Part shown: positions 1 to 64,000 of the stretch, piece after piece
Layout of the letters: each line of letters starts with the position of its first letter
Position numbering within the stretch: the first letter of the stretch is position 1
Virus record (IMG/VR): IMGVR_UViG_3300009514_000001
Span: 158,006-222,005 of that record
DNA length: 64,000 nt
Strand: one strand, 5' to 3'
Notes under the pieces: generated by a model
The model's input: the letters and a program-made list of their open reading frames with translations, nothing else
The model's database searches: none
Told to the model about the DNA's origin: nothing
Position numbers and translations under genes: made by a program

Positions 1-1197
1 GGTGCTACGCCCCAACTGGTCGACTCCGCCGGGGGATGAGCGGGGTAGTCTGTCCGCGTCGAAGCCGTCGGTCTGCTCTGAGACAGGGAGGCGACCGTCG
101 TGGGTGTGGGAGACCTCGACGCGGTGTTCCGTAAACGACCGAGCCTGGTCACCGAATCCAATGAGGGCGTTGAGGGGGGTTCCCCCGTTGTCCGAGACCA
201 CCGACGCGCGAAACATCGGCTTGCCGCCGTAGACCGCGTCGCTCTGGACTCGTTTGTCAAAGGAAGTCCCCTGGGACGTCACGAACAGACCCTGCTGAAG
301 GAAGTCGTAGGGGTCGATGTTCGGTTCCAGGAACAGGCCGGAGACGGTTGTGTTGTTCAGGGTGCCGTCCGCCTGGAGGCGGTCGAACACCGGGTTCGAA
401 GTGAGGAACCCCTGGGGATGGGAGGAGGCGAACTCCCTCAACTCCTCGTCGGTGAACGGCCGGTTCTCGGAGACGTTGATTTGGCGTGGACCCGCCCAGT
501 CAACCCCGTCAGAGAACATCTGAGTCGGCAGGTAGGTCGCATCGCGTTGGACCTGTCCGCTATACATGCGGACGCCGCCGAGAGCCTCAAAGTGCTGAAG
601 GGCGCGGATTACGAGAGCCTGGTCGGCGTCTCGAAGTCGAATCTCATTACAGCGGCGATTGAGGAGGGCCACCCCCTCGTCGAGGACGATGTCAGAGCCC
701 TGAGAACTGGAGAGGACGATGTTGCCGGGATTGAGGTGGCGGAGCTTGTGACGCTTGCGCTTATACCTCCCCGAGACGAAGTGGCTGTCCTTCGGGTCGA
801 AGGACCACTCGTCGGGGGCAAAGGGCTGAGACACCATCCAGTCATGTCCCATCCAAGTGCCTGGCAGAATCCACCCCAAGACAACAGGGGTGGTCGTCCG
901 CCCGTCTGTCTCCTGGGCAAGGTGTCCGATAATGCAGTAGTCCCCCTCCTCAGGTAGGGCGAGGATGCCATGTCGAGCCCCCGCCGCCGGGTAGGTGATA
1001 GGCACGGGAACCCGTTGAAACTCCTGGTCCGAGCCGATGACCTGGCGCAAGGTGAGGTTGTGTTCCTCGTAGTTGACAGTCACCACCAGGGCGACGCCAA
1101 GGGTCATCGCGGAAGCGCCATCTGACGTGCGTTGCTTCTTAGCCTGAATCCGTGGAGCTAGGTCACTAACGATGTCCCCGCGGGTCATGTCAACCAT
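1..1197 (-). CDS. Baseplate spike protein (Gp5/gpV-like OB fold), runs off the left edge
   Basis: Absent from the ORF track, consistent with no stop inside the window. ATG at 1197, just after the hub stop. Manual translation MVDMTRGD...VVTVNYEEHNLTLRQ...YPAAGARHGILALPEEGDYCIIG matches the P-x-x-G-D OB-fold pattern of spike proteins. Follows the hub gene. Confidence 0.65.
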   Translation of the reverse strand, partial: MVDMTRGDIVSDLAPRIQAKKQRTSDGASAMTLGVALVVTVNYEEHNLTLRQVIGSDQEFQRVPVPITYPAAGARHGILALPEEGDYCIIGHLAQETDGRTTTPVVLGWILPGTWMGHDWMVSQPFAPDEWSFDPKDSHFVSGRYKRKRHKLRHLNPGNIVLSSSQGSDIVLDEGVALLNRRCNEIRLRDADQALVIRALQHFEALGGVRMYSGQVQRDATYLPTQMFSDGVDWAGPRQINVSENRPFTDEELREFASSHPQGFLTSNPVFDRLQADGTLNNTTVSGLFLEPNIDPYDFLQQGLFVTSQGTSFDKRVQSDAVYGGKPMFRASVVSDNGGTPLNALIGFGDQARSFTEHRVEVSHTHDGRLPVSEQTDGFDADRLPRSSPGGVDQLGRST

Positions 1198-1199
1198 CG

Positions 1200-4100
1200 T
1201 CAGCCTCCCGTGCCAATATCGATGTCACCGATGCTTTCCCCGGCCGCCCCCACCGCCTCGACAGACTCGCCAAGAGCCCTTGCCTGGTTGTCAAGCTGTT
1301 CCAGAGACTGGCGACCGAAGTCCGGCAGCTTGTCCCAGGTCTCCACACCTCTCTTGAATGCCTGAGAGAGCTGGTTGGCGCTGCGGTCGAGCTGCTTGCC
1401 TCTAAGGGCATTCTGGACGTGTCCGTGGCCGACGGCGTTCTGGAGCATGACGTCCTGGGCAAACTGAGTGACCCGGTCCGCCGTAGGTTCTACGACCGAC
1501 ACGAATCTTTCCGTCGAGAATGCCTCGATGAGGACGTCTGCCTGAGCCGCCCGACAGTCGCAGGTCCTGAGATCGGCGAAGATGTCGAGATCGGCCACCG
1601 TGAAGGCCGTGTTGGCCACCGAGAGTTTGAGGACACCCTCGTTGTGTCGGGCCATCCAGTTGTTGAGAGCGACGCTGTTCTGGGTCTCCGGGTTGAGCAG
1701 AAGTTCCCGCAGCTCGTCGGGGGCTCCCGGATTAGCCAGAATGGAGTCGACCAGACGCCTCTCAGCGGCTGTCCTCACGGGGTCGAACGTATCCTCACTC
1801 CCCGTTCGGTTGCCGTCCTCGTCAACGAAGCTCAGAGAGTTGGGCTGTTGCCCTCGGAGGACGTCGACAAAGTCCTCGACTGCCTGGGGGTCCGCAAACT
1901 GAAGGGGGTCAGTGAAGGCAAGCTGCTCCATCGACTCCGAGCCCTGAATTTGAAGTCCTCGCCCATACCGGTAGTTCCCGATTACCTCGTACCCACCTTC
2001 GTCGGAGACGGGGAACACGGGACTGTGTATGGGCTCTTCTTTGTTCTTTCCGGCCTTCCTCTTTCGAGCTAGCTTGAACTTAGCCTTCTTCCAGGCTGCC
2101 CGGAGGTTTGTCCGGAAGACCTTCTCCGCCGCCTTCTGAGCGCCCTTCGTCTGCCCCCCGACAACCTTGGACCAGAGGACCCTCAACTCTACGCTGGCGT
2201 CCTCGAAAAGGCGTTGCGTGAACACAGGTTGCAGAACAGCCACCAACCCTTCGAGAGAAAGCCCCATCAAGTCAGCAAGCACACCAAACTCGTCCAGAGA
2301 GGTAGATGTGGGTACAGAAAGGGACCCATAGGAGATCGTGACCGGGAAGGGAGGGGCCCTCTGAGGGTCCGCCTTAACCCATCGAGAGGTGGCCTCGGTC
2401 CAAGAGGGAGAAAACAACTCCTCAAGGGTCTCCGTACCGGCCTTGGCGACCACTCCAAACTTGGAGAAGAGAAAAGATCTATAGCTCTCGTCCAGCCCGT
2501 CGAAATGGTGTTTGTACTCATAAGTCGTGAGTTTGCGTCTAGTGAGGTCCTTAGACTCTTGGAAGCTAATGGTCTGGATTTGTTCGGTCGACATAACCTC
2601 CTCCCCGAAGGGACGAAGAATACGGAGACCATTGGACACAGGACCTAGACCCAGCTCGGCGTCGGGGAGGGTACCGTCGGGGAAAAGTTTGCTGGGAAAC
2701 ACAAACTGAGAGACCTCCCGAGGGACCTCCAAGGGGTCTAGGCCTTGTTGCTTTGGGTTCGGGTGGGCAGAGCTGAAATAACGATAGAACCCAGGCTGAG
2801 TGCCGTTGGAGAAAATTGCCTTCTTGTCGCTGAGAACCTCAAGGAGGGCGGCACTGCTGTTGGGGTCTGGGAAATCAACATTGGCTGACAGAAAGCTATC
2901 CCCGATAGACCTCACAAGCGTGATGAGGACCTGGATGTCGTCGTCGCTCTGAAGAGACCTCTGGATGATGTTCTGCTCAGTTCGGGTGAAGTCCTGGGTC
3001 AGGTCAGATATCGTCTTCTGAAGCTCGGAGACCTCACGGGTGAGGTTGGCAATCTCAGCCTCCACCGCCTCCGGGACCGTCCCATCATTGTCGAGGACCT
3101 CTTGTCGTTGTTCCTCAAGCTCCCCTATACGGAACTGCTTATCCTTGATGAGTTGGCTCTTTTGTCCCACCAGCTCCTCGACCTCCTCCAACCTTCCGCC
3201 GGTTTGACTGGTGATGGCGGCGTAGCTCGCGGAGGCTGCGAAGAGGGACTCGAAGGTGAACGTACGACGCACACGCCCGTCGCTATCAGGAAGGCGAGTT
3301 GCAGTGTTCCCGTCGAACTCGGAGGAGTCTTCACTGACCCTGACTGAGGCCGACTGAGCGTTGTCGATGAAGAAGACGAAGTTGCCGCTGCCCGAGGGCT
3401 CCTCGCTGATGATACCATAGCTCTTGGCGAGGCTGATGATGTTCTTGACCACTTGGGGATTAGAAATGTCTTCGAGGTCGGTACCCGCCAGGAAGAACAA
3501 GGGGTTGGTGTTCTCTGGGTCCAGAGCCATGACGACGTTGGGCATCCCCGACAAGGTCGGATGGCCACCAGGACTGAGGACCTCCAGGGGAGTTTGAGGA
3601 AGTGCCGTATTGGCCAGGTCAACATTGTCGACCCCAAAACTGCCAATTTTTCCAGGGATTCCAGGAGGGTAGAACTTAGCCCTCTTACCAACCAGAGAGA
3701 GGCTGGACGTACATTGACCTCCCCAGACCATGCTGTGGTTCATGCTCTGGACGTAGTAGAAGACGTCCAGAGACTCGATATAGATAGGGTATCCAGGTCT
3801 CATCTCGGGGCGCTGGGGGATGGTCAGAGAGGCCGCATGGACCCCTACGTTCATCACAGCAAGACGGTTGACAGCGGCGAAGAACATTGACCTCTCGTCA
3901 GAGAAGTAAGAGGTCTCGAAAGACCCCGGCCGCCAACCAAACTGAGCAACCAACTTGTAGTCGATGAATTGACCACGAACACCCCACTCGTTCTCCACCC
4001 CCGTACCCTTGAGGTTCTTGAACTGGGAGCCAGTCATCGTGACGTAAGTGGCCTCGGGCTCCTTCTCCGTGTGATTCAGGGAGATGATGTCGATGTCCTT

Positions 4101-5369
4101 GATGACGTAAACGCGGTTAGAGCGTGTGTCGAGGTTGTACATCGGAGGCTTGAACACGAAGTCGCCGTCGACGTCTTGGTAGAACTCCCAGCCCGTGATC
4201 TCGCGAACTTTGTTCACCATGTCCAGCTTGGATTCGTAAGTCGACTCCCATAGATTGACCGGACCCATCTGATTGATGTCTTGAACAAACGCTTGCATCG
4301 CCGCGATGTTGATCTCCGTACCTCTCACATTCCCACTCTTGGGGGAGGCGGACGGCCTGCTCAGCTCTGCCGCGGTGACATCTAGGCCGGTTACTCGCTC
4401 TTCGCCGGTGACGGGGTCTTTGACCACACGGACTAGATTGAGGGTCTGCGCCGCGGACAGGATATCGAACTTCTTCGTCTTGCCACCCTTGACCTTCCAC
4501 TGGTCCCTGAGGATGGTATTCACCTCATCCCCACTGAGGCGTCCCAGGAACGCTGCCTGGGCTGTCGAAAACACCTGCCCGGACATCCCGTGCATGCGAA
4601 GGTTGATCATTCGAGTAGAGAAGCGCTGTTCCCAGTAGCGGATGTTGGAGGAGAACAGAGACTCGCCGAGGAGTGTCGACTTGGCATTGACGTTCGACTT
4701 GTTACTCAAGGCGAAGGCAACGCCTCCAGCCGCTCCCGCAGTATCATGGAACAGCGTATAGATGATGGAGAACGGAGTGAACCCGTTGAACACATGACCG
4801 ACGAAAGTCGTCCTAAGACCTGAGTTGGTCGGCCTGGCTCCGAAGATAGAGGCGTTGGTGCTCATGTTGTGGTACTGCCAGAAGTGCAACATGCTCGCGC
4901 AGTTGAGGGAGATCTCCTGGAAACCCCCGCTGTAGCTGTGGTCGACCTGAGTCACGACTCCGTGAAACACGTGGAAGTACGGATAGGCCGGAAGTCGACT
5001 CACGTCAGTGCCACCCATCTCCTCGGGAGTGATGTTCTTGTACAGGCCGCGGACCGCAAAGTAGCCGCGGAAGTAGACGTGAACCTCCAGACCCGGCCGG
5101 AGCAGGAACTGGGCGTCCCTGTGGAACTGGTCCTTACTGTGAAGAGGAACCGCGAGGGACACCTGAGCAGAGGCGCTTGCGGGGTCTACTCCAGCATCCA
5201 CTGACACCTGGGTGATGAACCTCTGGATGTCGATGCGCCCACCACACTTGGCGCACCCGGGGAGCGCGGTGTCTCCGTTGATGAACACCAGAGCATCCGG
5301 AGTGTGTTGCACCAGCTTCCGGTTGTTGAGCTGCCAGGTTCCGACATATGGTCTGTGTTCGATACCCAT
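1200..5369 (-). CDS. Baseplate hub-like tail protein with a large coiled-coil/C-terminal extension (1389 aa)
   Basis: Long ORF after the tape measure and initiator genes. Hub-like motifs include FHGVVTQV, WEFYQDVDGDFVFKPP and PEMRPGYPIY...YYVQSMNHS. Confidence 0.65.
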   Translation of the reverse strand: MGIEHRPYVGTWQLNNRKLVQHTPDALVFINGDTALPGCAKCGGRIDIQRFITQVSVDAGVDPASASAQVSLAVPLHSKDQFHRDAQFLLRPGLEVHVYFRGYFAVRGLYKNITPEEMGGTDVSRLPAYPYFHVFHGVVTQVDHSYSGGFQEISLNCASMLHFWQYHNMSTNASIFGARPTNSGLRTTFVGHVFNGFTPFSIIYTLFHDTAGAAGGVAFALSNKSNVNAKSTLLGESLFSSNIRYWEQRFSTRMINLRMHGMSGQVFSTAQAAFLGRLSGDEVNTILRDQWKVKGGKTKKFDILSAAQTLNLVRVVKDPVTGEERVTGLDVTAAELSRPSASPKSGNVRGTEINIAAMQAFVQDINQMGPVNLWESTYESKLDMVNKVREITGWEFYQDVDGDFVFKPPMYNLDTRSNRVYVIKDIDIISLNHTEKEPEATYVTMTGSQFKNLKGTGVENEWGVRGQFIDYKLVAQFGWRPGSFETSYFSDERSMFFAAVNRLAVMNVGVHAASLTIPQRPEMRPGYPIYIESLDVFYYVQSMNHSMVWGGQCTSSLSLVGKRAKFYPPGIPGKIGSFGVDNVDLANTALPQTPLEVLSPGGHPTLSGMPNVVMALDPENTNPLFFLAGTDLEDISNPQVVKNIISLAKSYGIISEEPSGSGNFVFFIDNAQSASVRVSEDSSEFDGNTATRLPDSDGRVRRTFTFESLFAASASYAAITSQTGGRLEEVEELVGQKSQLIKDKQFRIGELEEQRQEVLDNDGTVPEAVEAEIANLTREVSELQKTISDLTQDFTRTEQNIIQRSLQSDDDIQVLITLVRSIGDSFLSANVDFPDPNSSAALLEVLSDKKAIFSNGTQPGFYRYFSSAHPNPKQQGLDPLEVPREVSQFVFPSKLFPDGTLPDAELGLGPVSNGLRILRPFGEEVMSTEQIQTISFQESKDLTRRKLTTYEYKHHFDGLDESYRSFLFSKFGVVAKAGTETLEELFSPSWTEATSRWVKADPQRAPPFPVTISYGSLSVPTSTSLDEFGVLADLMGLSLEGLVAVLQPVFTQRLFEDASVELRVLWSKVVGGQTKGAQKAAEKVFRTNLRAAWKKAKFKLARKRKAGKNKEEPIHSPVFPVSDEGGYEVIGNYRYGRGLQIQGSESMEQLAFTDPLQFADPQAVEDFVDVLRGQQPNSLSFVDEDGNRTGSEDTFDPVRTAAERRLVDSILANPGAPDELRELLLNPETQNSVALNNWMARHNEGVLKLSVANTAFTVADLDIFADLRTCDCRAAQADVLIEAFSTERFVSVVEPTADRVTQFAQDVMLQNAVGHGHVQNALRGKQLDRSANQLSQAFKRGVETWDKLPDFGRQSLEQLDNQARALGESVEAVGAAGESIGDIDIGTGG

Positions 5370-5374
5370 CTGAA

Positions 5375-7444
5375 CTAATTACCTAGCGCCACGACTTCGC
5401 CATCCGGTCCTATGACAGTACCGTCGGGGAAGAATTCCAGTCCCTCATCGAACACGATTCCGTCGTCAAACTCGATATCGTCTTCCTCGGCCAGTTCGAT
5501 TTCAAACCCTTGGTCGTTTGTCGACAGGGAGTCCATGCTCGACGTCTCGGAGGCCGCCGCGATAGCCGCCGCCTCGGGTGAGACCGCCTGTGCCCGGTCT
5601 TCCTCGTCGACGAGGCCAAGGCCCTGAAACAGGTCTGTCGTAGGCTCCAGGGTCTGTCCAACCCAACGAGGGTCGGAAGGACTCATCGTAGGAGAGTTCA
5701 GCGGCAGGACATTCTCGACCGGCTGGTGGTTGTCGTACATCTGGCTGATTGCGAACTCCAACTCGAATGTGATCTTGCCATTCTGGTTCTCGTTCTCGTC
5801 ATAGCCAAAGCTGAACGAATTGAACTGCCCAACGTGAGTCCACTGGTCGTAGTCAATGGCCAGAGCCCCTACGAAGAGATTGGCGTTCGTGTTTCCGACG
5901 GTGTCGTAGATGTACCCGGCGTTCTTGTAGAACGTCAGCAGGCTCATCAGGTTCTGGAAGCTAGCGGAGTCTCGCTTCGACGCAAACTGAACCCCAGAGA
6001 CCGAAGGAAGCCCCCCTTCAGGAGGGACGACGCCCGCGTCGGGTGAGACCCCTGCGACGAAGGCTCCGATAGTCCCAGAGACGGACATGACAGGCTGCTC
6101 CTCCCCCCAACGCTGGAAGACGTACCCCTTGCGCGTCCTCTGGGAGAACTGCTGGATGCTCGTGTACTGGATGCTCATTGACGTAGGGTTGATGAGCAGA
6201 GTCAGAGGCGGTACTTCCAACATGGTCTGGAGCTGGGCTGCGATGTCCCCCGCCGTCAGACGGTCGGCAAACCCGGGCTCCTGGAAAGAGTTACGGTCGT
6301 TCTGTCGCTCAACCCCTAGGGAGACATAGGTCTCGGCCGAGATAGAGCTGCGACCCGCCCCACCCACATCGATGCCGATGAGCTGGCTGACGGCGGCCTC
6401 TCTGGCAGCCTTTGCCTCTGCAAAGGAGCTATGACGGGCACCTGTCGACTCCAGGATGCCGATGGTGGGGGTCTCCTCTCCGGTGGCGTTCCGGGACTGT
6501 GTCGGCCCGTCGAGGCCCATCTCCGCGTTGACCCGGTCTTCCTCCCCGTTCACCTCAGAGGCGAGGCCGAAGAACTCCGCTTCACTAGGGACTGTCCGGA
6601 GAGCGGCAAGGGTACCTCTGGCGGCTGCTCTAGCCTCGTCAACAGACGCAAAGAACCCAGCTCCTGTAAAGGTCTCCTCAGACAGCTCTCGGATACCAAA
6701 ACCAACCGTTGACTCATAGACCCCCAGAAACTGACTCCCCTCGTTTGCCTCAAAGGCTTGGAAGTTTGCTTCAGAGAAGTTGTCGAAAAAACCCGAAGCA
6801 GCCAGTTCGGTAATTTCAACAACCGAAGCCTGGCCTTCCTCGACGACAACACCCGTAGTAGAGAGGCCGAAGAACTCCGCCTCGTCGGGGAACTGTCGAA
6901 GAGCAGAAAGAGTACCCCTAACAGCTGCCCTGGCCTCGTCAACAGACGAGAGGAACCCGGCCCCCGTAAAGGTATTCCCAGACAATTCTCGGATGCCAAA
7001 CCCAATCGTGGACTCATAGACCCCTAGAAACTGACGCCCCTCGTTTGCCTCGAAGGCCTGGAAGTTTTCCTCAGAGAAGTTGTCGAAAAACCCAGAAGCA
7101 GCCAGTTCGGCAATCTCAGTAACCGAAAGCTGGCCTTCCTCGGCGGCCACTATGCCCGCCGAGGGGGTCGCCTCTGAAGACTCGTCCAGGGTGGAGTTGT
7201 TGCTCGCCTGGTCCAGGGCCGATTCGAACACCAGAGGAGGGACCAGGGAGATGGTGAAGGGGGACAGCAGCCGCAGGAAGGTCTTGGAGCCGTCGATGGG
7301 GAGGCCGGGCTGAATCTCGAACGAGCGCCCAAACTGAGGCCCGGAACGCAACGCCTCGTATACGTTGGCCGCCGGAACGGTTCCGATGCCGCGGAGCTTT
7401 TTCTGGACGTCGCCAGACCGGTCGAATTTCTTGGTCTGAGACAT
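5375..7444 (-). CDS. Baseplate/tail-tube-initiator-like protein with an internal 100-aa duplication
   Basis: Likely start is ATG 7444 (TAATG overlap with the upstream stop). The segment LLINPTSMSIQY...QRWGE resembles LHVNPASMKFSY...QHFGE of the neighbouring gene. Confidence 0.55.
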   Translation of the reverse strand: MSQTKKFDRSGDVQKKLRGIGTVPAANVYEALRSGPQFGRSFEIQPGLPIDGSKTFLRLLSPFTISLVPPLVFESALDQASNNSTLDESSEATPSAGIVAAEEGQLSVTEIAELAASGFFDNFSEENFQAFEANEGRQFLGVYESTIGFGIRELSGNTFTGAGFLSSVDEARAAVRGTLSALRQFPDEAEFFGLSTTGVVVEEGQASVVEITELAASGFFDNFSEANFQAFEANEGSQFLGVYESTVGFGIRELSEETFTGAGFFASVDEARAAARGTLAALRTVPSEAEFFGLASEVNGEEDRVNAEMGLDGPTQSRNATGEETPTIGILESTGARHSSFAEAKAAREAAVSQLIGIDVGGAGRSSISAETYVSLGVERQNDRNSFQEPGFADRLTAGDIAAQLQTMLEVPPLTLLINPTSMSIQYTSIQQFSQRTRKGYVFQRWGEEQPVMSVSGTIGAFVAGVSPDAGVVPPEGGLPSVSGVQFASKRDSASFQNLMSLLTFYKNAGYIYDTVGNTNANLFVGALAIDYDQWTHVGQFNSFSFGYDENENQNGKITFELEFAISQMYDNHQPVENVLPLNSPTMSPSDPRWVGQTLEPTTDLFQGLGLVDEEDRAQAVSPEAAAIAAASETSSMDSLSTNDQGFEIELAEEDDIEFDDGIVFDEGLEFFPDGTVIGPDGEVVALGN
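6564..7142. repeat. Intragenic direct repeat, two copies, 300-bp period
   Basis: tgtcgaaaaa occurs at 6781 and 7081. The peptide ELAASGFFDNFSE...EAEFFGL is present twice. Confidence 0.9.
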
Positions 7445-8178
7445 TAGGGGGCAATCTCCCACCCAGAGGTCGTCTCTGTCTGGGCCTGTTCGCCCTCAAG
7501 GGCAACAGCAGCCTCCCTCTCACGGAGTGTCTCGACCAGCTCCCGCTCTCCAAGGTCGATGAGACCCTCGTCACTGAACGGACGGGACGACACGCTGCGC
7601 AGATTCAGGAACTCGTGTGCGATGGTGAAGTCGGTGCTCAGGGTGAACTGGTAGGGCTTCTCGGCATCCTCCGTGACGTTGAACCCATTGAACCACCCGA
7701 GCCACTCGCCGCCGTCGAAGGTGCACTTGATGATGCCCTGGAACACGACCGTCCCTCGGGAGTCGAAGACGGACCCGTTGCAGTGGAACAGGGCCAGCAT
7801 GTCGAGGTACTTGTCGTAGGCGATGGTGTCTCGCCGGGTACCCCCGACTTCGTAACCGCCCCCGGTAATACTCGTGAGACCCGTGTAGAGCCGCATGAAA
7901 CCACCAGTGGACATGTCAAAGGAGATGGACTCGACGCCCTCCCCGAAGTGTTGTTCGACGAAGCCACCGAGCGTCTGGATGCGCTCGATGAGTTTGGTGT
8001 AACTGAACTTCATCGAAGCCGGGTTGACATGAAGGACCAGCCTGAGGTCCTCGGGGAGTAGGCTCGTCTCAAAGTCCGGGGCCAGGACGTCGAACACGAC
8101 AGGGCGTTTGCCCTGTCCAGAGAACTCGTCCTGGGGAGAAACAAAGGCGCTCTGGAAGATGGGGAGAGAACGAGCCAA
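7444..8178 (-). CDS. Tail-tube-initiator/baseplate-like protein (244 aa)
   Basis: Immediately follows the tape measure. Has the VNP-x-S motif and a GWFNGFNVTEDAEKPYQF-type C-terminus. Confidence 0.55.
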   Translation of the reverse strand: MARSLPIFQSAFVSPQDEFSGQGKRPVVFDVLAPDFETSLLPEDLRLVLHVNPASMKFSYTKLIERIQTLGGFVEQHFGEGVESISFDMSTGGFMRLYTGLTSITGGGYEVGGTRRDTIAYDKYLDMLALFHCNGSVFDSRGTVVFQGIIKCTFDGGEWLGWFNGFNVTEDAEKPYQFTLSTDFTIAHEFLNLRSVSSRPFSDEGLIDLGERELVETLREREAAVALEGEQAQTETTSGWEIAP

Positions 8179-8181
8179 AGG

Positions 8182-11100
8182 TTACCTCTGAATGAGCCCG
8201 GCCTCCTTGAAGACCTGCTTGACGGTTCGGTAGACCGTCGCCGTGTCGCCGGTGATGTTGATGTTGATGGTCGTGTTTTTGCCAGCAGTTTGAGCTGCTT
8301 GGGGTCGAGCACCACCAACGCCCTCTTGGAGAAGTCGGTCGAGAGGACCTCCTGACTTAGCGCCAAGAATGGTATCTCGACCACTAAAGGGAACGACCTG
8401 CCCACCAGGACGGAGGATGAAGTCCTGTTGTTCTTTTTGGCTCTTATTGAACTCCGCCACAGACATACCCGAGTCTTGGAGGGCCTTACTCCTCCTCTTC
8501 AAATCCCCTATGTCTAGCCTCTCCTCCCTTTCAGTTATCCTTTTCAGGCCTTCTGTCGTCCCGTAGAAGTCCATGATAGCCTGCTGGAACGCTTCTTCGG
8601 AACTGTAGTCTTCTCTTTTTGGAGGACCTTTGGGCTTCTTGGGCTTCTTGGGCTTCCCATCTGAGACATCATCCGGCCCATCTGAGACATCATCCGGCCC
8701 TATCGGCTGAGGGGGTGGAGGCTGGTCGGGAGGAGGGCCTCCGCCTCCGGGTCTCCCCGAGCCGACACCACCACCCATGCCGCCGCCTGGAGCAATCCCC
8801 ATACGAGAGAGAGTGATCAGAGCCCTGATGTCCCCAGTGCTGGCCAGCTCAATGAGTTCCATCATCTCCTTAGAGGGACCGCCTGGACCAGACACCCTCA
8901 AGGCTGCCTGCATCAGTTGGCTCTTCAGCTGACTCTTGGTGAACTCATCTGCAATCTGCTTTGCCTGCTTGGCATTCATCTTCACGGTCTCACTAAGAGA
9001 CTCCTCGTGCAGACTCTTACGCTGTTTTGCCGCATCCTCTTGGAGGTTGATTTGCCTCCCCATATCCTTCCGCAGAGCCAGGTCAGCAGCCTCCTCCGCC
9101 TCAACGATGTTCCCCACCCCCTCCTGGTAAACCTCGTCGAATGCCTTCTGTCCCGCTACCTCCAGGGCTGGGTCAAGAAACTCCATCCCGACACCCAAGC
9201 CCCTCTGAGTCCGAAACTCCTGGAGAGTCCCTTCGGACACGGCCCCGGCCGCCTGCTGAACCTGGTAGAACTTACCTCCCGCCTCGGCAAACTTGGCAGG
9301 CAATTCCGCCAACCCCTTCAGCTCCGCCTGGAGGCCGGACAGTTTCTCCTCTTTGCGTCCCGCCTCGATGTCAACGCCCGCACCACCCCAGAGGCCCTTC
9401 GTAGTGGCGTAGGCCGCCCCCTCAAACAGCCCCCCGGGCCTACTTACACCCACCTGTTCGGTCGTGAGATCAGCAGCTAGTTTTCCGGCAGTCTCTGCGA
9501 TGCCTTTGGTTGACAACTGTTGCCCAACCAACTCCTCAATGGACCGACCCTGAGCCAGGCCCCCGCCCGTAACACCGACAACATCTTGCATGACCGCGTC
9601 TCGAAGCAGAGAGGCCGCGTCTTCGGTTAGGCCGGACGTCATAGAGTCCAGAGTTCCCTCGACGGATTTGCGAATACTTTCTGCGGCGTCCACTCCCTTG
9701 GTATTCTCCACGGCGGCCATCATCTGCTCGAACTTTCCAGCCTTGGCTTCCTCAAAACTCTTGCGGTCCATGGCGGAAGAGATATCCCGCTGTGACTCCT
9801 TTTCCGTGAGAGCCCCTATCAGGAGGTTTGCGGAGTGCTCCTGGAGAGCCTTTAGCTCTTCTTCCAGTTTGACTTTCTCGTCGCCAGAAGCCTTGTCCAT
9901 CTCGATTTGCTTGTCGGCGACCTCCTTCTCCTTTGCCGCCCGAGCATTCAGGAACCTCTTCTCAGCCTCCTGGGACTCCGCCAGCGCCTTCCGACGTTCT
10001 TCGGCACTAATGCCCTCCTCCCCGCTCATGTAAGACCAGATGTCGAGCATCACACTGTAGATTTTCTCCAAGACCCCCTGAACCCCTATCTCCATCATGG
10101 TTGCGAGGTCCGTGGTGTTTGACGCAATCGCTTTCGCGAAGGCCGTGTTCTCCTCAAGACCTACCTCAGATGCCCGAGCAATCATGTCACCTTGGGACTG
10201 GATGTACTCCCCGAGGCTCTCAATAGCCCTTTCTGTGCCGGGAACTATCCCCCCCTGCTCATCGAGCTGGGCCTGGACTATTCTGCCGTTCTGGTCAACG
10301 AAAGCCCCGAAAGCGTCCATGTCCTTCTGCTGAAGCGCTCGTATCTCCTCTTGGGTTTTGTTGGCGTACGCTGCCGCGGGGTCAGCAGCAATCTCTTTCA
10401 GGGTGGAAAAGTTGCCACGAATACCCTTATCGACCTCCTTCAAGATCTCCAGTTGCTCGCCGCTAACTCCAGTACCAGCCTCGAACGCAGCAAGTTGCTC
10501 AGCGTCCATCTCGGCCAGAGGAGTACTAATCACGTCAGCAAACTCCCCCAACTTGGCTGCGAGGACACCGCCCATGTCGAGAGCCCCCATGTTCCTAGAC
10601 ATATTGTCCATACCACCAGCAGCACCTTCTGACACCTTGATTAGCTTGCTCAACTCGCGAGACATACCCTCATCCTCGCGACGAATCTTGGCCAACAAAA
10701 CTGCCTGTTTTTTGGGGTCCATCTTGCCCAGTTGAGAGACGAGTTGCTTTCTTGTCTCATCTCCCTTCTTCGGGTCAGTGAGCATGCCAAAATCGATAGA
10801 CACCCCAGCCCCCTCCAAGGCCTTCTGCATGGCTGGCGTGGTCTCCTCAAACTTCTGACCAAACGCGAAAGCAATGTCGTCAGCCGAGTTCTCGAAGATT
10901 TTTTCCATTTTTCCCGAGCCCGTCGTCATGACACGCTTGAACCGGTCAGTCATGGATTCGTCGACAAACCCCTTCTTCAACTCCTGGAGGAAGTCCCCAG
11001 CGACCCTGCTGCCGAGGATTTTGCCGAGGCGGACGAGGAGGCCGGCCGCCTCGTCCAGACGGGAGTTGTACATCGACATCCCAGAGGTAGCCTGCTGGAC

Positions 11101-12138
11101 CATGCCGTAGAATCTTTTGACCCCGAAACCAGAGAGTTGGGCGACCTTGTACACCGCGTTAAACTGACTCTCGACAAAGCTGAGACTACTTCCGAGACTC
11201 TCCATGTACTCCGCCTGCTGGGTGGCAATCTCACGGGCTGACACTCCCAGCAGCTTGCTATAGGTCAGGGCCACTCGGGTGACATCCTGGTAGTCCTGCA
11301 TGGCGCTCTTGGCGTTCGTGACGTCACTGGTCATCTCTTTCAGGACGTACCCAGCTTCGTTGAATGCGCCGAGAATTTCCATTTGGTCCTTCGCAACCGT
11401 CCCCCACTCAAAGTTGTTGCGGAGGTCTGTGGCGGCTTTGCGGGCAGCCCCCAAAGCATCCCCCAACTCCCAAATGTTGCCTCCAATATCGCCACCAGCG
11501 ACACCCCCTTCGAGCAGCGCCTTATTAAGGCCCTTGGCCTGGGCTTCGGCGTCGATGAGCATACCGATGATGCCGGAGAACAGACTGCCTACGGAGCCGA
11601 GAAGGGTGACGAGAGGGCCCATCATACGGAGGACCCTTCCCAGATTCTTCACGACGGCCCCGCCCATAAAGCCGCCCTTTTTGCCCCCCTTTACCTGTAT
11701 TGACTTGCCTACCTTGGCAAACTTTTTCCCAAGCTGTTCGGCTACGTCAGCCATGCCCTTGCCGAAACCTCCCACAATCCCCTCCACAAACCCGCGGGGA
11801 GACTTGAGGCCGGACAGGGCCGCCTGGAACGCTTGGTGAATCCGTTTCTGGACCTTCTCGACACCCTTTACAACTCCCCTAGTAACTCCCTCAAGGACAT
11901 TGTCTGCAAAGGCCTTGACAATAGCCTTCTTGGACAGGTTGACAGCCCCCTCCACACCCTCCCGAGTCGCCGATTCGAACACTCCCTTCAGAGTCCTCTC
12001 CAAGGCCGTCAGCCTCTTCGCATCCGAGGCCCCACCCGCACTGGAACGAGCGATCTCCTTGACCACATGGCCCAACCCCTGAGCAATAGCATCGAGCTTC
12101 CCTGTGACTGCATTAAGGGCGTCAATGATGGCGGCCAT
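8182..12138 (-). CDS. Tail tape measure protein (1318 aa)
   Basis: Long Ala/Gly/Lys-rich helical ORF following the tube and two chaperone-like genes. Ends with a TININITG-type segment. Confidence 0.8.
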   Translation of the reverse strand: MAAIIDALNAVTGKLDAIAQGLGHVVKEIARSSAGGASDAKRLTALERTLKGVFESATREGVEGAVNLSKKAIVKAFADNVLEGVTRGVVKGVEKVQKRIHQAFQAALSGLKSPRGFVEGIVGGFGKGMADVAEQLGKKFAKVGKSIQVKGGKKGGFMGGAVVKNLGRVLRMMGPLVTLLGSVGSLFSGIIGMLIDAEAQAKGLNKALLEGGVAGGDIGGNIWELGDALGAARKAATDLRNNFEWGTVAKDQMEILGAFNEAGYVLKEMTSDVTNAKSAMQDYQDVTRVALTYSKLLGVSAREIATQQAEYMESLGSSLSFVESQFNAVYKVAQLSGFGVKRFYGMVQQATSGMSMYNSRLDEAAGLLVRLGKILGSRVAGDFLQELKKGFVDESMTDRFKRVMTTGSGKMEKIFENSADDIAFAFGQKFEETTPAMQKALEGAGVSIDFGMLTDPKKGDETRKQLVSQLGKMDPKKQAVLLAKIRREDEGMSRELSKLIKVSEGAAGGMDNMSRNMGALDMGGVLAAKLGEFADVISTPLAEMDAEQLAAFEAGTGVSGEQLEILKEVDKGIRGNFSTLKEIAADPAAAYANKTQEEIRALQQKDMDAFGAFVDQNGRIVQAQLDEQGGIVPGTERAIESLGEYIQSQGDMIARASEVGLEENTAFAKAIASNTTDLATMMEIGVQGVLEKIYSVMLDIWSYMSGEEGISAEERRKALAESQEAEKRFLNARAAKEKEVADKQIEMDKASGDEKVKLEEELKALQEHSANLLIGALTEKESQRDISSAMDRKSFEEAKAGKFEQMMAAVENTKGVDAAESIRKSVEGTLDSMTSGLTEDAASLLRDAVMQDVVGVTGGGLAQGRSIEELVGQQLSTKGIAETAGKLAADLTTEQVGVSRPGGLFEGAAYATTKGLWGGAGVDIEAGRKEEKLSGLQAELKGLAELPAKFAEAGGKFYQVQQAAGAVSEGTLQEFRTQRGLGVGMEFLDPALEVAGQKAFDEVYQEGVGNIVEAEEAADLALRKDMGRQINLQEDAAKQRKSLHEESLSETVKMNAKQAKQIADEFTKSQLKSQLMQAALRVSGPGGPSKEMMELIELASTGDIRALITLSRMGIAPGGGMGGGVGSGRPGGGGPPPDQPPPPQPIGPDDVSDGPDDVSDGKPKKPKKPKGPPKREDYSSEEAFQQAIMDFYGTTEGLKRITEREERLDIGDLKRRSKALQDSGMSVAEFNKSQKEQQDFILRPGGQVVPFSGRDTILGAKSGGPLDRLLQEGVGGARPQAAQTAGKNTTININITGDTATVYRTVKQVFKEAGLIQR
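8657..8700. repeat. 21-bp tandem duplication (GPDDVSD x2) in a Pro/Gly/Lys-rich linker
   Basis: cccatctgagacatcatccgg is repeated directly. Confidence 0.85.
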
Positions 12139-13412
12139 TACTGGTCACCTCCGGGACGACGACCCAACCTGGGAAGGCGGTTTTGAATCGCCTCTTGGAG
12201 GGGGGTTGGAGTCGCCTTCTCGTTGCCGGGGAGGGCCGGTCGGCCGTCCTTGGTCATGCTCAGACCCCCTTCAGGAGGGGCTACCTGATGGCGCATGAGG
12301 CGGGCGTACCCCTTGGCTCGGTCGGCGCCTTGATCTGAGTAGAATCTCTTGAGGCCCGGGCGAGACTCTCCCGGCTCTCTGCCCTTGAGTATGGCTGACA
12401 GGGAGTCCAGGTCGTAGGCGACCACAGGTTGTTTGGGAAAGTCCCCTACACCTGGTACTACCTGTTCTGTCGGTGTCGTCGGTGTCGCATGGAGCATAGC
12501 GAGCTGTTCCTCCCGAAGGGACTGCTCTGTCTCGTAAGCGTCCATGACGCGAGACTTATAGGATTCGACGATACGGTCGTGGTCGTCGTACTCCCCCCGA
12601 ACCCAACGCCAGTACTCATCGGACATCTCGTCCGGACTCTGAGCCTGACTGAAGATCCTCCGCCCGTCGGCCAAATTGTCATTCTTGTCCAGGAGCCCGG
12701 TCCGACGGTAGTAGTTCTTGTCCATCGCCTCCTGGCGAGTCACCATCTCGCGCTTGAACCTAACGCGGTCTTGCATATCCAGCCGCTTGACCCCTTTGGG
12801 GGCGTGGGCCGAAGCAATGAACTTGGCGTTCTGCCACTCGACCAGGCCCTGAAGGCGACGATCCTCCACGAGGTTGAACGCCGACCACATTCTCTGGACT
12901 CCGTTCAAACCGAGGCTGCCGGTGCCTGGAATCCCGGATACACACGGACTGCTTAGTTCTCGGGCCCCGATCTGATGCCAAAGGGAACGAGAGCGGTCCT
13001 CGTAACAAAAGGCCTCGATAGAACTAAGGGCCTTGCCTACTCTCTGAAACAAGTCGACCTGACATGTAAACACCCCCGACAGAAGAGAATTCGGAAGCTT
13101 GCGCAGACGTTTGAATAGAGACGCCGAGACATTAACGTCCTCCAGGACCAGGACTCCATTGACCATCCACACGAGAGTAGACAGCATCCAAGCCATCCAC
13201 TCGCGTCCACTCCCACCATGCACTCGGGCCTGGACCAGGAACAGATCACGAGGGCTGGGGGACCGCAAGGCAAGAGTGGCCCCTCCCAGCTTGACCGTAT
13301 GGGTCAGAAATCCGGGGACAAGGAGACTCTCGATGTCCTCGTAGTGCTCCCCCCGCTGCTCATACGTTGTCGACGGGAGTTGCACTCTCTGGTCAAGGCC
13401 CGGGGAAGCCAC
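12138..13412 (-). CDS. Putative tail assembly chaperone (424 aa)
   Basis: Lies between tube and tape measure, and its stop overlaps the tape measure start. Function from synteny only. Confidence 0.5.
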   Translation of the reverse strand: MASPGLDQRVQLPSTTYEQRGEHYEDIESLLVPGFLTHTVKLGGATLALRSPSPRDLFLVQARVHGGSGREWMAWMLSTLVWMVNGVLVLEDVNVSASLFKRLRKLPNSLLSGVFTCQVDLFQRVGKALSSIEAFCYEDRSRSLWHQIGARELSSPCVSGIPGTGSLGLNGVQRMWSAFNLVEDRRLQGLVEWQNAKFIASAHAPKGVKRLDMQDRVRFKREMVTRQEAMDKNYYRRTGLLDKNDNLADGRRIFSQAQSPDEMSDEYWRWVRGEYDDHDRIVESYKSRVMDAYETEQSLREEQLAMLHATPTTPTEQVVPGVGDFPKQPVVAYDLDSLSAILKGREPGESRPGLKRFYSDQGADRAKGYARLMRHQVAPPEGGLSMTKDGRPALPGNEKATPTPLQEAIQNRLPRLGRRPGGDQ

Positions 13413-13415
13413 TGG

Positions 13416-14852
13416 TCATCGCCTCCGCTTGCGAGGGGTGAACTGGGGGTTCTTGTTGCCTGTGCCAGGAATCGGGTCACTGACACCTTTCGACTGAGTC
13501 GAAGAACCCTCCGCCGAGGGCACGTTCCGACCCGTAATCTCCTGTCCCGGTGACTTGAACACCGGAATGTCCCGGCCCCCTTGCTGGAGAGTTCCAACAT
13601 GATGGAACTGCTGCTCCTGGTGAATCGCCCGAGGGTCGACACCACGAGGAGCACGTGCGGGCTGTTGGTGGGCCTGGGCCTGAACCGCCTGGGCCGCGTC
13701 CGCATGGGGAGCACGACGACGTTTCACGGGAATGGGCCGGACCTGGTCCCTCCGCGTCTGGTACTGCCCCTGGGAGACGCCCTCCGTCGCCTGGAGTGCC
13801 GCCTGATGTTGTTGGCGAGCTTGGGCAGCATGTTGCTGTCGGACCTGGTCCGCGGCGTGGGGGTCGAAGGCCTGGTTCTGGGAGTACTGCTGGGCGATGT
13901 TCTGGGCCGTCTGCGCCCTCGCAGCATTCGCCCGAGCCAGCTTCTCCTGCAAAACGTCCTCGGGAGTCTGGACCATCATCGCCTCCATCTCCGCCACCCT
14001 GCCGGGCTCCATGGTGGGGGCGTGGGCGTTCGGAACTCGCTGTGAGACCGTCTGAGGCGCTCGCTGTGGTGCCGGAGGGGGGGGCTGCGGAACCTGGTGT
14101 TGACTGTAGACCGCCTGACGACGCGCCAGCTCCTCCTGGAGACGGGCAATCTCGGCTGCCTCGCCGTCCTGATAGGAGGGCTGGGGCTGCTCCTCTTCTT
14201 CGGGTCGTTGACGACGTCGAGGAAGAGGGACATCCTCCCCTCGGGCCAGGGACTCCTGTTGGACCATGTTGACGAGGTTGTGGTCGAGAGCTGTCTTGAT
14301 AGCCTGGTTCTTCGAATCGACGGAAGCCGCCTCGTGGCGTTTCTGTTCCATCCTCAACTCTTCGACACGCCCCTCCAGACGGGATATTTCCAGCTCGAAA
14401 TCGACAGGATCGAGGACGATGGCCTTCTCAGCTCGAAGCTGAGTCCGGGTGGTCAGCTCGCCGTACTTTTGAAAAGCTCTGGTGACGTACGGACCAGACC
14501 ACCGAGCGATAAGGCGACGGGCGACCTCGACCTTCTCCCGCCTGATGGGGGTTCCGTCGTTCTTGGCCTCCCCCGTTGCGACATAGGCCCCGCTGAGGTC
14601 GACGCCACTGACAGCGACGATTGCGTAGGCAAGGGTCGAAATCTTCAGGCGGTGGATGTAGTCGAGAGTGGTGGCGCCATCTTCTCCTCCGACCTCCCAG
14701 GCTACATTCGCGTATTTGACGACCTCTACTTCCTCTTCGTCTCCCAGAACGCGTATGGTAACGGGCACTCCGCCAATATCGAAGCTGATCTCGTCGTGAC
14801 TCAGCTCATCAATCTGGCCAAATGCCTCCTCCAAAATCCGTTGGTCGAGCAT
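13416..14852 (-). CDS. Putative tail assembly chaperone with a Gln/Pro/Ala-rich disordered C-terminal half (478 aa)
   Basis: GGAGG Shine-Dalgarno. First gene after the tube. The N-terminal VTIRVL...TLAYAIVAVSG pattern is typical of myophage chaperones. Confidence 0.55.
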   Translation of the reverse strand: MLDQRILEEAFGQIDELSHDEISFDIGGVPVTIRVLGDEEEVEVVKYANVAWEVGGEDGATTLDYIHRLKISTLAYAIVAVSGVDLSGAYVATGEAKNDGTPIRREKVEVARRLIARWSGPYVTRAFQKYGELTTRTQLRAEKAIVLDPVDFELEISRLEGRVEELRMEQKRHEAASVDSKNQAIKTALDHNLVNMVQQESLARGEDVPLPRRRQRPEEEEQPQPSYQDGEAAEIARLQEELARRQAVYSQHQVPQPPPPAPQRAPQTVSQRVPNAHAPTMEPGRVAEMEAMMVQTPEDVLQEKLARANAARAQTAQNIAQQYSQNQAFDPHAADQVRQQHAAQARQQHQAALQATEGVSQGQYQTRRDQVRPIPVKRRRAPHADAAQAVQAQAHQQPARAPRGVDPRAIHQEQQFHHVGTLQQGGRDIPVFKSPGQEITGRNVPSAEGSSTQSKGVSDPIPGTGNKNPQFTPRKRRR

Positions 14853-15096
14853 GCTTCCTCCTCAAAGGGAGGGACAAGCTGGGGACGAAGAGAAGCCGAG
14901 GAGAATGTCTTTCATCTGCTCTATCTATCTGAATCTATCAACCCAGGGGTGGGTCGGGTGAGCAAAGCGCGAAGACGGTTCTATCTGATCTATCTATCTC
15001 GACTCATCTGTCGGCCGCCAAGCCGCCCCCCGAAAGGGATGGGGTGATCTACGCCACCCCTTCAGACTTGAGTGCCCGGGGCGCCCCTATGGCGCT

Positions 15097-15479
15097 TTAG
15101 GGCGTCTGGTAACGTACCGAGCCAAGCTGGCCGATGGTCGGGTCGTTACCCGTGGCGATGAACTCGCCATAGGTGCTGCTGAAGTCGTAGACGTCGCTGA
15201 TGGTGACGTCGCCCGACTCCATGATCATACCGGAGTCCTGGCTGAACGTGGCCGACCAGGAGTTAAACCAACAGGCCTCGTAGATGGTCACGACTGCCTG
15301 GTGGGTCGGGTTGGCCGGGTTGCCATTGGCGTCCGGAATGACACCCTGGGCAGTGAAGTCCACGGACTGAACACCGCCGTTGAATGTTCCGGTGCCTGGA
15401 GCCGGAGGCCCACCACCCTGGGTTCCGCCGAGATCACGATCCACGAGACTGCTGAACACCAATTGCTGCTCGATGTCGA
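15097..15479 (-). CDS. Tail tube protein, exon 3
   Basis: Begins TC GAC ATC GAG after the terminal G of intron 2. Encodes (F)DIEQQLVF...TIYEACWFNSWSATFSQDSGMIMESGDV, a tube-protein C-terminal pattern. Confidence 0.85.
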
Positions 15480-15778
15480 CATTCTGTTAGCACCCAAAAG
15501 GGCCCCCGAGACGTTTCCGCTCGGGTCTGCATGTCACCATGCAGATCGGACCATATCACCACCCCCTAGTAGGGGTGTCCCGCGCTGCGCTCTAGCAATC
15601 TCTCGCTAGAGGCCTACTCGAAACCCTAGACGACAAGTCCGTAGGTCCTTTCGTGGTCTCTACACCTTCCCAGGAGTTTCCCCCTGGGCTTGGCTCGGGA
15701 TTGTCTGACAATAGTCAGAGTTCCCCCGAATTCACGGAATTTTCACCACCAGGTTACCCTAGTGGGCCGCTCAAATTA
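15480..15778 (-). mobile_element. Group I intron 2 of the tail tube gene (299 nt, no ORF)
   Basis: Upstream exon ends in U and the intron ends in G. P1 is GGCCGU/GCGGCC with a U-G pair; P10 is UUGA/UCGA. Core elements: P AATTCGGGGGAA, Q AATCCCGAGC, P7 GACCA/TGGTC. Removal restores ...WP-F-DIE... in frame. Confidence 0.9.
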
Positions 15779-15840
15779 ACGGCCATCGATGATGTCTCAG
15801 TGAACGAACAGGTCCGTCTACCCCACCAGCATATCCTGTG
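15779..15840 (-). CDS. Tail tube protein, micro-exon 2 (62 nt)
   Basis: Encodes TGYAGGVDGPVRSLRHHRWP and is in frame with exons 1 and 3 after splicing. Confidence 0.85.
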
Positions 15841-17063
15841 CACGTCTGTTACCTTCGGAGCTTCACAGCTCCGATGGAGTGGTCGTTTCGGTTCCGCCAC
15901 TCTCCCATGCTTTCACATGGGGTCCGACCATATCTTCACCCCGCAAAGGTCTCGGGGGCCCGACGTATGGCCTGTGAGGGTTCACCTTGTACCGCATGGA
16001 GGTAATCATGTACGGACGGACGATGTCGAAGAACTTGGAGGTGTCGTATGGGCGTATCTGGAGAAACACCCGACCCCACCCTCGTTTGTCGTTCGAGACC
16101 GGCTTGATCAAAGCCTGGAACCCGAAAGACGACTCAAGCACCTGAGCGACAGGCTTTGCTTGAGACTCGAACATTTGAGTGGTCAAGACTGGTTCTTTGC
16201 CCCAGCCACCCAGAGAACCATCATCCATGTACCAGATTGCGAGACCAAACGGCGTCAGCTTTTCGGCCATCTCCGGGGTGTAGACCTTAGTCCACTTCCC
16301 TTCAAGGTCCGGTGTACAGAACGGGTGCCAAGACGGGTCCATCCGACGATAGAACCTGTCCTTCCACTCCAGAAACAAAGGGTGGGCGCCTGTGACGAAA
16401 TGAGCCCCATCTGGGTTCTCGACACAGGAGTCCTTGTACGCCGGAGACAAGAAGTCCGCCATGAGGCGACGCTTCCACTCGACATACTCCCGTTGATTTG
16501 GTCCGTGGTTGACATAGAACTGAGCGCTCCGAGATGACCCCGGAGGAATCTGGACATGGCCGTCTCCAAACAATGTCCCCACCAGGAACTCCTCCTGTTT
16601 GGGGGACAGTGCGTCCGGGTATCGCCACTCATTCCACTTCGGGAGCTTGACGCCCCATTTGCGGGCCCAGTTCATGACCGTAGCTACGCTGACTCCAAAA
16701 TGATCTGCAATCTCCCCTCGGCTCCTGCGTTGGACTTCCGCCATCTCTCTCAGGACAGACTCCTCTACTCGATTGTGTCGGTACGCGCTCTTGCGGAGCC
16801 CGAACTTCTTCAACCAGTAGTTGGTCTTCCCATGGGACACACCTGTCTCTTCGGCAATTTCCGAGACGGTCTTCCCAGCCCCCCAAAGGGCTTCGAGTTG
16901 GTTTCTGTCCATACTTGGTGTCTTCCCTGCTGATTACCCAATCTTCTGGATTGTCACTCACTGCCTGAGTACCAGAAGCTCTAAGGGCGTTCCAGCATAT
17001 AGTCGGGTTGCAACCTAGAGTCTCCTCTAGGCGAGGTCGAAAAACCGCAAATCCTATTAATTT
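15841..17063 (-). mobile_element. Group I intron 1 of the tail tube gene (about 1223 nt) carrying a homing endonuclease
   Basis: P1 is CCGU|AAAU...AUUUGCGG. P2 is CCTAGAG-GAGA-CTCTAGG; P3 is CCCGAC/GTCGGG. P TATGCTGGAA, Q AATCAGCAGG, S AAGATATGGTC. The 3' end TAACAGACGTG resembles TAACAGAATG of intron 2. Exact boundaries are less certain than for intron 2. Confidence 0.85.
15863..16912 (-). CDS. Intron-encoded LAGLIDADG homing endonuclease with N-terminal HTH domains (349 aa)
   Basis: Motifs FLVGTLFGDG and LAIWYMDDG, plus two HTH-like segments. Confidence 0.85.
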   Translation of the reverse strand: MDRNQLEALWGAGKTVSEIAEETGVSHGKTNYWLKKFGLRKSAYRHNRVEESVLREMAEVQRRSRGEIADHFGVSVATVMNWARKWGVKLPKWNEWRYPDALSPKQEEFLVGTLFGDGHVQIPPGSSRSAQFYVNHGPNQREYVEWKRRLMADFLSPAYKDSCVENPDGAHFVTGAHPLFLEWKDRFYRRMDPSWHPFCTPDLEGKWTKVYTPEMAEKLTPFGLAIWYMDDGSLGGWGKEPVLTTQMFESQAKPVAQVLESSFGFQALIKPVSNDKRGWGRVFLQIRPYDTSKFFDIVRPYMITSMRYKVNPHRPYVGPPRPLRGEDMVGPHVKAWESGGTETTTPSEL

Positions 17064-17398
17064 ACGGGGTGATCCGCCTGCCACAAGTTGTTGAGGTATA
17101 GGAGTGCTCGCTCAAAGCTAGCAGTCTCTGGATCGGTCACTCCAGGTACCAGCTCGGCGATTTGGTCGCCGAAGCCAATTCCTCGGACGGCATCGATGGT
17201 CCGACTCATCGTCGGCGAGAAACTGCTCACCACACCGATCTGGAACAGGTCGCCTGTTGCGGCGCCATAGACCGGAGTGAGCAGCCTCACCTTCTGCGAC
17301 ACGGCGACGCGCGTATTAGGCGACGTTCCGAAGTCGTAGAGATAAGACGTACCCTGCACGCCAGAGGAGGCCTGGGGATTGCGATCCTGGTTGGGCAT
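17064..17398 (-). CDS. Tail tube protein, exon 1 (spliced product about 259 aa)
   Basis: GGAGG SD and ATG 17398. Encodes QIGVVSSFSPTMSRTIDAVRGIGFGDQIAELVPG, a T4 gp19-like tube pattern. The frame stops just inside the intron. Confidence 0.85.
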
Positions 17399-17477
17399 AG
17401 TAGCCTCCCTGAGTTTGTGTTTGGGTGCGGGCAAGGACCTTCCAAGCCCTACTGACTATGCCTCAGGTATAGGGAGA

Positions 17478-17813
17478 TTAGGAACGCCGCTGTTCGTCCA
17501 CCCACCCCCGGTAGCCCAAACTCTCCAGCCTCCTGACTTCCCGGAACTCGTCCAGATCCTCAGCCCACTCAATAGCTTCCTGGTAGTCCTGGTACCCGAG
17601 ACCCTCCCTGCGAGTCTGGACGTACTCTCTCAGGGACCGGATGGTCTGGGGGCGGGGGTAGCTCTTCGTAACCTTCACAGCCGTTGCGTCAGCCCAAAAC
17701 TGCTTCGTCCCATCCTTGAACGACAGCTTGTAAGCCGGCCCCCTCCGCGTAGTACCTTCCCAGACCACATAGTACTCACGCCCCTTGTAGAGAGCCCAAC
17801 GGACAAGGCCCAC
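17478..17813 (-). CDS. Hypothetical protein
   Basis: 111-aa ORF on the coding strand; start uncertain. Confidence 0.5.
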   Translation of the reverse strand: MGLVRWALYKGREYYVVWEGTTRRGPAYKLSFKDGTKQFWADATAVKVTKSYPRPQTIRSLREYVQTRREGLGYQDYQEAIEWAEDLDEFREVRRLESLGYRGWVDEQRRS

Positions 17814-17883
17814 CAGAAGCGAACCTCAGGCGGGCCTTGAGCCAAAAGCCAAACATGTTGGGGCCCCCAAGACGTTCGGCGGA

Positions 17884-18315
17884 TTAGACGAGAAGTCTTG
17901 TGTCGAGAATCTGACGACGAAGCAACCCCGCCTCCCTCAGGTAGGACATCGAAGAGTCGTCCCGACAAAGAGTGATGCTGGCCGACAAGTCCAGGTCGAA
18001 CCGCCTTCTCAGAGCGTACAGAGCCGGGATGGGGTCGCTAGGGTCGAGGAACACCAGCGACATCCGATCTACCCACCGGTGGCCCAGACGTCTACTGAAC
18101 CACTCTCCTAGGAGATCATGGGTGTCCGACACGTCGTGTAGGGAGGGGTTCTCTCCCGGCACCCAGGACATGTCGAACATCCCCACGACCCGTCTCTTGG
18201 TCGACATCAGATCACGAATGAAGTCGACCAGGTAACCCGTCGACGCGAGGGAGTCGTCCGCCAAGGTCATCATGGCGGACATCTCCAGGAACACGGCACT
18301 CTGGAAGAACCCCAT
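17884..18315 (-). CDS. Hypothetical protein
   Basis: 143-aa ORF with a GGAGG SD. Confidence 0.55.
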   Translation of the reverse strand: MGFFQSAVFLEMSAMMTLADDSLASTGYLVDFIRDLMSTKRRVVGMFDMSWVPGENPSLHDVSDTHDLLGEWFSRRLGHRWVDRMSLVFLDPSDPIPALYALRRRFDLDLSASITLCRDDSSMSYLREAGLLRRQILDTRLLV

Positions 18316-18361
18316 GAGCCTCCCCCACAGCTACGCACTGTGCCTCGACCAAGGTGTCGAA

Positions 18362-19279
18362 CTACTGTGCGGCGTGAAGCTCCAGAGCACGAATCAGTCT
18401 TGTGAGCCCGATACCGCCTCCGAACCTGGGTGTCTGTTCCAGTGGGAGGTCGAAGTAGGCCTCCAGCTCTTCACGGACACGACGCTCTCCAAAGGCGTTG
18501 AAGAGCATCTGTGCGTACTGCCCATCGGACACCGCCTCGAACTGATCTCGCATCTCGGCGATGTTGGTAGAGCGTTCCGCACTCCCTATAGTTTCCTGGC
18601 CATAGAGAAGAACGTCGACTTTCGCGTAGAGGGAACCGCCCTCGCGGCGCTTCATGTTCCAGAAGGGATGTGACCTCTGGGGGAAGTCGGTGAGGAACAC
18701 CGCGTGATAGTCTTCTCCCAGAATCTCCTCCTCCGGCGTATCGATGAGGTTGACTCCGTAGTTCTCGCAGAGGTCCTCGTAGGCCACCCGGATGGGGGCG
18801 TTGTCGACGAGAGAGCCCTTTGCCGCGATGAAGTCCCGGGTCCTCAGGGCATGGACGAACTGGTCGACTGTATACTGGGGGTCGTGGTCGTCAATCAGAC
18901 CCAGGTGACCAAGGAGGCGAGCCTCAACCTCGATGAGGTCCTCCATGTCCCCCCGCCCCTCGAACTCGAACATAGGGAACACCCGCTCGTGACGTCCCGG
19001 GATGGGGTTGGGCTCGTCCCGGTAGCTGGTGGTGACGCAGTAGCACCCCACCATGTTCGGGTCTGAGAGAAGCTCCCGTTCCAACTCCATCTGCCCCGTT
19101 TGGACCAAGGGCCAGACTGTCCCTCCGCTGGTGAACAGGGACATGGTCTTCGGGTCCTCACAGGCCGCCAGGATGGATGTCCTGCACTGGGAAGGAACCT
19201 CGATGTACCCCAGACTCCGAAAGAACTCTCGGAGGCGGCTGACCGCGTCGTCGTACACTCGGCTATTGATGTGAGCCAT
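18362..19279 (-). CDS. Asn/Asp-tRNA-synthetase catalytic-domain paralogue (archaeal-type asparagine synthetase-like), lacking the anticodon-binding domain
   Basis: Class II motif 1 LREFFRSLGYIEV, motif 2 SYRDE...RH..FPMFEFE, motif 3 FGGGIGLTRL, plus ETIGSAER. About 305 aa from ATG 19279. Confidence 0.8.
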   Translation of the reverse strand: MAHINSRVYDDAVSRLREFFRSLGYIEVPSQCRTSILAACEDPKTMSLFTSGGTVWPLVQTGQMELERELLSDPNMVGCYCVTTSYRDEPNPIPGRHERVFPMFEFEGRGDMEDLIEVEARLLGHLGLIDDHDPQYTVDQFVHALRTRDFIAAKGSLVDNAPIRVAYEDLCENYGVNLIDTPEEEILGEDYHAVFLTDFPQRSHPFWNMKRREGGSLYAKVDVLLYGQETIGSAERSTNIAEMRDQFEAVSDGQYAQMLFNAFGERRVREELEAYFDLPLEQTPRFGGGIGLTRLIRALELHAAQ

Positions 19280-19291
19280 TGTTCTCCCCAC

Positions 19292-19325
19292 AAAGAAAAG
19301 CCCTTCCACGAGTTCGTGGAAGGGC
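19292..19325 (-). terminator. Intrinsic terminator-like hairpin
   Basis: GCCCTTCCACG-AACT-CGTGGAAGGGC followed by TTTTCTTT on the minus strand. Confidence 0.75.
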
Positions 19326-19412
19326 CTCAGTAACGGTATTGGATGGTCCTCTCAACCGGCTGTCTCCAGTCAGGTTCCTCTCATGCTCTCGTATCGAGAG
19401 ACCAACGACGAC

Positions 19413-19586
19413 TCAGTAGCTCAAAGACCACGTGCGGGTACAAGTGGTACACCGGTCTCGGTTCATCCGATGTTGAGCAAAGGGGCCATTGCGAGTGATG
19501 GTCGTAACCTCAGCCTCACGCCCTTTGCAACCCTTGGTCGCGCGGCAGGGCATCGTCACGACACGTTTCGTGTTCGGTTTGCTCAT
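19413..19586 (-). CDS. Small Cys-rich (zinc-ribbon-like) protein
   Basis: MSKPN...CRATKGC...CTTC; 57 aa from ATG 19586. Confidence 0.5.
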   Translation of the reverse strand: MSKPNTKRVVTMPCRATKGCKGREAEVTTITRNGPFAQHRMNRDRCTTCTRTWSLSY

Positions 19587-19956
19587 CCGTTCTTTCCACC
19601 CCGATGTTGGCGAGGACATCTTCGATGTGGTCGTAGGCCGGCCAAAGATATGGGGACGCATGCGGATGCGTCAGTATCGCGGCGAGAGAACTTCGGATGT
19701 CCTTCAGGCGCTCACAATACCCCCGTTGGACTTTCTGTTCCAGCTTCTTTGCCAGGGACATCCATTTGTCCCTGGCCCAGGCCGTCGGGTCATCGGGGTT
19801 GGGTCCCCGGATACTCACCCCGCAGGCTACCAGGACAACCTCCTTGTCCTCCCCGGAGGCATACGTAGCCCCCTGAGTCACCGAAGCACCGATGACGGCG
19901 GACATGTCCTCAAGAGCCTGGGCGAAGGTGTTGGGCTTCAGATGCACAACAGACAC
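19516..19956 (-). CDS. Hypothetical protein
   Basis: GAGGAG SD before GTG 19956; overlaps both neighbours. Confidence 0.45.
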   Translation of the reverse strand: MSVVHLKPNTFAQALEDMSAVIGASVTQGATYASGEDKEVVLVACGVSIRGPNPDDPTAWARDKWMSLAKKLEQKVQRGYCERLKDIRSSLAAILTHPHASPYLWPAYDHIEDVLANIGVERTDEQTEHETCRDDALPRDQGLQRA

Positions 19957-20440
19957 GGGCAATCTCCTCGACATCTTGGGAAGTCAGGGCGAACCACTCA
20001 CCCAGGACTCTCCGGTCCTTATAGCGCTCGTGGAGTTGGGCTTCGAGGTCGAAGCCACCTGTCATGTCATATAGGAGAGTGAGAGGCAAGGAGGACCCCG
20101 TTTGTAGGGCCTCCATGCGGCTCTGCGGGTCAATACTCACCCCGACCTTGATATGGAGACCGTTCGAGATGAGATACACCCGTCGCAGCTCCGCCGGGTC
20201 ATAGAGGTCCCAATCATCCTCTGGCTTGAGTAGAAGCCCGTGGAGGGCCATCGGATTTCGACTCAAGGAGAAGTAGTCCTCCAGACGGTCGACCATGACA
20301 CGGCGCTTCAGATAGCGGATACCGGTCTGCTTACACCACTCCTGGTGGGCCTCCCACAGGTCTGTGACCCTCGTGGTCAGACCCTCGCACACGAAGCAAC
20401 AGGAGTCGACAAACGTCAGGACGAGGTTCCCGCTATCCAA
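19910..20440 (-). CDS. T5orf172/MUG113-type GIY-YIG domain protein with an N-terminal winged-helix-like segment
   Basis: VYLI...IKVGVS.DP..RM..LQTG...LEAQLH......GEWF. Confidence 0.75.
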   Translation of the reverse strand: MDSGNLVLTFVDSCCFVCEGLTTRVTDLWEAHQEWCKQTGIRYLKRRVMVDRLEDYFSLSRNPMALHGLLLKPEDDWDLYDPAELRRVYLISNGLHIKVGVSIDPQSRMEALQTGSSLPLTLLYDMTGGFDLEAQLHERYKDRRVLGEWFALTSQDVEEIARVCCASEAQHLRPGS

Positions 20441-20516
20441 CGAACAAACCCCTCTTTGGCAAGGTAGAGGGATACCTTACCAAAGAGGGGTGGTGACGCT
20501 ACAAGAAGGGGGTGGG

Positions 20517-21539
20517 CTACTTCCTGAGCGTGTGCAGGTACTCGCGGATGCTCTGAACCACCGGGCGGCGGGAGCTTCGCGAGGAGGCTGTTCGGATCTG
20601 TTGAGTGTCGTCGAACTCCTTGATCCCAAGGAAGTCTGACATGACGCCCCCGTATCCATCTTCCTCCACGGAAACAGAGAGGTAGTCGACGCCAAATGCG
20701 GCGGCCAGAACCTCTGGTCTGATGTGAGGGCGCCTCCAGATTTGGGAGAGGGAGGCCAGACTCATCGCCGGACTCCGACGGACCTGGGGGACGGTGATGT
20801 AGAGGTCGAGAAGCTCGACCAACCGCCGACAACGAGCCTCGCTGTCGTGGATGCTGGCCGCACGCTCCAACTCCATCGCGAAGCGGGCAGCCAGAGCCTC
20901 CTGGTCCTCCTCTGAGGTCGAGCCAAGGATAGCTGGGCGGACCTCGTCCTGAGCCTGCTGAGCGGCGCTACGGTCCCAGGAGGGGGTCGGGTCGGCCGTG
21001 TTCATCGGGTCCGGGCCGTAGGGGGTGTCGCGTGTCGAGGGGTCCACCCTGTTCGGGTCCCAGGGGTCGTTCGGAGGATGAGCCTCGACGACATACTGAG
21101 GGGCCGCGGAGGCTGCGTGCTGAGCCACCTCGCGAGGAACGGTCTCGGATGTTGCGGACGACGCAACATGACGAGCCGCCTCCGCAGGGTCGACGTGGAG
21201 AGTATTGCATAGGGTGTCGAAGTCGACGCTGCCCTGCTCGTACGCATTCAGGATCTGGTCCTGCCTGCCCTGGAGGTACTCAGCCTTAGCCTCCTTGACG
21301 CGAGCACCATGACCTCCCTGACCGAAGCCTGCTGTTCGCTGGCTGGGGCGGGCGGACCTGTACCAATCTGGAACCAGATCACGGAGGCTGGAGACCCTGG
21401 TTGTCGTAGTCGTGGTCGTGGTCTCTTCGATGAGACCTGCATCCGGCAGGGAACTAACACGTTCGGTCCGGGTGCTGGCGACACGAGCCTTGTGGTCGTC
21501 GACAACAACGTCGTCTTGACCGGGAAGTCCGCTGGACAT
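20517..21539 (-). CDS. Hypothetical protein (340 aa)
   Basis: GAGGAG SD; follows the small regulator-like gene in the same direction. Confidence 0.65.
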   Translation of the reverse strand: MSSGLPGQDDVVVDDHKARVASTRTERVSSLPDAGLIEETTTTTTTTRVSSLRDLVPDWYRSARPSQRTAGFGQGGHGARVKEAKAEYLQGRQDQILNAYEQGSVDFDTLCNTLHVDPAEAARHVASSATSETVPREVAQHAASAAPQYVVEAHPPNDPWDPNRVDPSTRDTPYGPDPMNTADPTPSWDRSAAQQAQDEVRPAILGSTSEEDQEALAARFAMELERAASIHDSEARCRRLVELLDLYITVPQVRRSPAMSLASLSQIWRRPHIRPEVLAAAFGVDYLSVSVEEDGYGGVMSDFLGIKEFDDTQQIRTASSRSSRRPVVQSIREYLHTLRK

Positions 21540-21542
21540 CTC

Positions 21543-21809
21543 TCACTCCTCGTCGCCGGGCAACATCGAGTGCCCGGCTGTTTTCTGAGTCGCGGGTGTC
21601 CCACCTCCCCACGTGGCCTGACTGGCCTTGCGAGACAGAGTATCGAGGTCGAGGCCTGTCTGCGCTTCCAAATTGTCGAGACATTGGACGAGAGCGCCCT
21701 CGACAAGAGACCCCTGGTCCTCACCCAGGACCACGGAGGCAGCCTTGAGACGGCGTTTGGTACGTTCTGTCATGCTCATCGAGGTTTTCGTTTTCTTCGG
21801 CTTGGGCAT
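21543..21809 (-). CDS. Small ribbon-helix-helix-like DNA-binding protein
   Basis: KTSMSMTERTKRRLKAASVVLGEDQGSLVEGAL fits a strand-helix-helix pattern; GGAGG SD. Confidence 0.5.
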   Translation of the reverse strand: MPKPKKTKTSMSMTERTKRRLKAASVVLGEDQGSLVEGALVQCLDNLEAQTGLDLDTLSRKASQATWGGGTPATQKTAGHSMLPGDEE

Positions 21810-21830
21810 CTCTCTCACCTCCGAGGTAGA

Positions 21831-21858
21831 AGTGTATCCACCGACTCCGGTGTGTCAA
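21831..21858 (-). promoter_or_regulatory. Sigma70-type promoter with a palindrome in the spacer
   Basis: TTGACA-16 nt-TACACT. The spacer contains CACCG-GAGT-CGGTG. Confidence 0.65.
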
Positions 21859-21972
21859 CCCCTCGGTACGATTTTGTGTTCCAGGAGTCGATTCCGAATA
21901 TGCTCGACATCATGACCCTACCAACCTCCACCTTGCCATTCTTCAGCGCGAACCCTTGGAGGAATCTTCGAC

Positions 21973-22972
21973 TCAGTCGGACGTACTGAGCCTCCGGGCC
22001 TCCACATACTTGTTGGAGGTCTCCAGGGAGAGCCCCTGCATATAGCTGTAGAGAGTCACCCAGGATAGTCCCGTACCTTCCACCACAGCCCTTCGATCAA
22101 CCCTCCCCTCGCTATCCAGGAAGGGATCAAAATCCTGGAGAGTGAGGTTGGCCTTGAGGCCGTTGTCGGCCCAATGACCGTTCTCGGCAATGTAGCGACG
22201 TAGCTTCTCGGCCGCAGCAGCCACCCTCGCATCCGTCTCTTTGGTGAGACCTTTACGCCAGGACGGCCTGCCCTTCATCTTCTCGGCGCCCGCGGGTGGT
22301 CTTGATTCGGCGCCCGCGGGCGGTCTTGATTCGGACGGCAGACCCCAGAGCTACCGCCAAGGAACCTGGGTACTCCTCGGCATACCTACCCACCAGGTCA
22401 GGATGTTCAGACTTGATGTGAGAAGTGAGGTTCTCCGCCCGATGACCACAGACGCGACAACGAACGTAATCGAGGCCCTCCTCCTTGGTGGACCAGAACA
22501 GCTCCTCGTCTCGCTGTCGACACCCCTTACAGCGACAATCATGAGTAGTTGGGGAGAAGTACTTGGACTCCTGACGGGAAGCGCCGCAGGAAGGGCAGGC
22601 GACCTCTTTGGTCCCTTCTCTTGCGTCCTCAGACCACCCCTGTTGTATCGCCTTACTGCGCTTGGCTTTCAACGCAGGGGTACGGATGAGAGCCTCTGGG
22701 TGCCGCTCTCGATAGTCCTTGGCTGTGATGCCATGGGCCGCCTTCAGATGTCGAGCAAGAGTAACCGCTCGATGCGAGCAGTCCTCTTCCAGACATCGAA
22801 CATAGTCGACCCCTTCTACTTTCCCCTCCCACCTCTGGTCCTCCGACCACCTTTTGTAGGGAGGATGAGTCTCCGACTGATGGCGGAAATGAGATGCCAG
22901 ACCACGGCGGTCCGTACAGACGAAAGAACAGACAGGACAGGAAACCAAGACAACCTCCTCTAGAGCACCCAA
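21973..22972 (-). pseudogene. Degraded zinc-finger/NUMOD-type free-standing homing-endonuclease-like gene
   Basis: Two ORFs in different frames (22253-22972 and 21973-22278). Several C2H2/CxxC fingers (VEGVDYVRC, LDYVRCRVC) and WRKGLTKETD. A 24-bp tandem duplication (22283-22334) lies at the break. No nuclease domain visible. Confidence 0.6.
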
Positions 22973-23058
22973 GGTAGGTGATCCGGAGGAGGTTGTCGAG
23001 GATTAGTTTGCGATCAACCTACTAAAGTGGTCATAAACCCCCGTTTTTTTATAGGGAT

Positions 23059-26000
23059 TTACAAACTACTGCGCAGGTTAAATGTCACGAGTATGAATAG
23101 AAGGGGGAACACCGGGCTGTAGAATGCCTCGACATTCGCCGTGGTCGGGTCTTCGACATCGACCTCGGCGGTGATTCGACCGTAGGCCGAGACGATTTGA
23201 GCGGCCACGAGGTCGCTGAACGTCTTGGCCAAGCGGCCTTCGACCTGGGTCAGGATGCCCGGGATGAACTTGACTCCGATGAAGTTCTCCAGCGTGGCTC
23301 GGGAGCGCTGCTGGACCTCGTCGGCGATAAGGATGATGGTCGGGAGCTTGGTCAGGATGTTGGAGACATCCGTCGTCAGGCCCTGGAGCACCACCAGGTT
23401 CGGGTTCTTCTCGGCGAGGACGGTGACACCGGATACCGCCGCCTGCTGCTGCTCCACCGGGTCGAGCTTGCGACCGAGCTGGTCGAAGCCGACGATGAAA
23501 CGGTTGGTCCACGGGGTGGCGACGTCGAGGTTGGGGTCGACGACGGAACCCGCGAGGGCCGCGGCGAGGTAGAAGCCCTCGACCAGCTCAGTGGTGCGCT
23601 GGTTGAGTGCGTCAACAATGGTCAGCTCCACGCTGTCCGGGTAGACGAGGCGCAGACGCTGGTTGCTGAGCTGCTGAGCGATGCCACCCACCTGCTGAGG
23701 AGTGACGCTAGGAGTCAGACCAATGATGGCCGTCCTCTCCTGACGAAACCGCAGACTCGACTGGACGTCGACATGCTGTCCCAGGAGCTGGAAGAAACTG
23801 AGGCTGTCTCCCTTGAGCGGCACCAGGACATCCGGCAGAAGCCCACCAGGCAGAGGCTTGGTGAGGTCGTTGAGAGCCTCCAGGTAGGCAGTCTCGGACG
23901 CGAACGCCGAACCCTCGTCCTTGGGGACCTGCTTGATGGCGATGCCGACCGCGCCGTTGATGAGCATCAGGAACGCCGCCAGGCTGACCGGGTTGTCCGA
24001 GCTGCGGGTACCGAAGGTCTGCTCGATGACGTTGAGCTTGGTGAAAATCTGCGTCGAGAAGTCGTCCTTCACGAAGCTGTAGGTGACGTAGTAGAGGTCA
24101 CCGACGGCGGGCTCGTTGCCGCTCTTCTTGAAGGTCTCGATGATGGCCGTGTCCGTCGGGTTGGTGCCCGCCGTGTTGGTCACGAGAAGCTCGACGCCGC
24201 CGATGGCGTTTCTCGGGATGTTGGAGTCCGCGACGAAGGTCTTGCTGACCACGATGGTGAAGGTCTCACCGTCGGGATAGCCGAACCCGCCCTCGCGCTC
24301 TAGAACGGAGAGCGTCAGGCCCGTGACCAGGTCGCGGTAGGTCTGTCCCACCACACCGTCCTGACCGGTGCCGGTGTTGAACACCGAGGTGTCCGCCGAA
24401 CCGGAGCCGTCCGCGGGGTCGGAGCTGGTGACGTAGAAGCCACTGATACCATCCTCACCCACCGCACCGTCGCCGGCCGTGTCAAGGAGGTTGGTACCGA
24501 TGGCCAGGATGTCATCGGTCGTGGGCGTGCTCCAGGCGATGCTGGAACCGGAGCCCGTGGACTGACTCTGGAGAGCCAGGTACTCCAGGCCGACATTGTC
24601 CGTCGCCACAAAGGCCAGAGCCTCGGCAGCGAAGTAGGTGGCCGCCGGGGTAGCGAAATCCAACATATAGACACTGGCGAACGTACCCGACGAGGAGTGG
24701 TGGCTCATGAGAGCCGAAGCCAGGACTCGGACGTCCACCGGGTCCCGCAGGTCGCTAGTGTCGTCCGCCAGGCTGAACTCGCCGTTGGCGTTTCCAGAAC
24801 CGATGACGACGCTGCTGAACTGGTCGTCGCGTGCACTGACGAGACGGAACCCGGCACCTTCCTGGCGAACCAGGCCGGCAGCGAGGACCGCGGCCGCAGA
24901 GGCGCCGAAGCCCTGGGCGGACATCTCGGCCGCAATCTGCTCGATGACCGTGCCCGCGATGCTGCCCGGCCCGAGAGCCGTTGCAGTACCCGCGGCCGAG
25001 GCCGTGAACACCACCGTGACGGACGTGCCGTCCATGGTGAACTTGAACACGTTGTTCACCGGCTGAGTGCCCGTACCATCGTAGAAGATGACGAGGGGCT
25101 GGCTATCCTGGGCATCCGCGAAGCCCGTACCCTGTCCGTTGACGAAGCCAACCTCTGCGAGGATGGTCGCCGGCTGGACTGTAGCCGAGAACCCGCCGAG
25201 GCCAGTCTCCTGCTGAGCAAGGCCCGTCTCGGCGCTAGCCGAAGTGCCTTGGACAGTGAGGGAGGCCTGAGCCGCCGGCTGGTAAGGAGCGAGGGAACCG
25301 CTACCCGGCACCAGACGGTTGCGCAGGATGAGGCGGTCATGGTTGAGAGCACCAGCACCGACCGTGAAACGGCGGGCAATGGGGCCATTGTAGAGCTTGG
25401 TCTGGGTTCCGCCGGTTGCGGCGGCGGTGTCGATACCCGCCAGGGTGGAGAAGTCCTCCGCTGGGGTGGCGTCAGTGATGAACTCGATGAATCCAGCGGC
25501 GTCGCCGGCACCCAGACTGGTCATCTCGAACACGATGCGAGCATCCGCGTCGGCGAAGGCCGTAACCGTCGCCTCCAGGAGGGCCGCACCGTTGATGGCC
25601 GAAAGGGCCGTGTTGATGGCCGAAACAAGAGCCGTGACGCTGTTGTAGGTACCCGGGGCGATGGTGGCTTCGTGGTTACCCGAGACGCCAGTGACGTCAC
25701 CCGTATAGTGGAGGGTGATGTCATCGTACTCACCGGCCACGACGGTCACCGGACCGGTGAACCTGGTCGCCGAGACGTAGCGAGGCTCGGCGCCCACAGC
25801 GACAGCAGCCGTGTTGATGGCGGTCACGAAGTCCGCCAGCGTGAGGCCAGCAGACGGAGTGACTGTCGCCGACACGAGGCGGTCGTCGACCGTCAGGCTG
25901 ACGGTGTTGTTGGCCGCGGTGATGTCGTAGGTCGTCGCGCCGCTGGCAGCGTCGTAGACGATCTCGTCACCGATGAGGGAGGCGAAGAATCCGGTGCCGA

Positions 26001-27999
26001 CACCGGTCGGGTTGGCAACATCGACACCCGCAGCCCCCGAGGCCAGGTCAGCCGCATCCACGAGGATGCGAGCATGGTCCGAGGACCCCACAATGGGGAA
26101 GTAGGGGTCGTTGCCGAGAATCGTGTGCAGGGCCGGAGTTGCCTCAGAGGTGTCGAAGGTGATGGTGACCACCTCCTCCACCGGACCCGTCTGAAGAGGA
26201 TTCGGGTTGCCCTCGATGCGGGAGTCGGGCAGAAGCTCAGAGCCGCTGGGAAACTGCACGGCGATACCCGCGAGGCCGGCACTCTTGGTGCCAAAATAGG
26301 CGTCGAACAGGTCCGTCCCGTCGTCGTTGCGCATCGTGTAGGTGCCGACCGTAGCGCTGCCCGGAACGGCGACCTGGAGAGTGTACTCGTCGTCGACGAT
26401 GGTGTTGTAGTAGAAGGTCGCGAAGACCGTCGCACCGACCGCGATGGGCTCGGCGAGAGTGACCTGGGAGGACGTCGAGTCGACACTCAGGACCGTCACC
26501 GGACCGCGGTCGATGGCGTCCTGGAGGGAGAACCCCCAGTAGGCCGTGACGAGGTCGGGGCGTTCCGTCGGGAGGTCGATGCGACCGTTGGTAATGTCGC
26601 CGAAGAGACTGGCTCCCAAGGGGGTCGAACGACCGTTACCCGTGGTGGGCTGGAACGGAAGCTGGAACACCCGGCGGCTGTCCACGGGGGGAGTGACGCT
26701 CGTGTCCGTCACCGGAGAGCAGACCTCCAGGTAGGCCTTGTTGTCGACGAGAGTCGCCGAGACCTGTTGGGTCCCGAAGGGGGTGAATCCCTCGGTGGAT
26801 TGCCCTTCGCTGATGAGGGAGGCCGTACCCCAGACGATGAGGTCATCCTTGAGGACGAAGTCGACCTCGTTGATGAAGTCGCTTCGGTCAGGGGTGATAC
26901 CGGCCTGGAGAATCTGGATGATGCCCCGGTGGGCCAGGTAGTCGAAGGTGTCCTGCCACGAGTTGAAGAAGTACGTGACGGAGACCAACTGACCGGCGGC
27001 GGGAGCGAAGTCGAGGGTGACGGTTCCGGCTCCGCCGTCGACGGCGGAGGGGGTCACCTGGACGTTGTCCACCAGAACCGTCACCCGAGCGGGGTCGGTC
27101 GTGGTGATGCCACCGTTGGAACCATCGACGATGGGACGCTGGAACGTCTTGAACACGCGGTTACGTGCCGTGAAGGCGTCCTGAGGGAGTCCGAAGATGC
27201 CGTTGGCGGAGCCGTCGCCGACACGGATGTCGTTGTCCGCCGTCAGGATGATGGCCGTGTCGCCCTCATTATTCAGGAACGTCCCGACACTCAGAGAACC
27301 AACAGCCTGGCCCTGGATGAGGGCGGCTGCCTGGGTTGCCGTGAAGCTGCCTGCTGGGAGGGTGATGGTCACCTCGGCGAGCTGGTCGATGGTGATCTTC
27401 AGCTCGTCCGTGACCCCCGCTGTGATGACATAGAACTCACCCGCACCGAGACCGATCTCGCCTCGGATGGCAGCCGCCTCCGCCGTGACCTGGTCAGACA
27501 GGTCGTCGGTCGTGAGGGTGTCCGTCCGGTTGAACTGGTAGGTGACCTGAACCTGGTCGCCAGATGCTGGCTCCTGAGCGAGAGTCACAACACCTCGGGC
27601 ACCGTCGACAGCCAGAACGACGATCTGGTCGCCGTTGATGAACGCCTGGACGTCCTGACGGTTGTTACTTGTGGTGCCCGTCCCGTCGCCGGTGACGATG
27701 GGGAAGTTGCGAACCTGGACACGGTTCCGAACGCCATCGGAGTCGCCCAGGACGACCTGGCCGGTCGCGGTGATTTCCACCACAGACCTTCCGGCCATAT
27801 CCTCCTTGACGACCAATTGGTCGACAGTGGACGAGGAACCCCGAACGACTTCGAGGCTACCCTGGAACAGGACCTCGTTACCCGTGCCGATGAGGACGGG
27901 AACCTTCACCGCCGACAGGGTGCCCGCAATCGGGTTCTCGAACTGCGTCCGGACGTAAACGCCAGGGAACGCGAAGTTGTTGCCGGGGAAATCAGCCAT
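23059..27999 (-). CDS. Contractile tail sheath protein with large inserted domains (1646 aa)
   Basis: N-terminal PGVYVRT...PVLIG and a C-terminal sheath domain (AAALAG...TANVEAFYSPVFPLLFILVTF). Confidence 0.9.
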   Translation of the reverse strand: MADFPGNNFAFPGVYVRTQFENPIAGTLSAVKVPVLIGTGNEVLFQGSLEVVRGSSSTVDQLVVKEDMAGRSVVEITATGQVVLGDSDGVRNRVQVRNFPIVTGDGTGTTSNNRQDVQAFINGDQIVVLAVDGARGVVTLAQEPASGDQVQVTYQFNRTDTLTTDDLSDQVTAEAAAIRGEIGLGAGEFYVITAGVTDELKITIDQLAEVTITLPAGSFTATQAAALIQGQAVGSLSVGTFLNNEGDTAIILTADNDIRVGDGSANGIFGLPQDAFTARNRVFKTFQRPIVDGSNGGITTTDPARVTVLVDNVQVTPSAVDGGAGTVTLDFAPAAGQLVSVTYFFNSWQDTFDYLAHRGIIQILQAGITPDRSDFINEVDFVLKDDLIVWGTASLISEGQSTEGFTPFGTQQVSATLVDNKAYLEVCSPVTDTSVTPPVDSRRVFQLPFQPTTGNGRSTPLGASLFGDITNGRIDLPTERPDLVTAYWGFSLQDAIDRGPVTVLSVDSTSSQVTLAEPIAVGATVFATFYYNTIVDDEYTLQVAVPGSATVGTYTMRNDDGTDLFDAYFGTKSAGLAGIAVQFPSGSELLPDSRIEGNPNPLQTGPVEEVVTITFDTSEATPALHTILGNDPYFPIVGSSDHARILVDAADLASGAAGVDVANPTGVGTGFFASLIGDEIVYDAASGATTYDITAANNTVSLTVDDRLVSATVTPSAGLTLADFVTAINTAAVAVGAEPRYVSATRFTGPVTVVAGEYDDITLHYTGDVTGVSGNHEATIAPGTYNSVTALVSAINTALSAINGAALLEATVTAFADADARIVFEMTSLGAGDAAGFIEFITDATPAEDFSTLAGIDTAAATGGTQTKLYNGPIARRFTVGAGALNHDRLILRNRLVPGSGSLAPYQPAAQASLTVQGTSASAETGLAQQETGLGGFSATVQPATILAEVGFVNGQGTGFADAQDSQPLVIFYDGTGTQPVNNVFKFTMDGTSVTVVFTASAAGTATALGPGSIAGTVIEQIAAEMSAQGFGASAAAVLAAGLVRQEGAGFRLVSARDDQFSSVVIGSGNANGEFSLADDTSDLRDPVDVRVLASALMSHHSSSGTFASVYMLDFATPAATYFAAEALAFVATDNVGLEYLALQSQSTGSGSSIAWSTPTTDDILAIGTNLLDTAGDGAVGEDGISGFYVTSSDPADGSGSADTSVFNTGTGQDGVVGQTYRDLVTGLTLSVLEREGGFGYPDGETFTIVVSKTFVADSNIPRNAIGGVELLVTNTAGTNPTDTAIIETFKKSGNEPAVGDLYYVTYSFVKDDFSTQIFTKLNVIEQTFGTRSSDNPVSLAAFLMLINGAVGIAIKQVPKDEGSAFASETAYLEALNDLTKPLPGGLLPDVLVPLKGDSLSFFQLLGQHVDVQSSLRFRQERTAIIGLTPSVTPQQVGGIAQQLSNQRLRLVYPDSVELTIVDALNQRTTELVEGFYLAAALAGSVVDPNLDVATPWTNRFIVGFDQLGRKLDPVEQQQAAVSGVTVLAEKNPNLVVLQGLTTDVSNILTKLPTIILIADEVQQRSRATLENFIGVKFIPGILTQVEGRLAKTFSDLVAAQIVSAYGRITAEVDVEDPTTANVEAFYSPVFPLLFILVTFNLRSSL

Positions 28000-28141
28000 G
28001 GTGTTGTCCTACCTCTCGTCTCTCGATGCCCATCCCAGGGAGGTGTCTCATCTGATCCCGCTCCGGCGGGTTCGGAAGCACAAGTAGATGTTCATCTCTC
28101 CTCATCTGAACCGACATATCGAGAAAGCCGTAGGCGAGGTG

Positions 28142-28666
28142 TCAGACCCGCCTTCGTTGTCTCCTAAACTCTCGAAGGCGGGACGAGCCCGCGTCGAACT
28201 TACGATTTTCGGACGTCACGAACCGGTCGTCCTTCCTAAGGACGCTCATAGCCGCATTATGGAAGGCTCGATGGTTTCGTTTCGACTGAAGAGAATCCCG
28301 ATCGGCAACCGTGTAGGTGCCGTTGGGAAGACGGCCAAGAGCCTCGGAACCTCTCACTCCTGAGGGGAGGCCCCGAAGAAGCTCTCTCTTGTGGGCCTCT
28401 CTCTGCTCAATAACCAAACGACTCCTCTCAGCGCTCGCCCCGATGACCCGGTCGACATTCGCGTCGATGGCATCGACCCCAGTGTTCTGGGGGACTGGAC
28501 CGGCATTGGTGTGGTCATGATTGAAGGTGTAGCTGAGGCCAGAGGGAGGAAGTCTCTTGGCCGAGGCGCTGCACGATGGGCACGCTCTCGACTCGGAAGC
28601 CTTCGTCGCCTTGCCTGACCTCCCAAACCGGAGGCCGCACTCGCATTGATACTCATACAGAGGAAT
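28142..28666 (-). CDS. FmdB-like zinc-ribbon protein with an ATT start (174 aa)
   Basis: The frame of ORF 28142-28417 stays open to ATT-CCT-CTG-TAT-GAG-TAT-CAA-TGC (xPLYEYQCECG...CPSC). GGGAGG lies 8 nt upstream, and there is an in-frame TAG at 28694-28696. Confidence 0.75.
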   Translation of the reverse strand: MPLYEYQCECGLRFGRSGKATKASESRACPSCSASAKRLPPSGLSYTFNHDHTNAGPVPQNTGVDAIDANVDRVIGASAERSRLVIEQREAHKRELLRGLPSGVRGSEALGRLPNGTYTVADRDSLQSKRNHRAFHNAAMSVLRKDDRFVTSENRKFDAGSSRLREFRRQRRRV

Positions 28667-28717
28667 CGGTCTGCCCTCCCTTCCGTCCGTCTTCTACTTG
28701 TGGCCACTATAGACGGG

Positions 28718-29998
28718 TCAACGGATGGTCTCGAAATTCCTGTTGGCATTGATGAAGAACGGGTCCTCGAAGGCGGATAGGCCGAGCTTGGCCAGAAGGT
28801 GTAAGTTGTTCTTCGCCAGGGCGATGGTATCCGGGTCCAGGGACCGCAGAGCCACCGCAGTGAGCTGGTCAGAAGAGCCCAGGGAGAACCGGCGGAACAC
28901 ACCCACCAGGGGCTCGTGAATCTTCCAGTCCGTCTGCACTCGAAGGTTGACTGTGGCGCCGTAGAAGAAGTCCTCGGCGTTCTGGTCGTAGATTTCCTCG
29001 GTCTCGCCGCCCCAGGAGACCTCTTCGATTTCAATTCCCTCGGTCGAGAGGCGGCCTCGAAGAACGCCCTCATACCAGATGAACATCAGGTCCAACATCT
29101 CCCTCTGGTCGTCGATGTCCCGAGCCCACAGATCGACATCCACATTAATGTCGACCCGGCCACCGTACTCCATCACGCCGAACTCACGGATGTCCGTGAC
29201 GACGACGGCCAGCTGGTCGCCTGGAGTGATACGACGCCCGAAGGCAAGGACGGCCCCGGGAATGGCCTGGAAGTGGGCCAGGTCAGTGGCGATGTCGAAG
29301 GGCCCGGTCTTGACCCCTTCATAACGGTAGTCAGCCGAGAGGGTCAGGCCTTGGGGCAGCGGCTCCGTGAGTGTGATCTCCCCCGTCTCCGAGTCGGCGG
29401 TGAAGTTGACTCCCTCAATGAGCTTCCAGTTCGAGGGCAGCTCGTACAGAGTCAGGGTGTCCGGGATGTACCCGCCCTGCTCCAGGAACCCCACCGTGGG
29501 GCTCACCATCTCCACACCCTCGTTGATGACAGATAGCTTGGGGCTGACAACAAACCGGTGGAACCCTGTCAACACCTGGTCTGCGGTGGGGAATTGGCCC
29601 GCTGGAAGGAACTCTCGGAACCCACCAACGGATTCAACCTCACTCTCGGTTATGTCGATGATGTAGATGCCAGGAGGACTAGGGAAGATGCCGTCATTGA
29701 GTTGGATAGCGAGGGAGTTCTCCCGAACAAACTCGATGGACAGACCAGGCTTGGTCGCGTCCGTCTTGGCCCGGACGACGTAGCTCGTCTTGTGTCCCTG
29801 GAAGTTGTCCCAGGTCAGGCGACGATGCGAGCCACTGCTTGTGCGGATGACAATACCCCTCTGCGGACGCTGCTCGAACGAGTACTTACCCTGGATGTTT
29901 TCCACCAGGTCGTCTCTGAACCGAGGGTGGTAGCTCCACAGGAGCCTCGTCTCCTCGATGAGCCTGTCGTTGAGGGCCCCGCTGCCGTAGAAGAACAT
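28718..29998 (-). CDS. Putative tail completion/terminator protein (426 aa)
   Basis: Upstream of the sheath. C-terminal INVDVDLWARD...VNLRVQTDW pattern. Function inferred. Confidence 0.5.
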   Translation of the reverse strand: MFFYGSGALNDRLIEETRLLWSYHPRFRDDLVENIQGKYSFEQRPQRGIVIRTSSGSHRRLTWDNFQGHKTSYVVRAKTDATKPGLSIEFVRENSLAIQLNDGIFPSPPGIYIIDITESEVESVGGFREFLPAGQFPTADQVLTGFHRFVVSPKLSVINEGVEMVSPTVGFLEQGGYIPDTLTLYELPSNWKLIEGVNFTADSETGEITLTEPLPQGLTLSADYRYEGVKTGPFDIATDLAHFQAIPGAVLAFGRRITPGDQLAVVVTDIREFGVMEYGGRVDINVDVDLWARDIDDQREMLDLMFIWYEGVLRGRLSTEGIEIEEVSWGGETEEIYDQNAEDFFYGATVNLRVQTDWKIHEPLVGVFRRFSLGSSDQLTAVALRSLDPDTIALAKNNLHLLAKLGLSAFEDPFFINANRNFETIR

Positions 29999-30036
29999 GA
30001 GCCAACCTCCATCACCAAGGGTTGGCTATAGCCCAG

Positions 30037-30435
30037 CTAAAGCACCTCCAATACCTCAAGAAGACCTTCGTTCCCCGTCTCTCGTCGGAGATCAACGAGC
30101 AACAGACCGTCAGTGGCCTCGTTCCAAGCACGCAACTGCTGGTGAGCCTTCGCAAGAAGGTCGAGGTCGACCTCTCGGGTGTACTCCAAAAAACAGGTCC
30201 CACGAGCCCACTGGTAGGGAACCCAACCAACGTGGACGTACGGAGGAAAAGGTGCCTCCCTGGAGCCAAGGACCTCCAGATTCAAAGCTTCCTCCCCGTC
30301 GACCGTTCGGTAATCCTCGACGGACAGGAAAAGGTCGGCCGAACTAGCCTGTCGACACTTCGCAATCAGGCCCACGACCGACTTCCGGCCCGACTTCCGG
30401 CCGAGAAGGGACAACACCTTTTGTTTCAGAGACAC
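30037..30435 (-). CDS. Hypothetical protein
   Basis: 132-aa ORF starting immediately after the actin-like gene. Confidence 0.55.
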   Translation of the reverse strand: MSLKQKVLSLLGRKSGRKSVVGLIAKCRQASSADLFLSVEDYRTVDGEEALNLEVLGSREAPFPPYVHVGWVPYQWARGTCFLEYTREVDLDLLAKAHQQLRAWNEATDGLLLVDLRRETGNEGLLEVLEVL

Positions 30436-30437
30436 GC

Positions 30438-32555
30438 TTAGTCGACCTCCTCGTACTCCTCCATGGCCTGGATGAGGAGGCCGCGGGCAACCGCGTTGAG
30501 GGGGTTCTCCGCCTGACGGATTTCGCTGATCTTGATGGGGAACCGGCGGCGGTGCTTCTTGAAGACCTTCTGGAAGAGATCCATGAACCCACCAGCCTTC
30601 GAGGTCCCTCCGCTGACGATGATGGGGATGGGGTTCGTCAGCTCAATCTGACAGTTCGCCACGAACTGCTCCGCCACCTTCTTGAGGGCGTAGGAGATAA
30701 GTTCCTCGTAGTAGAAGGACAGCGCCTCCCGGTCCCGGAACTTGGACTCCTCGCCTTCACTCGGGTCGAGGAGGTTGATCCCGGCCTCCTTGATGCGACA
30801 GATGCGAGAACGCGTCGAGTTACGGCTCTTGGCCGCCCCCGCGTCAATCCAGTCGCCACAGTTGTGGACAACCATACCCGGAGAGGAGAAGGAGTGATGT
30901 TTAGAGGCTACTCGGACATCGTAGACCCTGCCGTCGTAGGGAACTTGGTCAACCCTCTTAACGACGAAACAGGCGAAGTCCGGCTTCTGTGGGTGGAGGT
31001 TGACACCTTCGTGTGCAAGGAGAGTGTCCAGAAGGGTCTTGGATAGGTGACCGACAATACGAACGTCGTAACAAGGCTTACGACCCTCGATTCGCACCCC
31101 CTTTGAGTTGATTCCGCCCTGTCTGGGCGGTCTCTTGAGGACACTATGGCGAATTCCGAACCTGTTGAGTAGGTGATGCACCAACAACACCACATGTAGA
31201 GAGGTGTTGTGGATGGTGTGGCGCTTCTCCTCTTCCGTCGAGTCGCTATCCAGAAGACCCTCCAAAACCCCAAGTGCCATGCTGTCGGGGATATTACGCA
31301 CACTCAGAGGAAACGTCTTCTCCCCCTTCTCGTCGTAAAACCGGGCCTTCAGGTGCCGGGCGACAGGTGTGAGGTGGAGCTTTACCCTCGTAAGGTTCTC
31401 CTTCGGGTCATCAACGACCTCTACCTCACGATGAAACAGGACGGAGCACACCTGGGCATACTTGCGAACCAGGTGTTGGTCCCTGCGGTTGATTGCAAAC
31501 TGGACGAACCGCGAGTCCTCTGTCCGGGGTCCGCAAGAGCCGTCCCCCAGAAACATACCCAGGAATTTGCCTAGGTTCCTGGCAGTGGCAACGGTAATAT
31601 TCCGGCCCCCAAGGCGACCGAAGTAGTAAGGCCCAGAACACTTCTTCTCAGTCTGGATAGTCGGAACCCCGACAACGTCCCCCTCCCGAAGAGAGCCTGC
31701 GGCTACCCATTGCCAGCCGAACCGATCCCTCACGAAAACCCGGTGATCTCGGGTCATCTTGTGAGAGAACGCGGGAAGGTGCTCCAGGAACACCTCCACC
31801 AAAGAGTCCCGAGAACCGTTGTCCATCCTCTCTAGGACTTCGACAAACCTCCCCTGGGCGTCGAGAACGTAATCCCCCTCGCGTACCTCGGCCATCGGCA
31901 CAACGCCGCGACGGGTAATAACAGGAAAATCCCCCGCCAAACATCTGGAAATCGAAAATTCCAGGACCGGTCGGGTCTTGAAGCTCAGAGCGACATTCGT
32001 CATCCCCGATCCGAACGACATCGAGATACCAGTGTAGTCGTCCTTGAGGCCCTCGGAGAAGACGATGGCCATGGCCTCGTTCGAGTCCCAGGCCTCGTAG
32101 CCGCACTCGGTGATGATGCGCTCGAAGGCCTTCTTGTGGTAGATCACGTCCCTATCTGCGTCGATGGGGGCGGCGGGGACGCTGTAGTAGCAAATCTCCC
32201 CTTCCTCCTGAGGCTCGCCCAGGACGCTCCTCACCAGGATGCCGAGGATTTCGAGAGAGTCCACCTCGCTGGCCGACACAAGACCCTGGGCGAGAGGACG
32301 CCGGGCCTCCTCCCTCATGATGCCGGCAAGCTCCATGGCGTCATCGCCGACGACGATGAGGTCCTGGTCGCGCTCGACGAACGTGATCTTGCTCCGGCGG
32401 AGCATCTTCCGGTCGTCCTTGTCCAACGTGATGAACGCGTCGCGGACACGACGGTAGCTCACCTTGTCCGCCGTCTGCCTGGCCGCGACAAGATTCATGG
32501 TTCCGATGTCGAGGCCTATGCCTTTAACCACTTGAACTTGTTTATCTTTTCCCAT
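30438..32555 (-). CDS. Actin-fold (MreB/ParM/FtsA-like) ATPase containing a cis intein; about 344 aa after splicing
   Basis: Phosphate-1 GLDIGT, phosphate-2 SFGSGMTNV, adenosine motif IIVSGGTS, and C-terminal NAVARG. Confidence 0.8.
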   Translation of the reverse strand: MGKDKQVQVVKGIGLDIGTMNLVAARQTADKVSYRRVRDAFITLDKDDRKMLRRSKITFVERDQDLIVVGDDAMELAGIMREEARRPLAQGLVSASEVDSLEILGILVRSVLGEPQEEGEICYYSVPAAPIDADRDVIYHKKAFERIITECGYEAWDSNEAMAIVFSEGLKDDYTGISMSFGSGMTNVALSFKTRPVLEFSISRCLAGDFPVITRRGVVPMAEVREGDYVLDAQGRFVEVLERMDNGSRDSLVEVFLEHLPAFSHKMTRDHRVFVRDRFGWQWVAAGSLREGDVVGVPTIQTEKKCSGPYYFGRLGGRNITVATARNLGKFLGMFLGDGSCGPRTEDSRFVQFAINRRDQHLVRKYAQVCSVLFHREVEVVDDPKENLTRVKLHLTPVARHLKARFYDEKGEKTFPLSVRNIPDSMALGVLEGLLDSDSTEEEKRHTIHNTSLHVVLLVHHLLNRFGIRHSVLKRPPRQGGINSKGVRIEGRKPCYDVRIVGHLSKTLLDTLLAHEGVNLHPQKPDFACFVVKRVDQVPYDGRVYDVRVASKHHSFSSPGMVVHNCGDWIDAGAAKSRNSTRSRICRIKEAGINLLDPSEGEESKFRDREALSFYYEELISYALKKVAEQFVANCQIELTNPIPIIVSGGTSKAGGFMDLFQKVFKKHRRRFPIKISEIRQAENPLNAVARGLLIQAMEEYEEVD
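30861..31943 (-). mobile_element. Intein with LAGLIDADG endonuclease (361 aa)
   Basis: Starts CLAGDFPV; block B MTRDHRVF; endonuclease motifs LGMFLGDG and LEGLLDSD; block F VYDVRV; ends VVHN followed by Cys+1. Confidence 0.92.
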
Positions 32556-33316
32556 GACTCAACTCCTCAACCGAAGTAATAACGAGGTCCCGGCAGAAGT
32601 CTCGGCGGTCTCTCAAGTCACTCTCCCACAGCCTCAAAACGCCGTAACCTCGATTCCTCAGAAAAGAGTCACATGAGGCATCCAGGCGTCGTCGAATGCG
32701 TTGTCTCTCAGACAATTTGTCTGGGCTATACAAAGATGGATTGGCATGCCAAAAGTCGCCGTCCACTGTGTAATACCCGAGAGGGTGTTGCGCCTCGAGC
32801 TTCTGGTTCAATTCCTCCGAAAAAAAAAACTTGGCCATTCTTGCAGGCGAAGCCTCTCTCAACTTCTGCCGGTACTCCCTGGCCTTGTCAGGGCCGTACA
32901 CCTCTTCGTATGTTTTCCCTTTCTTCTCCTGGGTGTGCTTACGGATACCCCGAGTGATCCTACTCACATAGGAGGGGTCTTCATAGAGATGCCGCACCCG
33001 AGGGACAGGGTTTGCTTCCCCTCGTTGGGATTCTCCAAAGCCGGGATTGTCCTGGTGCCTTCGTCGGAGAGGGTTCTGATCCCCTTCGAGCCAGGGCCTC
33101 TCCTTGACGCCGAAATTGGGGTTGAGAATACCTTTTGGCCTTGGCCTTCTCAGAGTGTCCACGCTCAACCCAGGTCTTCGTCCTCAACCCATGCCTACGC
33201 AACTCCCTAGACAGAACCCCGTCACCACATCGTAGTCTTTTCCTTAGCCCCTTCATAGTGATGTCAGGATTCTCGGAGAAAATCTCCTCCAATTCCTCTT
33301 TGGGTATTTGTCTCAC
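32542..33316 (-). pseudogene. Fragmented Vsr/DUF559-like free-standing endonuclease
   Basis: Two overlapping ORFs in different frames. The C-terminus has VDGDFWH...D.FL..RGY.VLRLWE, with a shortened region near an A-run at about 32820. Confidence 0.6.
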
Positions 33317-33328
33317 CGCAACCTCTCT

Positions 33329-34042
33329 CTAGGAATTGCGTCTGAACTTCCGTAGGCCAGCAGCAGCGCTGCTCGCATCCTCGTCCTTGGCCTCCGTTGA
33401 CTGCACCGAGACCTCCTTGTCCTTGTCCACAAGGCCCGAAGGAATGAACATCGGCTCGGACTCCTCCTCTATCGGAATCGACACCCTACCACCCGAGGAG
33501 GATGTCTCCGGAGTCTGTTGTACAGACACGACCTGTACATGACCTCCGCCCATCTGGCGCATCGTAGCAGCCACCGCAGCTCCTACCGTGGCTGCCAGTG
33601 TCTCTGCATCTGGGCGAGACATGAGGGCAGTCTGGATGGTTTGGAGGGTGAGTTCCATGGTCTCGCACAATTGTCGAAGACCTAGGACCTCCTCTTTCAG
33701 GGCCTTCACCTCTCGCTGGACGTCAGCAGACGGAGGTGGCGGAGTTGGAGCCGGCGTGGGTCTCTGCTGGCGTGGGCGAGCAGGCCTCTGGGGTTGTCTC
33801 GGAGGTCTTGACGGCGTCGGTATTGGGTATCTGGACATGGGTGTTCTCTCGATGTAGGTCACCTCGACAGCTCTGAGAAGACGGTACCTCTTGAGGTCAC
33901 GAGACCCCCGGGCCAGCTTCTCAGGTACCTGGGCGACCTCTCCCTTCCGTAGCTCCACACCCAGGTCTGCTAGGTTGAGGTGACCACACAGGCAGAGGAT
34001 ACGGGCGTATCTAGGAACTGGGGAAGGAATCGAGGGCACCAT
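33329..34042 (-). CDS. Hypothetical protein with a Pro-rich linker and coiled coil
   Basis: ORF on the coding strand; start uncertain. Confidence 0.55.
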   Translation of the reverse strand: MVPSIPSPVPRYARILCLCGHLNLADLGVELRKGEVAQVPEKLARGSRDLKRYRLLRAVEVTYIERTPMSRYPIPTPSRPPRQPQRPARPRQQRPTPAPTPPPPSADVQREVKALKEEVLGLRQLCETMELTLQTIQTALMSRPDAETLAATVGAAVAATMRQMGGGHVQVVSVQQTPETSSSGGRVSIPIEEESEPMFIPSGLVDKDKEVSVQSTEAKDEDASSAAAGLRKFRRNS

Positions 34043-34844
34043 CGTCGTCCTCGTCGGGCTCCTGACACTCAGAGCACAGCATGACCACCACGCCGTCCCC
34101 AAAAGGAACCACCACGTGCTGTAGCTCTAACGACTCCTTTCCGCAGCTATCACACAGAGGGTCTCCAGCCTCCCACACCCCACGAGCGGCCTTGTCCTTG
34201 GCCCCCAACTCGCGACTGACATGGACTTCTCGGGTCGTGCCCCCCTCTACGTCATCATAGACCAGATAGGGGTCTCCCCCATCCTCGGGCTCGACGAGAC
34301 GAGCCGTCCTGGTCTTCAGCTTCGGTTGGTTGGTCGAGGTCACCTTGCGGGTGTCGGGGAGTCCGCCGGTGATGTAGATCATCTCCCCGGAGTAGTGCGA
34401 GAACTTGCCCTGCTCCAGCAGGTCATCCACAGCGAGGACAGCGTCCAGGTGGATGTCGTCCTCCTCCTTGCCGAGGACCCCGGCGAGGGCAGGGAGCATC
34501 TCCTCGACGGTCATCGGACCTCGGGAGCCGAAGAAGCTGTAGACGATGCTGTCCCAACGCTCCGTCTCCTTCGCCTCCTCGAAGAGGACGTCGGCCACCT
34601 CGTGGTTGACCTTGAAAGGGTTCTTGGCTTGCTCTGCAAGGACCTCTGGCGACTTCTCCGACGCGACCAGGGCCGGCGAGAGATAGGCCTTGGCCAGATC
34701 CCGGAACCCAGGCTTGCGGCAGTAGGAGACGATAAGCTCGATGAGTTCCTTGTTGTCGTCCCGGAACGCTTGTCCCACGAGTTGCAGAGAGAACTCGGGG
34801 TCGTCCTTGCACTGTTCGACCAGTGTTTCTAGGCTGTCACTCAC
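34011..34844 (-). CDS. Hypothetical acidic protein with a C-terminal CxxC...CxxC
   Basis: GGAGG SD before GTG 34844; strong GC3 bias. Confidence 0.6.
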   Translation of the reverse strand: MSDSLETLVEQCKDDPEFSLQLVGQAFRDDNKELIELIVSYCRKPGFRDLAKAYLSPALVASEKSPEVLAEQAKNPFKVNHEVADVLFEEAKETERWDSIVYSFFGSRGPMTVEEMLPALAGVLGKEEDDIHLDAVLAVDDLLEQGKFSHYSGEMIYITGGLPDTRKVTSTNQPKLKTRTARLVEPEDGGDPYLVYDDVEGGTTREVHVSRELGAKDKAARGVWEAGDPLCDSCGKESLELQHVVVPFGDGVVVMLCSECQEPDEDDDGALDSFPSS

Positions 34845-34976
34845 GTTTCGTCCTCCGCCGGGACACCCCTCTCGTCCACGACATGAATGTATACCTCCGC
34901 CTCCGCGGGTACATCGAACGGGGCGTACCCCAGACAATGCCGAACAGCAGAGGCCCACCCCCTGCCCGACAAGTGT

Positions 34977-36476
34977 TTAATAATTATGGTTTTCCCAAGT
35001 TTGCGACCGCCCTCTATGTTCCCGGCTGTCCCCGATATTGCCCTTCTGAGTACCTGTCGGCATCGCCTGAGGGTCTGGGCTGTCTGGGTACACCTGGGGT
35101 CCGTGCTCGCAAGGCTCCAGAGAGTGCATGGGGCCGTACTCCGCAAGCGGGTAGACCGTGAGGCGCTCCTCTGGATCGATGGTGAGGCGGGTCTCTGGCC
35201 AGGGAAGGCCGTTGAGCCCGTTGAGGGGCACCTGGTAGCGCACATCTGGTTCATCTAGGCGTCGAATCGAGAAGTGCTGCTGGAGGAGCATCCCCCGGGC
35301 AGTCGGCTTGCGTACTGGCCCGATACTGTACCGCTCGTTGGTCTGCTTGACCACAAAATCCCGCTGGGTCATGAGCGGAGTAGGTCCGAACCAGACCTCG
35401 TACTCGTGTTCGACCGCCCGTCCCCTCTCAGTCTGGGAGACTTTGCGCTCGGCGTCGTCGGGTACCAGGATTGCCTCGTAGGGTCCTTCGTAGCCCCCGA
35501 TGAACCCGGTCCCAATACAGATCAGGCAGTTGTTCTTCGGCTGTTGGTTGTAGGCCCGTCGCCTGCGGTCCAAACGGCAGTCGCAGACCTGCCCAGAGGT
35601 CTTGCGAATGAAGAGGTTCACCCTCTCGCCGCCCTGCTCCAGAATCCAGTTGTTGCGGCGCACGGACTCCCGCCAAATCCAATCGAGGGACTCGACCTTG
35701 TAGGGGGTCAGAGGCTGGCAGTAGCGCAGTGGCGTCTCGATGAGGTTACCGGGGGCGTCTGCGTGAACAGCCACGGTGGTGATGCGGTAGAAGATTTTGC
35801 GATCCAGCTCGAAGCTGACCACATTGCGCACCGTGTTGTAGGTGATCTCGACCACGGACTCCGGTCCTATCGGCAGGACAGCCGGGTCGAACTTCTCGGT
35901 GACGTGGTTGTACGTCCCCCGAGGGACCAGCTCTACCTCTCCGGCCTGACCGAACACGAAGTGCACCGCAGCGGGAACTCCGTCGACAGTCACTGTCACG
36001 TCCGTGGGCGAGTTCGCCGGGATACAGGACCGGGCCGAACGCTTGTACGCCCCAAACCGAGTCCGGAACATCCAGCGACGGTTGTTCGGTGCGTCTCCCT
36101 TGAAGATCCAGGCGGTGTCCCAATCCACCAACTCCCTCGTCACCGGGATGATGTCGGTGAAGTCTCGGTAGAAGGTCCCGCCCAGGGGAAGGGGGTTCAG
36201 TCGGTGGTAGGGCCCTCGCTCGCCAACGTCGGAGCGATAGATGTTGACCCCCAGGACTTGCCAGGGGGTGTTCGCTGAGAGCAGAGCGGGACAGTCCCAG
36301 CGCACATCGAGGACTCCACTGACTCCGGCCCCCAGGACCTCTCCGTTGAACGGAGGGACCGGGAAGTCGCGGGCGGGGAAGTTCTCAAGAGACCAGCCTG
36401 TGTTGACCGCTCCGACAGGAACACCACCAGCACCGTACGGCCCTGCGCCGTATTGGTTGTTGCCAAACTGGCTCAT
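34977..36476 (-). CDS. Putative head-closure/neck protein (499 aa)
   Basis: GGERVNLFIRK...CDC...CLICIGTGFIGGY zinc-finger pattern, in a morphogenesis context. Confidence 0.55.
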   Translation of the reverse strand: MSQFGNNQYGAGPYGAGGVPVGAVNTGWSLENFPARDFPVPPFNGEVLGAGVSGVLDVRWDCPALLSANTPWQVLGVNIYRSDVGERGPYHRLNPLPLGGTFYRDFTDIIPVTRELVDWDTAWIFKGDAPNNRRWMFRTRFGAYKRSARSCIPANSPTDVTVTVDGVPAAVHFVFGQAGEVELVPRGTYNHVTEKFDPAVLPIGPESVVEITYNTVRNVVSFELDRKIFYRITTVAVHADAPGNLIETPLRYCQPLTPYKVESLDWIWRESVRRNNWILEQGGERVNLFIRKTSGQVCDCRLDRRRRAYNQQPKNNCLICIGTGFIGGYEGPYEAILVPDDAERKVSQTERGRAVEHEYEVWFGPTPLMTQRDFVVKQTNERYSIGPVRKPTARGMLLQQHFSIRRLDEPDVRYQVPLNGLNGLPWPETRLTIDPEERLTVYPLAEYGPMHSLEPCEHGPQVYPDSPDPQAMPTGTQKGNIGDSREHRGRSQTWENHNY

Positions 36477-36494
36477 GGTGGTGTCCTCATCTCA

Positions 36495-36815
36495 TCACTT
36501 CTGGTCCGAATGGACCACGAAGACCTTGTTGTCGACGATGCGCCAGGGCTGGCTGTCGCCAATGTTGTGACGGCTCTTGATCTCCGCCAAAACCTCTTCC
36601 ATACGCTCCTCGATGGTCTCGTGATGCGTCACGGTCCGGAGGAGGTGAATGAGCTGTTGACCGGCCCGGAAGACCACCTGCTGCTGTTGCTTCTGGAGGT
36701 TCTGAAGCGCTGCGCCTTCCCCCGGTTCGAGATCAGCGATGAACTCACCGGCAAACTGGGGTGCGCCTGGCATCTGGGTCGGCTGCTGGTCTTGGGTGAT
36801 GTGCTCGTCTGCCAT
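36495..36815 (-). CDS. Hypothetical protein
   Basis: 106 aa with a GAGG SD. Confidence 0.6.
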   Translation of the reverse strand: MADEHITQDQQPTQMPGAPQFAGEFIADLEPGEGAALQNLQKQQQQVVFRAGQQLIHLLRTVTHHETIEERMEEVLAEIKSRHNIGDSQPWRIVDNKVFVVHSDQK

Positions 36816-36886
36816 GCTTTCCTCTCAGGTCAAGGGGGGCTGCACTCTACCAGCAGACCTCTACCACACAAACACCAGAAGACGAA

Positions 36887-37105
36887 TCAGTCTTCCTCAG
36901 CCGGAGGCGACCCGTTGACAGACTTCAGACTGTGGTCCGAGTCCGAGTGAGCACGACGGAAGTACTGGGCGGCTGACTCCAAGGTCTTCTTGGGGTCACA
37001 CTCGACCAAGCCCAAGGCCTTGAGACGCTCACTGGCTGCCTCCCTGGCTTGCTCTTTTTCTTTGTCCGTCATCGGACGAACGGACACGGCGGGAGCTGCT
37101 GACAT
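36887..37105 (-). CDS. Hypothetical protein
   Basis: 72 aa with an AAGGAG SD. Confidence 0.5.
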   Translation of the reverse strand: MSAAPAVSVRPMTDKEKEQAREAASERLKALGLVECDPKKTLESAAQYFRRAHSDSDHSLKSVNGSPPAEED

Positions 37106-37114
37106 GTCGTCTCC

Positions 37115-37555
37115 TTACGACCAGAGAACTACGCCCAGGGCTGTGAGCGAAGCGATGATGCTAGCAACCATCACCGCAGTCGTCTTCCAGTTCTGGGAAC
37201 GGCTGGCGATTTCTGCCACCCGGACCGAAGCATCTATTTGGGCTTGCTTTTCCAACTTCGTTTTCACGTCCCGGAATGCCTCTTTCACCTCGGACAGGTC
37301 CGTGCGAAGGGCCTCAACCACCGACTTCATCGAAGGGTTATTGGCATCCCCTCGGACCAGCAGATTGTCCAGGTACCCAACCAGAAGGTGTACCTGGTCG
37401 ACCCGAGCTGCCAGCTCGGCAGCGCCCTGAATCTTCTTCACCTCTCCGGACGCGTACTGATCTAGCCGTCCGCTGATACGTTCCAGTTCCCTTTCAAACC
37501 CGTCGAGGCGGGCCTCTACTCGGGCTAGGGCTGTTGCTGTGCTATCCGCCGGCAT
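37115..37555 (-). CDS. Coiled-coil protein with a C-terminal transmembrane helix (holin/XhlA-like architecture)
   Basis: Heptad-rich body and a hydrophobic C-terminus AVMVASIIASLTALGVVLW. Confidence 0.5.
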   Translation of the reverse strand: MPADSTATALARVEARLDGFERELERISGRLDQYASGEVKKIQGAAELAARVDQVHLLVGYLDNLLVRGDANNPSMKSVVEALRTDLSEVKEAFRDVKTKLEKQAQIDASVRVAEIASRSQNWKTTAVMVASIIASLTALGVVLWS

Positions 37556-37651
37556 GCAATGTGTCCTTGTGTCTAGATCCTGTCCAGCCCGAGCATCCGT
37601 ATGGTATGAAAGAGCCTCGGCTCTCTTCTAACCTCGACCCATCGAACAAAT

Positions 37652-39115
37652 ATGAAGCAGTACCTCAACCTCCTTCGTGACATCCTGGACCATGGCCAAC
37701 AGAGAGGGGACCGCACAAACACCGGTACTATCAGTCTCTTCGGCCCACAGATGGAGTTCGACCTTCAAGAGGGATTCCCAGCGACCACGACCAAGAAACT
37801 CTTGTTTCGCAAGGTGAAGACGGAGCTTCTCTGGTTTCTTCGAGGAGGAACCAACGTGGCCTGGCTTCACGAGCACAACAACCACATTTGGGACGAGTGG
37901 ATGTTGTCTGACTTGGAAGTTGGAGTCCCCAGCGAAGAAAGACCCCTGATCTGGGTGGACCAGAAAAACGCGACCTCTGCCCCATTCTCCGGAAATCTCA
38001 GCACTCTGGGACTCGATGCCTCAAGAGGGTCGACGGACGACCGACTCCGAAACCTGTGGGTGAAGATCATGCAGAGGTGCTATGACTCCGACCACCACAA
38101 CTTCAGGTTCTACGGCGGAAGGGGGGTGGGTGTCGTCAAAGAGTGGCACGACGTGAACACCTTTGTGCACGGCGTGAAAAACCTACCTAACTGGGGACAC
38201 AAAAACCGTTCGTGGAACGAATACGAACTCGACAAAGACTACTACGGAGCGACAGCCTACGGCCCCGACACCTGCGTATGGCTCCATACGAGCGAGAACA
38301 ACTACTACACCCTGGCAGTATGTCCTGTCCGTATCACACCCCCGACTGGACGTCCCCTGATATACCTAACCCAGGCACACGCGGCACGAGACCTAGACAT
38401 CTCTACCTCTGCCATGAGCAGGTATTTAGAACGTGGCTCCATTGGTCGCCCCTACGGCAGAAGCAAGCGCCTCGAAGGGTGGGGGTTTGAGTACCTCAAG
38501 AGACCGGGAAAATTCCTGAGGATGGCTTTCTCAAAAGGCGATCTGGGCCCGGTGTATGGGTCTATGTGGAGATCATGGCCCAGCACAAACGGAGACATAG
38601 ACCAACTGGCAGGAGTCATCCATGGCATTCGGAACCACCCGGAGTCCAGGCGTCTTCTAGTGAGCGCTTGGAACGTCTCCCTCATTGAGAAGATGGCTTT
38701 ACCTCCCTGCCATATCCAATTCCAATTTTACGTGCGCCACGCCGATGACGGACCGGACTTCCTCGACTGCAAGATGTACCAACGCAGCGCCGACATGTTC
38801 CTCGGGGTGCCTTTCAACATCGCGTCCTACGCCCTGCTGACCCACATGATGGCGCAGGTATGCGAGTTGCGGCCGGGGCGCTTCGTCCACACCTTCGGGG
38901 ACGTCCACATCTACGCAAACCATGTCGACCAGGTCGAAGAACAGCTCTCAAGAGAGCCCGGGGAGGTTCCCTCCCTGTGGCTCAACCCCGACATTGACGA
39001 CATCGACGGCTTTGGTCCGAAGGACATCAGGCTGGTCGACTACAAACACCAAGGCGTCATTCGAGCCCCCATCGCTGTTGGGGGAACCGGATTCATCCCG
39101 ACCATCAAGGAGTAA
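37652..39115 (+). CDS. thyA: Thymidylate synthase with an in-frame endonuclease-like insertion
   Basis: Motifs DRTNTGT, ELLWFLRG, IWDEW, GDLGPVYG, MALPPCH, YQRSADMFLGVPFNIASY and GDVHIY. Confidence 0.95.
   Translation: MKQYLNLLRDILDHGQQRGDRTNTGTISLFGPQMEFDLQEGFPATTTKKLLFRKVKTELLWFLRGGTNVAWLHEHNNHIWDEWMLSDLEVGVPSEERPLIWVDQKNATSAPFSGNLSTLGLDASRGSTDDRLRNLWVKIMQRCYDSDHHNFRFYGGRGVGVVKEWHDVNTFVHGVKNLPNWGHKNRSWNEYELDKDYYGATAYGPDTCVWLHTSENNYYTLAVCPVRITPPTGRPLIYLTQAHAARDLDISTSAMSRYLERGSIGRPYGRSKRLEGWGFEYLKRPGKFLRMAFSKGDLGPVYGSMWRSWPSTNGDIDQLAGVIHGIRNHPESRRLLVSAWNVSLIEKMALPPCHIQFQFYVRHADDGPDFLDCKMYQRSADMFLGVPFNIASYALLTHMMAQVCELRPGRFVHTFGDVHIYANHVDQVEEQLSREPGEVPSLWLNPDIDDIDGFGPKDIRLVDYKHQGVIRAPIAVGGTGFIPTIKE
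37901..38536 (+). mobile_element. In-frame HNH-type homing-endonuclease-like insert with an HTH (about 212 aa) inside ThyA
   Basis: Lies between IWDEW and GDLGP. Sequence W..IMQRC...YGGRGV.V..EW...F...ELDKD...YGPDTCVW....NN, followed by a NUMOD1-like HTH AARDLDISTSAMSRYL. Confidence 0.75.
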
Positions 39116-39119
39116 TGCC

Positions 39120-39422
39120 ATGAAAGCCTTCACCCTCTTCTTTCTCCTCGCCTTCCTCTTCGTGGGCTGCGCCGCCGGACCCAACGACCTGGTCGGACAG
39201 GCCAACGACTCCGGAGACCTGGCGGGATTCTGGAAGGGCCTCTGGCATGGGTTCATCATGCCCATTTCCTGGTTCATCTCCCTGTTCGACTCGGACGTGA
39301 CCATCTACGAAGTCCATAACAGCGGAGGGTGGTACACCTTCGGCTTCTGGCTGGGGGTCAGCACGGTCTACGGAGGCGGCACGACGGCTGGTCGCAAGGT
39401 CCGAAATGGAGGAGAGGCGTAA
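39120..39422 (+). CDS. Small membrane lipoprotein
   Basis: Lipobox FVGC after a hydrophobic signal; GFWKGLWHG...IYEVHNSGGWY. Confidence 0.7.
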   Translation: MKAFTLFFLLAFLFVGCAAGPNDLVGQANDSGDLAGFWKGLWHGFIMPISWFISLFDSDVTIYEVHNSGGWYTFGFWLGVSTVYGGGTTAGRKVRNGGEA

Positions 39423-39424
39423 AC

Positions 39425-39760
39425 CTATTCCTTCATGAGGTCCTGAACGACCTCGTGGGCCATCCTGGACATCGGGTTGGCCCGATAGCGCCCAGTCCGG
39501 TAGACCGCGTTGGCGAGGGACTTCGATAGCCCTGAGAGAATCTTCCTCATCAGCGGATGGTTCGGGTCCCGGTGAACCTGGGTGAAGAACAAATCCAGGT
39601 ACTGACGGACGTTATGGATGTCCGCCCCCGCCTCGTCACGGATACGTTCGAGGTCATCTCCCCACACAAGCTCGTCACCAGACGCCGCGGCCTCACCCTC
39701 CCTCAGCGCATTGGCGAGGGCCCGGAGAAGCTCCTGGTGTACCTGGGCGCTCTTGTCCAT
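39425..39760 (-). CDS. Hypothetical protein
   Basis: 111 aa; start overlaps the upstream stop. Confidence 0.6.
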   Translation of the reverse strand: MDKSAQVHQELLRALANALREGEAAASGDELVWGDDLERIRDEAGADIHNVRQYLDLFFTQVHRDPNHPLMRKILSGLSKSLANAVYRTGRYRANPMSRMAHEVVQDLMKE

Positions 39761-40812
39761 CAGTCGAGGGTGTGTATGATTCCGGTGTAATACCAGAGAA
39801 GGTGAATATCCCCTAGCATATCTACCGTCAATTGATCTGCCCGGCCAAGATCCCCTACCGCCTCGGCTCGTCTCAGGAGGGTCTTTTTCACCTTCTCTCG
39901 ACTCTTTAGGGACTCTTTTAGAGCCCTCCCCGGATTCTTACTCAAGAATCCCTCTGCCGCTTCCCTAGAACCCTCCAGGTATGCCTCTCGGGGGCTTCCC
40001 CACCGTGAAGCTCTCTTGTGTTTAGCCCCTTCAAGGATATCCAAGAGAGCATCCTTGAGCTGGACGTTCTCAGTCGAGGCCGCCAGGCGAATCATCTCGT
40101 TCCGTAGATTTTGGTCCACTTCGTTACTCCTACTAAAAGTGGTCTCGTCGAACAACGAGCCCTTCTTCTTGCGTCCCTCCCACTTGGCCTTCCACCGCTT
40201 CTTCCACTGCTGGTACTTGCGGTTCCAGAGACGGAACTTGGCCTTGTTCTTGGGCTCCCAAGGGCCGACGAGGGGCTTCGGCTTGTGGAGGCTGCGAATC
40301 TGGACCTTCTTGCCCTTGTAGTTCGTCTGGCGTCGGCCACCGTCACGAGCCCGGTTGAACATCATCGGACTGGAGTCGAGGTCGACCTTGCCCGTCTGCG
40401 GGTTCTTCTGGATAGGGCGGCGGCGGCGACTTCGACGCTTGCGGCGGCGACGCATCTTCCGGAGACGCTTGCGCATCTTGCCGACGTCGCGAGCGAACAC
40501 CTCGCGGACCGCGGCCTCTTGCATCAAGGGGGACAGGAGCTGGAGAAGGTCGTTGGCGGTTCTGAGGGTGCCGGACTGGTCACCTCTATCCCAGAACACC
40601 CCCTCCGGGCTGAGATGCGGAAGTTCCGGACTCACCCCTGTGCTGGCAACGATAGAGAGGTCCCCAACCCGGTAGCTGTCCTCAGCCATTAGCACGCCGC
40701 GCATACAGGTCCCGAACCTCCAGTCGAGACCGGAGGCCGTCAGGACGTCTCTGATGACGGGGTCTGTCAGTGCAGGTTCTTTGTACTGTCCGTGAGGCAT
40801 CGTCTTCTCCAT
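39760..40812 (-). CDS. Highly basic hypothetical (possible virion-internal) protein
   Basis: Arg/Lys tracts and the LRNEMIRLAA...LLDIL motif. Confidence 0.6.
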   Translation of the reverse strand: MEKTMPHGQYKEPALTDPVIRDVLTASGLDWRFGTCMRGVLMAEDSYRVGDLSIVASTGVSPELPHLSPEGVFWDRGDQSGTLRTANDLLQLLSPLMQEAAVREVFARDVGKMRKRLRKMRRRRKRRSRRRRPIQKNPQTGKVDLDSSPMMFNRARDGGRRQTNYKGKKVQIRSLHKPKPLVGPWEPKNKAKFRLWNRKYQQWKKRWKAKWEGRKKKGSLFDETTFSRSNEVDQNLRNEMIRLAASTENVQLKDALLDILEGAKHKRASRWGSPREAYLEGSREAAEGFLSKNPGRALKESLKSREKVKKTLLRRAEAVGDLGRADQLTVDMLGDIHLLWYYTGIIHTLD

Positions 40813-40860
40813 GCTCTCTCAGGCACGGATGATAGGAGGGCTAACGCTTGTAGGCGTCCC

Positions 40861-41733
40861 TCAGTAGTACACGGTAATGCCGAGAGCCTTCAGATGAGGT
40901 TCGAGCATCTTCATGTACCGCGAAGAGCCACTCAGATGGTCCCTCAAATCTACGGAGCCCTCCTGCATGGCTTCCCACAGAGTTTCGACATTGATGTAGT
41001 CTCTTCGTCTGCCCTCGATATACCACCGGAGACCACTCTGGTCCCACTCCTTCCCAGAGATACCGACTGTATCCTCAATCCACTCCAGAAGTTCCCACTT
41101 ATCCCGAGGGGATGACGCCTGCTTGAGGAGGGTCAGGAGATCGTCCTGGACCTGGCCGGGATTGGCACTGGCCACCTTGACGAGGGCGCCACGGAGGTAG
41201 GCTTCAAGGGCGGCCTTCTTGCCGATACCACGGCCCTTCATGTTGAGGGCGTGCGAGAGCTGCTTCATCTGCCGGCTGATGTTGACGGGAGTCTTGCTCT
41301 TGTTGCCGACCGCCTCGATGGCCTTGAGCTGTTTCTGGAGCTTGCGAAGCTCCTTGAGATTGTACTTCTGCGCCAGGTCGAGGGAGTCCCCCTTAATGCT
41401 GTCCACAATCTTCTGACCGACCGCCGCGATATTCTCCGGCGTGGGCTTGAACTTCATGATGCCGCGGTCGAGAAGCTTCTGTTTGCCCTTGTCTCCGCCC
41501 TTGTCCTTCTCGCCCTTGTCTCCGCCCTTGCCCTTGACCTTCGACTCCCAGTCCTCTTTGGACATAGGCTTCTCGCCCTTGCGCTTCTTGTCCTTGATGT
41601 AGTCCTGATAGTTGCCGGGCTTCTTCTTGCGGAAGAACGCGTGACGCTCCAGGACCGGAAGGAGGTCGCCCTGAATCTGGGGGTCGTTGGCCGCGAGATG
41701 GACCAGGTCGTCGAACAGTTGATTGTCGTCCAT
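40861..41733 (-). CDS. Lys-rich hypothetical (possible virion-internal) protein
   Basis: Two copies of an L...LV.(L/V)A...P....DLL..L motif; strong GC3 bias. Confidence 0.65.
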   Translation of the reverse strand: MDDNQLFDDLVHLAANDPQIQGDLLPVLERHAFFRKKKPGNYQDYIKDKKRKGEKPMSKEDWESKVKGKGGDKGEKDKGGDKGKQKLLDRGIMKFKPTPENIAAVGQKIVDSIKGDSLDLAQKYNLKELRKLQKQLKAIEAVGNKSKTPVNISRQMKQLSHALNMKGRGIGKKAALEAYLRGALVKVASANPGQVQDDLLTLLKQASSPRDKWELLEWIEDTVGISGKEWDQSGLRWYIEGRRRDYINVETLWEAMQEGSVDLRDHLSGSSRYMKMLEPHLKALGITVYY

Positions 41734-41886
41734 GGCCTTCTTCTCCCCGGTTATGATCTGGAGGGACGTCTTCGTGGTGTCTCACCTGAGGCGACTCTAT
41801 AGGAGCCTCACCACACCCTAGCGGTCCTATCACCATACATTGTCAGTAGCGCTATTGAGCTTGTTGCGGACCTAGGGGAGGACCTG

Positions 41887-42924
41887 ATGTCCCGCTTCGC
41901 TCTTCTCGCGCTTTGTCTACTTCTCTCCGGTTGTGCCGAGACCCCGGGATCTCAGTACGCCCGGACCGAAACGTCTGCCGACCACCTTCCCAGCAAAGAC
42001 TCTGAACCCCTCCTGTCAGACGCCGAGGACCTTCCTCAGTGCGGGTTCGAGGCAGACATCCTCGACACGTCCGACACGTCTCCAGAGTGCGAGGAGACAC
42101 TGGCCATCACTGGCAGTGGGTGCGTTGATCTCATCGCCAGACAACATCTGAGCGCGGGTTCTGTCTGCGTCTCCCTCGAAGACGATACGCTCCGGGTCAC
42201 CTTCGAGATGATTGGCGGGTGGACCCTGGACGAGGCACACCTGTGGGTCGGAACCGACATCGGCGACCTCCCCCTGAACCGTGCCGGCAACCCCGTCCCG
42301 GGGCAGTTCCCCTACGCCGCTGAAGGCCACGGCCAGACCTCACTCTCGTTCCTGGCACCCCTCCCCAGAGCAGAGGAATGCCCCTGGGAAGTCCTCATCG
42401 CCGCGCACGCAGCCGTGAACCACCCTGAGAGGCCCTCAGAGACCGCCTGGGGTAACGGAGACGATGTCGGGTCCGGTTGGGCCATGCTGTCCGCCGTAGA
42501 GGTGTCCTGCTCGTGTGAGGAGCCTGAGGAGGACTGCGAGACCGCCTTCGCTATCGGCCAGCAGACCTTCATCAACCTCGGCCTGACGGACAGCCGGTGG
42601 GGTTGGCAAATCGGCCCCCTGGAGGCACCCGCTTCTCACGAGGCCTCTATCTACGCCGGTGCCGGACAGAACGACCTCACTAAGGGAACCCGGGTCGGGA
42701 CCCTCCAGGTGGATTATGACGGAACCAACGTCACGGTCTCCTTTCACGCCCTACCCGACTACGAAATCACGGAGACACACGTCTATATCGGCATTGAGCC
42801 AGTTGAGGTCATCGCCCCCGGACAGTTCCTTTTCGGAGGCGAGGGACAGCCCATCTACACCGTAGGCGGACTGGACGGAGAACCCATCTACGTCGTAGGA
42901 CACGCCGTCGTGTGTTCACAATGA
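41887..42924 (+). CDS. Acidic Cys-rich lipoprotein with a duplicated domain
   Basis: Lipobox LSGC. Repeated pattern HLWVG...PGQF...AAHAAV and HVYIG...PGQF...VGHAVV. Confidence 0.7.
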   Translation: MSRFALLALCLLLSGCAETPGSQYARTETSADHLPSKDSEPLLSDAEDLPQCGFEADILDTSDTSPECEETLAITGSGCVDLIARQHLSAGSVCVSLEDDTLRVTFEMIGGWTLDEAHLWVGTDIGDLPLNRAGNPVPGQFPYAAEGHGQTSLSFLAPLPRAEECPWEVLIAAHAAVNHPERPSETAWGNGDDVGSGWAMLSAVEVSCSCEEPEEDCETAFAIGQQTFINLGLTDSRWGWQIGPLEAPASHEASIYAGAGQNDLTKGTRVGTLQVDYDGTNVTVSFHALPDYEITETHVYIGIEPVEVIAPGQFLFGGEGQPIYTVGGLDGEPIYVVGHAVVCSQ

Positions 42925-43373
42925 AGTGGGTCCTCACATCCCTGTTGGCCCTGATGGTGGCGGCCTGCGCTCCGGCGGAGGTCGCCCCGCCCACGTATGT
43001 CCTCCAAGACCGTATCCCCGTGACCTACGTCTGGGACTCCACGATACCTGGAGAGGCCCAAGCCCGGTGGTCCATCAGGAAGCCGCCGACCATCGCTATC
43101 CACCCGACGAAGTTCCTCAGACAACCCCCCGCCGTCCAACACTTCATCATCCTCCACGAACTAGCCCACCTCGACTTCGTCCTTCGGGGTGTCGGCCAAA
43201 GCGAGTTGGCGGCCGACTGTCAGGCTGTGGTCTGGATGAGGGAGAAGAGCATGATGTCTTCCTCGGGACTGGCGGAAGTCATCTGGTTCCTTCAGAACCT
43301 GGGACCGTCGGACGTCCACCCGCCAGGGGTCGAGAGGGCGAACAACGCCCTCTCGTGCCTTCTGGAGAACTAG
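42921..43373 (+). CDS. Lipoprotein zinc metallopeptidase (M48-like HExxH)
   Basis: Lipobox VAAC; HELAH...ELAAD...HPPGVER. ATGA overlap with the upstream gene. Confidence 0.7.
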   Translation: MKWVLTSLLALMVAACAPAEVAPPTYVLQDRIPVTYVWDSTIPGEAQARWSIRKPPTIAIHPTKFLRQPPAVQHFIILHELAHLDFVLRGVGQSELAADCQAVVWMREKSMMSSSGLAEVIWFLQNLGPSDVHPPGVERANNALSCLLEN

Positions 43374-44266
43374 ACCTTCACCCTCTTGGCCACGCCCGCC
43401 TTTCCGTACTTGAACACACGCAAATGGCACTTGGCCTTATAGTCCTTGGGCAAGTCATCCGCGAACCCCTTGAACTTCACCTTTCCCGGTACCAGGTAGA
43501 GGTTCAGGCTCAGATCTTCCAGGTTGAGGACCATGAGGGATGTCGTACTCATGTTGTCCGTGTCACGGACGATGTTGTAGGGGTCGTCGGGGTTCTTGAG
43601 AGAAGGCTTGCGTAGGGCGTCAGCAATAGTCTTAGGCTTCGAGAGGGAACTAAGACCCCTCACGGCCCTGTCATGGCGTTCCACAGAGGAGCGGTGGTCA
43701 TCCCCTTTGGTGTAGCCAGCATCAGGATAGGAGAACCCATGGTTGGTGCGCACCCAGGTTTTACCCTTCGGAACCCTCTTGATGACCGCCTCGTGCTTAC
43801 GAGTCATCTCGATGCTGACCGTGGAGGAGGAGTCACTTAGAAACGTATGACCCTTTATCCCTCCCTTGAATGTCAGAAGGGACTCCTGAGCCTGGGCTAG
43901 GGTCTTCTTCCCCAGAGCGCGGAAGATGCGAGGACCGTCCTTCGACTTCTTCTTCTTCTCGGACTTCGCAATTTCCTTCTCAGCCTCATCCCGACCGACC
44001 TGGAGAGCAGAGTTCACGATGCCAATACCGTATTCGTTCAGACCCTCGACCCAGCCGGTCAACACGTCCTCCAGGTAGAGAACCTCAACCCCGCCCACGA
44101 GGGTATGGACCACCCGCACCTCCGGAACATAGTTGCGATCTCTGGTCTTCACCAAACACCGCTCTCCGCCCCAGACCCCCGCGGCCACCACACATGAAGT
44201 GCGTATCCCGAACAGGCTCCGCACATATGCCGCCGCCACACGGCGGGCGATACTCCACCGATCCAC
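43370..44266 (-). CDS. Ntn-hydrolase (C45/acyltransferase-like) with a 24-aa propeptide
   Basis: Cys25 starts CVVAAG...KTRD; also EGLNEYGIGI and RTNH. Confidence 0.7.
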   Translation of the reverse strand: MDRWSIARRVAAAYVRSLFGIRTSCVVAAGVWGGERCLVKTRDRNYVPEVRVVHTLVGGVEVLYLEDVLTGWVEGLNEYGIGIVNSALQVGRDEAEKEIAKSEKKKKSKDGPRIFRALGKKTLAQAQESLLTFKGGIKGHTFLSDSSSTVSIEMTRKHEAVIKRVPKGKTWVRTNHGFSYPDAGYTKGDDHRSSVERHDRAVRGLSSLSKPKTIADALRKPSLKNPDDPYNIVRDTDNMSTTSLMVLNLEDLSLNLYLVPGKVKFKGFADDLPKDYKAKCHLRVFKYGKAGVAKRVKV

Positions 44267-44308
44267 TTCACCCCCAGGAAGGTCGACCGGACCTTCTACC
44301 TGGAGTGT

Positions 44309-44596
44309 TCATAGACAACTCACCGAGAGGCCAGCCTCCAGGAAGCCCCAGACATGCCATCCACATCCGGGCCGGGGACACAGGATTGAGGCGTTGATCT
44401 CCCCATTGTCCTCGATGGTGTAGTTGCGCAGGTCCTCGGCATGTTTGCCACACCCACCACAGATGAGGTGGACTCCCTCGTGGTGATTGGAGTCGTCGCT
44501 GTAGAACTAATGCATGAGGGCGACAGAGGGGCGCTCCGCCTCAACGGCCCTGTCGTAGTCGGTGAAGAACTCGGCGTGGAGAGCCTTCGAGACCAT
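44309..44596 (-). pseudogene. Small Cys/His-rich ORF interrupted by one TAG
   Basis: MVSKALH...ALMH*FYSDD...CGGC...ASILCPRPGCGWH; the TAG is at 44507-44509. Confidence 0.4.
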
Positions 44597-44797
44597 CCGC
44601 TTATGGGTTTCGGAAGGCAGCACGCACACAGGAGGACCTGAGAGGCTCAGAGAATGTCGCCCTTGAACTCACGGCCGCAGTGGGGGCAGGTGATTGGCAT
44701 GGTGTCCTCCGTCGTTGATGACGAGAGAACCATACCAGAAGGGACACGGACAGGCAAAAGATTGTGTAAGTATTTAGAATAGTTAAGAAAAACCGCC

Positions 44798-45430
44798 CTA
44801 CAAAAACGACCTAGGACTCAACACGCCCCGACCGACAGCGGGGCCGAAACTCGACCGGATTCCGATGCCAAATCGAGGCTGTTGGAGTCCTCGGAGGAGC
44901 TTCGTGGTCTGAATCTTGACCTCGGTGGCGCCCTTCTCGAAGTGAGCCTCGGCCTGATTCTTCAGGCTCTGGTACTTGGAAGATTTCTCTATGTCGAGAC
45001 TGATACCGCCAATGGAATATGAGTTGTGGGCCACCACACCATTGGTCAGCACAAAGTTCTGGTCCCCCGGCACACACAGGTCATAGGTATGCTCCTGAGG
45101 CTCCAAACGCTCGACGGAGGCCACCTCCACCTCCCGAAGAGTCCCGTCAAACACCACAGCCAAAGGCATTCCAGGTTCGATGCTGGACCCCTCAACCGCA
45201 ACCAGGCAGTCCCCTTGACGCAAAAAGAGGCTGTGGTCCTCCGTGCAGACTACCGAGAGACCCCCTACCAGGGCCACACACACCATCTCTTTGTGGTCTG
45301 TTTGATGCTCCATCACATCTGACACCACAGACTCAGAGACCTCTCCCGTTTCCGGGGAAACGGACCTCACCTTCAGAGTTCCCGCCAGGAACTCCTCTCG
45401 AATAGCCCTTGCAAGGTCTTGGTCAATCAT
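44798..45430 (-). CDS. Split neck-like protein, part 3: IntC2 (136 aa) plus C-extein (74 aa)
   Basis: ATG 45430 with SD. Block B CTEDHSLF, block F TYDLCV, and terminus VVAHN followed by SYSIGGISLD. Confidence 0.88.
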   Translation of the reverse strand: MIDQDLARAIREEFLAGTLKVRSVSPETGEVSESVVSDVMEHQTDHKEMVCVALVGGLSVVCTEDHSLFLRQGDCLVAVEGSSIEPGMPLAVVFDGTLREVEVASVERLEPQEHTYDLCVPGDQNFVLTNGVVAHNSYSIGGISLDIEKSSKYQSLKNQAEAHFEKGATEVKIQTTKLLRGLQQPRFGIGIRSSFGPAVGRGVLSPRSFL

Positions 45431-46383
45431 CGCCTCTCCTCCACCGCTCGCCGCACCCGAGAGATACATCCCTGGAGATCATTTTTCACCGCATGTCCAG
45501 GGAGGCGGACAACCGCCCACCCTCGTCTTGTCAAGTAGGTCTTGCTTTTGTCCAAACGTTGTGTGTCTGGACGCCCATCAAAACCACACTCGACACACCC
45601 GTGCCAATAGCAACCATCGACTTCGACGGCGATCTTCAACTCCGGGTGTGCCTCATCTAGGTGGTAGTACCCCACCTCATATTCTGTTTGGAACCCGACC
45701 AGGCCGCTCTGCTCCAGCGCCCGGGTAACCTCTCGGTGGAGCCTCGTATGTTTCTTCGTGAGGTGTCTACGAGCATTCAGAGCGAGTGCGAGGGACTTCT
45801 CCCTGTTGTCCCTGTGCCACCTCTCCACCTGCCCTCGCAAAGGACCTTCTGCCCAACGCTTTCTCGTTTCCTCTCCTCTCTGAACCCTCTGTTCGGGGTC
45901 CTGATTGAGCTGGCGAAGATGAGCAGCGGCTTGTTCCTTGTACCCCGAGGCGTGTAGGAGAAGAGAGCTTTCCGAAATCCTCTCCCTCGTCTTTTCCCCC
46001 GCCGGAGTCTGGAACCTTTTCTTCAGGGTCTCTGACTGAGCTTCTCTCTGAGCAGGCGACTTTGCCTTGTTACTCTGACACAGCCCAGAAAGTACGCGAA
46101 CCTCCTGGTGGTTCTTTCGATAGTCCTCCAGAGACTTCCCGGAACATGCTCGCAAATGCCTAGTCGTCACCTGCGCTAGGAAAGCCCCACACTCCAAACA
46201 GACGACATAGTGTTCCCCCTCCACCAAGTTGCTCAGGGTAGAGGGGTCAATCTTACGTCGAAGAGGGGAGGAGGCATTCGGAAAGAAGGACAAAACACCC
46301 CGGCCCAAGAGGGTCGCCAGGGCTCTTTGATTGAACCCAAAACGCAACATTACCTGACGTTGGGAGAGACCCTTAGCGGACAT
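45427..46383 (-). CDS. Free-standing zinc-finger plus Vsr/DUF559-type endonuclease at split site 2
   Basis: ATG 46383. LVEGEHYVVCLEC finger; EYEVG...DEA...IAVEVDGCYWH...GWAVVRL. Confidence 0.8.
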   Translation of the reverse strand: MSAKGLSQRQVMLRFGFNQRALATLLGRGVLSFFPNASSPLRRKIDPSTLSNLVEGEHYVVCLECGAFLAQVTTRHLRACSGKSLEDYRKNHQEVRVLSGLCQSNKAKSPAQREAQSETLKKRFQTPAGEKTRERISESSLLLHASGYKEQAAAHLRQLNQDPEQRVQRGEETRKRWAEGPLRGQVERWHRDNREKSLALALNARRHLTKKHTRLHREVTRALEQSGLVGFQTEYEVGYYHLDEAHPELKIAVEVDGCYWHGCVECGFDGRPDTQRLDKSKTYLTRRGWAVVRLPGHAVKNDLQGCISRVRRAVEERR

Positions 46384-47146
46384 CGTGCACCACCCTATGC
46401 AAGACCGAAATGGGGAGATCAAACTCCCTGCCATCGGAAAGGATAACACGAACCAACGTATCCCCGGACACTGAAAACTCGTCAGCGACCCAGTTCGTCG
46501 CGAGGGCGAACATGGCGTAGACGATGGCGCCCCAGACGATGAAGGGCTTCCAGGTCGACTTCTGCTGGATGAGGATGTCGAGGTTGCACAGACCTTCCGT
46601 CTCTGGGGGGAAGGCGTTCCACCAGGCCAGGGCCATCTCCAAGTAGCAGAGCAGCTCCTCGTCGGTCCAAATCTGTCCGAAGACCCGATTGAAGGCGCCG
46701 ATTCGACCCTCATGCTCCGGGGGGCGGAAGTGGTAGTTCCGGTCGGGACTATTGCTGACGACCACGCCCGAGACTAGCAACTGGAAGTTGTGCCAACCGT
46801 CCACCGTCATATCGTACATGTATCGTCGCGAAGGGAGTTGGCGCTTATTGAGGACAGGAACTGTAGTGGAACAGCCAGCCTTCACGCCGAGCACCTCCTG
46901 TCCCACCTCCAAGCGCTCACACTCCACCTTCTCCGTGGGGGACACAAAGACCCTGTGACCTCCAGTAAGGACCATCACTCCGCCGTCAGTTTCCACTTCC
47001 CAGATAGATTCTTGAGGCACTTCGGCACGACTGACCTCTTGTACAGTACGCCACTCCGTCTCGCCCTCAGGGGAGACGGAGAGGGTGCGTAGGTGCCCTT
47101 TATGGAAAGCCTCACGAATCTTTTTCTTGGCTAGATCAGACAACAT
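46373..47146 (-). CDS. Split neck-like protein, part 2: IntC1 (132 aa) plus middle extein (92 aa) plus IntN2 (33 aa)
   Basis: Block B LTGGHRVF, block F MYDMTV, terminus VVSN followed by SPDRNY. Later ADEF followed by block-A-like SVSGDTLVRV. Confidence 0.88.
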   Translation of the reverse strand: MLSDLAKKKIREAFHKGHLRTLSVSPEGETEWRTVQEVSRAEVPQESIWEVETDGGVMVLTGGHRVFVSPTEKVECERLEVGQEVLGVKAGCSTTVPVLNKRQLPSRRYMYDMTVDGWHNFQLLVSGVVVSNSPDRNYHFRPPEHEGRIGAFNRVFGQIWTDEELLCYLEMALAWWNAFPPETEGLCNLDILIQQKSTWKPFIVWGAIVYAMFALATNWVADEFSVSGDTLVRVILSDGREFDLPISVLHRVVHDVR

Positions 47147-48035
47147 CGAACAGGTCCTCCTCTGTCCACACGAAGAACAACCACCCCCTCTTGGACGCCT
47201 CCCTATGGGCTCTATCCAACCTTCTTCGGACTTCGCTCTCGACGGGCATCTGGAGCGTCCAGGCGGCTTTTACTTCAACCAGAGCTGTCGCCCCGTCCAA
47301 ATAGGTGACAACAAAGTCCGGCAATATCCAACTACGGTCATCCAAGACGAGGCGTTTCTCGTACTCAAAGGAAACCACCTTGAAATCCGATTCCAGCTTC
47401 TCCACGGCGGCCTTCTCATAGGTGCTACGTACCCAGAACTCCTTCCTCTCACACTTCCCGGAAACTACCCTGGACCCTTTGCCCCGTATCCACTTTGCCG
47501 GGTCCTCTGCGATCCTCTTCGCCTGTTCCCGAGAACGTCGGACTCTCTCCTCCTGGCTTCTGTGGAATTCGAGGAGAGGGTCTCTATACGAGGGGTCCTT
47601 CCACAGACGACGAAATCTGTCTGAAATTCCCTGCCGTCTCTCGGGGGTAAAGGAGGCTCGGAGGCTGTCAATCTCTTCCGAGGACCTGATCCTCCCTCTC
47701 AGGCTATCAAAAACACCGTCTTGCCACATCTTTTCGAGTTGTCCGGGACGTTTCTTTCCCTTCCATTGCGCCCCAAGATGACGGCCGGCCTCGCGTCGTC
47801 GATCCATTGCTGCCTCGCACCTAACAGCCTTCGTCAACCGATGAATGCCTGCGATAGACAAGCCCGTAATTTGACTCATTTCCCCCCATGACTTACCCGA
47901 TTCATGGAGGAAGGTGACAATCCGAGACCTTTTCTCTCGAACCCCTTTGGGAGGTCTTCCCTTCTTAGAGAAAATCTCCCAAGAGAGACCCTCTTGTTCG
48001 AACAGAGAAGCCAATTCCGGATGGACACTACCCAC
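47136..48035 (-). CDS. Free-standing HTH plus TnsA-like PD-(D/E)xK endonuclease at split site 1
   Basis: GGAGG SD and GTG 48035. RSTYE...FEYE...PDFVV...VEVK. Confidence 0.8.
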   Translation of the reverse strand: MGSVHPELASLFEQEGLSWEIFSKKGRPPKGVREKRSRIVTFLHESGKSWGEMSQITGLSIAGIHRLTKAVRCEAAMDRRREAGRHLGAQWKGKKRPGQLEKMWQDGVFDSLRGRIRSSEEIDSLRASFTPERRQGISDRFRRLWKDPSYRDPLLEFHRSQEERVRRSREQAKRIAEDPAKWIRGKGSRVVSGKCERKEFWVRSTYEKAAVEKLESDFKVVSFEYEKRLVLDDRSWILPDFVVTYLDGATALVEVKAAWTLQMPVESEVRRRLDRAHREASKRGWLFFVWTEEDLFDVV

Positions 48036-48519
48036 GAAGAACCTCCCACAGGTCTCCCATGCGAACATCCATGAGAGTCCCGTCTACATCTAGTCGTACC
48101 AACTCTTCCTCCCCGACACAGTGATCTCTGAGTAGGAGGCGGAGCTTGTTGACGCAGTCCTGTTGGGCTCCTGTCAAGGTGGCGACGCTGATTCCCTTGG
48201 AGATGACCTGGAAGTCCATGACCACTTCCTGAGACGCCTCTCCCGGGTTGAGCGTGAACGTCCACCGGATACGGTAGTCCCCCGCGACTGCGCTCGGGGG
48301 GACGAACAGGGCTGCGTAGTACTCCCCGATGACCGGGTTGACCGGCTTGCGGGGAACTCCCGGGGGGATTGGCACTTCCGTCTGTGGAGGGCCGGGGTCC
48401 AGGTAGAACAGCTCGTAGCTGATCTCGAACACATTGGTCGGACAGCCGTTGGCATCTTGGAAGAAGATACACAGGTCGCCCCGCTGGACTTCCTGACCTG
48501 GTGTGAACTGGATGGCCAT
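48028..48519 (-). CDS. Split neck-like protein, part 1: N-extein (133 aa) plus IntN1 (30 aa)
   Basis: LRLLLRDH followed by CVGEEELVRLDVDGTLMDVRMGDLWEVLRG and stop; block-A pattern. Confidence 0.85.
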   Translation of the reverse strand: MAIQFTPGQEVQRGDLCIFFQDANGCPTNVFEISYELFYLDPGPPQTEVPIPPGVPRKPVNPVIGEYYAALFVPPSAVAGDYRIRWTFTLNPGEASQEVVMDFQVISKGISVATLTGAQQDCVNKLRLLLRDHCVGEEELVRLDVDGTLMDVRMGDLWEVLRG

Positions 48520-48530
48520 GGGCGGTTATC

Positions 48531-48785
48531 TCAGGAAGCCATCGCCATCGACTTGAGGTCTCGAACGGCGTGGGCGTAGGTTTTGGGCCTGAAGCTGACG
48601 GCCGTATCGGCGAAGTAGGTCCGCCTCAAATCCTCGACGATGGGGCTATTCTCGAACACGAAGAACTTCCGGTGGCGACTGTTGGGGTCCTTCTCGACGT
48701 CGACTAGCTTGACGCCAGAGGCCTGGAGGAAAGCCGCCAGGTAGAGGTCGCTGATTTTGGTCGTCATCTGCTGACTCTTGCGCAT
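48531..48785 (-). CDS. Small DUF5659-like protein
   Basis: SDLYLAAFL..SG..L......FFVF pattern; AAGGAG SD. Confidence 0.55.
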   Translation of the reverse strand: MRKSQQMTTKISDLYLAAFLQASGVKLVDVEKDPNSRHRKFFVFENSPIVEDLRRTYFADTAVSFRPKTYAHAVRDLKSMAMAS

Positions 48786-48857
48786 CTATCTGTCTCCTTT
48801 CATCTTGGAAGGCACCCCTAAAGGGGCTTACCAGGGCCCTGGTATAGCCACCATACT

Positions 48858-48898
48858 GCGAACCCCCGGCCAGGAGGGTTCCTGTCGGGGGTTCCGCG
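48858..48898. terminator. GC-rich hairpin after the 48925 gene
   Basis: Inverted repeat gaacccccggccaggag...cctgtcgggggttc; no clear U-tract. Confidence 0.45.
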
Positions 48899-48924
48899 GA
48901 GCACTAGGCTTGTCGTGTCAGTCC

Positions 48925-49614
48925 TTAGAGGACTGCTCCGGTCTCGTCGTAGACGGCGACTGCGGACCCGGCGGTGCCGAGGTACTCGAAGGCCGCGTCC
49001 TTCAGCTTGGAGATGTGTCCCTCCGCCAGGGAGAGGTTGAAGAGTCCCGTCTGGTAGAGCTGGCGATGAGCGCCGGTTGTGAAGGCGCCACTGACGACGG
49101 GGTTGAACGTCGAACCGTCGGTATCGACGACAGACGCCGCCGGGAGGACGTACTCGTCCCCGTCCATGACGCGGAGGAGTTCGACGAGGTTCCCCGTCGA
49201 GTCGGAGCCTCCAGCGTCGGTCAGCTCAGTACTCGCTACAACGACAGAGAGCGCAGCATTGACCGTGGTGAGGGTCAGTGCGGTGCCCGCGTCGAGAATA
49301 GCAATCAGGCCTGCTGCGGCCGCATTGGCCTCAGCCGACGTGAGGGCATCCACACCAGCAGCGAGGCCGCCGGCCTCGATGTGGTCGATGAGGTATGCCG
49401 CGACGCCCTTGTACTCCGCCTGGGTCAGCAGGGCACCACCTCCACCCACGGAGGTGGCGACAGAGTCGTCCTGCGGACGACGAAGGTACTTGGTCTGCCC
49501 CGGAGGGCTGTACGTGAGCTGCTTCTGGCTCTCGTTCGGAATCAGGTCGAGAAGCTGGAGCTTGCCGGCAGGGATGTCAGCTCGCCTCAGCGCAACAAAT
49601 CGCTCGTTGGCCAT
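48925..49614 (-). CDS. Putative virion structural protein (229 aa)
   Basis: AGGAG SD; strong GC3; Ala/Gly/Thr-rich. Confidence 0.55.
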   Translation of the reverse strand: MANERFVALRRADIPAGKLQLLDLIPNESQKQLTYSPPGQTKYLRRPQDDSVATSVGGGGALLTQAEYKGVAAYLIDHIEAGGLAAGVDALTSAEANAAAAGLIAILDAGTALTLTTVNAALSVVVASTELTDAGGSDSTGNLVELLRVMDGDEYVLPAASVVDTDGSTFNPVVSGAFTTGAHRQLYQTGLFNLSLAEGHISKLKDAAFEYLGTAGSAVAVYDETGAVL

Positions 49615-49702
49615 GTCCTACTCCTGAGGTTGGGGGTGTGTTTGACTGCCGGCCCCCTTGTGGATGAGCCGTCCCCTACTATTGAGGGGCTATATAAAGC
49701 AA

Positions 49703-50419
49703 TCAACGAGACCGCAGGCCGCGGACGTCGACATCTGCGTCCACCGTTGCTGCGATGCTCATGTGGGAGAACCCGAGAGTGGCTACGGTCCAGGGGGCGC
49801 CTCCCACGAGGTGAATGGAGTCAATGGGGTCAGTCGTCGCGTCGACCGTTGCGTCCCCGAACTTGACGTACACATTGGAGAGTGTCGTCGAGATGTAGAC
49901 CTTGCCGAAGGCCTCCGTCTCAGCGTCCAGGGCAACGAGCCGTTGGACCTGAGACCCACTGGAAGGGAGAGAGACCGTGTCGGCGAAGTCGAGAAACTGG
50001 AGGAGAATGCCGTTGACCAGAATGGTCCCGCCACTGCCGCCACCGCCCCCGACGTCTCCGGGGATGTCATCGATGCTGGCCACGAAACGAATGAGATCGT
50101 GGTCGTCGCCGACGATACTCCCGCTGTCGACCCGGTACTCGGCCGAGAGAACGGTCCCCGCCGCGACGGTTGCAGCCGCCGCGTCGAAGATACGGACATA
50201 GTGTCCTCTCTCCACCTCTGCCATCGAGGCGTACTTGGTTCCCCAGGCAGCCGTCTTGAACGTGTCGTCGTCGAAGTCCAGGTAGCTGTCGGTCGTACTC
50301 GCGTCTCGAAGAGCTACCGTCGGGCTCTGGCCGGTGACTCCACCGACACCCTCCTGGTCGATGGTCAGCTCCAAAGGGACCAGAGTGTCAGTAGTCTCGG
50401 CGAGGAAGAACTCAGACAT
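49703..50419 (-). CDS. Putative virion protein with two beta-rich domains and a Gly linker
   Basis: 238 aa; GGGGGSGG linker. Confidence 0.55.
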   Translation of the reverse strand: MSEFFLAETTDTLVPLELTIDQEGVGGVTGQSPTVALRDASTTDSYLDFDDDTFKTAAWGTKYASMAEVERGHYVRIFDAAAATVAAGTVLSAEYRVDSGSIVGDDHDLIRFVASIDDIPGDVGGGGGSGGTILVNGILLQFLDFADTVSLPSSGSQVQRLVALDAETEAFGKVYISTTLSNVYVKFGDATVDATTDPIDSIHLVGGAPWTVATLGFSHMSIAATVDADVDVRGLRSR

Positions 50420-50636
50420 TGTCTACCTCCGCAGGGGCTCCCCTGAACTCCTCGACGGGGATGATATCCAGGTTCGGTCGGTTGCCCCTGGAGGTTACCA
50501 GCACCGAGACGTCCAGGCGACATCCGAACCTCTTCAGGGCGCCCTGGATGGCCTCAGAACACCGACGCACTCTAATCTCCCCTTCGGAGAGGTCTCTCTC
50601 ATCTTCCCGTAGGGGGTGGAGATCGTAATCAACCAT
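50412..50636 (-). CDS. Hypothetical protein
   Basis: 74 aa; overlaps both neighbours. Confidence 0.5.
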   Translation of the reverse strand: MVDYDLHPLREDERDLSEGEIRVRRCSEAIQGALKRFGCRLDVSVLVTSRGNRPNLDIIPVEEFRGAPAEVDNV

Positions 50637-51847
50637 CAGAAGTTCGTTCCGAAGAAGATTGGGTCGTCATTCTGGCCGCCCGCAGCGGCAGCCCAAGGAC
50701 CATCCGTGAAGTCGTCGAACTCGCCCGCCTGGAGGGTGAAGGTCTGGGTTCCATGGCCGATGATCCTCACGGAGGCAATCAGAGTCTCGAAACGGTCGGT
50801 CGAGGTTCCCGCGGACCAGGCCGGGTCGGTAATTGAGGCCAGGTGGAGCCCAGCACCGAAGAAGGCTGCCTCGCTCTGTTGGAAACTCTGAAGATCCGTC
50901 GAGAGGTCGCCAGACACCCGGGCGAAGTGTCCGTCACCATTGCCTTGATCGAGACACCCAAGGGTGAGATCAACACCAATCTGGATAATGTCGAGCTGTC
51001 GACGGTACAGCCCGACGTTCGGCCAGGCATCCGAATCCGGCTCATTGACCGGACTCGAACAAGCGAAGACCGTCGCTCCTGGAGTCCCAATATTCCCACT
51101 ACCGACGTTCGAGGACCCCGCTGGGAGAATCTCCAGAGCGTGCTCATACTCTGCAATGTGAGCAGTCGTCGCTAAGTCAACATCATTGTGGTAGTAGGTC
51201 CTGGTGCCCTTCGGGAGCACCCAATTTCCCGCTGGTCTCTGGGGTCGGACCTTGCCATCGGAACCCACCTCGGAGGGGTCGAGACCATCCGTCCACTCCC
51301 TCCACCCACGGAGGGAGCGCTTGTCCTGCATGGCAGAGTAAAGAGCATCGGAGAGCCATTTCCCCTCTCGGGGAGCGACCCTGTTTGGGTCGAAGTCAGT
51401 CCAGCCCTTAACCAGGACTCTGGAGTTGCCCTGATAAGCTGCCTCCAGGATGGGCTTGATGGCGGCCTCAGCGTACAACACCTGAGTAAAATGAGTGTTG
51501 ATAGCACCGCCGAACTCAGGGCGGGGGTCGGACCCCAGAGGACGAATCAAGACCTCTCGGGCCCACCTGGAACCTACAGGCCAGTCTTTCGGGTCACTGT
51601 GCCAGACAATGACCCGAACCTGTCCGTTACCGAGGTCTTCGACTGAGTAGAAATCCGGACCCTCGAACACCAACCCCTGGATGTTGAGGGCGTTGACCTT
51701 GAATGAACCCAGACCTCCCCAGTCGACCGAGTCAAAAGAGACCCACTCGCTAGGGGAAGCCTGAGCTGGTTGGTAGTACGCACGCATCACGAGACCCTCT
51801 CCGCCATCCGCAATTACCTCTCCGTCGAGAGTTACGGAGGAGTCCAC
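50636..51847 (-). CDS. Hypothetical protein (403 aa)
   Basis: Long ORF in an overlapping operon. Confidence 0.6.
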   Translation of the reverse strand: MDSSVTLDGEVIADGGEGLVMRAYYQPAQASPSEWVSFDSVDWGGLGSFKVNALNIQGLVFEGPDFYSVEDLGNGQVRVIVWHSDPKDWPVGSRWAREVLIRPLGSDPRPEFGGAINTHFTQVLYAEAAIKPILEAAYQGNSRVLVKGWTDFDPNRVAPREGKWLSDALYSAMQDKRSLRGWREWTDGLDPSEVGSDGKVRPQRPAGNWVLPKGTRTYYHNDVDLATTAHIAEYEHALEILPAGSSNVGSGNIGTPGATVFACSSPVNEPDSDAWPNVGLYRRQLDIIQIGVDLTLGCLDQGNGDGHFARVSGDLSTDLQSFQQSEAAFFGAGLHLASITDPAWSAGTSTDRFETLIASVRIIGHGTQTFTLQAGEFDDFTDGPWAAAAGGQNDDPIFFGTNF

Positions 51848-52350
51848 CCGTTGGGGATGGTTCCGTCGTCGTTCAAACCGAAGTCCTGGCGGGCTTCGAC
51901 GAGACGTTGGTCATAGACAGAACCGCTGCCGTCATCCAGGACACGCCAATTGGCTCCCCCGGCCATCACTCCGTCCTCGAAGGCAGCTTCGATGCCCGTT
52001 GCCTGAAGGGGGGGAGAACCGTTACTGAAGTAGGTCCTCTCCGTGGTCCCCTTGTTGGGTCCTGTGAAGTCTCGGCGGGCGATGGTGAGTCCATCGGCAG
52101 TCCCCCCGACTTTGAGCTGTTCGATGACATCGAAGTTGTCCAGGAACGGACCCCCTGCATCACCTTCCAGGTCCCGGACATGGTAGACCACGACAGCCTT
52201 GAAGGCGGCTCCGGCCTTGAACATGTGCTCCAGGCCCGCGGTGTTCGCCACCGGACTGTGGTTCATTTCCCGACGAACCAACTGGTTGCCCGGAGTGAGT
52301 AGGTAGACGTAGATTTTGTTGTCGGTGGCCACGGCCTTTCTCCTTGTCAT
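51832..52350 (-). CDS. Hypothetical protein
   Basis: Likely ATG 52350, in an ATGA overlap with the upstream stop. Confidence 0.55.
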   Translation of the reverse strand: MTRRKAVATDNKIYVYLLTPGNQLVRREMNHSPVANTAGLEHMFKAGAAFKAVVVYHVRDLEGDAGGPFLDNFDVIEQLKVGGTADGLTIARRDFTGPNKGTTERTYFSNGSPPLQATGIEAAFEDGVMAGGANWRVLDDGSGSVYDQRLVEARQDFGLNDDGTIPNGWTPP

Positions 52351-53774
52351 ACGAAGTCGGTTGTCCCCACTCCGTAGTAATTTGTCCCGTCGAAGTAGAA
52401 CGAGACGATGTCGATACTGTCCCCCTGATTCGTGAGATTTGGTGGAGAACCACCCTTGGCCCACTTCACTGTCCCCGGCCACGTTGGTGTCCGGTTCCCA
52501 CTCACATCTTGAACGACCACAAGCATCAGATGACTTACACCGGGTGGCGCGGTGAACGAAATCACCGTGTTTCCCCCCAAAGTCACCCTTTGCTTCTGGC
52601 CAGTAGTCCAGTCAATTGTAACCGAAGTAGTCGGAGTGCCGTTGTCGATCTCCGCATTGAAGGACGCAATCCGTAGGTCCGTCAGGTCGTTGTCGGCCAT
52701 TCCCATAGAATGGGAAGCCGTGTTCGGAATATCGTTCGAACGGCCAGCCCCCAAAACGAGCACCTCGCCGAGGCTCGCATGAACGCGGGCTACCTGAGCA
52801 ATCCTCTGAATGAGAGAGGCCCCGGTCGGCCTGGTGGCCGTCATCCCACCGGTCACGGAGTCACTCACATACAGAGAGTCGTTCTGGGAAAACGAGCTGG
52901 TGTTCAAGCCGGACAAGTTACCGACAACCAGAAGTTCCCCTTGGGCAGCTTCCGTGATGTTCGTCGCGGCGATGCCAACGGCAGGCATGGTTGCGGCCGA
53001 GTTGGACTGAGCCAATTCGACCTCTACCACGCCAGAGCCCGTGTTGAACCCCGACATGTAAACGACTTGTCCAGGGGAGATGGTGCCGAGGGAGCCCTTG
53101 AGGGCTTTGATAGTCGACCCCTCAGGGATAGACACCGGAGCGTCGACCCCTACACAGACGATGCCTAGGGCGGCGTCCACGGTAAACACCACACCCATAT
53201 GGACCACGAAACTAGTCGGGAGGGTCGGCCGAACGTTCACCATGTCCCCAGAGGAGTCCGGGTCCAGCCAGAGTTCATCACCAGCACCCCAAGAGCTGGT
53301 ATTCAGACCCCCAATCTGACCCCGATGGACAAGAATCCCGTTGGAGGCATTTGCGATGTCCTCGGAGATGACTCCGATTGCCGCTGCCGTGGTAGCGGAG
53401 TCTGCTTGAGCGAGACCGACCAAGGGGAGGTTGTGTGTTCCAGAGTACCCGACGAAGTAGACCACCTTGCCCTTCGGGAGAGTAGCCCCACTTTCATTGC
53501 GAACCCGGACAAGGGTCTCCTCCCGGAGCATGGCCGACTGGAGGAGGAGGGCCTCGCTCTGTTCTTGTGTAAGAGTGATGCTGCCGTCATTCAGAAGGAC
53601 ATCCCCAGCCTGGACGTGGGCCAAGAGGTCCCTGTCGTTCTGGATTTCCAGCGGGGTGTTGAAGTCAGTCAAGGTCACCTGGCCAGAGGCAGGAATTTTG
53701 TTGCCAGAAACACTCAAGTTAGGGAGGGCGAGATCACCCGCTGTCTGGTTGACAGCTATAATTGTCACAGCCAT
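52347..53774 (-). CDS. Fibre/decoration-like virion protein with two capsid-cement-like domains (475 aa)
   Basis: Duplicated G.VVY..G......LAQ..S....A.G pattern and a C-terminal tail-fibre-type domain (VTIDW...WPGTVKW...DGTNYYG). Confidence 0.6.
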   Translation of the reverse strand: MAVTIIAVNQTAGDLALPNLSVSGNKIPASGQVTLTDFNTPLEIQNDRDLLAHVQAGDVLLNDGSITLTQEQSEALLLQSAMLREETLVRVRNESGATLPKGKVVYFVGYSGTHNLPLVGLAQADSATTAAAIGVISEDIANASNGILVHRGQIGGLNTSSWGAGDELWLDPDSSGDMVNVRPTLPTSFVVHMGVVFTVDAALGIVCVGVDAPVSIPEGSTIKALKGSLGTISPGQVVYMSGFNTGSGVVEVELAQSNSAATMPAVGIAATNITEAAQGELLVVGNLSGLNTSSFSQNDSLYVSDSVTGGMTATRPTGASLIQRIAQVARVHASLGEVLVLGAGRSNDIPNTASHSMGMADNDLTDLRIASFNAEIDNGTPTTSVTIDWTTGQKQRVTLGGNTVISFTAPPGVSHLMLVVVQDVSGNRTPTWPGTVKWAKGGSPPNLTNQGDSIDIVSFYFDGTNYYGVGTTDFV

Positions 53775-53777
53775 TGA

Positions 53778-54602
53778 TCAGACCCTCCACCGAATACGGA
53801 CCCAACCCGCGGCGTTATTGACAACGCTTCCTCCGGCCTGGTTGCGAACCCCAAGAATGCCCCCAGAGGAGAAGTCTCCGTTGAGGGTGGTGTCGGTTCC
53901 GGAAATCGCCGTCGAGGCCAGAGTGGCCCTGGCAGTTCCGTCCTCTGTGACCTCAAAAGTGGCCGAGTCGGTATCTGTCCTGGTATAGGTTAAGGAAATG
54001 ATGGTCCCGTTGAACTCCGCCCGGCGACCGGTCGTGTCCGAATAACTAAACCCCTGTTGAAATAAAAAATAAGCCCCCACCCCAGTGGCGCCAATACCAG
54101 CGAAATGGAACGTAGATTCTGCGACAGACAACCACTTGGCCCTAGCAGCGTCGTAGGTCATCCTCATATCGATGGCGGTGTTGTAGTAAAGGTCGCCGTC
54201 GGCGGGAGAGGGAGACACCGGGTCGGTAGCACTGTCCGGGTAGACCTTGGTAGTGGACCAGGTAGGAGCCGCCCCAGACCCATTAGTCTGAAGAACCTGG
54301 TACTGAGTTGCCCCCGAAACGGGAACGACCTCCCAAGTTGAGACAGCCCGATACAGGAGGTCACCGTGTGCTCCTCCTCCCGTGGCCCCTACTGGGTTGG
54401 CCTGGAACTGCTGCCAGGCAGACCCATCCCAAACGTCGTACCTATAGAGGGGGGCGTCTTGGACGAAGTAAATGTCCCCCGCAGCGCCACCACTGGCAGG
54501 CCGCGCCGCCACCGTTCCCGTACCAAACAGGTTCGCGTCGACATCGAGCGTAACCATGTTCCCGTCGATGAGAACTTGGATTTGTTGGGAAATCGCCGAC
54601 AT
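53778..54602 (-). CDS. Fibre-like virion protein (274 aa)
   Basis: GDIYF...WDGSAW, GDLLY and GDLYYNT fibre-type motifs. Confidence 0.55.
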   Translation of the reverse strand: MSAISQQIQVLIDGNMVTLDVDANLFGTGTVAARPASGGAAGDIYFVQDAPLYRYDVWDGSAWQQFQANPVGATGGGAHGDLLYRAVSTWEVVPVSGATQYQVLQTNGSGAAPTWSTTKVYPDSATDPVSPSPADGDLYYNTAIDMRMTYDAARAKWLSVAESTFHFAGIGATGVGAYFLFQQGFSYSDTTGRRAEFNGTIISLTYTRTDTDSATFEVTEDGTARATLASTAISGTDTTLNGDFSSGGILGVRNQAGGSVVNNAAGWVRIRWRV

Positions 54603-54618
54603 GCCGGACTATCGCTCC

Positions 54619-54906
54619 TCACTTTCGACGCTTCTTTCTCTTCCGAGAAACAGGCGCGGGGCTCTCGTCTTTGACCTCGTCGACCACCTCTTCGTCTTCC
54701 TCGAAGTCCTCGTCCTCGTCCTCGTCCTCGTCCTGGACGACATGGAGACCCTTCTCCGCCTTGAAGGTCTTCCACTCCTCCAGAATTCTCCGGAGGACAG
54801 GGATGCCCATCATGGCGATTTGGTGGTCTCGTCGGGTCCCCATCGCCACGAGCGCGAGCTTCTCAAGAACGTCGACGACTTCCTCGGGGGTGACTTGTTG
54901 GGTCAT
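54619..54906 (-). CDS. Small protein with an acidic tract and basic tail
   Basis: AGGAG SD; DEDEDEDEDFEEDEE...RKRKKRRK. Confidence 0.6.
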   Translation of the reverse strand: MTQQVTPEEVVDVLEKLALVAMGTRRDHQIAMMGIPVLRRILEEWKTFKAEKGLHVVQDEDEDEDEDFEEDEEVVDEVKDESPAPVSRKRKKRRK

Positions 54907-54960
54907 GATGTATCTCCTGATCTATCTAGATTAGGCGTGCCCAGTTAGGGCACGACTACC

Positions 54961-57201
54961 TTACGGTACGGTGACCGACGGATGTTGGTTGATGAGCATC
55001 GGGTGGAAAATGACATCCGGTGTAGTGGACGCACCATTGGCACCCTGAAGCCATCCAATTTGGTAGGTGACGGTATTTGTCCCTGAAGGAGCCGTGAGTG
55101 TAGCCTGCCCTGCGGTGTTGCTTAGGAACACACGACTGCCGTTGTTGGCCGCCGCAGGAGCGGAAGTGAACCGGACCGGAATCAGAGAACCCGGGACGGT
55201 GAAGATTTGAGCGGTAGTCGCAGTACCGAAGGTTCCGCGAGACACCCCGACAACCACGCTGGCCCTCAGCGAGCCATTGTTGGCGTCAGAGAGGGTGAGG
55301 TCGCCGCCGGCGTCCAAGGAGACCAAGTCACCGGCCACGAGACTCGTGGAGGCCGAGGTGTCCAGCTCGATGCCGGCACCCTCGACGAGGTTGATGTGCT
55401 GGTCGAGGTCGAGGGCCTCGAACCCAGCCGTCGAGTCGACGACGACGTAGTTGCTCGTGCCGTCCGTGAGAGTGAACGCCGTCGCGCTCGGGTCCGGTAC
55501 CGTGTAGGTCGAGTCGCCGGCCGAGGTCAGCAGCAGGGAGCCACTGGTCACGGTGCTGACGGTCAGGTTGCCGCTCGTCGCAGTAACGTTGGAGACTCCT
55601 GTTCCGTCGATAGAGAACACGCCGCCGGCAAGGATATCGACACTGCCGTCAGCGTCGACGTCAAGATTGCCGACACCAGCACCAACATTCGAGGCCGCGA
55701 GGACCAGCGTGGCGGTGCCCGCGTCGTTTGCGGCCAGAGTCAGGTTGGCTGCTGTCCCAGTACCGTCGAGAGACAGCGGTCCTGTCGTGTCAACAGCGAC
55801 ACCCCCCGTCCCCGCATCGATGTCGATGCCACCGGCGGCGTTAGCAGCGTTGAGCTGGATGGCGGTTGCAATAGCCTCGTTGCCCGTGATGACGACCGAG
55901 TCGATTGACGTGACGTTAAGGTCGCCCGACGTGATGGTCGAGAGCGTCAGAGCCCCGCTTGTCGCCGAGACGTTGGAGGCCCCGGTACCATCGATAGAGA
56001 AGATGCCGCCGGCAAGGATATCGACACTGCCATCGGCGTCGACGTCGAGGTTGCCGACACCGGCGCCAGCGTTCGTCGAGGAGATGACCAGCGTGGAAGT
56101 GCCCGCGTCGTTTGCGGTCAGAGTCAGGTTGGCTGCTGTCCCCGTACTGTCGAGGGACAGAGGACCTGTCGTGTCAACAGCGACACCTCCGGTGCCCGCA
56201 TCGATGTCGACGCCACCGGCGGCGTTAGCAGCGTTGAGCTGGATGGCGGTTGCAATGGCCTCGTTACCCGTGACGACGACCGAGTCGATTGACGTGACGT
56301 TGAGGTCGCCCGACGTGATGGTGCTGACGGTCAGAGCGCCGGCCGTGACGGACACGTTCGAGGCCGCGGTGCCGTCGATGCTGAATCCGTTCGAGCCCGT
56401 CATCTGGACATCGAACGTGGTCACGTCGAAGTCAGCGAGGGTGTCGACGTTCAGGCCGTTGGTGGCCGTAATCTGAAACGACTCGGTGCCGGCGATGATG
56501 ACGTCGCCCTCGCCACCCGAGGTCGTGATCTGATTACCCTGGACGTAGGCCTGCTGAAGGCTGTTGCCGGAGCCCGTTCCGAGGTCAGTGAAGGAGATAC
56601 CAGTCGTGGCCCCGACACCTGTCTCCCAGACACCATCCGTTCCAGCTCGGAGGATGGAGACATTGACGCGGGTGATAGTTCCGGCAACCGTGGCGTCCGT
56701 GACGAACTGGTTCTGAGTGAAATCCTCGACCTCGGCAGTCGTTCCGACACCCCTGATGGTCAGGGTCGTGCCGGTGTGGGTGAGAACCTCGAACAGGCCG
56801 TTGTTCGAGGGGTCGTTCGCTCCAGAAATCTGGATGAACTGGCCGACCGCGAAGGTACCGGAACCCGTTGTGACGACCGTTGGGTTGCTCGTGGCCGCAA
56901 CACCTGCCGTGAAGGAACCATTGACCGTATCCGAAGTGGCGATGGGCAGATAGTTGACCACCAGACCACCCGTCTGCGCAGACACCGTCGTGTACCCATC
57001 ATTGAGGTACAGGTGGTTGTCCGCGTAGCGATTGATCTCGCTCTCGGAGGTCGTGGTCGTGCCGGAAACCGTGAGGTTCGCATCGATGACCACGTCGGAC
57101 TGAAACTCCCAGTTCGCAGTAGACTGGATGTTATCCGCACTCGACGGACTCCGAAGGAACCCGCTGTCCAGTAGCTGGAGAGTATCAAGTTGGTTTGCCA
57201 C
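54961..57201 (-). CDS. Long Thr/Gly/Ala-rich fibre protein (746 aa)
   Basis: Beta-rich low-complexity sequence with internal repeats. Its C-terminal domain is shared with 57211-57828. Confidence 0.7.
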   Translation of the reverse strand: MANQLDTLQLLDSGFLRSPSSADNIQSTANWEFQSDVVIDANLTVSGTTTTSESEINRYADNHLYLNDGYTTVSAQTGGLVVNYLPIATSDTVNGSFTAGVAATSNPTVVTTGSGTFAVGQFIQISGANDPSNNGLFEVLTHTGTTLTIRGVGTTAEVEDFTQNQFVTDATVAGTITRVNVSILRAGTDGVWETGVGATTGISFTDLGTGSGNSLQQAYVQGNQITTSGGEGDVIIAGTESFQITATNGLNVDTLADFDVTTFDVQMTGSNGFSIDGTAASNVSVTAGALTVSTITSGDLNVTSIDSVVVTGNEAIATAIQLNAANAAGGVDIDAGTGGVAVDTTGPLSLDSTGTAANLTLTANDAGTSTLVISSTNAGAGVGNLDVDADGSVDILAGGIFSIDGTGASNVSATSGALTLSTITSGDLNVTSIDSVVITGNEAIATAIQLNAANAAGGIDIDAGTGGVAVDTTGPLSLDGTGTAANLTLAANDAGTATLVLAASNVGAGVGNLDVDADGSVDILAGGVFSIDGTGVSNVTATSGNLTVSTVTSGSLLLTSAGDSTYTVPDPSATAFTLTDGTSNYVVVDSTAGFEALDLDQHINLVEGAGIELDTSASTSLVAGDLVSLDAGGDLTLSDANNGSLRASVVVGVSRGTFGTATTAQIFTVPGSLIPVRFTSAPAAANNGSRVFLSNTAGQATLTAPSGTNTVTYQIGWLQGANGASTTPDVIFHPMLINQHPSVTVP
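55540..56385. repeat. Intragenic tandem repeat, 384-bp (128-aa) period, about 2.2 copies
   Basis: gcgttgagctggatggcggt occurs at 55847 and 56231; FSIDGT occurs three times. Confidence 0.85.
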
Positions 57202-57210
57202 GGTTCGCCC

Positions 57211-57828
57211 TCAGGTAATGCGGGAGATGAACTGAGGCTGGAACGCCACGTCCGGTGTTGTGGTCACGCCATCAGCTCCCTGCATGACGCCCACGATAAA
57301 GACGATATTGCCCGAGGTACTCGGTGGCGTCAGCGTCGCCTCCCCAGGAGTGGCGCTGAGAAACACAGGGTCGCCGTTGGTCGCCCCCGCAGGTGCTGAC
57401 GAAAATCGGACCGGTACGAGGTCACCAGAGCTTGCAACATCGACACTTGCGGCGGACGCTGCTGCGGCGAGGGCGACGTAGACAAGCTCCCAAACGTTGG
57501 ACGAGAAAGTCGCGTCCGCCAGCACGACCTCCCCAGACGAGTCGACGGACAGTAGATCACCCAACGACAGGTTCTCCCCCGCCGTCAGCGTGATCCCCCC
57601 ACCACCGCCCGGGGCCGTGGCCCAACGGATACCCGTGGCTTGGGTCGAATCCGCCGTCAGAACCAGGCCGTTGGCACCAACGGCAAACTCTTCGTACTCG
57701 GTGCCGTCGGCGGCAAGAATAGACCCCTTGGTTGGAGACACCGCGTCGTCGACGTCATCCAGCTCTGAGAGGACCTGAGCAACGACATCAAAATCACCGG
57801 TGAAGGGGTTGAAAACGTACTTCGGCAT
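57211..57828 (-). CDS. Short fibre/decoration protein (205 aa)
   Basis: LSELDDV and GANGLVLTADS fibre motifs; C-terminal domain paralogous to that of the 746-aa protein. Confidence 0.65.
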   Translation of the reverse strand: MPKYVFNPFTGDFDVVAQVLSELDDVDDAVSPTKGSILAADGTEYEEFAVGANGLVLTADSTQATGIRWATAPGGGGGITLTAGENLSLGDLLSVDSSGEVVLADATFSSNVWELVYVALAAAASAASVDVASSGDLVPVRFSSAPAGATNGDPVFLSATPGEATLTPPSTSGNIVFIVGVMQGADGVTTTPDVAFQPQFISRIT

Positions 57829-57845
57829 AGCGCGAGCGCCCCCCT

Positions 57846-58115
57846 TTACGTCCTGACGACTGAGTCAAGGCGGCTGCCGGTGTATGCCAGGGTGAGTGTT
57901 GCCACGAGTGTGCCCGCCAGGCCTCCCGAATAGTACTCGACTGTGGTCAGGTTGTTACCGGTGTACGTAAGGTCGACCGCATCGAAAGCCTCAGGGACAA
58001 GGGTGTTGACCCGACGTACTGGCCAGGCACCGGAATCGGCCGCAGCGGTCCCCTGAACGGCCGTGACCGAGTCCGTCCCTGAGCTGAGCACTCTGCCGAT
58101 GGTGATGCGTGCCAT
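57846..58115 (-). CDS. Small putative virion protein
   Basis: 89 aa; AAGGAG SD. Confidence 0.6.
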   Translation of the reverse strand: MARITIGRVLSSGTDSVTAVQGTAAADSGAWPVRRVNTLVPEAFDAVDLTYTGNNLTTVEYYSGGLAGTLVATLTLAYTGSRLDSVVRT

Positions 58116-58124
58116 CGCCTCTCC

Positions 58125-58451
58125 TTACCAGGCTTCAATACGGAAACGAGCCGTCTTCGGAGGCGGCCCTGTGTCGCTCCGAACAGCAATCAAAGACTCC
58201 ACCCTGTTCTGATAGGGTCGTGTCTCCCCCGGCCTAACGATGTCATGAATGTTGACGCCATCGAAGCTCACAAACACGTCTGCCGTACCGTCGTTGGCCA
58301 CCCGAATCTCAGTGAAGGGGAAAGCAGTCTTCCTCTTCGTGCTCGTGAGGGAGTTCACGAACTCATAGGTGTTGTCCGCGAAATCGTCCGTCGTATCGTC
58401 TTCGACGAAGAAACGGATTGACTGGCGGCTTGTACCGGTTGAGGCAGGCAT
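58125..58451 (-). CDS. Small beta-rich putative virion protein
   Basis: 108 aa. IRVANDGTADVFVSFDG resembles IKNLDGADALLVSFG of the upstream gene. Confidence 0.6.
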   Translation of the reverse strand: MPASTGTSRQSIRFFVEDDTTDDFADNTYEFVNSLTSTKRKTAFPFTEIRVANDGTADVFVSFDGVNIHDIVRPGETRPYQNRVESLIAVRSDTGPPPKTARFRIEAW

Positions 58452-58461
58452 CAGAAGCTCC

Positions 58462-59154
58462 TTAGACCTTCGTCAGCGAGAACGAAGCCGAGAACTCGAC
58501 TGGGTTGCCGCTTGCGGAAGCCAGGAACACCTCGATGACACTTCCGTCGTCGATGGGGAAACTATCCCCCGCCGGAATCGAAGCCATCAGTTGACCTTCG
58601 CCGAAAGAGACGAGCAGGGCATCGGCCCCATCGAGGTTCTTGATCTCGCCGCTGGACGAGTACAGAGGAAGCCCAAAAGACAGCGATCCGAGGGGTGGGT
58701 AATCGCCCGGTGTGGCAGTGAGTCCCGGAGCAGTCCCGTAAAGACTGATGGTCGAGTTCTGGACACCGAAGTAGTCCGCCGGAGGAATGATCAGAATTTG
58801 GCCCGGAGGAAGATACCCTCCCAGGGCCAGGTCGAAGTCCTCAACCCGCAGGAACAACATCTCCTTGTCCGTCGGCAGGCTGGCGCTCAGAGGTGTGAAC
58901 TCATCCGGGTCCAGGGCGATGCGGGTGTACCCTCGAATGGCCTCCCCCATCGTCCTGTTACGGCCACTGACGTGGAGACCCGGGGAACGAGTCTGGATGC
59001 CCGACTGGGCTTCCATCATGGCCACCGTGCCCACAAAAGCCCCGTCGAGGGTCTTGTGGCCACGGAGGCGGTACTTGGACACGCCAGCCTTGACCGGGAT
59101 GGACAGCTCCACCACGTTCACCTTGCGGTCCAGGATATTGGGGGTTGCGCTCAC
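58462..59154 (-). CDS. Putative virion protein (230 aa)
   Basis: GTGA overlap with the upstream gene. Confidence 0.6.
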   Translation of the reverse strand: MSATPNILDRKVNVVELSIPVKAGVSKYRLRGHKTLDGAFVGTVAMMEAQSGIQTRSPGLHVSGRNRTMGEAIRGYTRIALDPDEFTPLSASLPTDKEMLFLRVEDFDLALGGYLPPGQILIIPPADYFGVQNSTISLYGTAPGLTATPGDYPPLGSLSFGLPLYSSSGEIKNLDGADALLVSFGEGQLMASIPAGDSFPIDDGSVIEVFLASASGNPVEFSASFSLTKV

Positions 59155-59546
59155 TTGGAAGCCTCCTCAGCCTGTACGAGAGGGGTGTAGCTCAAACTGT
59201 CCTTGCCCTGGTCTCTGGCGAGCTTCTGGGCATCCTTCCAGCTCTCTGTACGCTCCCCTCCGACGTTGGGCATCAAACCGGCGACAGGGGACTCTCGCTT
59301 GCGTTCTTTCTGACGCTTGGAGAGCCGATTCTGCCGAGCCTTCATCTGGGTGTTGATGCGATTGGCCTTACCAGGCCAGGAGTCCCCTTGCAGTACGAAG
59401 TTGCACGTCGTGATGACCCTTCGGGTGCCGGAACCACACTCAGGGCAGTCCTGGTCCTTGCTCTTCCTGTACTCGCTGATGGTCATCGAACACTCGAAGT
59501 AGGCCTCGCAGTCCTCATTGTTGCACTTGTATTCATAGGTCGGCAC
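59151..59546 (-). CDS. FmdB-like zinc-ribbon protein
   Basis: MPTYEYKC...C...CPECG; GTG start with SD. Confidence 0.8.
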   Translation of the reverse strand: MPTYEYKCNNEDCEAYFECSMTISEYRKSKDQDCPECGSGTRRVITTCNFVLQGDSWPGKANRINTQMKARQNRLSKRQKERKRESPVAGLMPNVGGERTESWKDAQKLARDQGKDSLSYTPLVQAEEASK

Positions 59547-60387
59547 GTCCCTTCCTCCTCATGTATTGCTCTGCTACCGACGCGGCCACCTCGTGTTGAC
59601 CGACGTACGTCACAGTCAACCTACCGCGCTCGGCTGCTCGGAGGGCGACGTCTAGTAGGTTTGGACCGGGGCTGGCCCTCTTGGTTGTCCCGGGGACTCG
59701 GTAGTCCTTGAGCACCTGGAACACCGCATAGGCGTGCTTGCACACGGGCTTGACGTGGTCTGGGTCCCGGATGCCAGGGAACGTCGCGGTGCCCCTGGGA
59801 GACTTGTAGAGATAGTCCTCCTCCTGCCCCCAGTGCTCTGGGCCTTGCCATCGCCAGAAAGGACAGGAGCAGGTCAGATGGACGTCAGCCGAGGTCGCCT
59901 TCGTCACCCGTCGTGTCGAGACCACCTTCACCTTGACGTCCCACTTGCCGACCTTGAAGGTCCACATGCGGTTCCTCGGGTCGACCCTGACGAGCTTGGG
60001 CTTGTACCCCCTGGACCGCTGAACGACGGCCGGGTCAACGCCAGACTCGATGTCGGCAAGGGTCGCCCCAGAGCGGAGACTCCGGTTGCCGAGACCAGGG
60101 CTGCGGTCGGCCTTGTTCTGGTACTCGAACTCGCCCCCGACTTCGGGGATGACCTTCGCCGAACCCCCGGCGTTGTCGACCTGGCCGACATCGAGCTTGG
60201 TACTCGGATGGCTAGGGTTACTCGGCCCGTTGATGGCCGGGCGGCGTGCCGACGGGTTCACCGTGTTGGACGTGCCGTCATATTGGATGGTCGGGGTGTT
60301 CTGCCCCCGGGGAGTGCCCTTGGACGTGTCCTGCCCCCAGTTCTGGTGGTTGCGAGAGGCGGGCTCTTCCTTGCGGTAGAAACTCAT
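59533..60387 (-). CDS. SWIM zinc-finger protein
   Basis: CSCPFWRWQ...VCKH. Confidence 0.7.
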   Translation of the reverse strand: MSFYRKEEPASRNHQNWGQDTSKGTPRGQNTPTIQYDGTSNTVNPSARRPAINGPSNPSHPSTKLDVGQVDNAGGSAKVIPEVGGEFEYQNKADRSPGLGNRSLRSGATLADIESGVDPAVVQRSRGYKPKLVRVDPRNRMWTFKVGKWDVKVKVVSTRRVTKATSADVHLTCSCPFWRWQGPEHWGQEEDYLYKSPRGTATFPGIRDPDHVKPVCKHAYAVFQVLKDYRVPGTTKRASPGPNLLDVALRAAERGRLTVTYVGQHEVAASVAEQYMRRKGRADL

Positions 60388-61010
60388 CCCAGAACCCTCC
60401 CGACGGCCTTCTGCACTGCGTCCCAGGCAGCTCTCTTGGCATCGTTGCCGGTGCTGTTAGAGGTCTCATCAGTCCGGCGGGTGAGGAGGGGCGTGTTCTT
60501 ATAGGGGACGCCGTACTGTTCCCCCGGGAGGGAAGGCATTCTCACCCTGGGGATGCCGCCGCCTCCGGGAGGGGTGTTGTAGTGCATATTGTTCGGACCG
60601 TGGGTCGCCTGGTCTGGGCCCTTCTCCGACTTCTGTGGGAGAGCCCTCTCAGGGGTTCTGTCGTCGTCATGCGTACGCTCATCCTTGCGGACCACCGTCC
60701 GGTACCCAGAGAGGTCCTCGACGGGCTTAGAGTAAGCCTTGCGGACAGCCTCGTTGACCGCTTCCCGAACTTCCCGGGCCAGGGACGCCTGGCGGGCCTC
60801 GGAGACGCTTTGAGTCAAAGACGCAATGGCGGGGGCGACTGCGGAGATGACGTCACCGGCCTCTTCGTAGAAGTGGCTGCTATAAGCAGACGTGTTGATG
60901 AGGTCCAGGCCACGTTTGGCCAGGCCCGCCACCCTCTGCGCGTCTCGTTCGACGGCGTCGAGAGCTTCAACGACACCCGAAGAGGGGTCTGCTTTTTCAG
61001 GATTCAACAC
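60384..61010 (-). CDS. Hypothetical protein (208 aa)
   Basis: Starts a few nt after the putative IS right end; ATGA overlap downstream. Confidence 0.6.
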   Translation of the reverse strand: MLNPEKADPSSGVVEALDAVERDAQRVAGLAKRGLDLINTSAYSSHFYEEAGDVISAVAPAIASLTQSVSEARQASLAREVREAVNEAVRKAYSKPVEDLSGYRTVVRKDERTHDDDRTPERALPQKSEKGPDQATHGPNNMHYNTPPGGGGIPRVRMPSLPGEQYGVPYKNTPLLTRRTDETSNSTGNDAKRAAWDAVQKAVGRVLG

Positions 61011-61014
61011 AACA

Positions 61015-61160
61015 CCGTTCTCCGAAACTTATGAAAATCTAGGTACACCTTGACTCCTGTTCGGTTCCTGCTTCATCGAGGCCGCCACCAGGAGACTAAC
61101 ATCCCCCGCCGGTCTTACGTCCTCTCCACAGACTGACACCGGGGAACTCCCGGCCAACTG
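61015..61160 (-). ncRNA. Putative omegaRNA scaffold/right end overlapping the tnpB 3' end
   Basis: TnpB omegaRNAs are known to overlap the gene's 3' end. The region ends ...GTTTCGGAGAACGG, and a similar 31-mer recurs at 63866-63896. Boundaries are inferred. Confidence 0.5.
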
Positions 61161-62288
61161 TTTCAAATTGATTGCGGCGTTCAGGTCTCGGCCAACACGG
61201 AGGCCACATTCGCCACACTGATACACGCGGTCCGACAAACTCAAGTCAGACTTTACTTTCCCGCATCCGGAACACGTCTTCGAACTAGGAAACCACCGGT
61301 CCGCCTCGATGACCTCAACTCCGGCCCACTCGGCCTTGTAGGCCAACTGTCGTAGGAACTCGGATAACGAGGCATCCGACAACGCTCTGGAGAGACGCCG
61401 GTTCTTCAGCATCCCAGAAACGTTGAGCGTCTCGACCACCAGGACATCAGCACTCTCTACGATCTCACTGGTCGCCTTGTGCAATGCATCCTTGCGGAGG
61501 CACGACACCCGATAGTAGAGACGAGCTACTCTGGCTCGGGCTTTCGCTCTGTTCCTGCTGCCTTTCTGTTTTCTGGCTAGTGCCTTCTGAGCCCGCCGCA
61601 AACGGCGCTGGCACCGGGCCAGGGCACGAGGGTTCTCGAATACCTGTCCGTCACTCGTTACCGCAAGAGACTTGATTCCGACATCCACCCCAACCACTTT
61701 GGTTCTCGGTCGCTGGGGCATTGTCAGAACGGTCTGCTTGACAGATAGAGAAACGAACCACCTACCGGCTCTACAAGAGACAGTGGCCGACAGGATTTTC
61801 ACGTCTTCCCTCTCGGGTCCCGGAAGATATCCAACCTCTTTCAGTCGAATCCATCCGAGCCTCGGGAGCTTGATGCTACGACCATCTTCGGAGGTCTTGA
61901 TGGACCCGGTCAGACGGAACTTGAGAGGGCTCCGATGACGGCTCTTGAATCTCGGGAACCCTTTCCTCTTCGCTCCCTTCTTACAGCGCCGGAAGAATCC
62001 TCTGAAGGCCCTATCAAGGTCTCTCAGAGCTTCCTGAGGAGCACACTTGGACACGCCATACATCCAAGGAACGCCACCTTCTTCGGGGTCGGTCCTCTTG
62101 AGCTTGTTCAGCTCCCGATGGAGTTCGATGTTGTTCGGGGACTTCCCGGTGCTCTTGTAGGTCTCTATCTTCTGTTGGAGCCCCCAGTTGTAGGCCCAAC
62201 GAGCCGCTCCCGCATGGCACCGAAGTGCCGTGCGCTGGCGGTTGTTCGGGTCCAACTCGACCCGATATGCTCGTTGGACGACGGACAT
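61029..62288 (-). CDS. tnpB: TnpB RNA-guided endonuclease (IS200/IS605 or IS607 family), no adjacent tnpA
   Basis: N-terminal AYRVELDPN...RWAYNW; GFPRFK; RuvC motifs VGVDVG, VVETL and RDLNAA; zinc ribbon CSGC/CGEC. Likely ATG 62288. Confidence 0.92.
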   Translation of the reverse strand: MSVVQRAYRVELDPNNRQRTALRCHAGAARWAYNWGLQQKIETYKSTGKSPNNIELHRELNKLKRTDPEEGGVPWMYGVSKCAPQEALRDLDRAFRGFFRRCKKGAKRKGFPRFKSRHRSPLKFRLTGSIKTSEDGRSIKLPRLGWIRLKEVGYLPGPEREDVKILSATVSCRAGRWFVSLSVKQTVLTMPQRPRTKVVGVDVGIKSLAVTSDGQVFENPRALARCQRRLRRAQKALARKQKGSRNRAKARARVARLYYRVSCLRKDALHKATSEIVESADVLVVETLNVSGMLKNRRLSRALSDASLSEFLRQLAYKAEWAGVEVIEADRWFPSSKTCSGCGKVKSDLSLSDRVYQCGECGLRVGRDLNAAINLKQLAGSSPVSVCGEDVRPAGDVSLLVAASMKQEPNRSQGVPRFS

Positions 62289-62398
62289 GGCTACTCGTTC
62301 CTCTTTTGGATTGAGGGGACCGGTGGGCCCAGAACCCCCGGGTAGGTCCAGAGCACCTACCAGGGGGTGTTCAATCAAACGAGTATCGTCTCGGGACC

Positions 62399-63763
62399 TT
62401 AGTTAGAGAGGCTCTCGGCATGAGACCGCAGACGCTTGGCCACCGCATCGATCTCGATGTCAGCGATGCCGAGGAGCGTCGCCTTGTCGGTGCCGTACAG
62501 CTCCTTGGCTCGTTTCACCCGTGCAGCCCACTTGCCAGACTTCCGGTCCCATTCGATGGTGGTCCCGCTGCCTGTCATGATGGTACTGAGGAAAGTCTCC
62601 TCATACTCCCCCGTGGTGTCGATGTCCTCCTGAGTGGGTTCGACATCGAGGTCGACATCGAGGTCGCTCCGCTCCTCTACGGAGGAACTGAGATGAGAGG
62701 TGATGACCTCCTTATGTTTCTGGTAGGTCACCTCCATCTTCTGTCGCTCCAGCTCCAGGCGAGCCTGGGTCAGGGCTTCGATCTGAGCCCGGTCGGCGTC
62801 GGTCAGCTCGGGGACCTTGTCCTTCTCGGCCTCCCACTTTTCGTGGGCCAGGTCACGCTTGGTCTGCCACAGGTCCGTGAGAGCCTTGGCCACCTCGGGG
62901 TGCATACCCCCGGTGTTGGGCTTCGGTTCGCCGAATACGAACCCTCCGCTCTGGGCAACGGCATCTGCGTGATCTTGCGTCGGCTTCGGAACTGGACGAC
63001 CTCCTGTGGGGTCCCCTCGGTAGCCGTACTTCTTGGCCACCTCCGCTCCTTCCATTCGCCTCTGCTCCGCCGCTGCCTCCGCCTGAGCGGCGGCGGCAGC
63101 TCGCTGAGACTGGACCTCAGCGATGACCTGACGGTCCTCGGGGGTCAGGTACCGGTCATCGGAACCCTGCCCCTTGAGATCCTCCCGAATCTGTGCGTCA
63201 ACAGGACGACGAAGGATGCGACTGACCTGGTTGGATGTCGCCTGGGCTGATCCCACAACGGGACGGGAATGGGTAGGGTTGCCAATCTTGGCGACCTCGA
63301 CCCCATGGTCCACTGTAACGATGGGAGTGCGGTCCTGTGGGCTGTTCGGGTCCAGGACCAGATTCGACTGGCCGGATGCGACACCCTGTCGAATGGTCTG
63401 GTAGGAGCCGACCACCCGTTGGGTGTCGGACATCGTGACCCGGCCCACCTGAGTCGGCTGGGTGTCCTTCGTGGTATCCGCTGGCGTCATCATGATGCCG
63501 GCAGGACGAGCCACATACCCGGACTCTGTATCTGCTGCGTCGACGAGCCACCCATTGTTGATGGCACCCCGGACGGAAGGGACGTTGAATTCCCCTCCAT
63601 CCGAGAGCCGAAGGGTGTATCCGTCGAATTCGATGATGTCGTCTTCCCAGATATCTCCCTTGGTGGGGCCCAGGTGGACTTTCCGCGTTGCGCGGTAGGG
63701 CTTGAAGGTCCCGCGCATATACGTGGGGCCTCCCCGTCCTGACGGTTGCCGTGGCATTGTCAT
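62399..63763 (-). CDS. Hypothetical protein (454 aa)
   Basis: AGGAG SD; long ORF on the coding strand. Confidence 0.7.
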   Translation of the reverse strand: MTMPRQPSGRGGPTYMRGTFKPYRATRKVHLGPTKGDIWEDDIIEFDGYTLRLSDGGEFNVPSVRGAINNGWLVDAADTESGYVARPAGIMMTPADTTKDTQPTQVGRVTMSDTQRVVGSYQTIRQGVASGQSNLVLDPNSPQDRTPIVTVDHGVEVAKIGNPTHSRPVVGSAQATSNQVSRILRRPVDAQIREDLKGQGSDDRYLTPEDRQVIAEVQSQRAAAAAQAEAAAEQRRMEGAEVAKKYGYRGDPTGGRPVPKPTQDHADAVAQSGGFVFGEPKPNTGGMHPEVAKALTDLWQTKRDLAHEKWEAEKDKVPELTDADRAQIEALTQARLELERQKMEVTYQKHKEVITSHLSSSVEERSDLDVDLDVEPTQEDIDTTGEYEETFLSTIMTGSGTTIEWDRKSGKWAARVKRAKELYGTDKATLLGIADIEIDAVAKRLRSHAESLSN

Positions 63764-64000
63764 GTCTGCTCTCTCCTGTCTCGGGTCTTGCTAGAAACCC
63801 ACCCCGAGGGTCTCAAGGGAGACACACTACCACACCAAACCAAAACCCGAGCAACGGGAGATCAACCGTTCTTCAAAACCTAGGCAAAGCTAGGTATCGA
63901 ATTTGAAGCTGTGCCAGTCCGACCTGACGGAGGTACCCTGGTAGTAAGCTCCCGGCCCAACGGTGAGGGCGCGTAAGGCGGCGCAAGCCGCTGGACGACT

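Follow-up and report, generated by a model that had tools for sequence, protein, structure and literature searches.

Shi and Muir reportedly engineered three-segment protein trans-splicing in 2005, using two split inteins orthogonal to each other, and the cyclisation of peptides and proteins by SICLOPPS is said to have been described by Scott et al. in 1999. Split inteins, fractured genes, splits with a short N-terminal part (the "atypical" ones) and inteins beginning with serine (Ser1 inteins) are each already known. In fractured genes, as the consulted sections of Dassa et al. 2009 (PMC2677866) describe them, the halves of a split intein are parted by a free-standing homing endonuclease gene. 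Ser1 inteins carry Ser or Thr at position +1 and a conserved NX-motif histidine upstream of block B, usually preceded by Arg or Lys (PMC10189870), while very few efficient, catalytically cysteine-free split pairs exist (PMC12707363). No account of a natural gene whose product is pieced together out of three chains by a pair of split inteins was found in the full-text literature searched or in the consulted sections of Dassa et al. 2009.

The 222-kb phage genome studied here holds a conserved gene for a probable virion protein in three separately translated pieces, cut by two split inteins. In the window, that is, the whole stretch of 64,000 nucleotides that was analysed, five translationally coupled genes stand in a row on one strand in the order ext1-IntN1, endonuclease HE1, IntC1-ext2-IntN2, endonuclease HE2 and IntC2-ext3 (Table 1). 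Stops and starts overlap between the five ORFs, and Shine-Dalgarno-like runs precede each start. The middle ORF (46373..47146, (-), 257 aa) consists of IntC1, the middle extein and IntN2; a previous sequence-only reading had recognised this IntC-extein-IntN order, and the match of its extein to the middle of uninterrupted homologues bears that out. The start of the third piece is most likely the ATG at 45430 (MIDQDL), because it overlaps the HE2 stop as ATGA and is preceded by GGAGGAG; a start at 45469 was dropped, as the coupling overlap and the Shine-Dalgarno-like run favour 45430. Coupled starts with such runs were also preferred to a longer HE2 ORF (45427-46713) and to an HE1 start at 48068, the true start of HE1 being likely a GTG near 48037, preceded by GGGAGG. 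The DNA of the locus gave no match among GenBank phages, and two further loci show a gene order identical to that of the five-ORF row.

Table 1. Features of the fractured gene and its two split inteins (positions in the window)
Feature	Position	Strand	Remarks
ext1, N-terminal extein piece	48121..48519	(-)	residues 1-133 of ORF 48028..48519, ending ...LLLRDH
IntN1, 30-aa N-part of split intein 1 + stop codon	48028..48120	(-)	starts CVGEEE; Cys1
HE1, free-standing putative homing endonuclease	47136..48068	(-)	PD-(D/E)XK, TnsA-N-like
IntC1, 132-aa C-part of split intein 1	46751..47146	(-)	block B TGGH, block F YDMTVDGWHNF, end VVVSN
ext2, 92-aa middle extein	46475..46750	(-)	SPDRNYHF...NWVADEF
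IntN2, 33-aa N-part of split intein 2 + stop codon	46373..46474	(-)	starts SVSGDT; Ser1
HE2, free-standing putative homing endonuclease, 318 aa	45427..46383	(-)	ATG at 46383
IntC2, 136-aa C-part of split intein 2	45023..45430	(-)	NX-motif His (VMEH), block B TEDH, end VVAHN
ext3, 74-aa C-terminal extein + stop codon	44798..45022	(-)	SYSIGGISLD...

Most homologues of the extein protein are uninterrupted proteins of 297-302 aa that read straight through both junctions. The first extein aligns to their residues 1-133 (77% identity to P0002), ext2 (residues 133-224 of the middle ORF) aligns end to end with their middle, and ext3 aligns to their C-terminal 72-74 residues with 58-80% identity, ext1 and ext3 directly flanking ext2 in these proteins. 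Homologues of ext2 number 352 at E<=0.01, with identities of 58-77% among the 120 best listed, and the exteins are 72-77% identical to one uninterrupted homologue. The two insertion sites read ...LRD(N/Q/H)-N-PD(R/K)... (site 1) and ...DEF-D-YSIGG... (site 2) in the uninterrupted proteins; the +1 residue of intein-free alleles is mostly Asn at site 1 and Asp at site 2, while in every intein-bearing allele it is Ser (Cys in four alleles). No second or unsplit copy of the virion gene was found within this genome, the split copy being the sole one.

The uninterrupted protein, of about 299 aa, is best explained as a structural virion protein in which a helical part follows an Ig-like beta-sandwich. 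It has 32.5% identity to gp319 of the cultured relative Tunturi_5, annotated as a head-tail connector. Since searches of the extein pieces and of the uninterrupted homologues against Pfam and PHROG gave no match, the assignment of function draws on this one annotation and on weak fold leads: Foldseek returned only partial Ig-like or BppU-N-like matches, none at E<=0.001 in the PDB, its best viral match (2.9e-10) was to unnamed proteins, and atlas leads were mixed.

Both inteins have the composition of class 1 (HINT) inteins, with a nucleophile at position 1, a block B Thr-x-x-His, a block F Asp, a terminal Asn and Ser at +1. All 92 inteins of the family retain block B Thr/His as well as the terminal Asn. 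In intein 1, the N-part IntN1 lacks a counterpart in the uninterrupted homologues and corresponds to the stretch of ~30 aa with which contiguous site-1 inteins begin (P0009, P0025, P0106). Its Cys1 recurs in 15 of 15 split site-1 homologues and, among nine contiguous site-1 inteins examined, in all 8 with the start located; its net charge is -7 +/- 1. IntC1 alone matches Pfam Intein_splicing below the curated cut-off (E 6.6e-4), while a profile of IntC1 and its relatives matches solved inteins with an E of 6.6e-14, in alignments that begin ~30-35 residues into those inteins. IntC1 ends in Ser-Asn, followed by Ser+1; site-1 inteins have a penultimate Ser in 36 of 47 cases, the block-F His in 44 of 47 and the terminal Asn in all 47. 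The NX His, absent from IntC1, where Ala takes its place, is found in 2 of these 47 inteins.

Intein 2 is of the Ser1/NX-motif type, with Ser1, Ser+1 and the His of VMEH. IntN2 (residues 225-257 of the middle ORF) has nothing equivalent in uninterrupted homologues, and in contiguous site-2 inteins (e.g. P0129, P0131, P0164) its sequence runs into IntC2-type sequence; the SVSGDT... stretch, which the sequence-only reading had left room to be ordinary extein, is absent as extein from the homologues and is hence intein. Ser1 is present in 34 of 34 homologous N-parts. IntC2 (net charge -6) matches Pfam Intein_splicing at 38.9 bits, above the cut-off, and the NX His, the penultimate His and the terminal Asn are each found in 36 of 36 site-2 inteins; the residue before the NX His is Arg or Lys in 29 of the 36 and Glu in the phage copy. 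The occurrence of the NX His in site-2 but rarely in site-1 inteins matches the rule for Ser1 inteins (PMC10189870). The Ser1 of IntN2 and the Ser before the terminal Asn of IntC1, previously flagged as unusual catalytic residues, had been read correctly; they are no peculiarity of this phage, however, since they are conserved in their families and mark minority types already known.

In both cases the halves lie on separate ORFs and the extein pieces together make up an uninterrupted homologue, as in naturally split inteins and fractured genes. Atypically split inteins are broken near the N-terminus, with motif N1 alone on an IntN of well under 40 aa and N3, C2 and C1 on IntC. The present inteins conform to this: as in those described in 2014, whose IntN has 15-25 aa, IntN is short (30 and 33 aa), and IntC (132 and 136 aa) is long and carries blocks B, F and G. 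In its Ser1/Ser+1 pair and NX-motif His, intein 2 also resembles PolB16. On the other hand, exteins and insertion sites differ from those of the 2014 inteins, and a close sequence relationship to them was looked for and not found.

A free-standing gene for a putative nuclease lies between the halves of each intein. HE1 matches Pfam Tn7_TnsA-like_N below the cut-off (E 1.5e-4), and its homologues (39-50% identity) occupy the same position in L009, L010 and L012. HE2 narrowly clears the DUF559 cut-off (22.1 bits, with 20.6 required) and matches MTES_1575 weakly and Vsr only at E 0.037; it appears to combine a Vsr-like/DUF559 nuclease core, including EVDGCYWHG (a motif seen by eye), with a ROS/MucR-like zinc-finger region. 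HE2-like sequence stands directly upstream of IntC2-ext3 in P0167, P0202, P0175 and P0187. With its probable DUF559/Vsr-type core, its Glu-x-Asp...Trp-His-Gly and its place in a fractured gene, HE2 may be akin to Vsr-like/EDxHD homing endonucleases such as I-Bth0305I (PMC3239194 and the consulted sections of PMC2677866), from which it differs in its ROS/MucR-like N-terminal DNA-binding region.

Compared with the fractured genes in the sections of PMC2677866 consulted, the locus has the same succession of extein-IntN, endonuclease ORF and IntC-extein on one strand, a phage or metagenomic source, an endonuclease stop overlapping the next start and a Vsr-like endonuclease (here the candidate HE2). 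The terminase locus described there also has a long C-part (122 aa), lacking motif N1 only. In contrast to the loci of those sections, the present gene is fractured twice, which creates the middle IntC-extein-IntN piece, the host is a probable virion structural protein instead of an enzyme of DNA metabolism, and HE1 is a TnsA-N-like PD-(D/E)XK protein, neither GIY-YIG nor Vsr-like.

The resemblance between the beginnings of IntC1 and IntC2 noticed earlier is real and extends over their whole length (34% identity over ~130 aa, phmmer E 1e-8), each being the other's only full-length intein match in a 222-kb genome with at least 10 intein matches. IntN1 and IntN2 have 9 of 30 residues in common (z 3.0 against shuffles), the same hydrophobic register and a shared core-facing hydrophobic pattern; they differ by a one-residue indel and by charges swapped at about six positions. 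In a quickly built intein tree with many forks unresolved, the inteins of both sites all group in a single clade (SH-aLRT 98), inside which they form two separate clades, that of site 2 also including inteins of other proteins. A recent intragenic duplication as the source of both inteins was rejected on these grounds; the proposal that the two are paralogous holds insofar as they belong to one subfamily, but they are not recent copies. In this subfamily, IntC has an additional helix at its N-terminus (profile positions 1-18), unmatched by other inteins.

The layout recurs in other uncultured phages: middle pieces of the IntC1-ext2-IntN2 type are present in 10 of the 120 best homologue clusters, and the two splits co-occur above independence (odds ratio 3.2, p 0.027, with relatedness ignored). 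The homologue set contains every intermediate form (cis or split, with or without endonuclease), and its three insertion sites present all stages: empty, contiguous mini-intein, split with endonuclease, split without it, and IntC with a fused endonuclease. In their contiguous versions, both inteins have a ~12-aa linker at exactly the position taken here by the endonuclease gene. At site 1b the NX His is found in 9 of 9 inteins, and P0170 is a related natural middle piece that joins two Ser1-type inteins (site 1b and site 2).

With this anatomy, the exact extein boundaries, the conserved catalytic positions of both families and the recurrent layout observed, we infer that splicing takes place and that the two pairs cross-react too little to matter. 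Our main reading, to which we give a probability of roughly three in four, is an ordered and orthogonal tandem trans-splicing into the ~299-aa structural protein by two split inteins, each with its free-standing endonuclease gene. Mechanistically, the very acidic, Cys1-bearing IntN1 on piece 1 would pair with the IntC1 that opens piece 2, and the Ser1-bearing IntN2 that closes piece 2 would pair with the IntC2 that opens piece 3. By two class 1 trans-splicing reactions, ext1, ext2 and ext3 would then be linked, with Ser at both junctions.

The two reactions would probably be insulated in three layers. First, the pairing surfaces have presumably diverged, and IntC2 at -6 would repel IntN1 at -7. 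Second, the active-site chemistry may differ: Ser1 inteins need the NX His, and as IntC1 has none, its pocket would activate the Ser1 of IntN2 poorly. Third, the order of synthesis may contribute, with piece 1 made first and IntC1 leaving the ribosome ~125 residues before IntN2. Charge complementarity was rejected as the sole rule of specificity, as it opposes the pairing of IntN1 with IntC2 but not that of IntN2 with IntC1. Chemical mismatch, too, loses ground as a general insulating mechanism, because P0170 combines two Ser1-type inteins.

The layout looks like nature's own form of a technique that engineers set up by hand, the ligation of a protein from three pieces. As in engineered tandem trans-splicing (PMC12707363), there are three chains, the middle one is of the form IntC(a)-segment-IntN(b), and two non-cross-reacting pairs are needed; here the system is natural, in an operon-like row and with two related inteins, whereas there it is man-made with unrelated ones. 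The comparison with SICLOPPS made in the sequence-only reading is valid for the topology, IntC-target-IntN on a single chain, and for that alone. SICLOPPS uses two halves of one intein, whereas IntC1 and IntN2 are not cognate: they belong to different sites and clades, have different nucleophiles and have their own partners encoded nearby.

A meaningful cross-reaction, in which IntN2 and IntC1 would circularise or polymerise the 92-aa ext2, or IntN1 and IntC2 would join ext1 to ext3, beside the full-length protein, is unlikely. The junctions proposed for such products, DEF/SPDR in the circle and RDH/SYSIG for parts 1 and 3, do follow from the sequence, and the kinship of the C-parts and N-parts, together with the high effective concentration of IntC1 and IntN2 on one chain, speaks for the reaction. 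In an AlphaFold2 model of the isolated middle piece, IntN2 has a pLDDT of 96-97 with two strands, which would be consistent with IntN2 being docked in cis on IntC1; since AlphaFold has a tendency to complete folds, we treat this result as not discriminating on cyclisation. Against cross-reaction, the layout recurs among homologues and shows no depletion there, the conserved gene has its sole copy here, IntC1 lacks the NX His required by Ser1 inteins (PMC10189870), IntN1 and IntC2 are both acidic, and split inteins as distant in sequence are usually orthogonal in tests (PMC7090010, PMC12707363). Productive, mostly orthogonal splicing is favoured indirectly, because the layout recurs without being under-represented, the gene copy is the only one and the active sites of the two inteins differ in construction. 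Quite improbable, too, is a middle piece poised between linear assembly and self-cyclisation (a circle of ~10.8 kDa) or an ext1-ext3 short form, with the order and amounts of the pieces deciding; if true, it would be protein-level alternative splicing in a phage.

That the three chains are assembled without peptide bonds, the intein halves serving as mere docking modules that hold them in the virion, we consider very improbable. Halves of split inteins do bind tightly, and fractured genes without splicing are known, e.g. the intein-free fragmented NrdA of phage Aeh1 (PMC3045599 and the consulted sections of PMC2677866). Docking, however, would not call for the residues that serve chemistry only and are kept in both families (Cys1/Ser1, block B Thr/His, block F Asp and the terminal Asn), nor for a +1 Ser or Cys in place of the native Asn or Asp, and a conserved virion site would have to accommodate ~330 additional intein residues. 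The view that the locus is decaying and non-functional, or that misassembly produced it from a gene with two ordinary endonuclease-containing inteins, has very little to recommend it beyond the metagenomic origin of the contig and a CheckV completeness of 42% despite terminal repeats, given that the five ORFs are all intact, the endonuclease ORFs lie in other frames with coupled overlaps, the same split points occur on independent contigs from other samples and the exteins remain so close to an uninterrupted homologue.

If tandem trans-splicing does take place, the orthogonality problem of three-segment ligation would already have been solved in nature, and with two related inteins. The family would then be a source of natural cognate pairs by the dozen, with N-parts of 30 aa that are small enough to be made by peptide synthesis, and with catalytically cysteine-free (Ser1/Ser+1) pairs among them. 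As every evolutionary stage is present at the three insertion sites, the homologue set would, in that case, constitute an unusually complete natural series on how inteins are split and how new specificities originate.

From 48519 to 44798 on the minus strand of the window (bases 158006-222005 of a 222,005-bp virus record with direct terminal repeats), the phage genome carries five tightly packed ORFs: three pieces of one gene, arranged as ext1-IntN1, IntC1-ext2-IntN2 and IntC2-ext3, and two putative free-standing homing endonuclease ORFs (HE1 and HE2) between the halves of inteins 1 and 2. Neighbouring ORFs are linked by overlaps of 4 to 11 bases between the stop of one and the start of the next, with a purine-rich Shine-Dalgarno-like run ahead of each of these starts. 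The three exteins sum to 299 aa, and no second, intact copy of the gene was found in the genome.

Features of the fractured gene, of the compared loci L009 and L010, and of the rest of the genome (G000:C1, whole record)
Feature	Coordinates	Strand	Description
Piece 1	48028-48519	minus	133 aa extein ending LLLRDH, then IntN1, 30 aa from Cys
HE1	47136 to ~48037	minus	putative nuclease, TnsA-N-like PD-(D/E)XK protein
Piece 2	46373-47146	minus	IntC1 132 aa ending VVVSN; ext2 92 aa; IntN2 33 aa from SVSGDT
HE2	45427-46383	minus	putative DUF559/Vsr-like nuclease
Piece 3	44798-45430	minus	IntC2 136 aa ending VVAHN, then 74 aa extein from SYSIGG
ORF between pieces 2 and 3	L009:1423-2718		431 aa, Lys/Glu-rich; no nuclease match
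ORF downstream of piece 3	L009:3436-4851		DUF7487 protein, C-terminus Vsr-like
Gap between pieces 2 and 3	L010:5775-5902		128 bp, ORF-free
Volactin ORF	30438-32555	minus	705 aa; Volactin (actin-like family) match, E 9e-68; contiguous intein with LAGLIDADG domain inserted
Thymidylate synthase	37652-39115	plus	487 aa against a 266-position profile
TnpB/OrfB_IS605-type ORF	61029-62378	minus	HTH, OrfB and Cas12f1-like TNB domains
Long ORF outside the window	G000:C1:69126-76367	minus	2414 aa; several separate Intein_splicing matches
Segment resembling HE2	22604-22906 (G000:C1:180609-180911)		weak match to N-terminal non-nuclease part of HE2, 31% identity/111 aa, E 1e-5

A search with ext2 returned 352 homologues (P numbers below), and architectures were counted in the best 120 clusters. 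Of these, 67 are uninterrupted proteins of ~297-302 aa without an intein at either site, in which ext1, ext2 and ext3 adjoin gap-free (closest, 77% identity), reading ...LRD(N/Q/H)-N-PD(R/K)NYHF... across site 1 (ext1/ext2) and ...NWVADEF-D-YSIGG... across site 2 (ext2/ext3). The segments assigned to the inteins are missing from these proteins, and therefore the stretch from SVSGDT is not ordinary extein in the homologues. The IntC-extein-IntN layout proposed for piece 2 by the sequence-only reading is thereby confirmed, and the descriptive parts of its interpretation are supported. As the best-supported reading, we infer that tandem protein trans-splicing would rebuild a structural protein of ~299 aa from the three pieces.

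The +1 residue is always Ser, or Cys in four cases, in intein-bearing alleles, and in empty ones it is usually Asn at site 1 and Asp at site 2. Ser also stands at +1 in some intein-free alleles (at site 1 for example P0024, P0071, P0090 and P0109; at site 2, 13 clusters); either a precise loss of the intein may have left it behind, or such alleles may be primed for invasion.

IntC2 lies above the Pfam threshold and IntC1 alone below it, while a joint profile of both intein families matches solved inteins (E 6.6e-14). The alignment begins ~30-35 residues inside the solved inteins, a start by which the short N-part reads as an "atypical" split. Contiguous forms of both inteins occur in homologues, P0131 having both in cis in one protein, and their N-part and C-part are connected by a ~12-residue join at the exact position of the endonuclease genes in the window. 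Thr and His of block B, Asp of block F and the terminal Asn show essentially no variation across 47 site-1 and 36 site-2 inteins. Every site-1 N-part located starts with Cys1, whereas Ser1 is found in 34/34 site-2 N-parts. The penultimate residue is Ser in 36/47 site-1 inteins and His in 36/36 site-2 inteins, block-F position 13 is His (44/47) or Glu/Gln (36/36), respectively, and the NX-motif position is His in 2/47 and 36/36. This last distribution agrees with the reported rule that Ser1 inteins alone have, and critically need, the NX-motif His (PMC10189870). The catalytic residues previously called unusual are indeed present, but as lineage traits rather than oddities.

IntC1 and IntC2 share 34% identity over their full length and are each other's sole full-length match in the genome; IntN1 and IntN2 agree at 9/30 residues with one indel (z 3.0 against shuffles), and by BLAST IntN1 also matches IntN2 of P0120. 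Full-profile matches including the first 18 positions, which form an extra helix, came nearly all from this one extein family among 1.84 billion representatives searched. In a quick maximum-likelihood tree, one clade unites all site-1 and site-2 inteins (SH-aLRT 98), and within it the site-1 clade (47 rows, support 83) stands apart from a second clade (support 97) of site-2 inteins, 12 inteins of other proteins and eight from a third site. Falling in separate clades, the two inteins are not recent duplicates; "paralogous", as the pair had been described, is therefore valid at subfamily level.

We also infer that harmful cross-reaction between the two inteins is probably absent. IntN1 and IntN2 have a common buried hydrophobic register, and their indel, together with charges exchanged at six or so exposed positions, may help to insulate the two pairs. 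IntN1 is very acidic (net charge -7 +/- 1) and IntC2 acidic (-6 overall), so the exon-skipping pair of IntN1 with IntC2 would be disfavoured. With no NX His in IntC1, Ser1 of IntN2 should gain little activation there. Judging from gene order, piece 1 would be synthesised first and IntC1 would emerge ahead of IntN2. Against full insulation, IntN2 with IntC1 carries no electrostatic penalty, and the confident fold predicted by AlphaFold2 for IntN2 in the isolated middle piece (pLDDT 96-97, a prediction that leaves the docking partner unspecified) would point the same way. Moreover, chemistry cannot be the sole barrier, given the two Ser1-type inteins of P0170.

Among the best 120 clusters, 16 are split at site 2 only, 13 at site 1 only and 10 at both sites, like the window; three combine a contiguous intein 1 with a split intein 2, and the remaining 11 are fragments, either truncated or called short. 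Double splits are not under-represented (odds ratio 3.2, p 0.027, relatedness among clusters ignored). Locus L009 has the same gene order and an HE1 homologue with a different site-2 ORF. L010 also has an HE1 homologue, and its ORF-free gap indicates that a split intein persists without an endonuclease; in LR745208, a 485-kb uncultured phage, the sole split is at site 1, and an HE1 homologue is present. The third site (1b), located seven residues after site 1 (NPDRNY|[S/T]FRPP), harbours Ser1-type inteins, members of the site-2 clade, in P0132, P0170, P0183, P0157, P0163, P0172, P0193, P0260 and P0155. In P0170 the middle piece is bounded by site-1b and site-2 inteins, so at least two pairings of inteins have given rise to the IntC-extein-IntN layout. 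P0167, P0202, P0175 and P0187 carry HE2-like endonuclease sequence as an in-frame fusion to IntC2-ext3, while HE2 and piece 3 of the window overlap as ATGA only; such fusions may be a stage between free-standing and intein-embedded endonucleases.

The extein protein matched no Pfam or PHROG family. AlphaFold2 predicts for an uninterrupted homologue (mean pLDDT 78) an Ig-like beta-sandwich N-terminally and a helical C-terminal half, with both intein sites in or beside low-confidence linkers. Fold matches are partial (BppU-N-like, baseplate Ig domains, unnamed phage proteins including Bacillus phage G gp165), and connector, adaptor or neck families appear in the atlas as leads only. In the cultured jumbo phage Tunturi_5, a protein with 32.5% identity carries a head-tail connector annotation and adjoins tail genes; around the window locus, the neighbours comprise one tail-fibre-like protein and otherwise unknowns. 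With modest confidence, the host protein can be placed among virion structural proteins, its probable location being the neck or connector region.

The phage genome is unusually intein-rich, with at least ten Intein_splicing matches spread over several long ORFs; other long intein-matching ORFs outside the window measure 962, 1015 and 1368 aa. The length of the thymidylate synthase relative to its profile implies that roughly 200 aa have been inserted in frame (about residues 85-290, with a YGGRGV motif inside); the ORF has no intein match, and the insertion may be a DNA-binding or endonuclease-like domain. The segment resembling HE2 may share a DNA-binding module with it.

The single elements are all known. 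PMC2677866 describes fractured genes with Vsr-like endonucleases, the start/stop coupling also seen in the window locus, and a terminase locus with a long C-part, while atypically split Ser1/Ser+1 inteins with the NX motif appear in PMC10189870. Tandem trans-splicing is an engineering scheme requiring orthogonal pairs (PMC12707363), whereas the window holds a natural gene. The middle chain has the SICLOPPS-like topology noted earlier, but IntC1 and IntN2 are not cognate, so the locus does not amount to a SICLOPPS-type construct. A literature search of part of the journals found no description of a natural twice-fractured gene with a middle IntC-extein-IntN chain, and this double fracture is what appears new here, making the locus relevant to intein biology and protein engineering.
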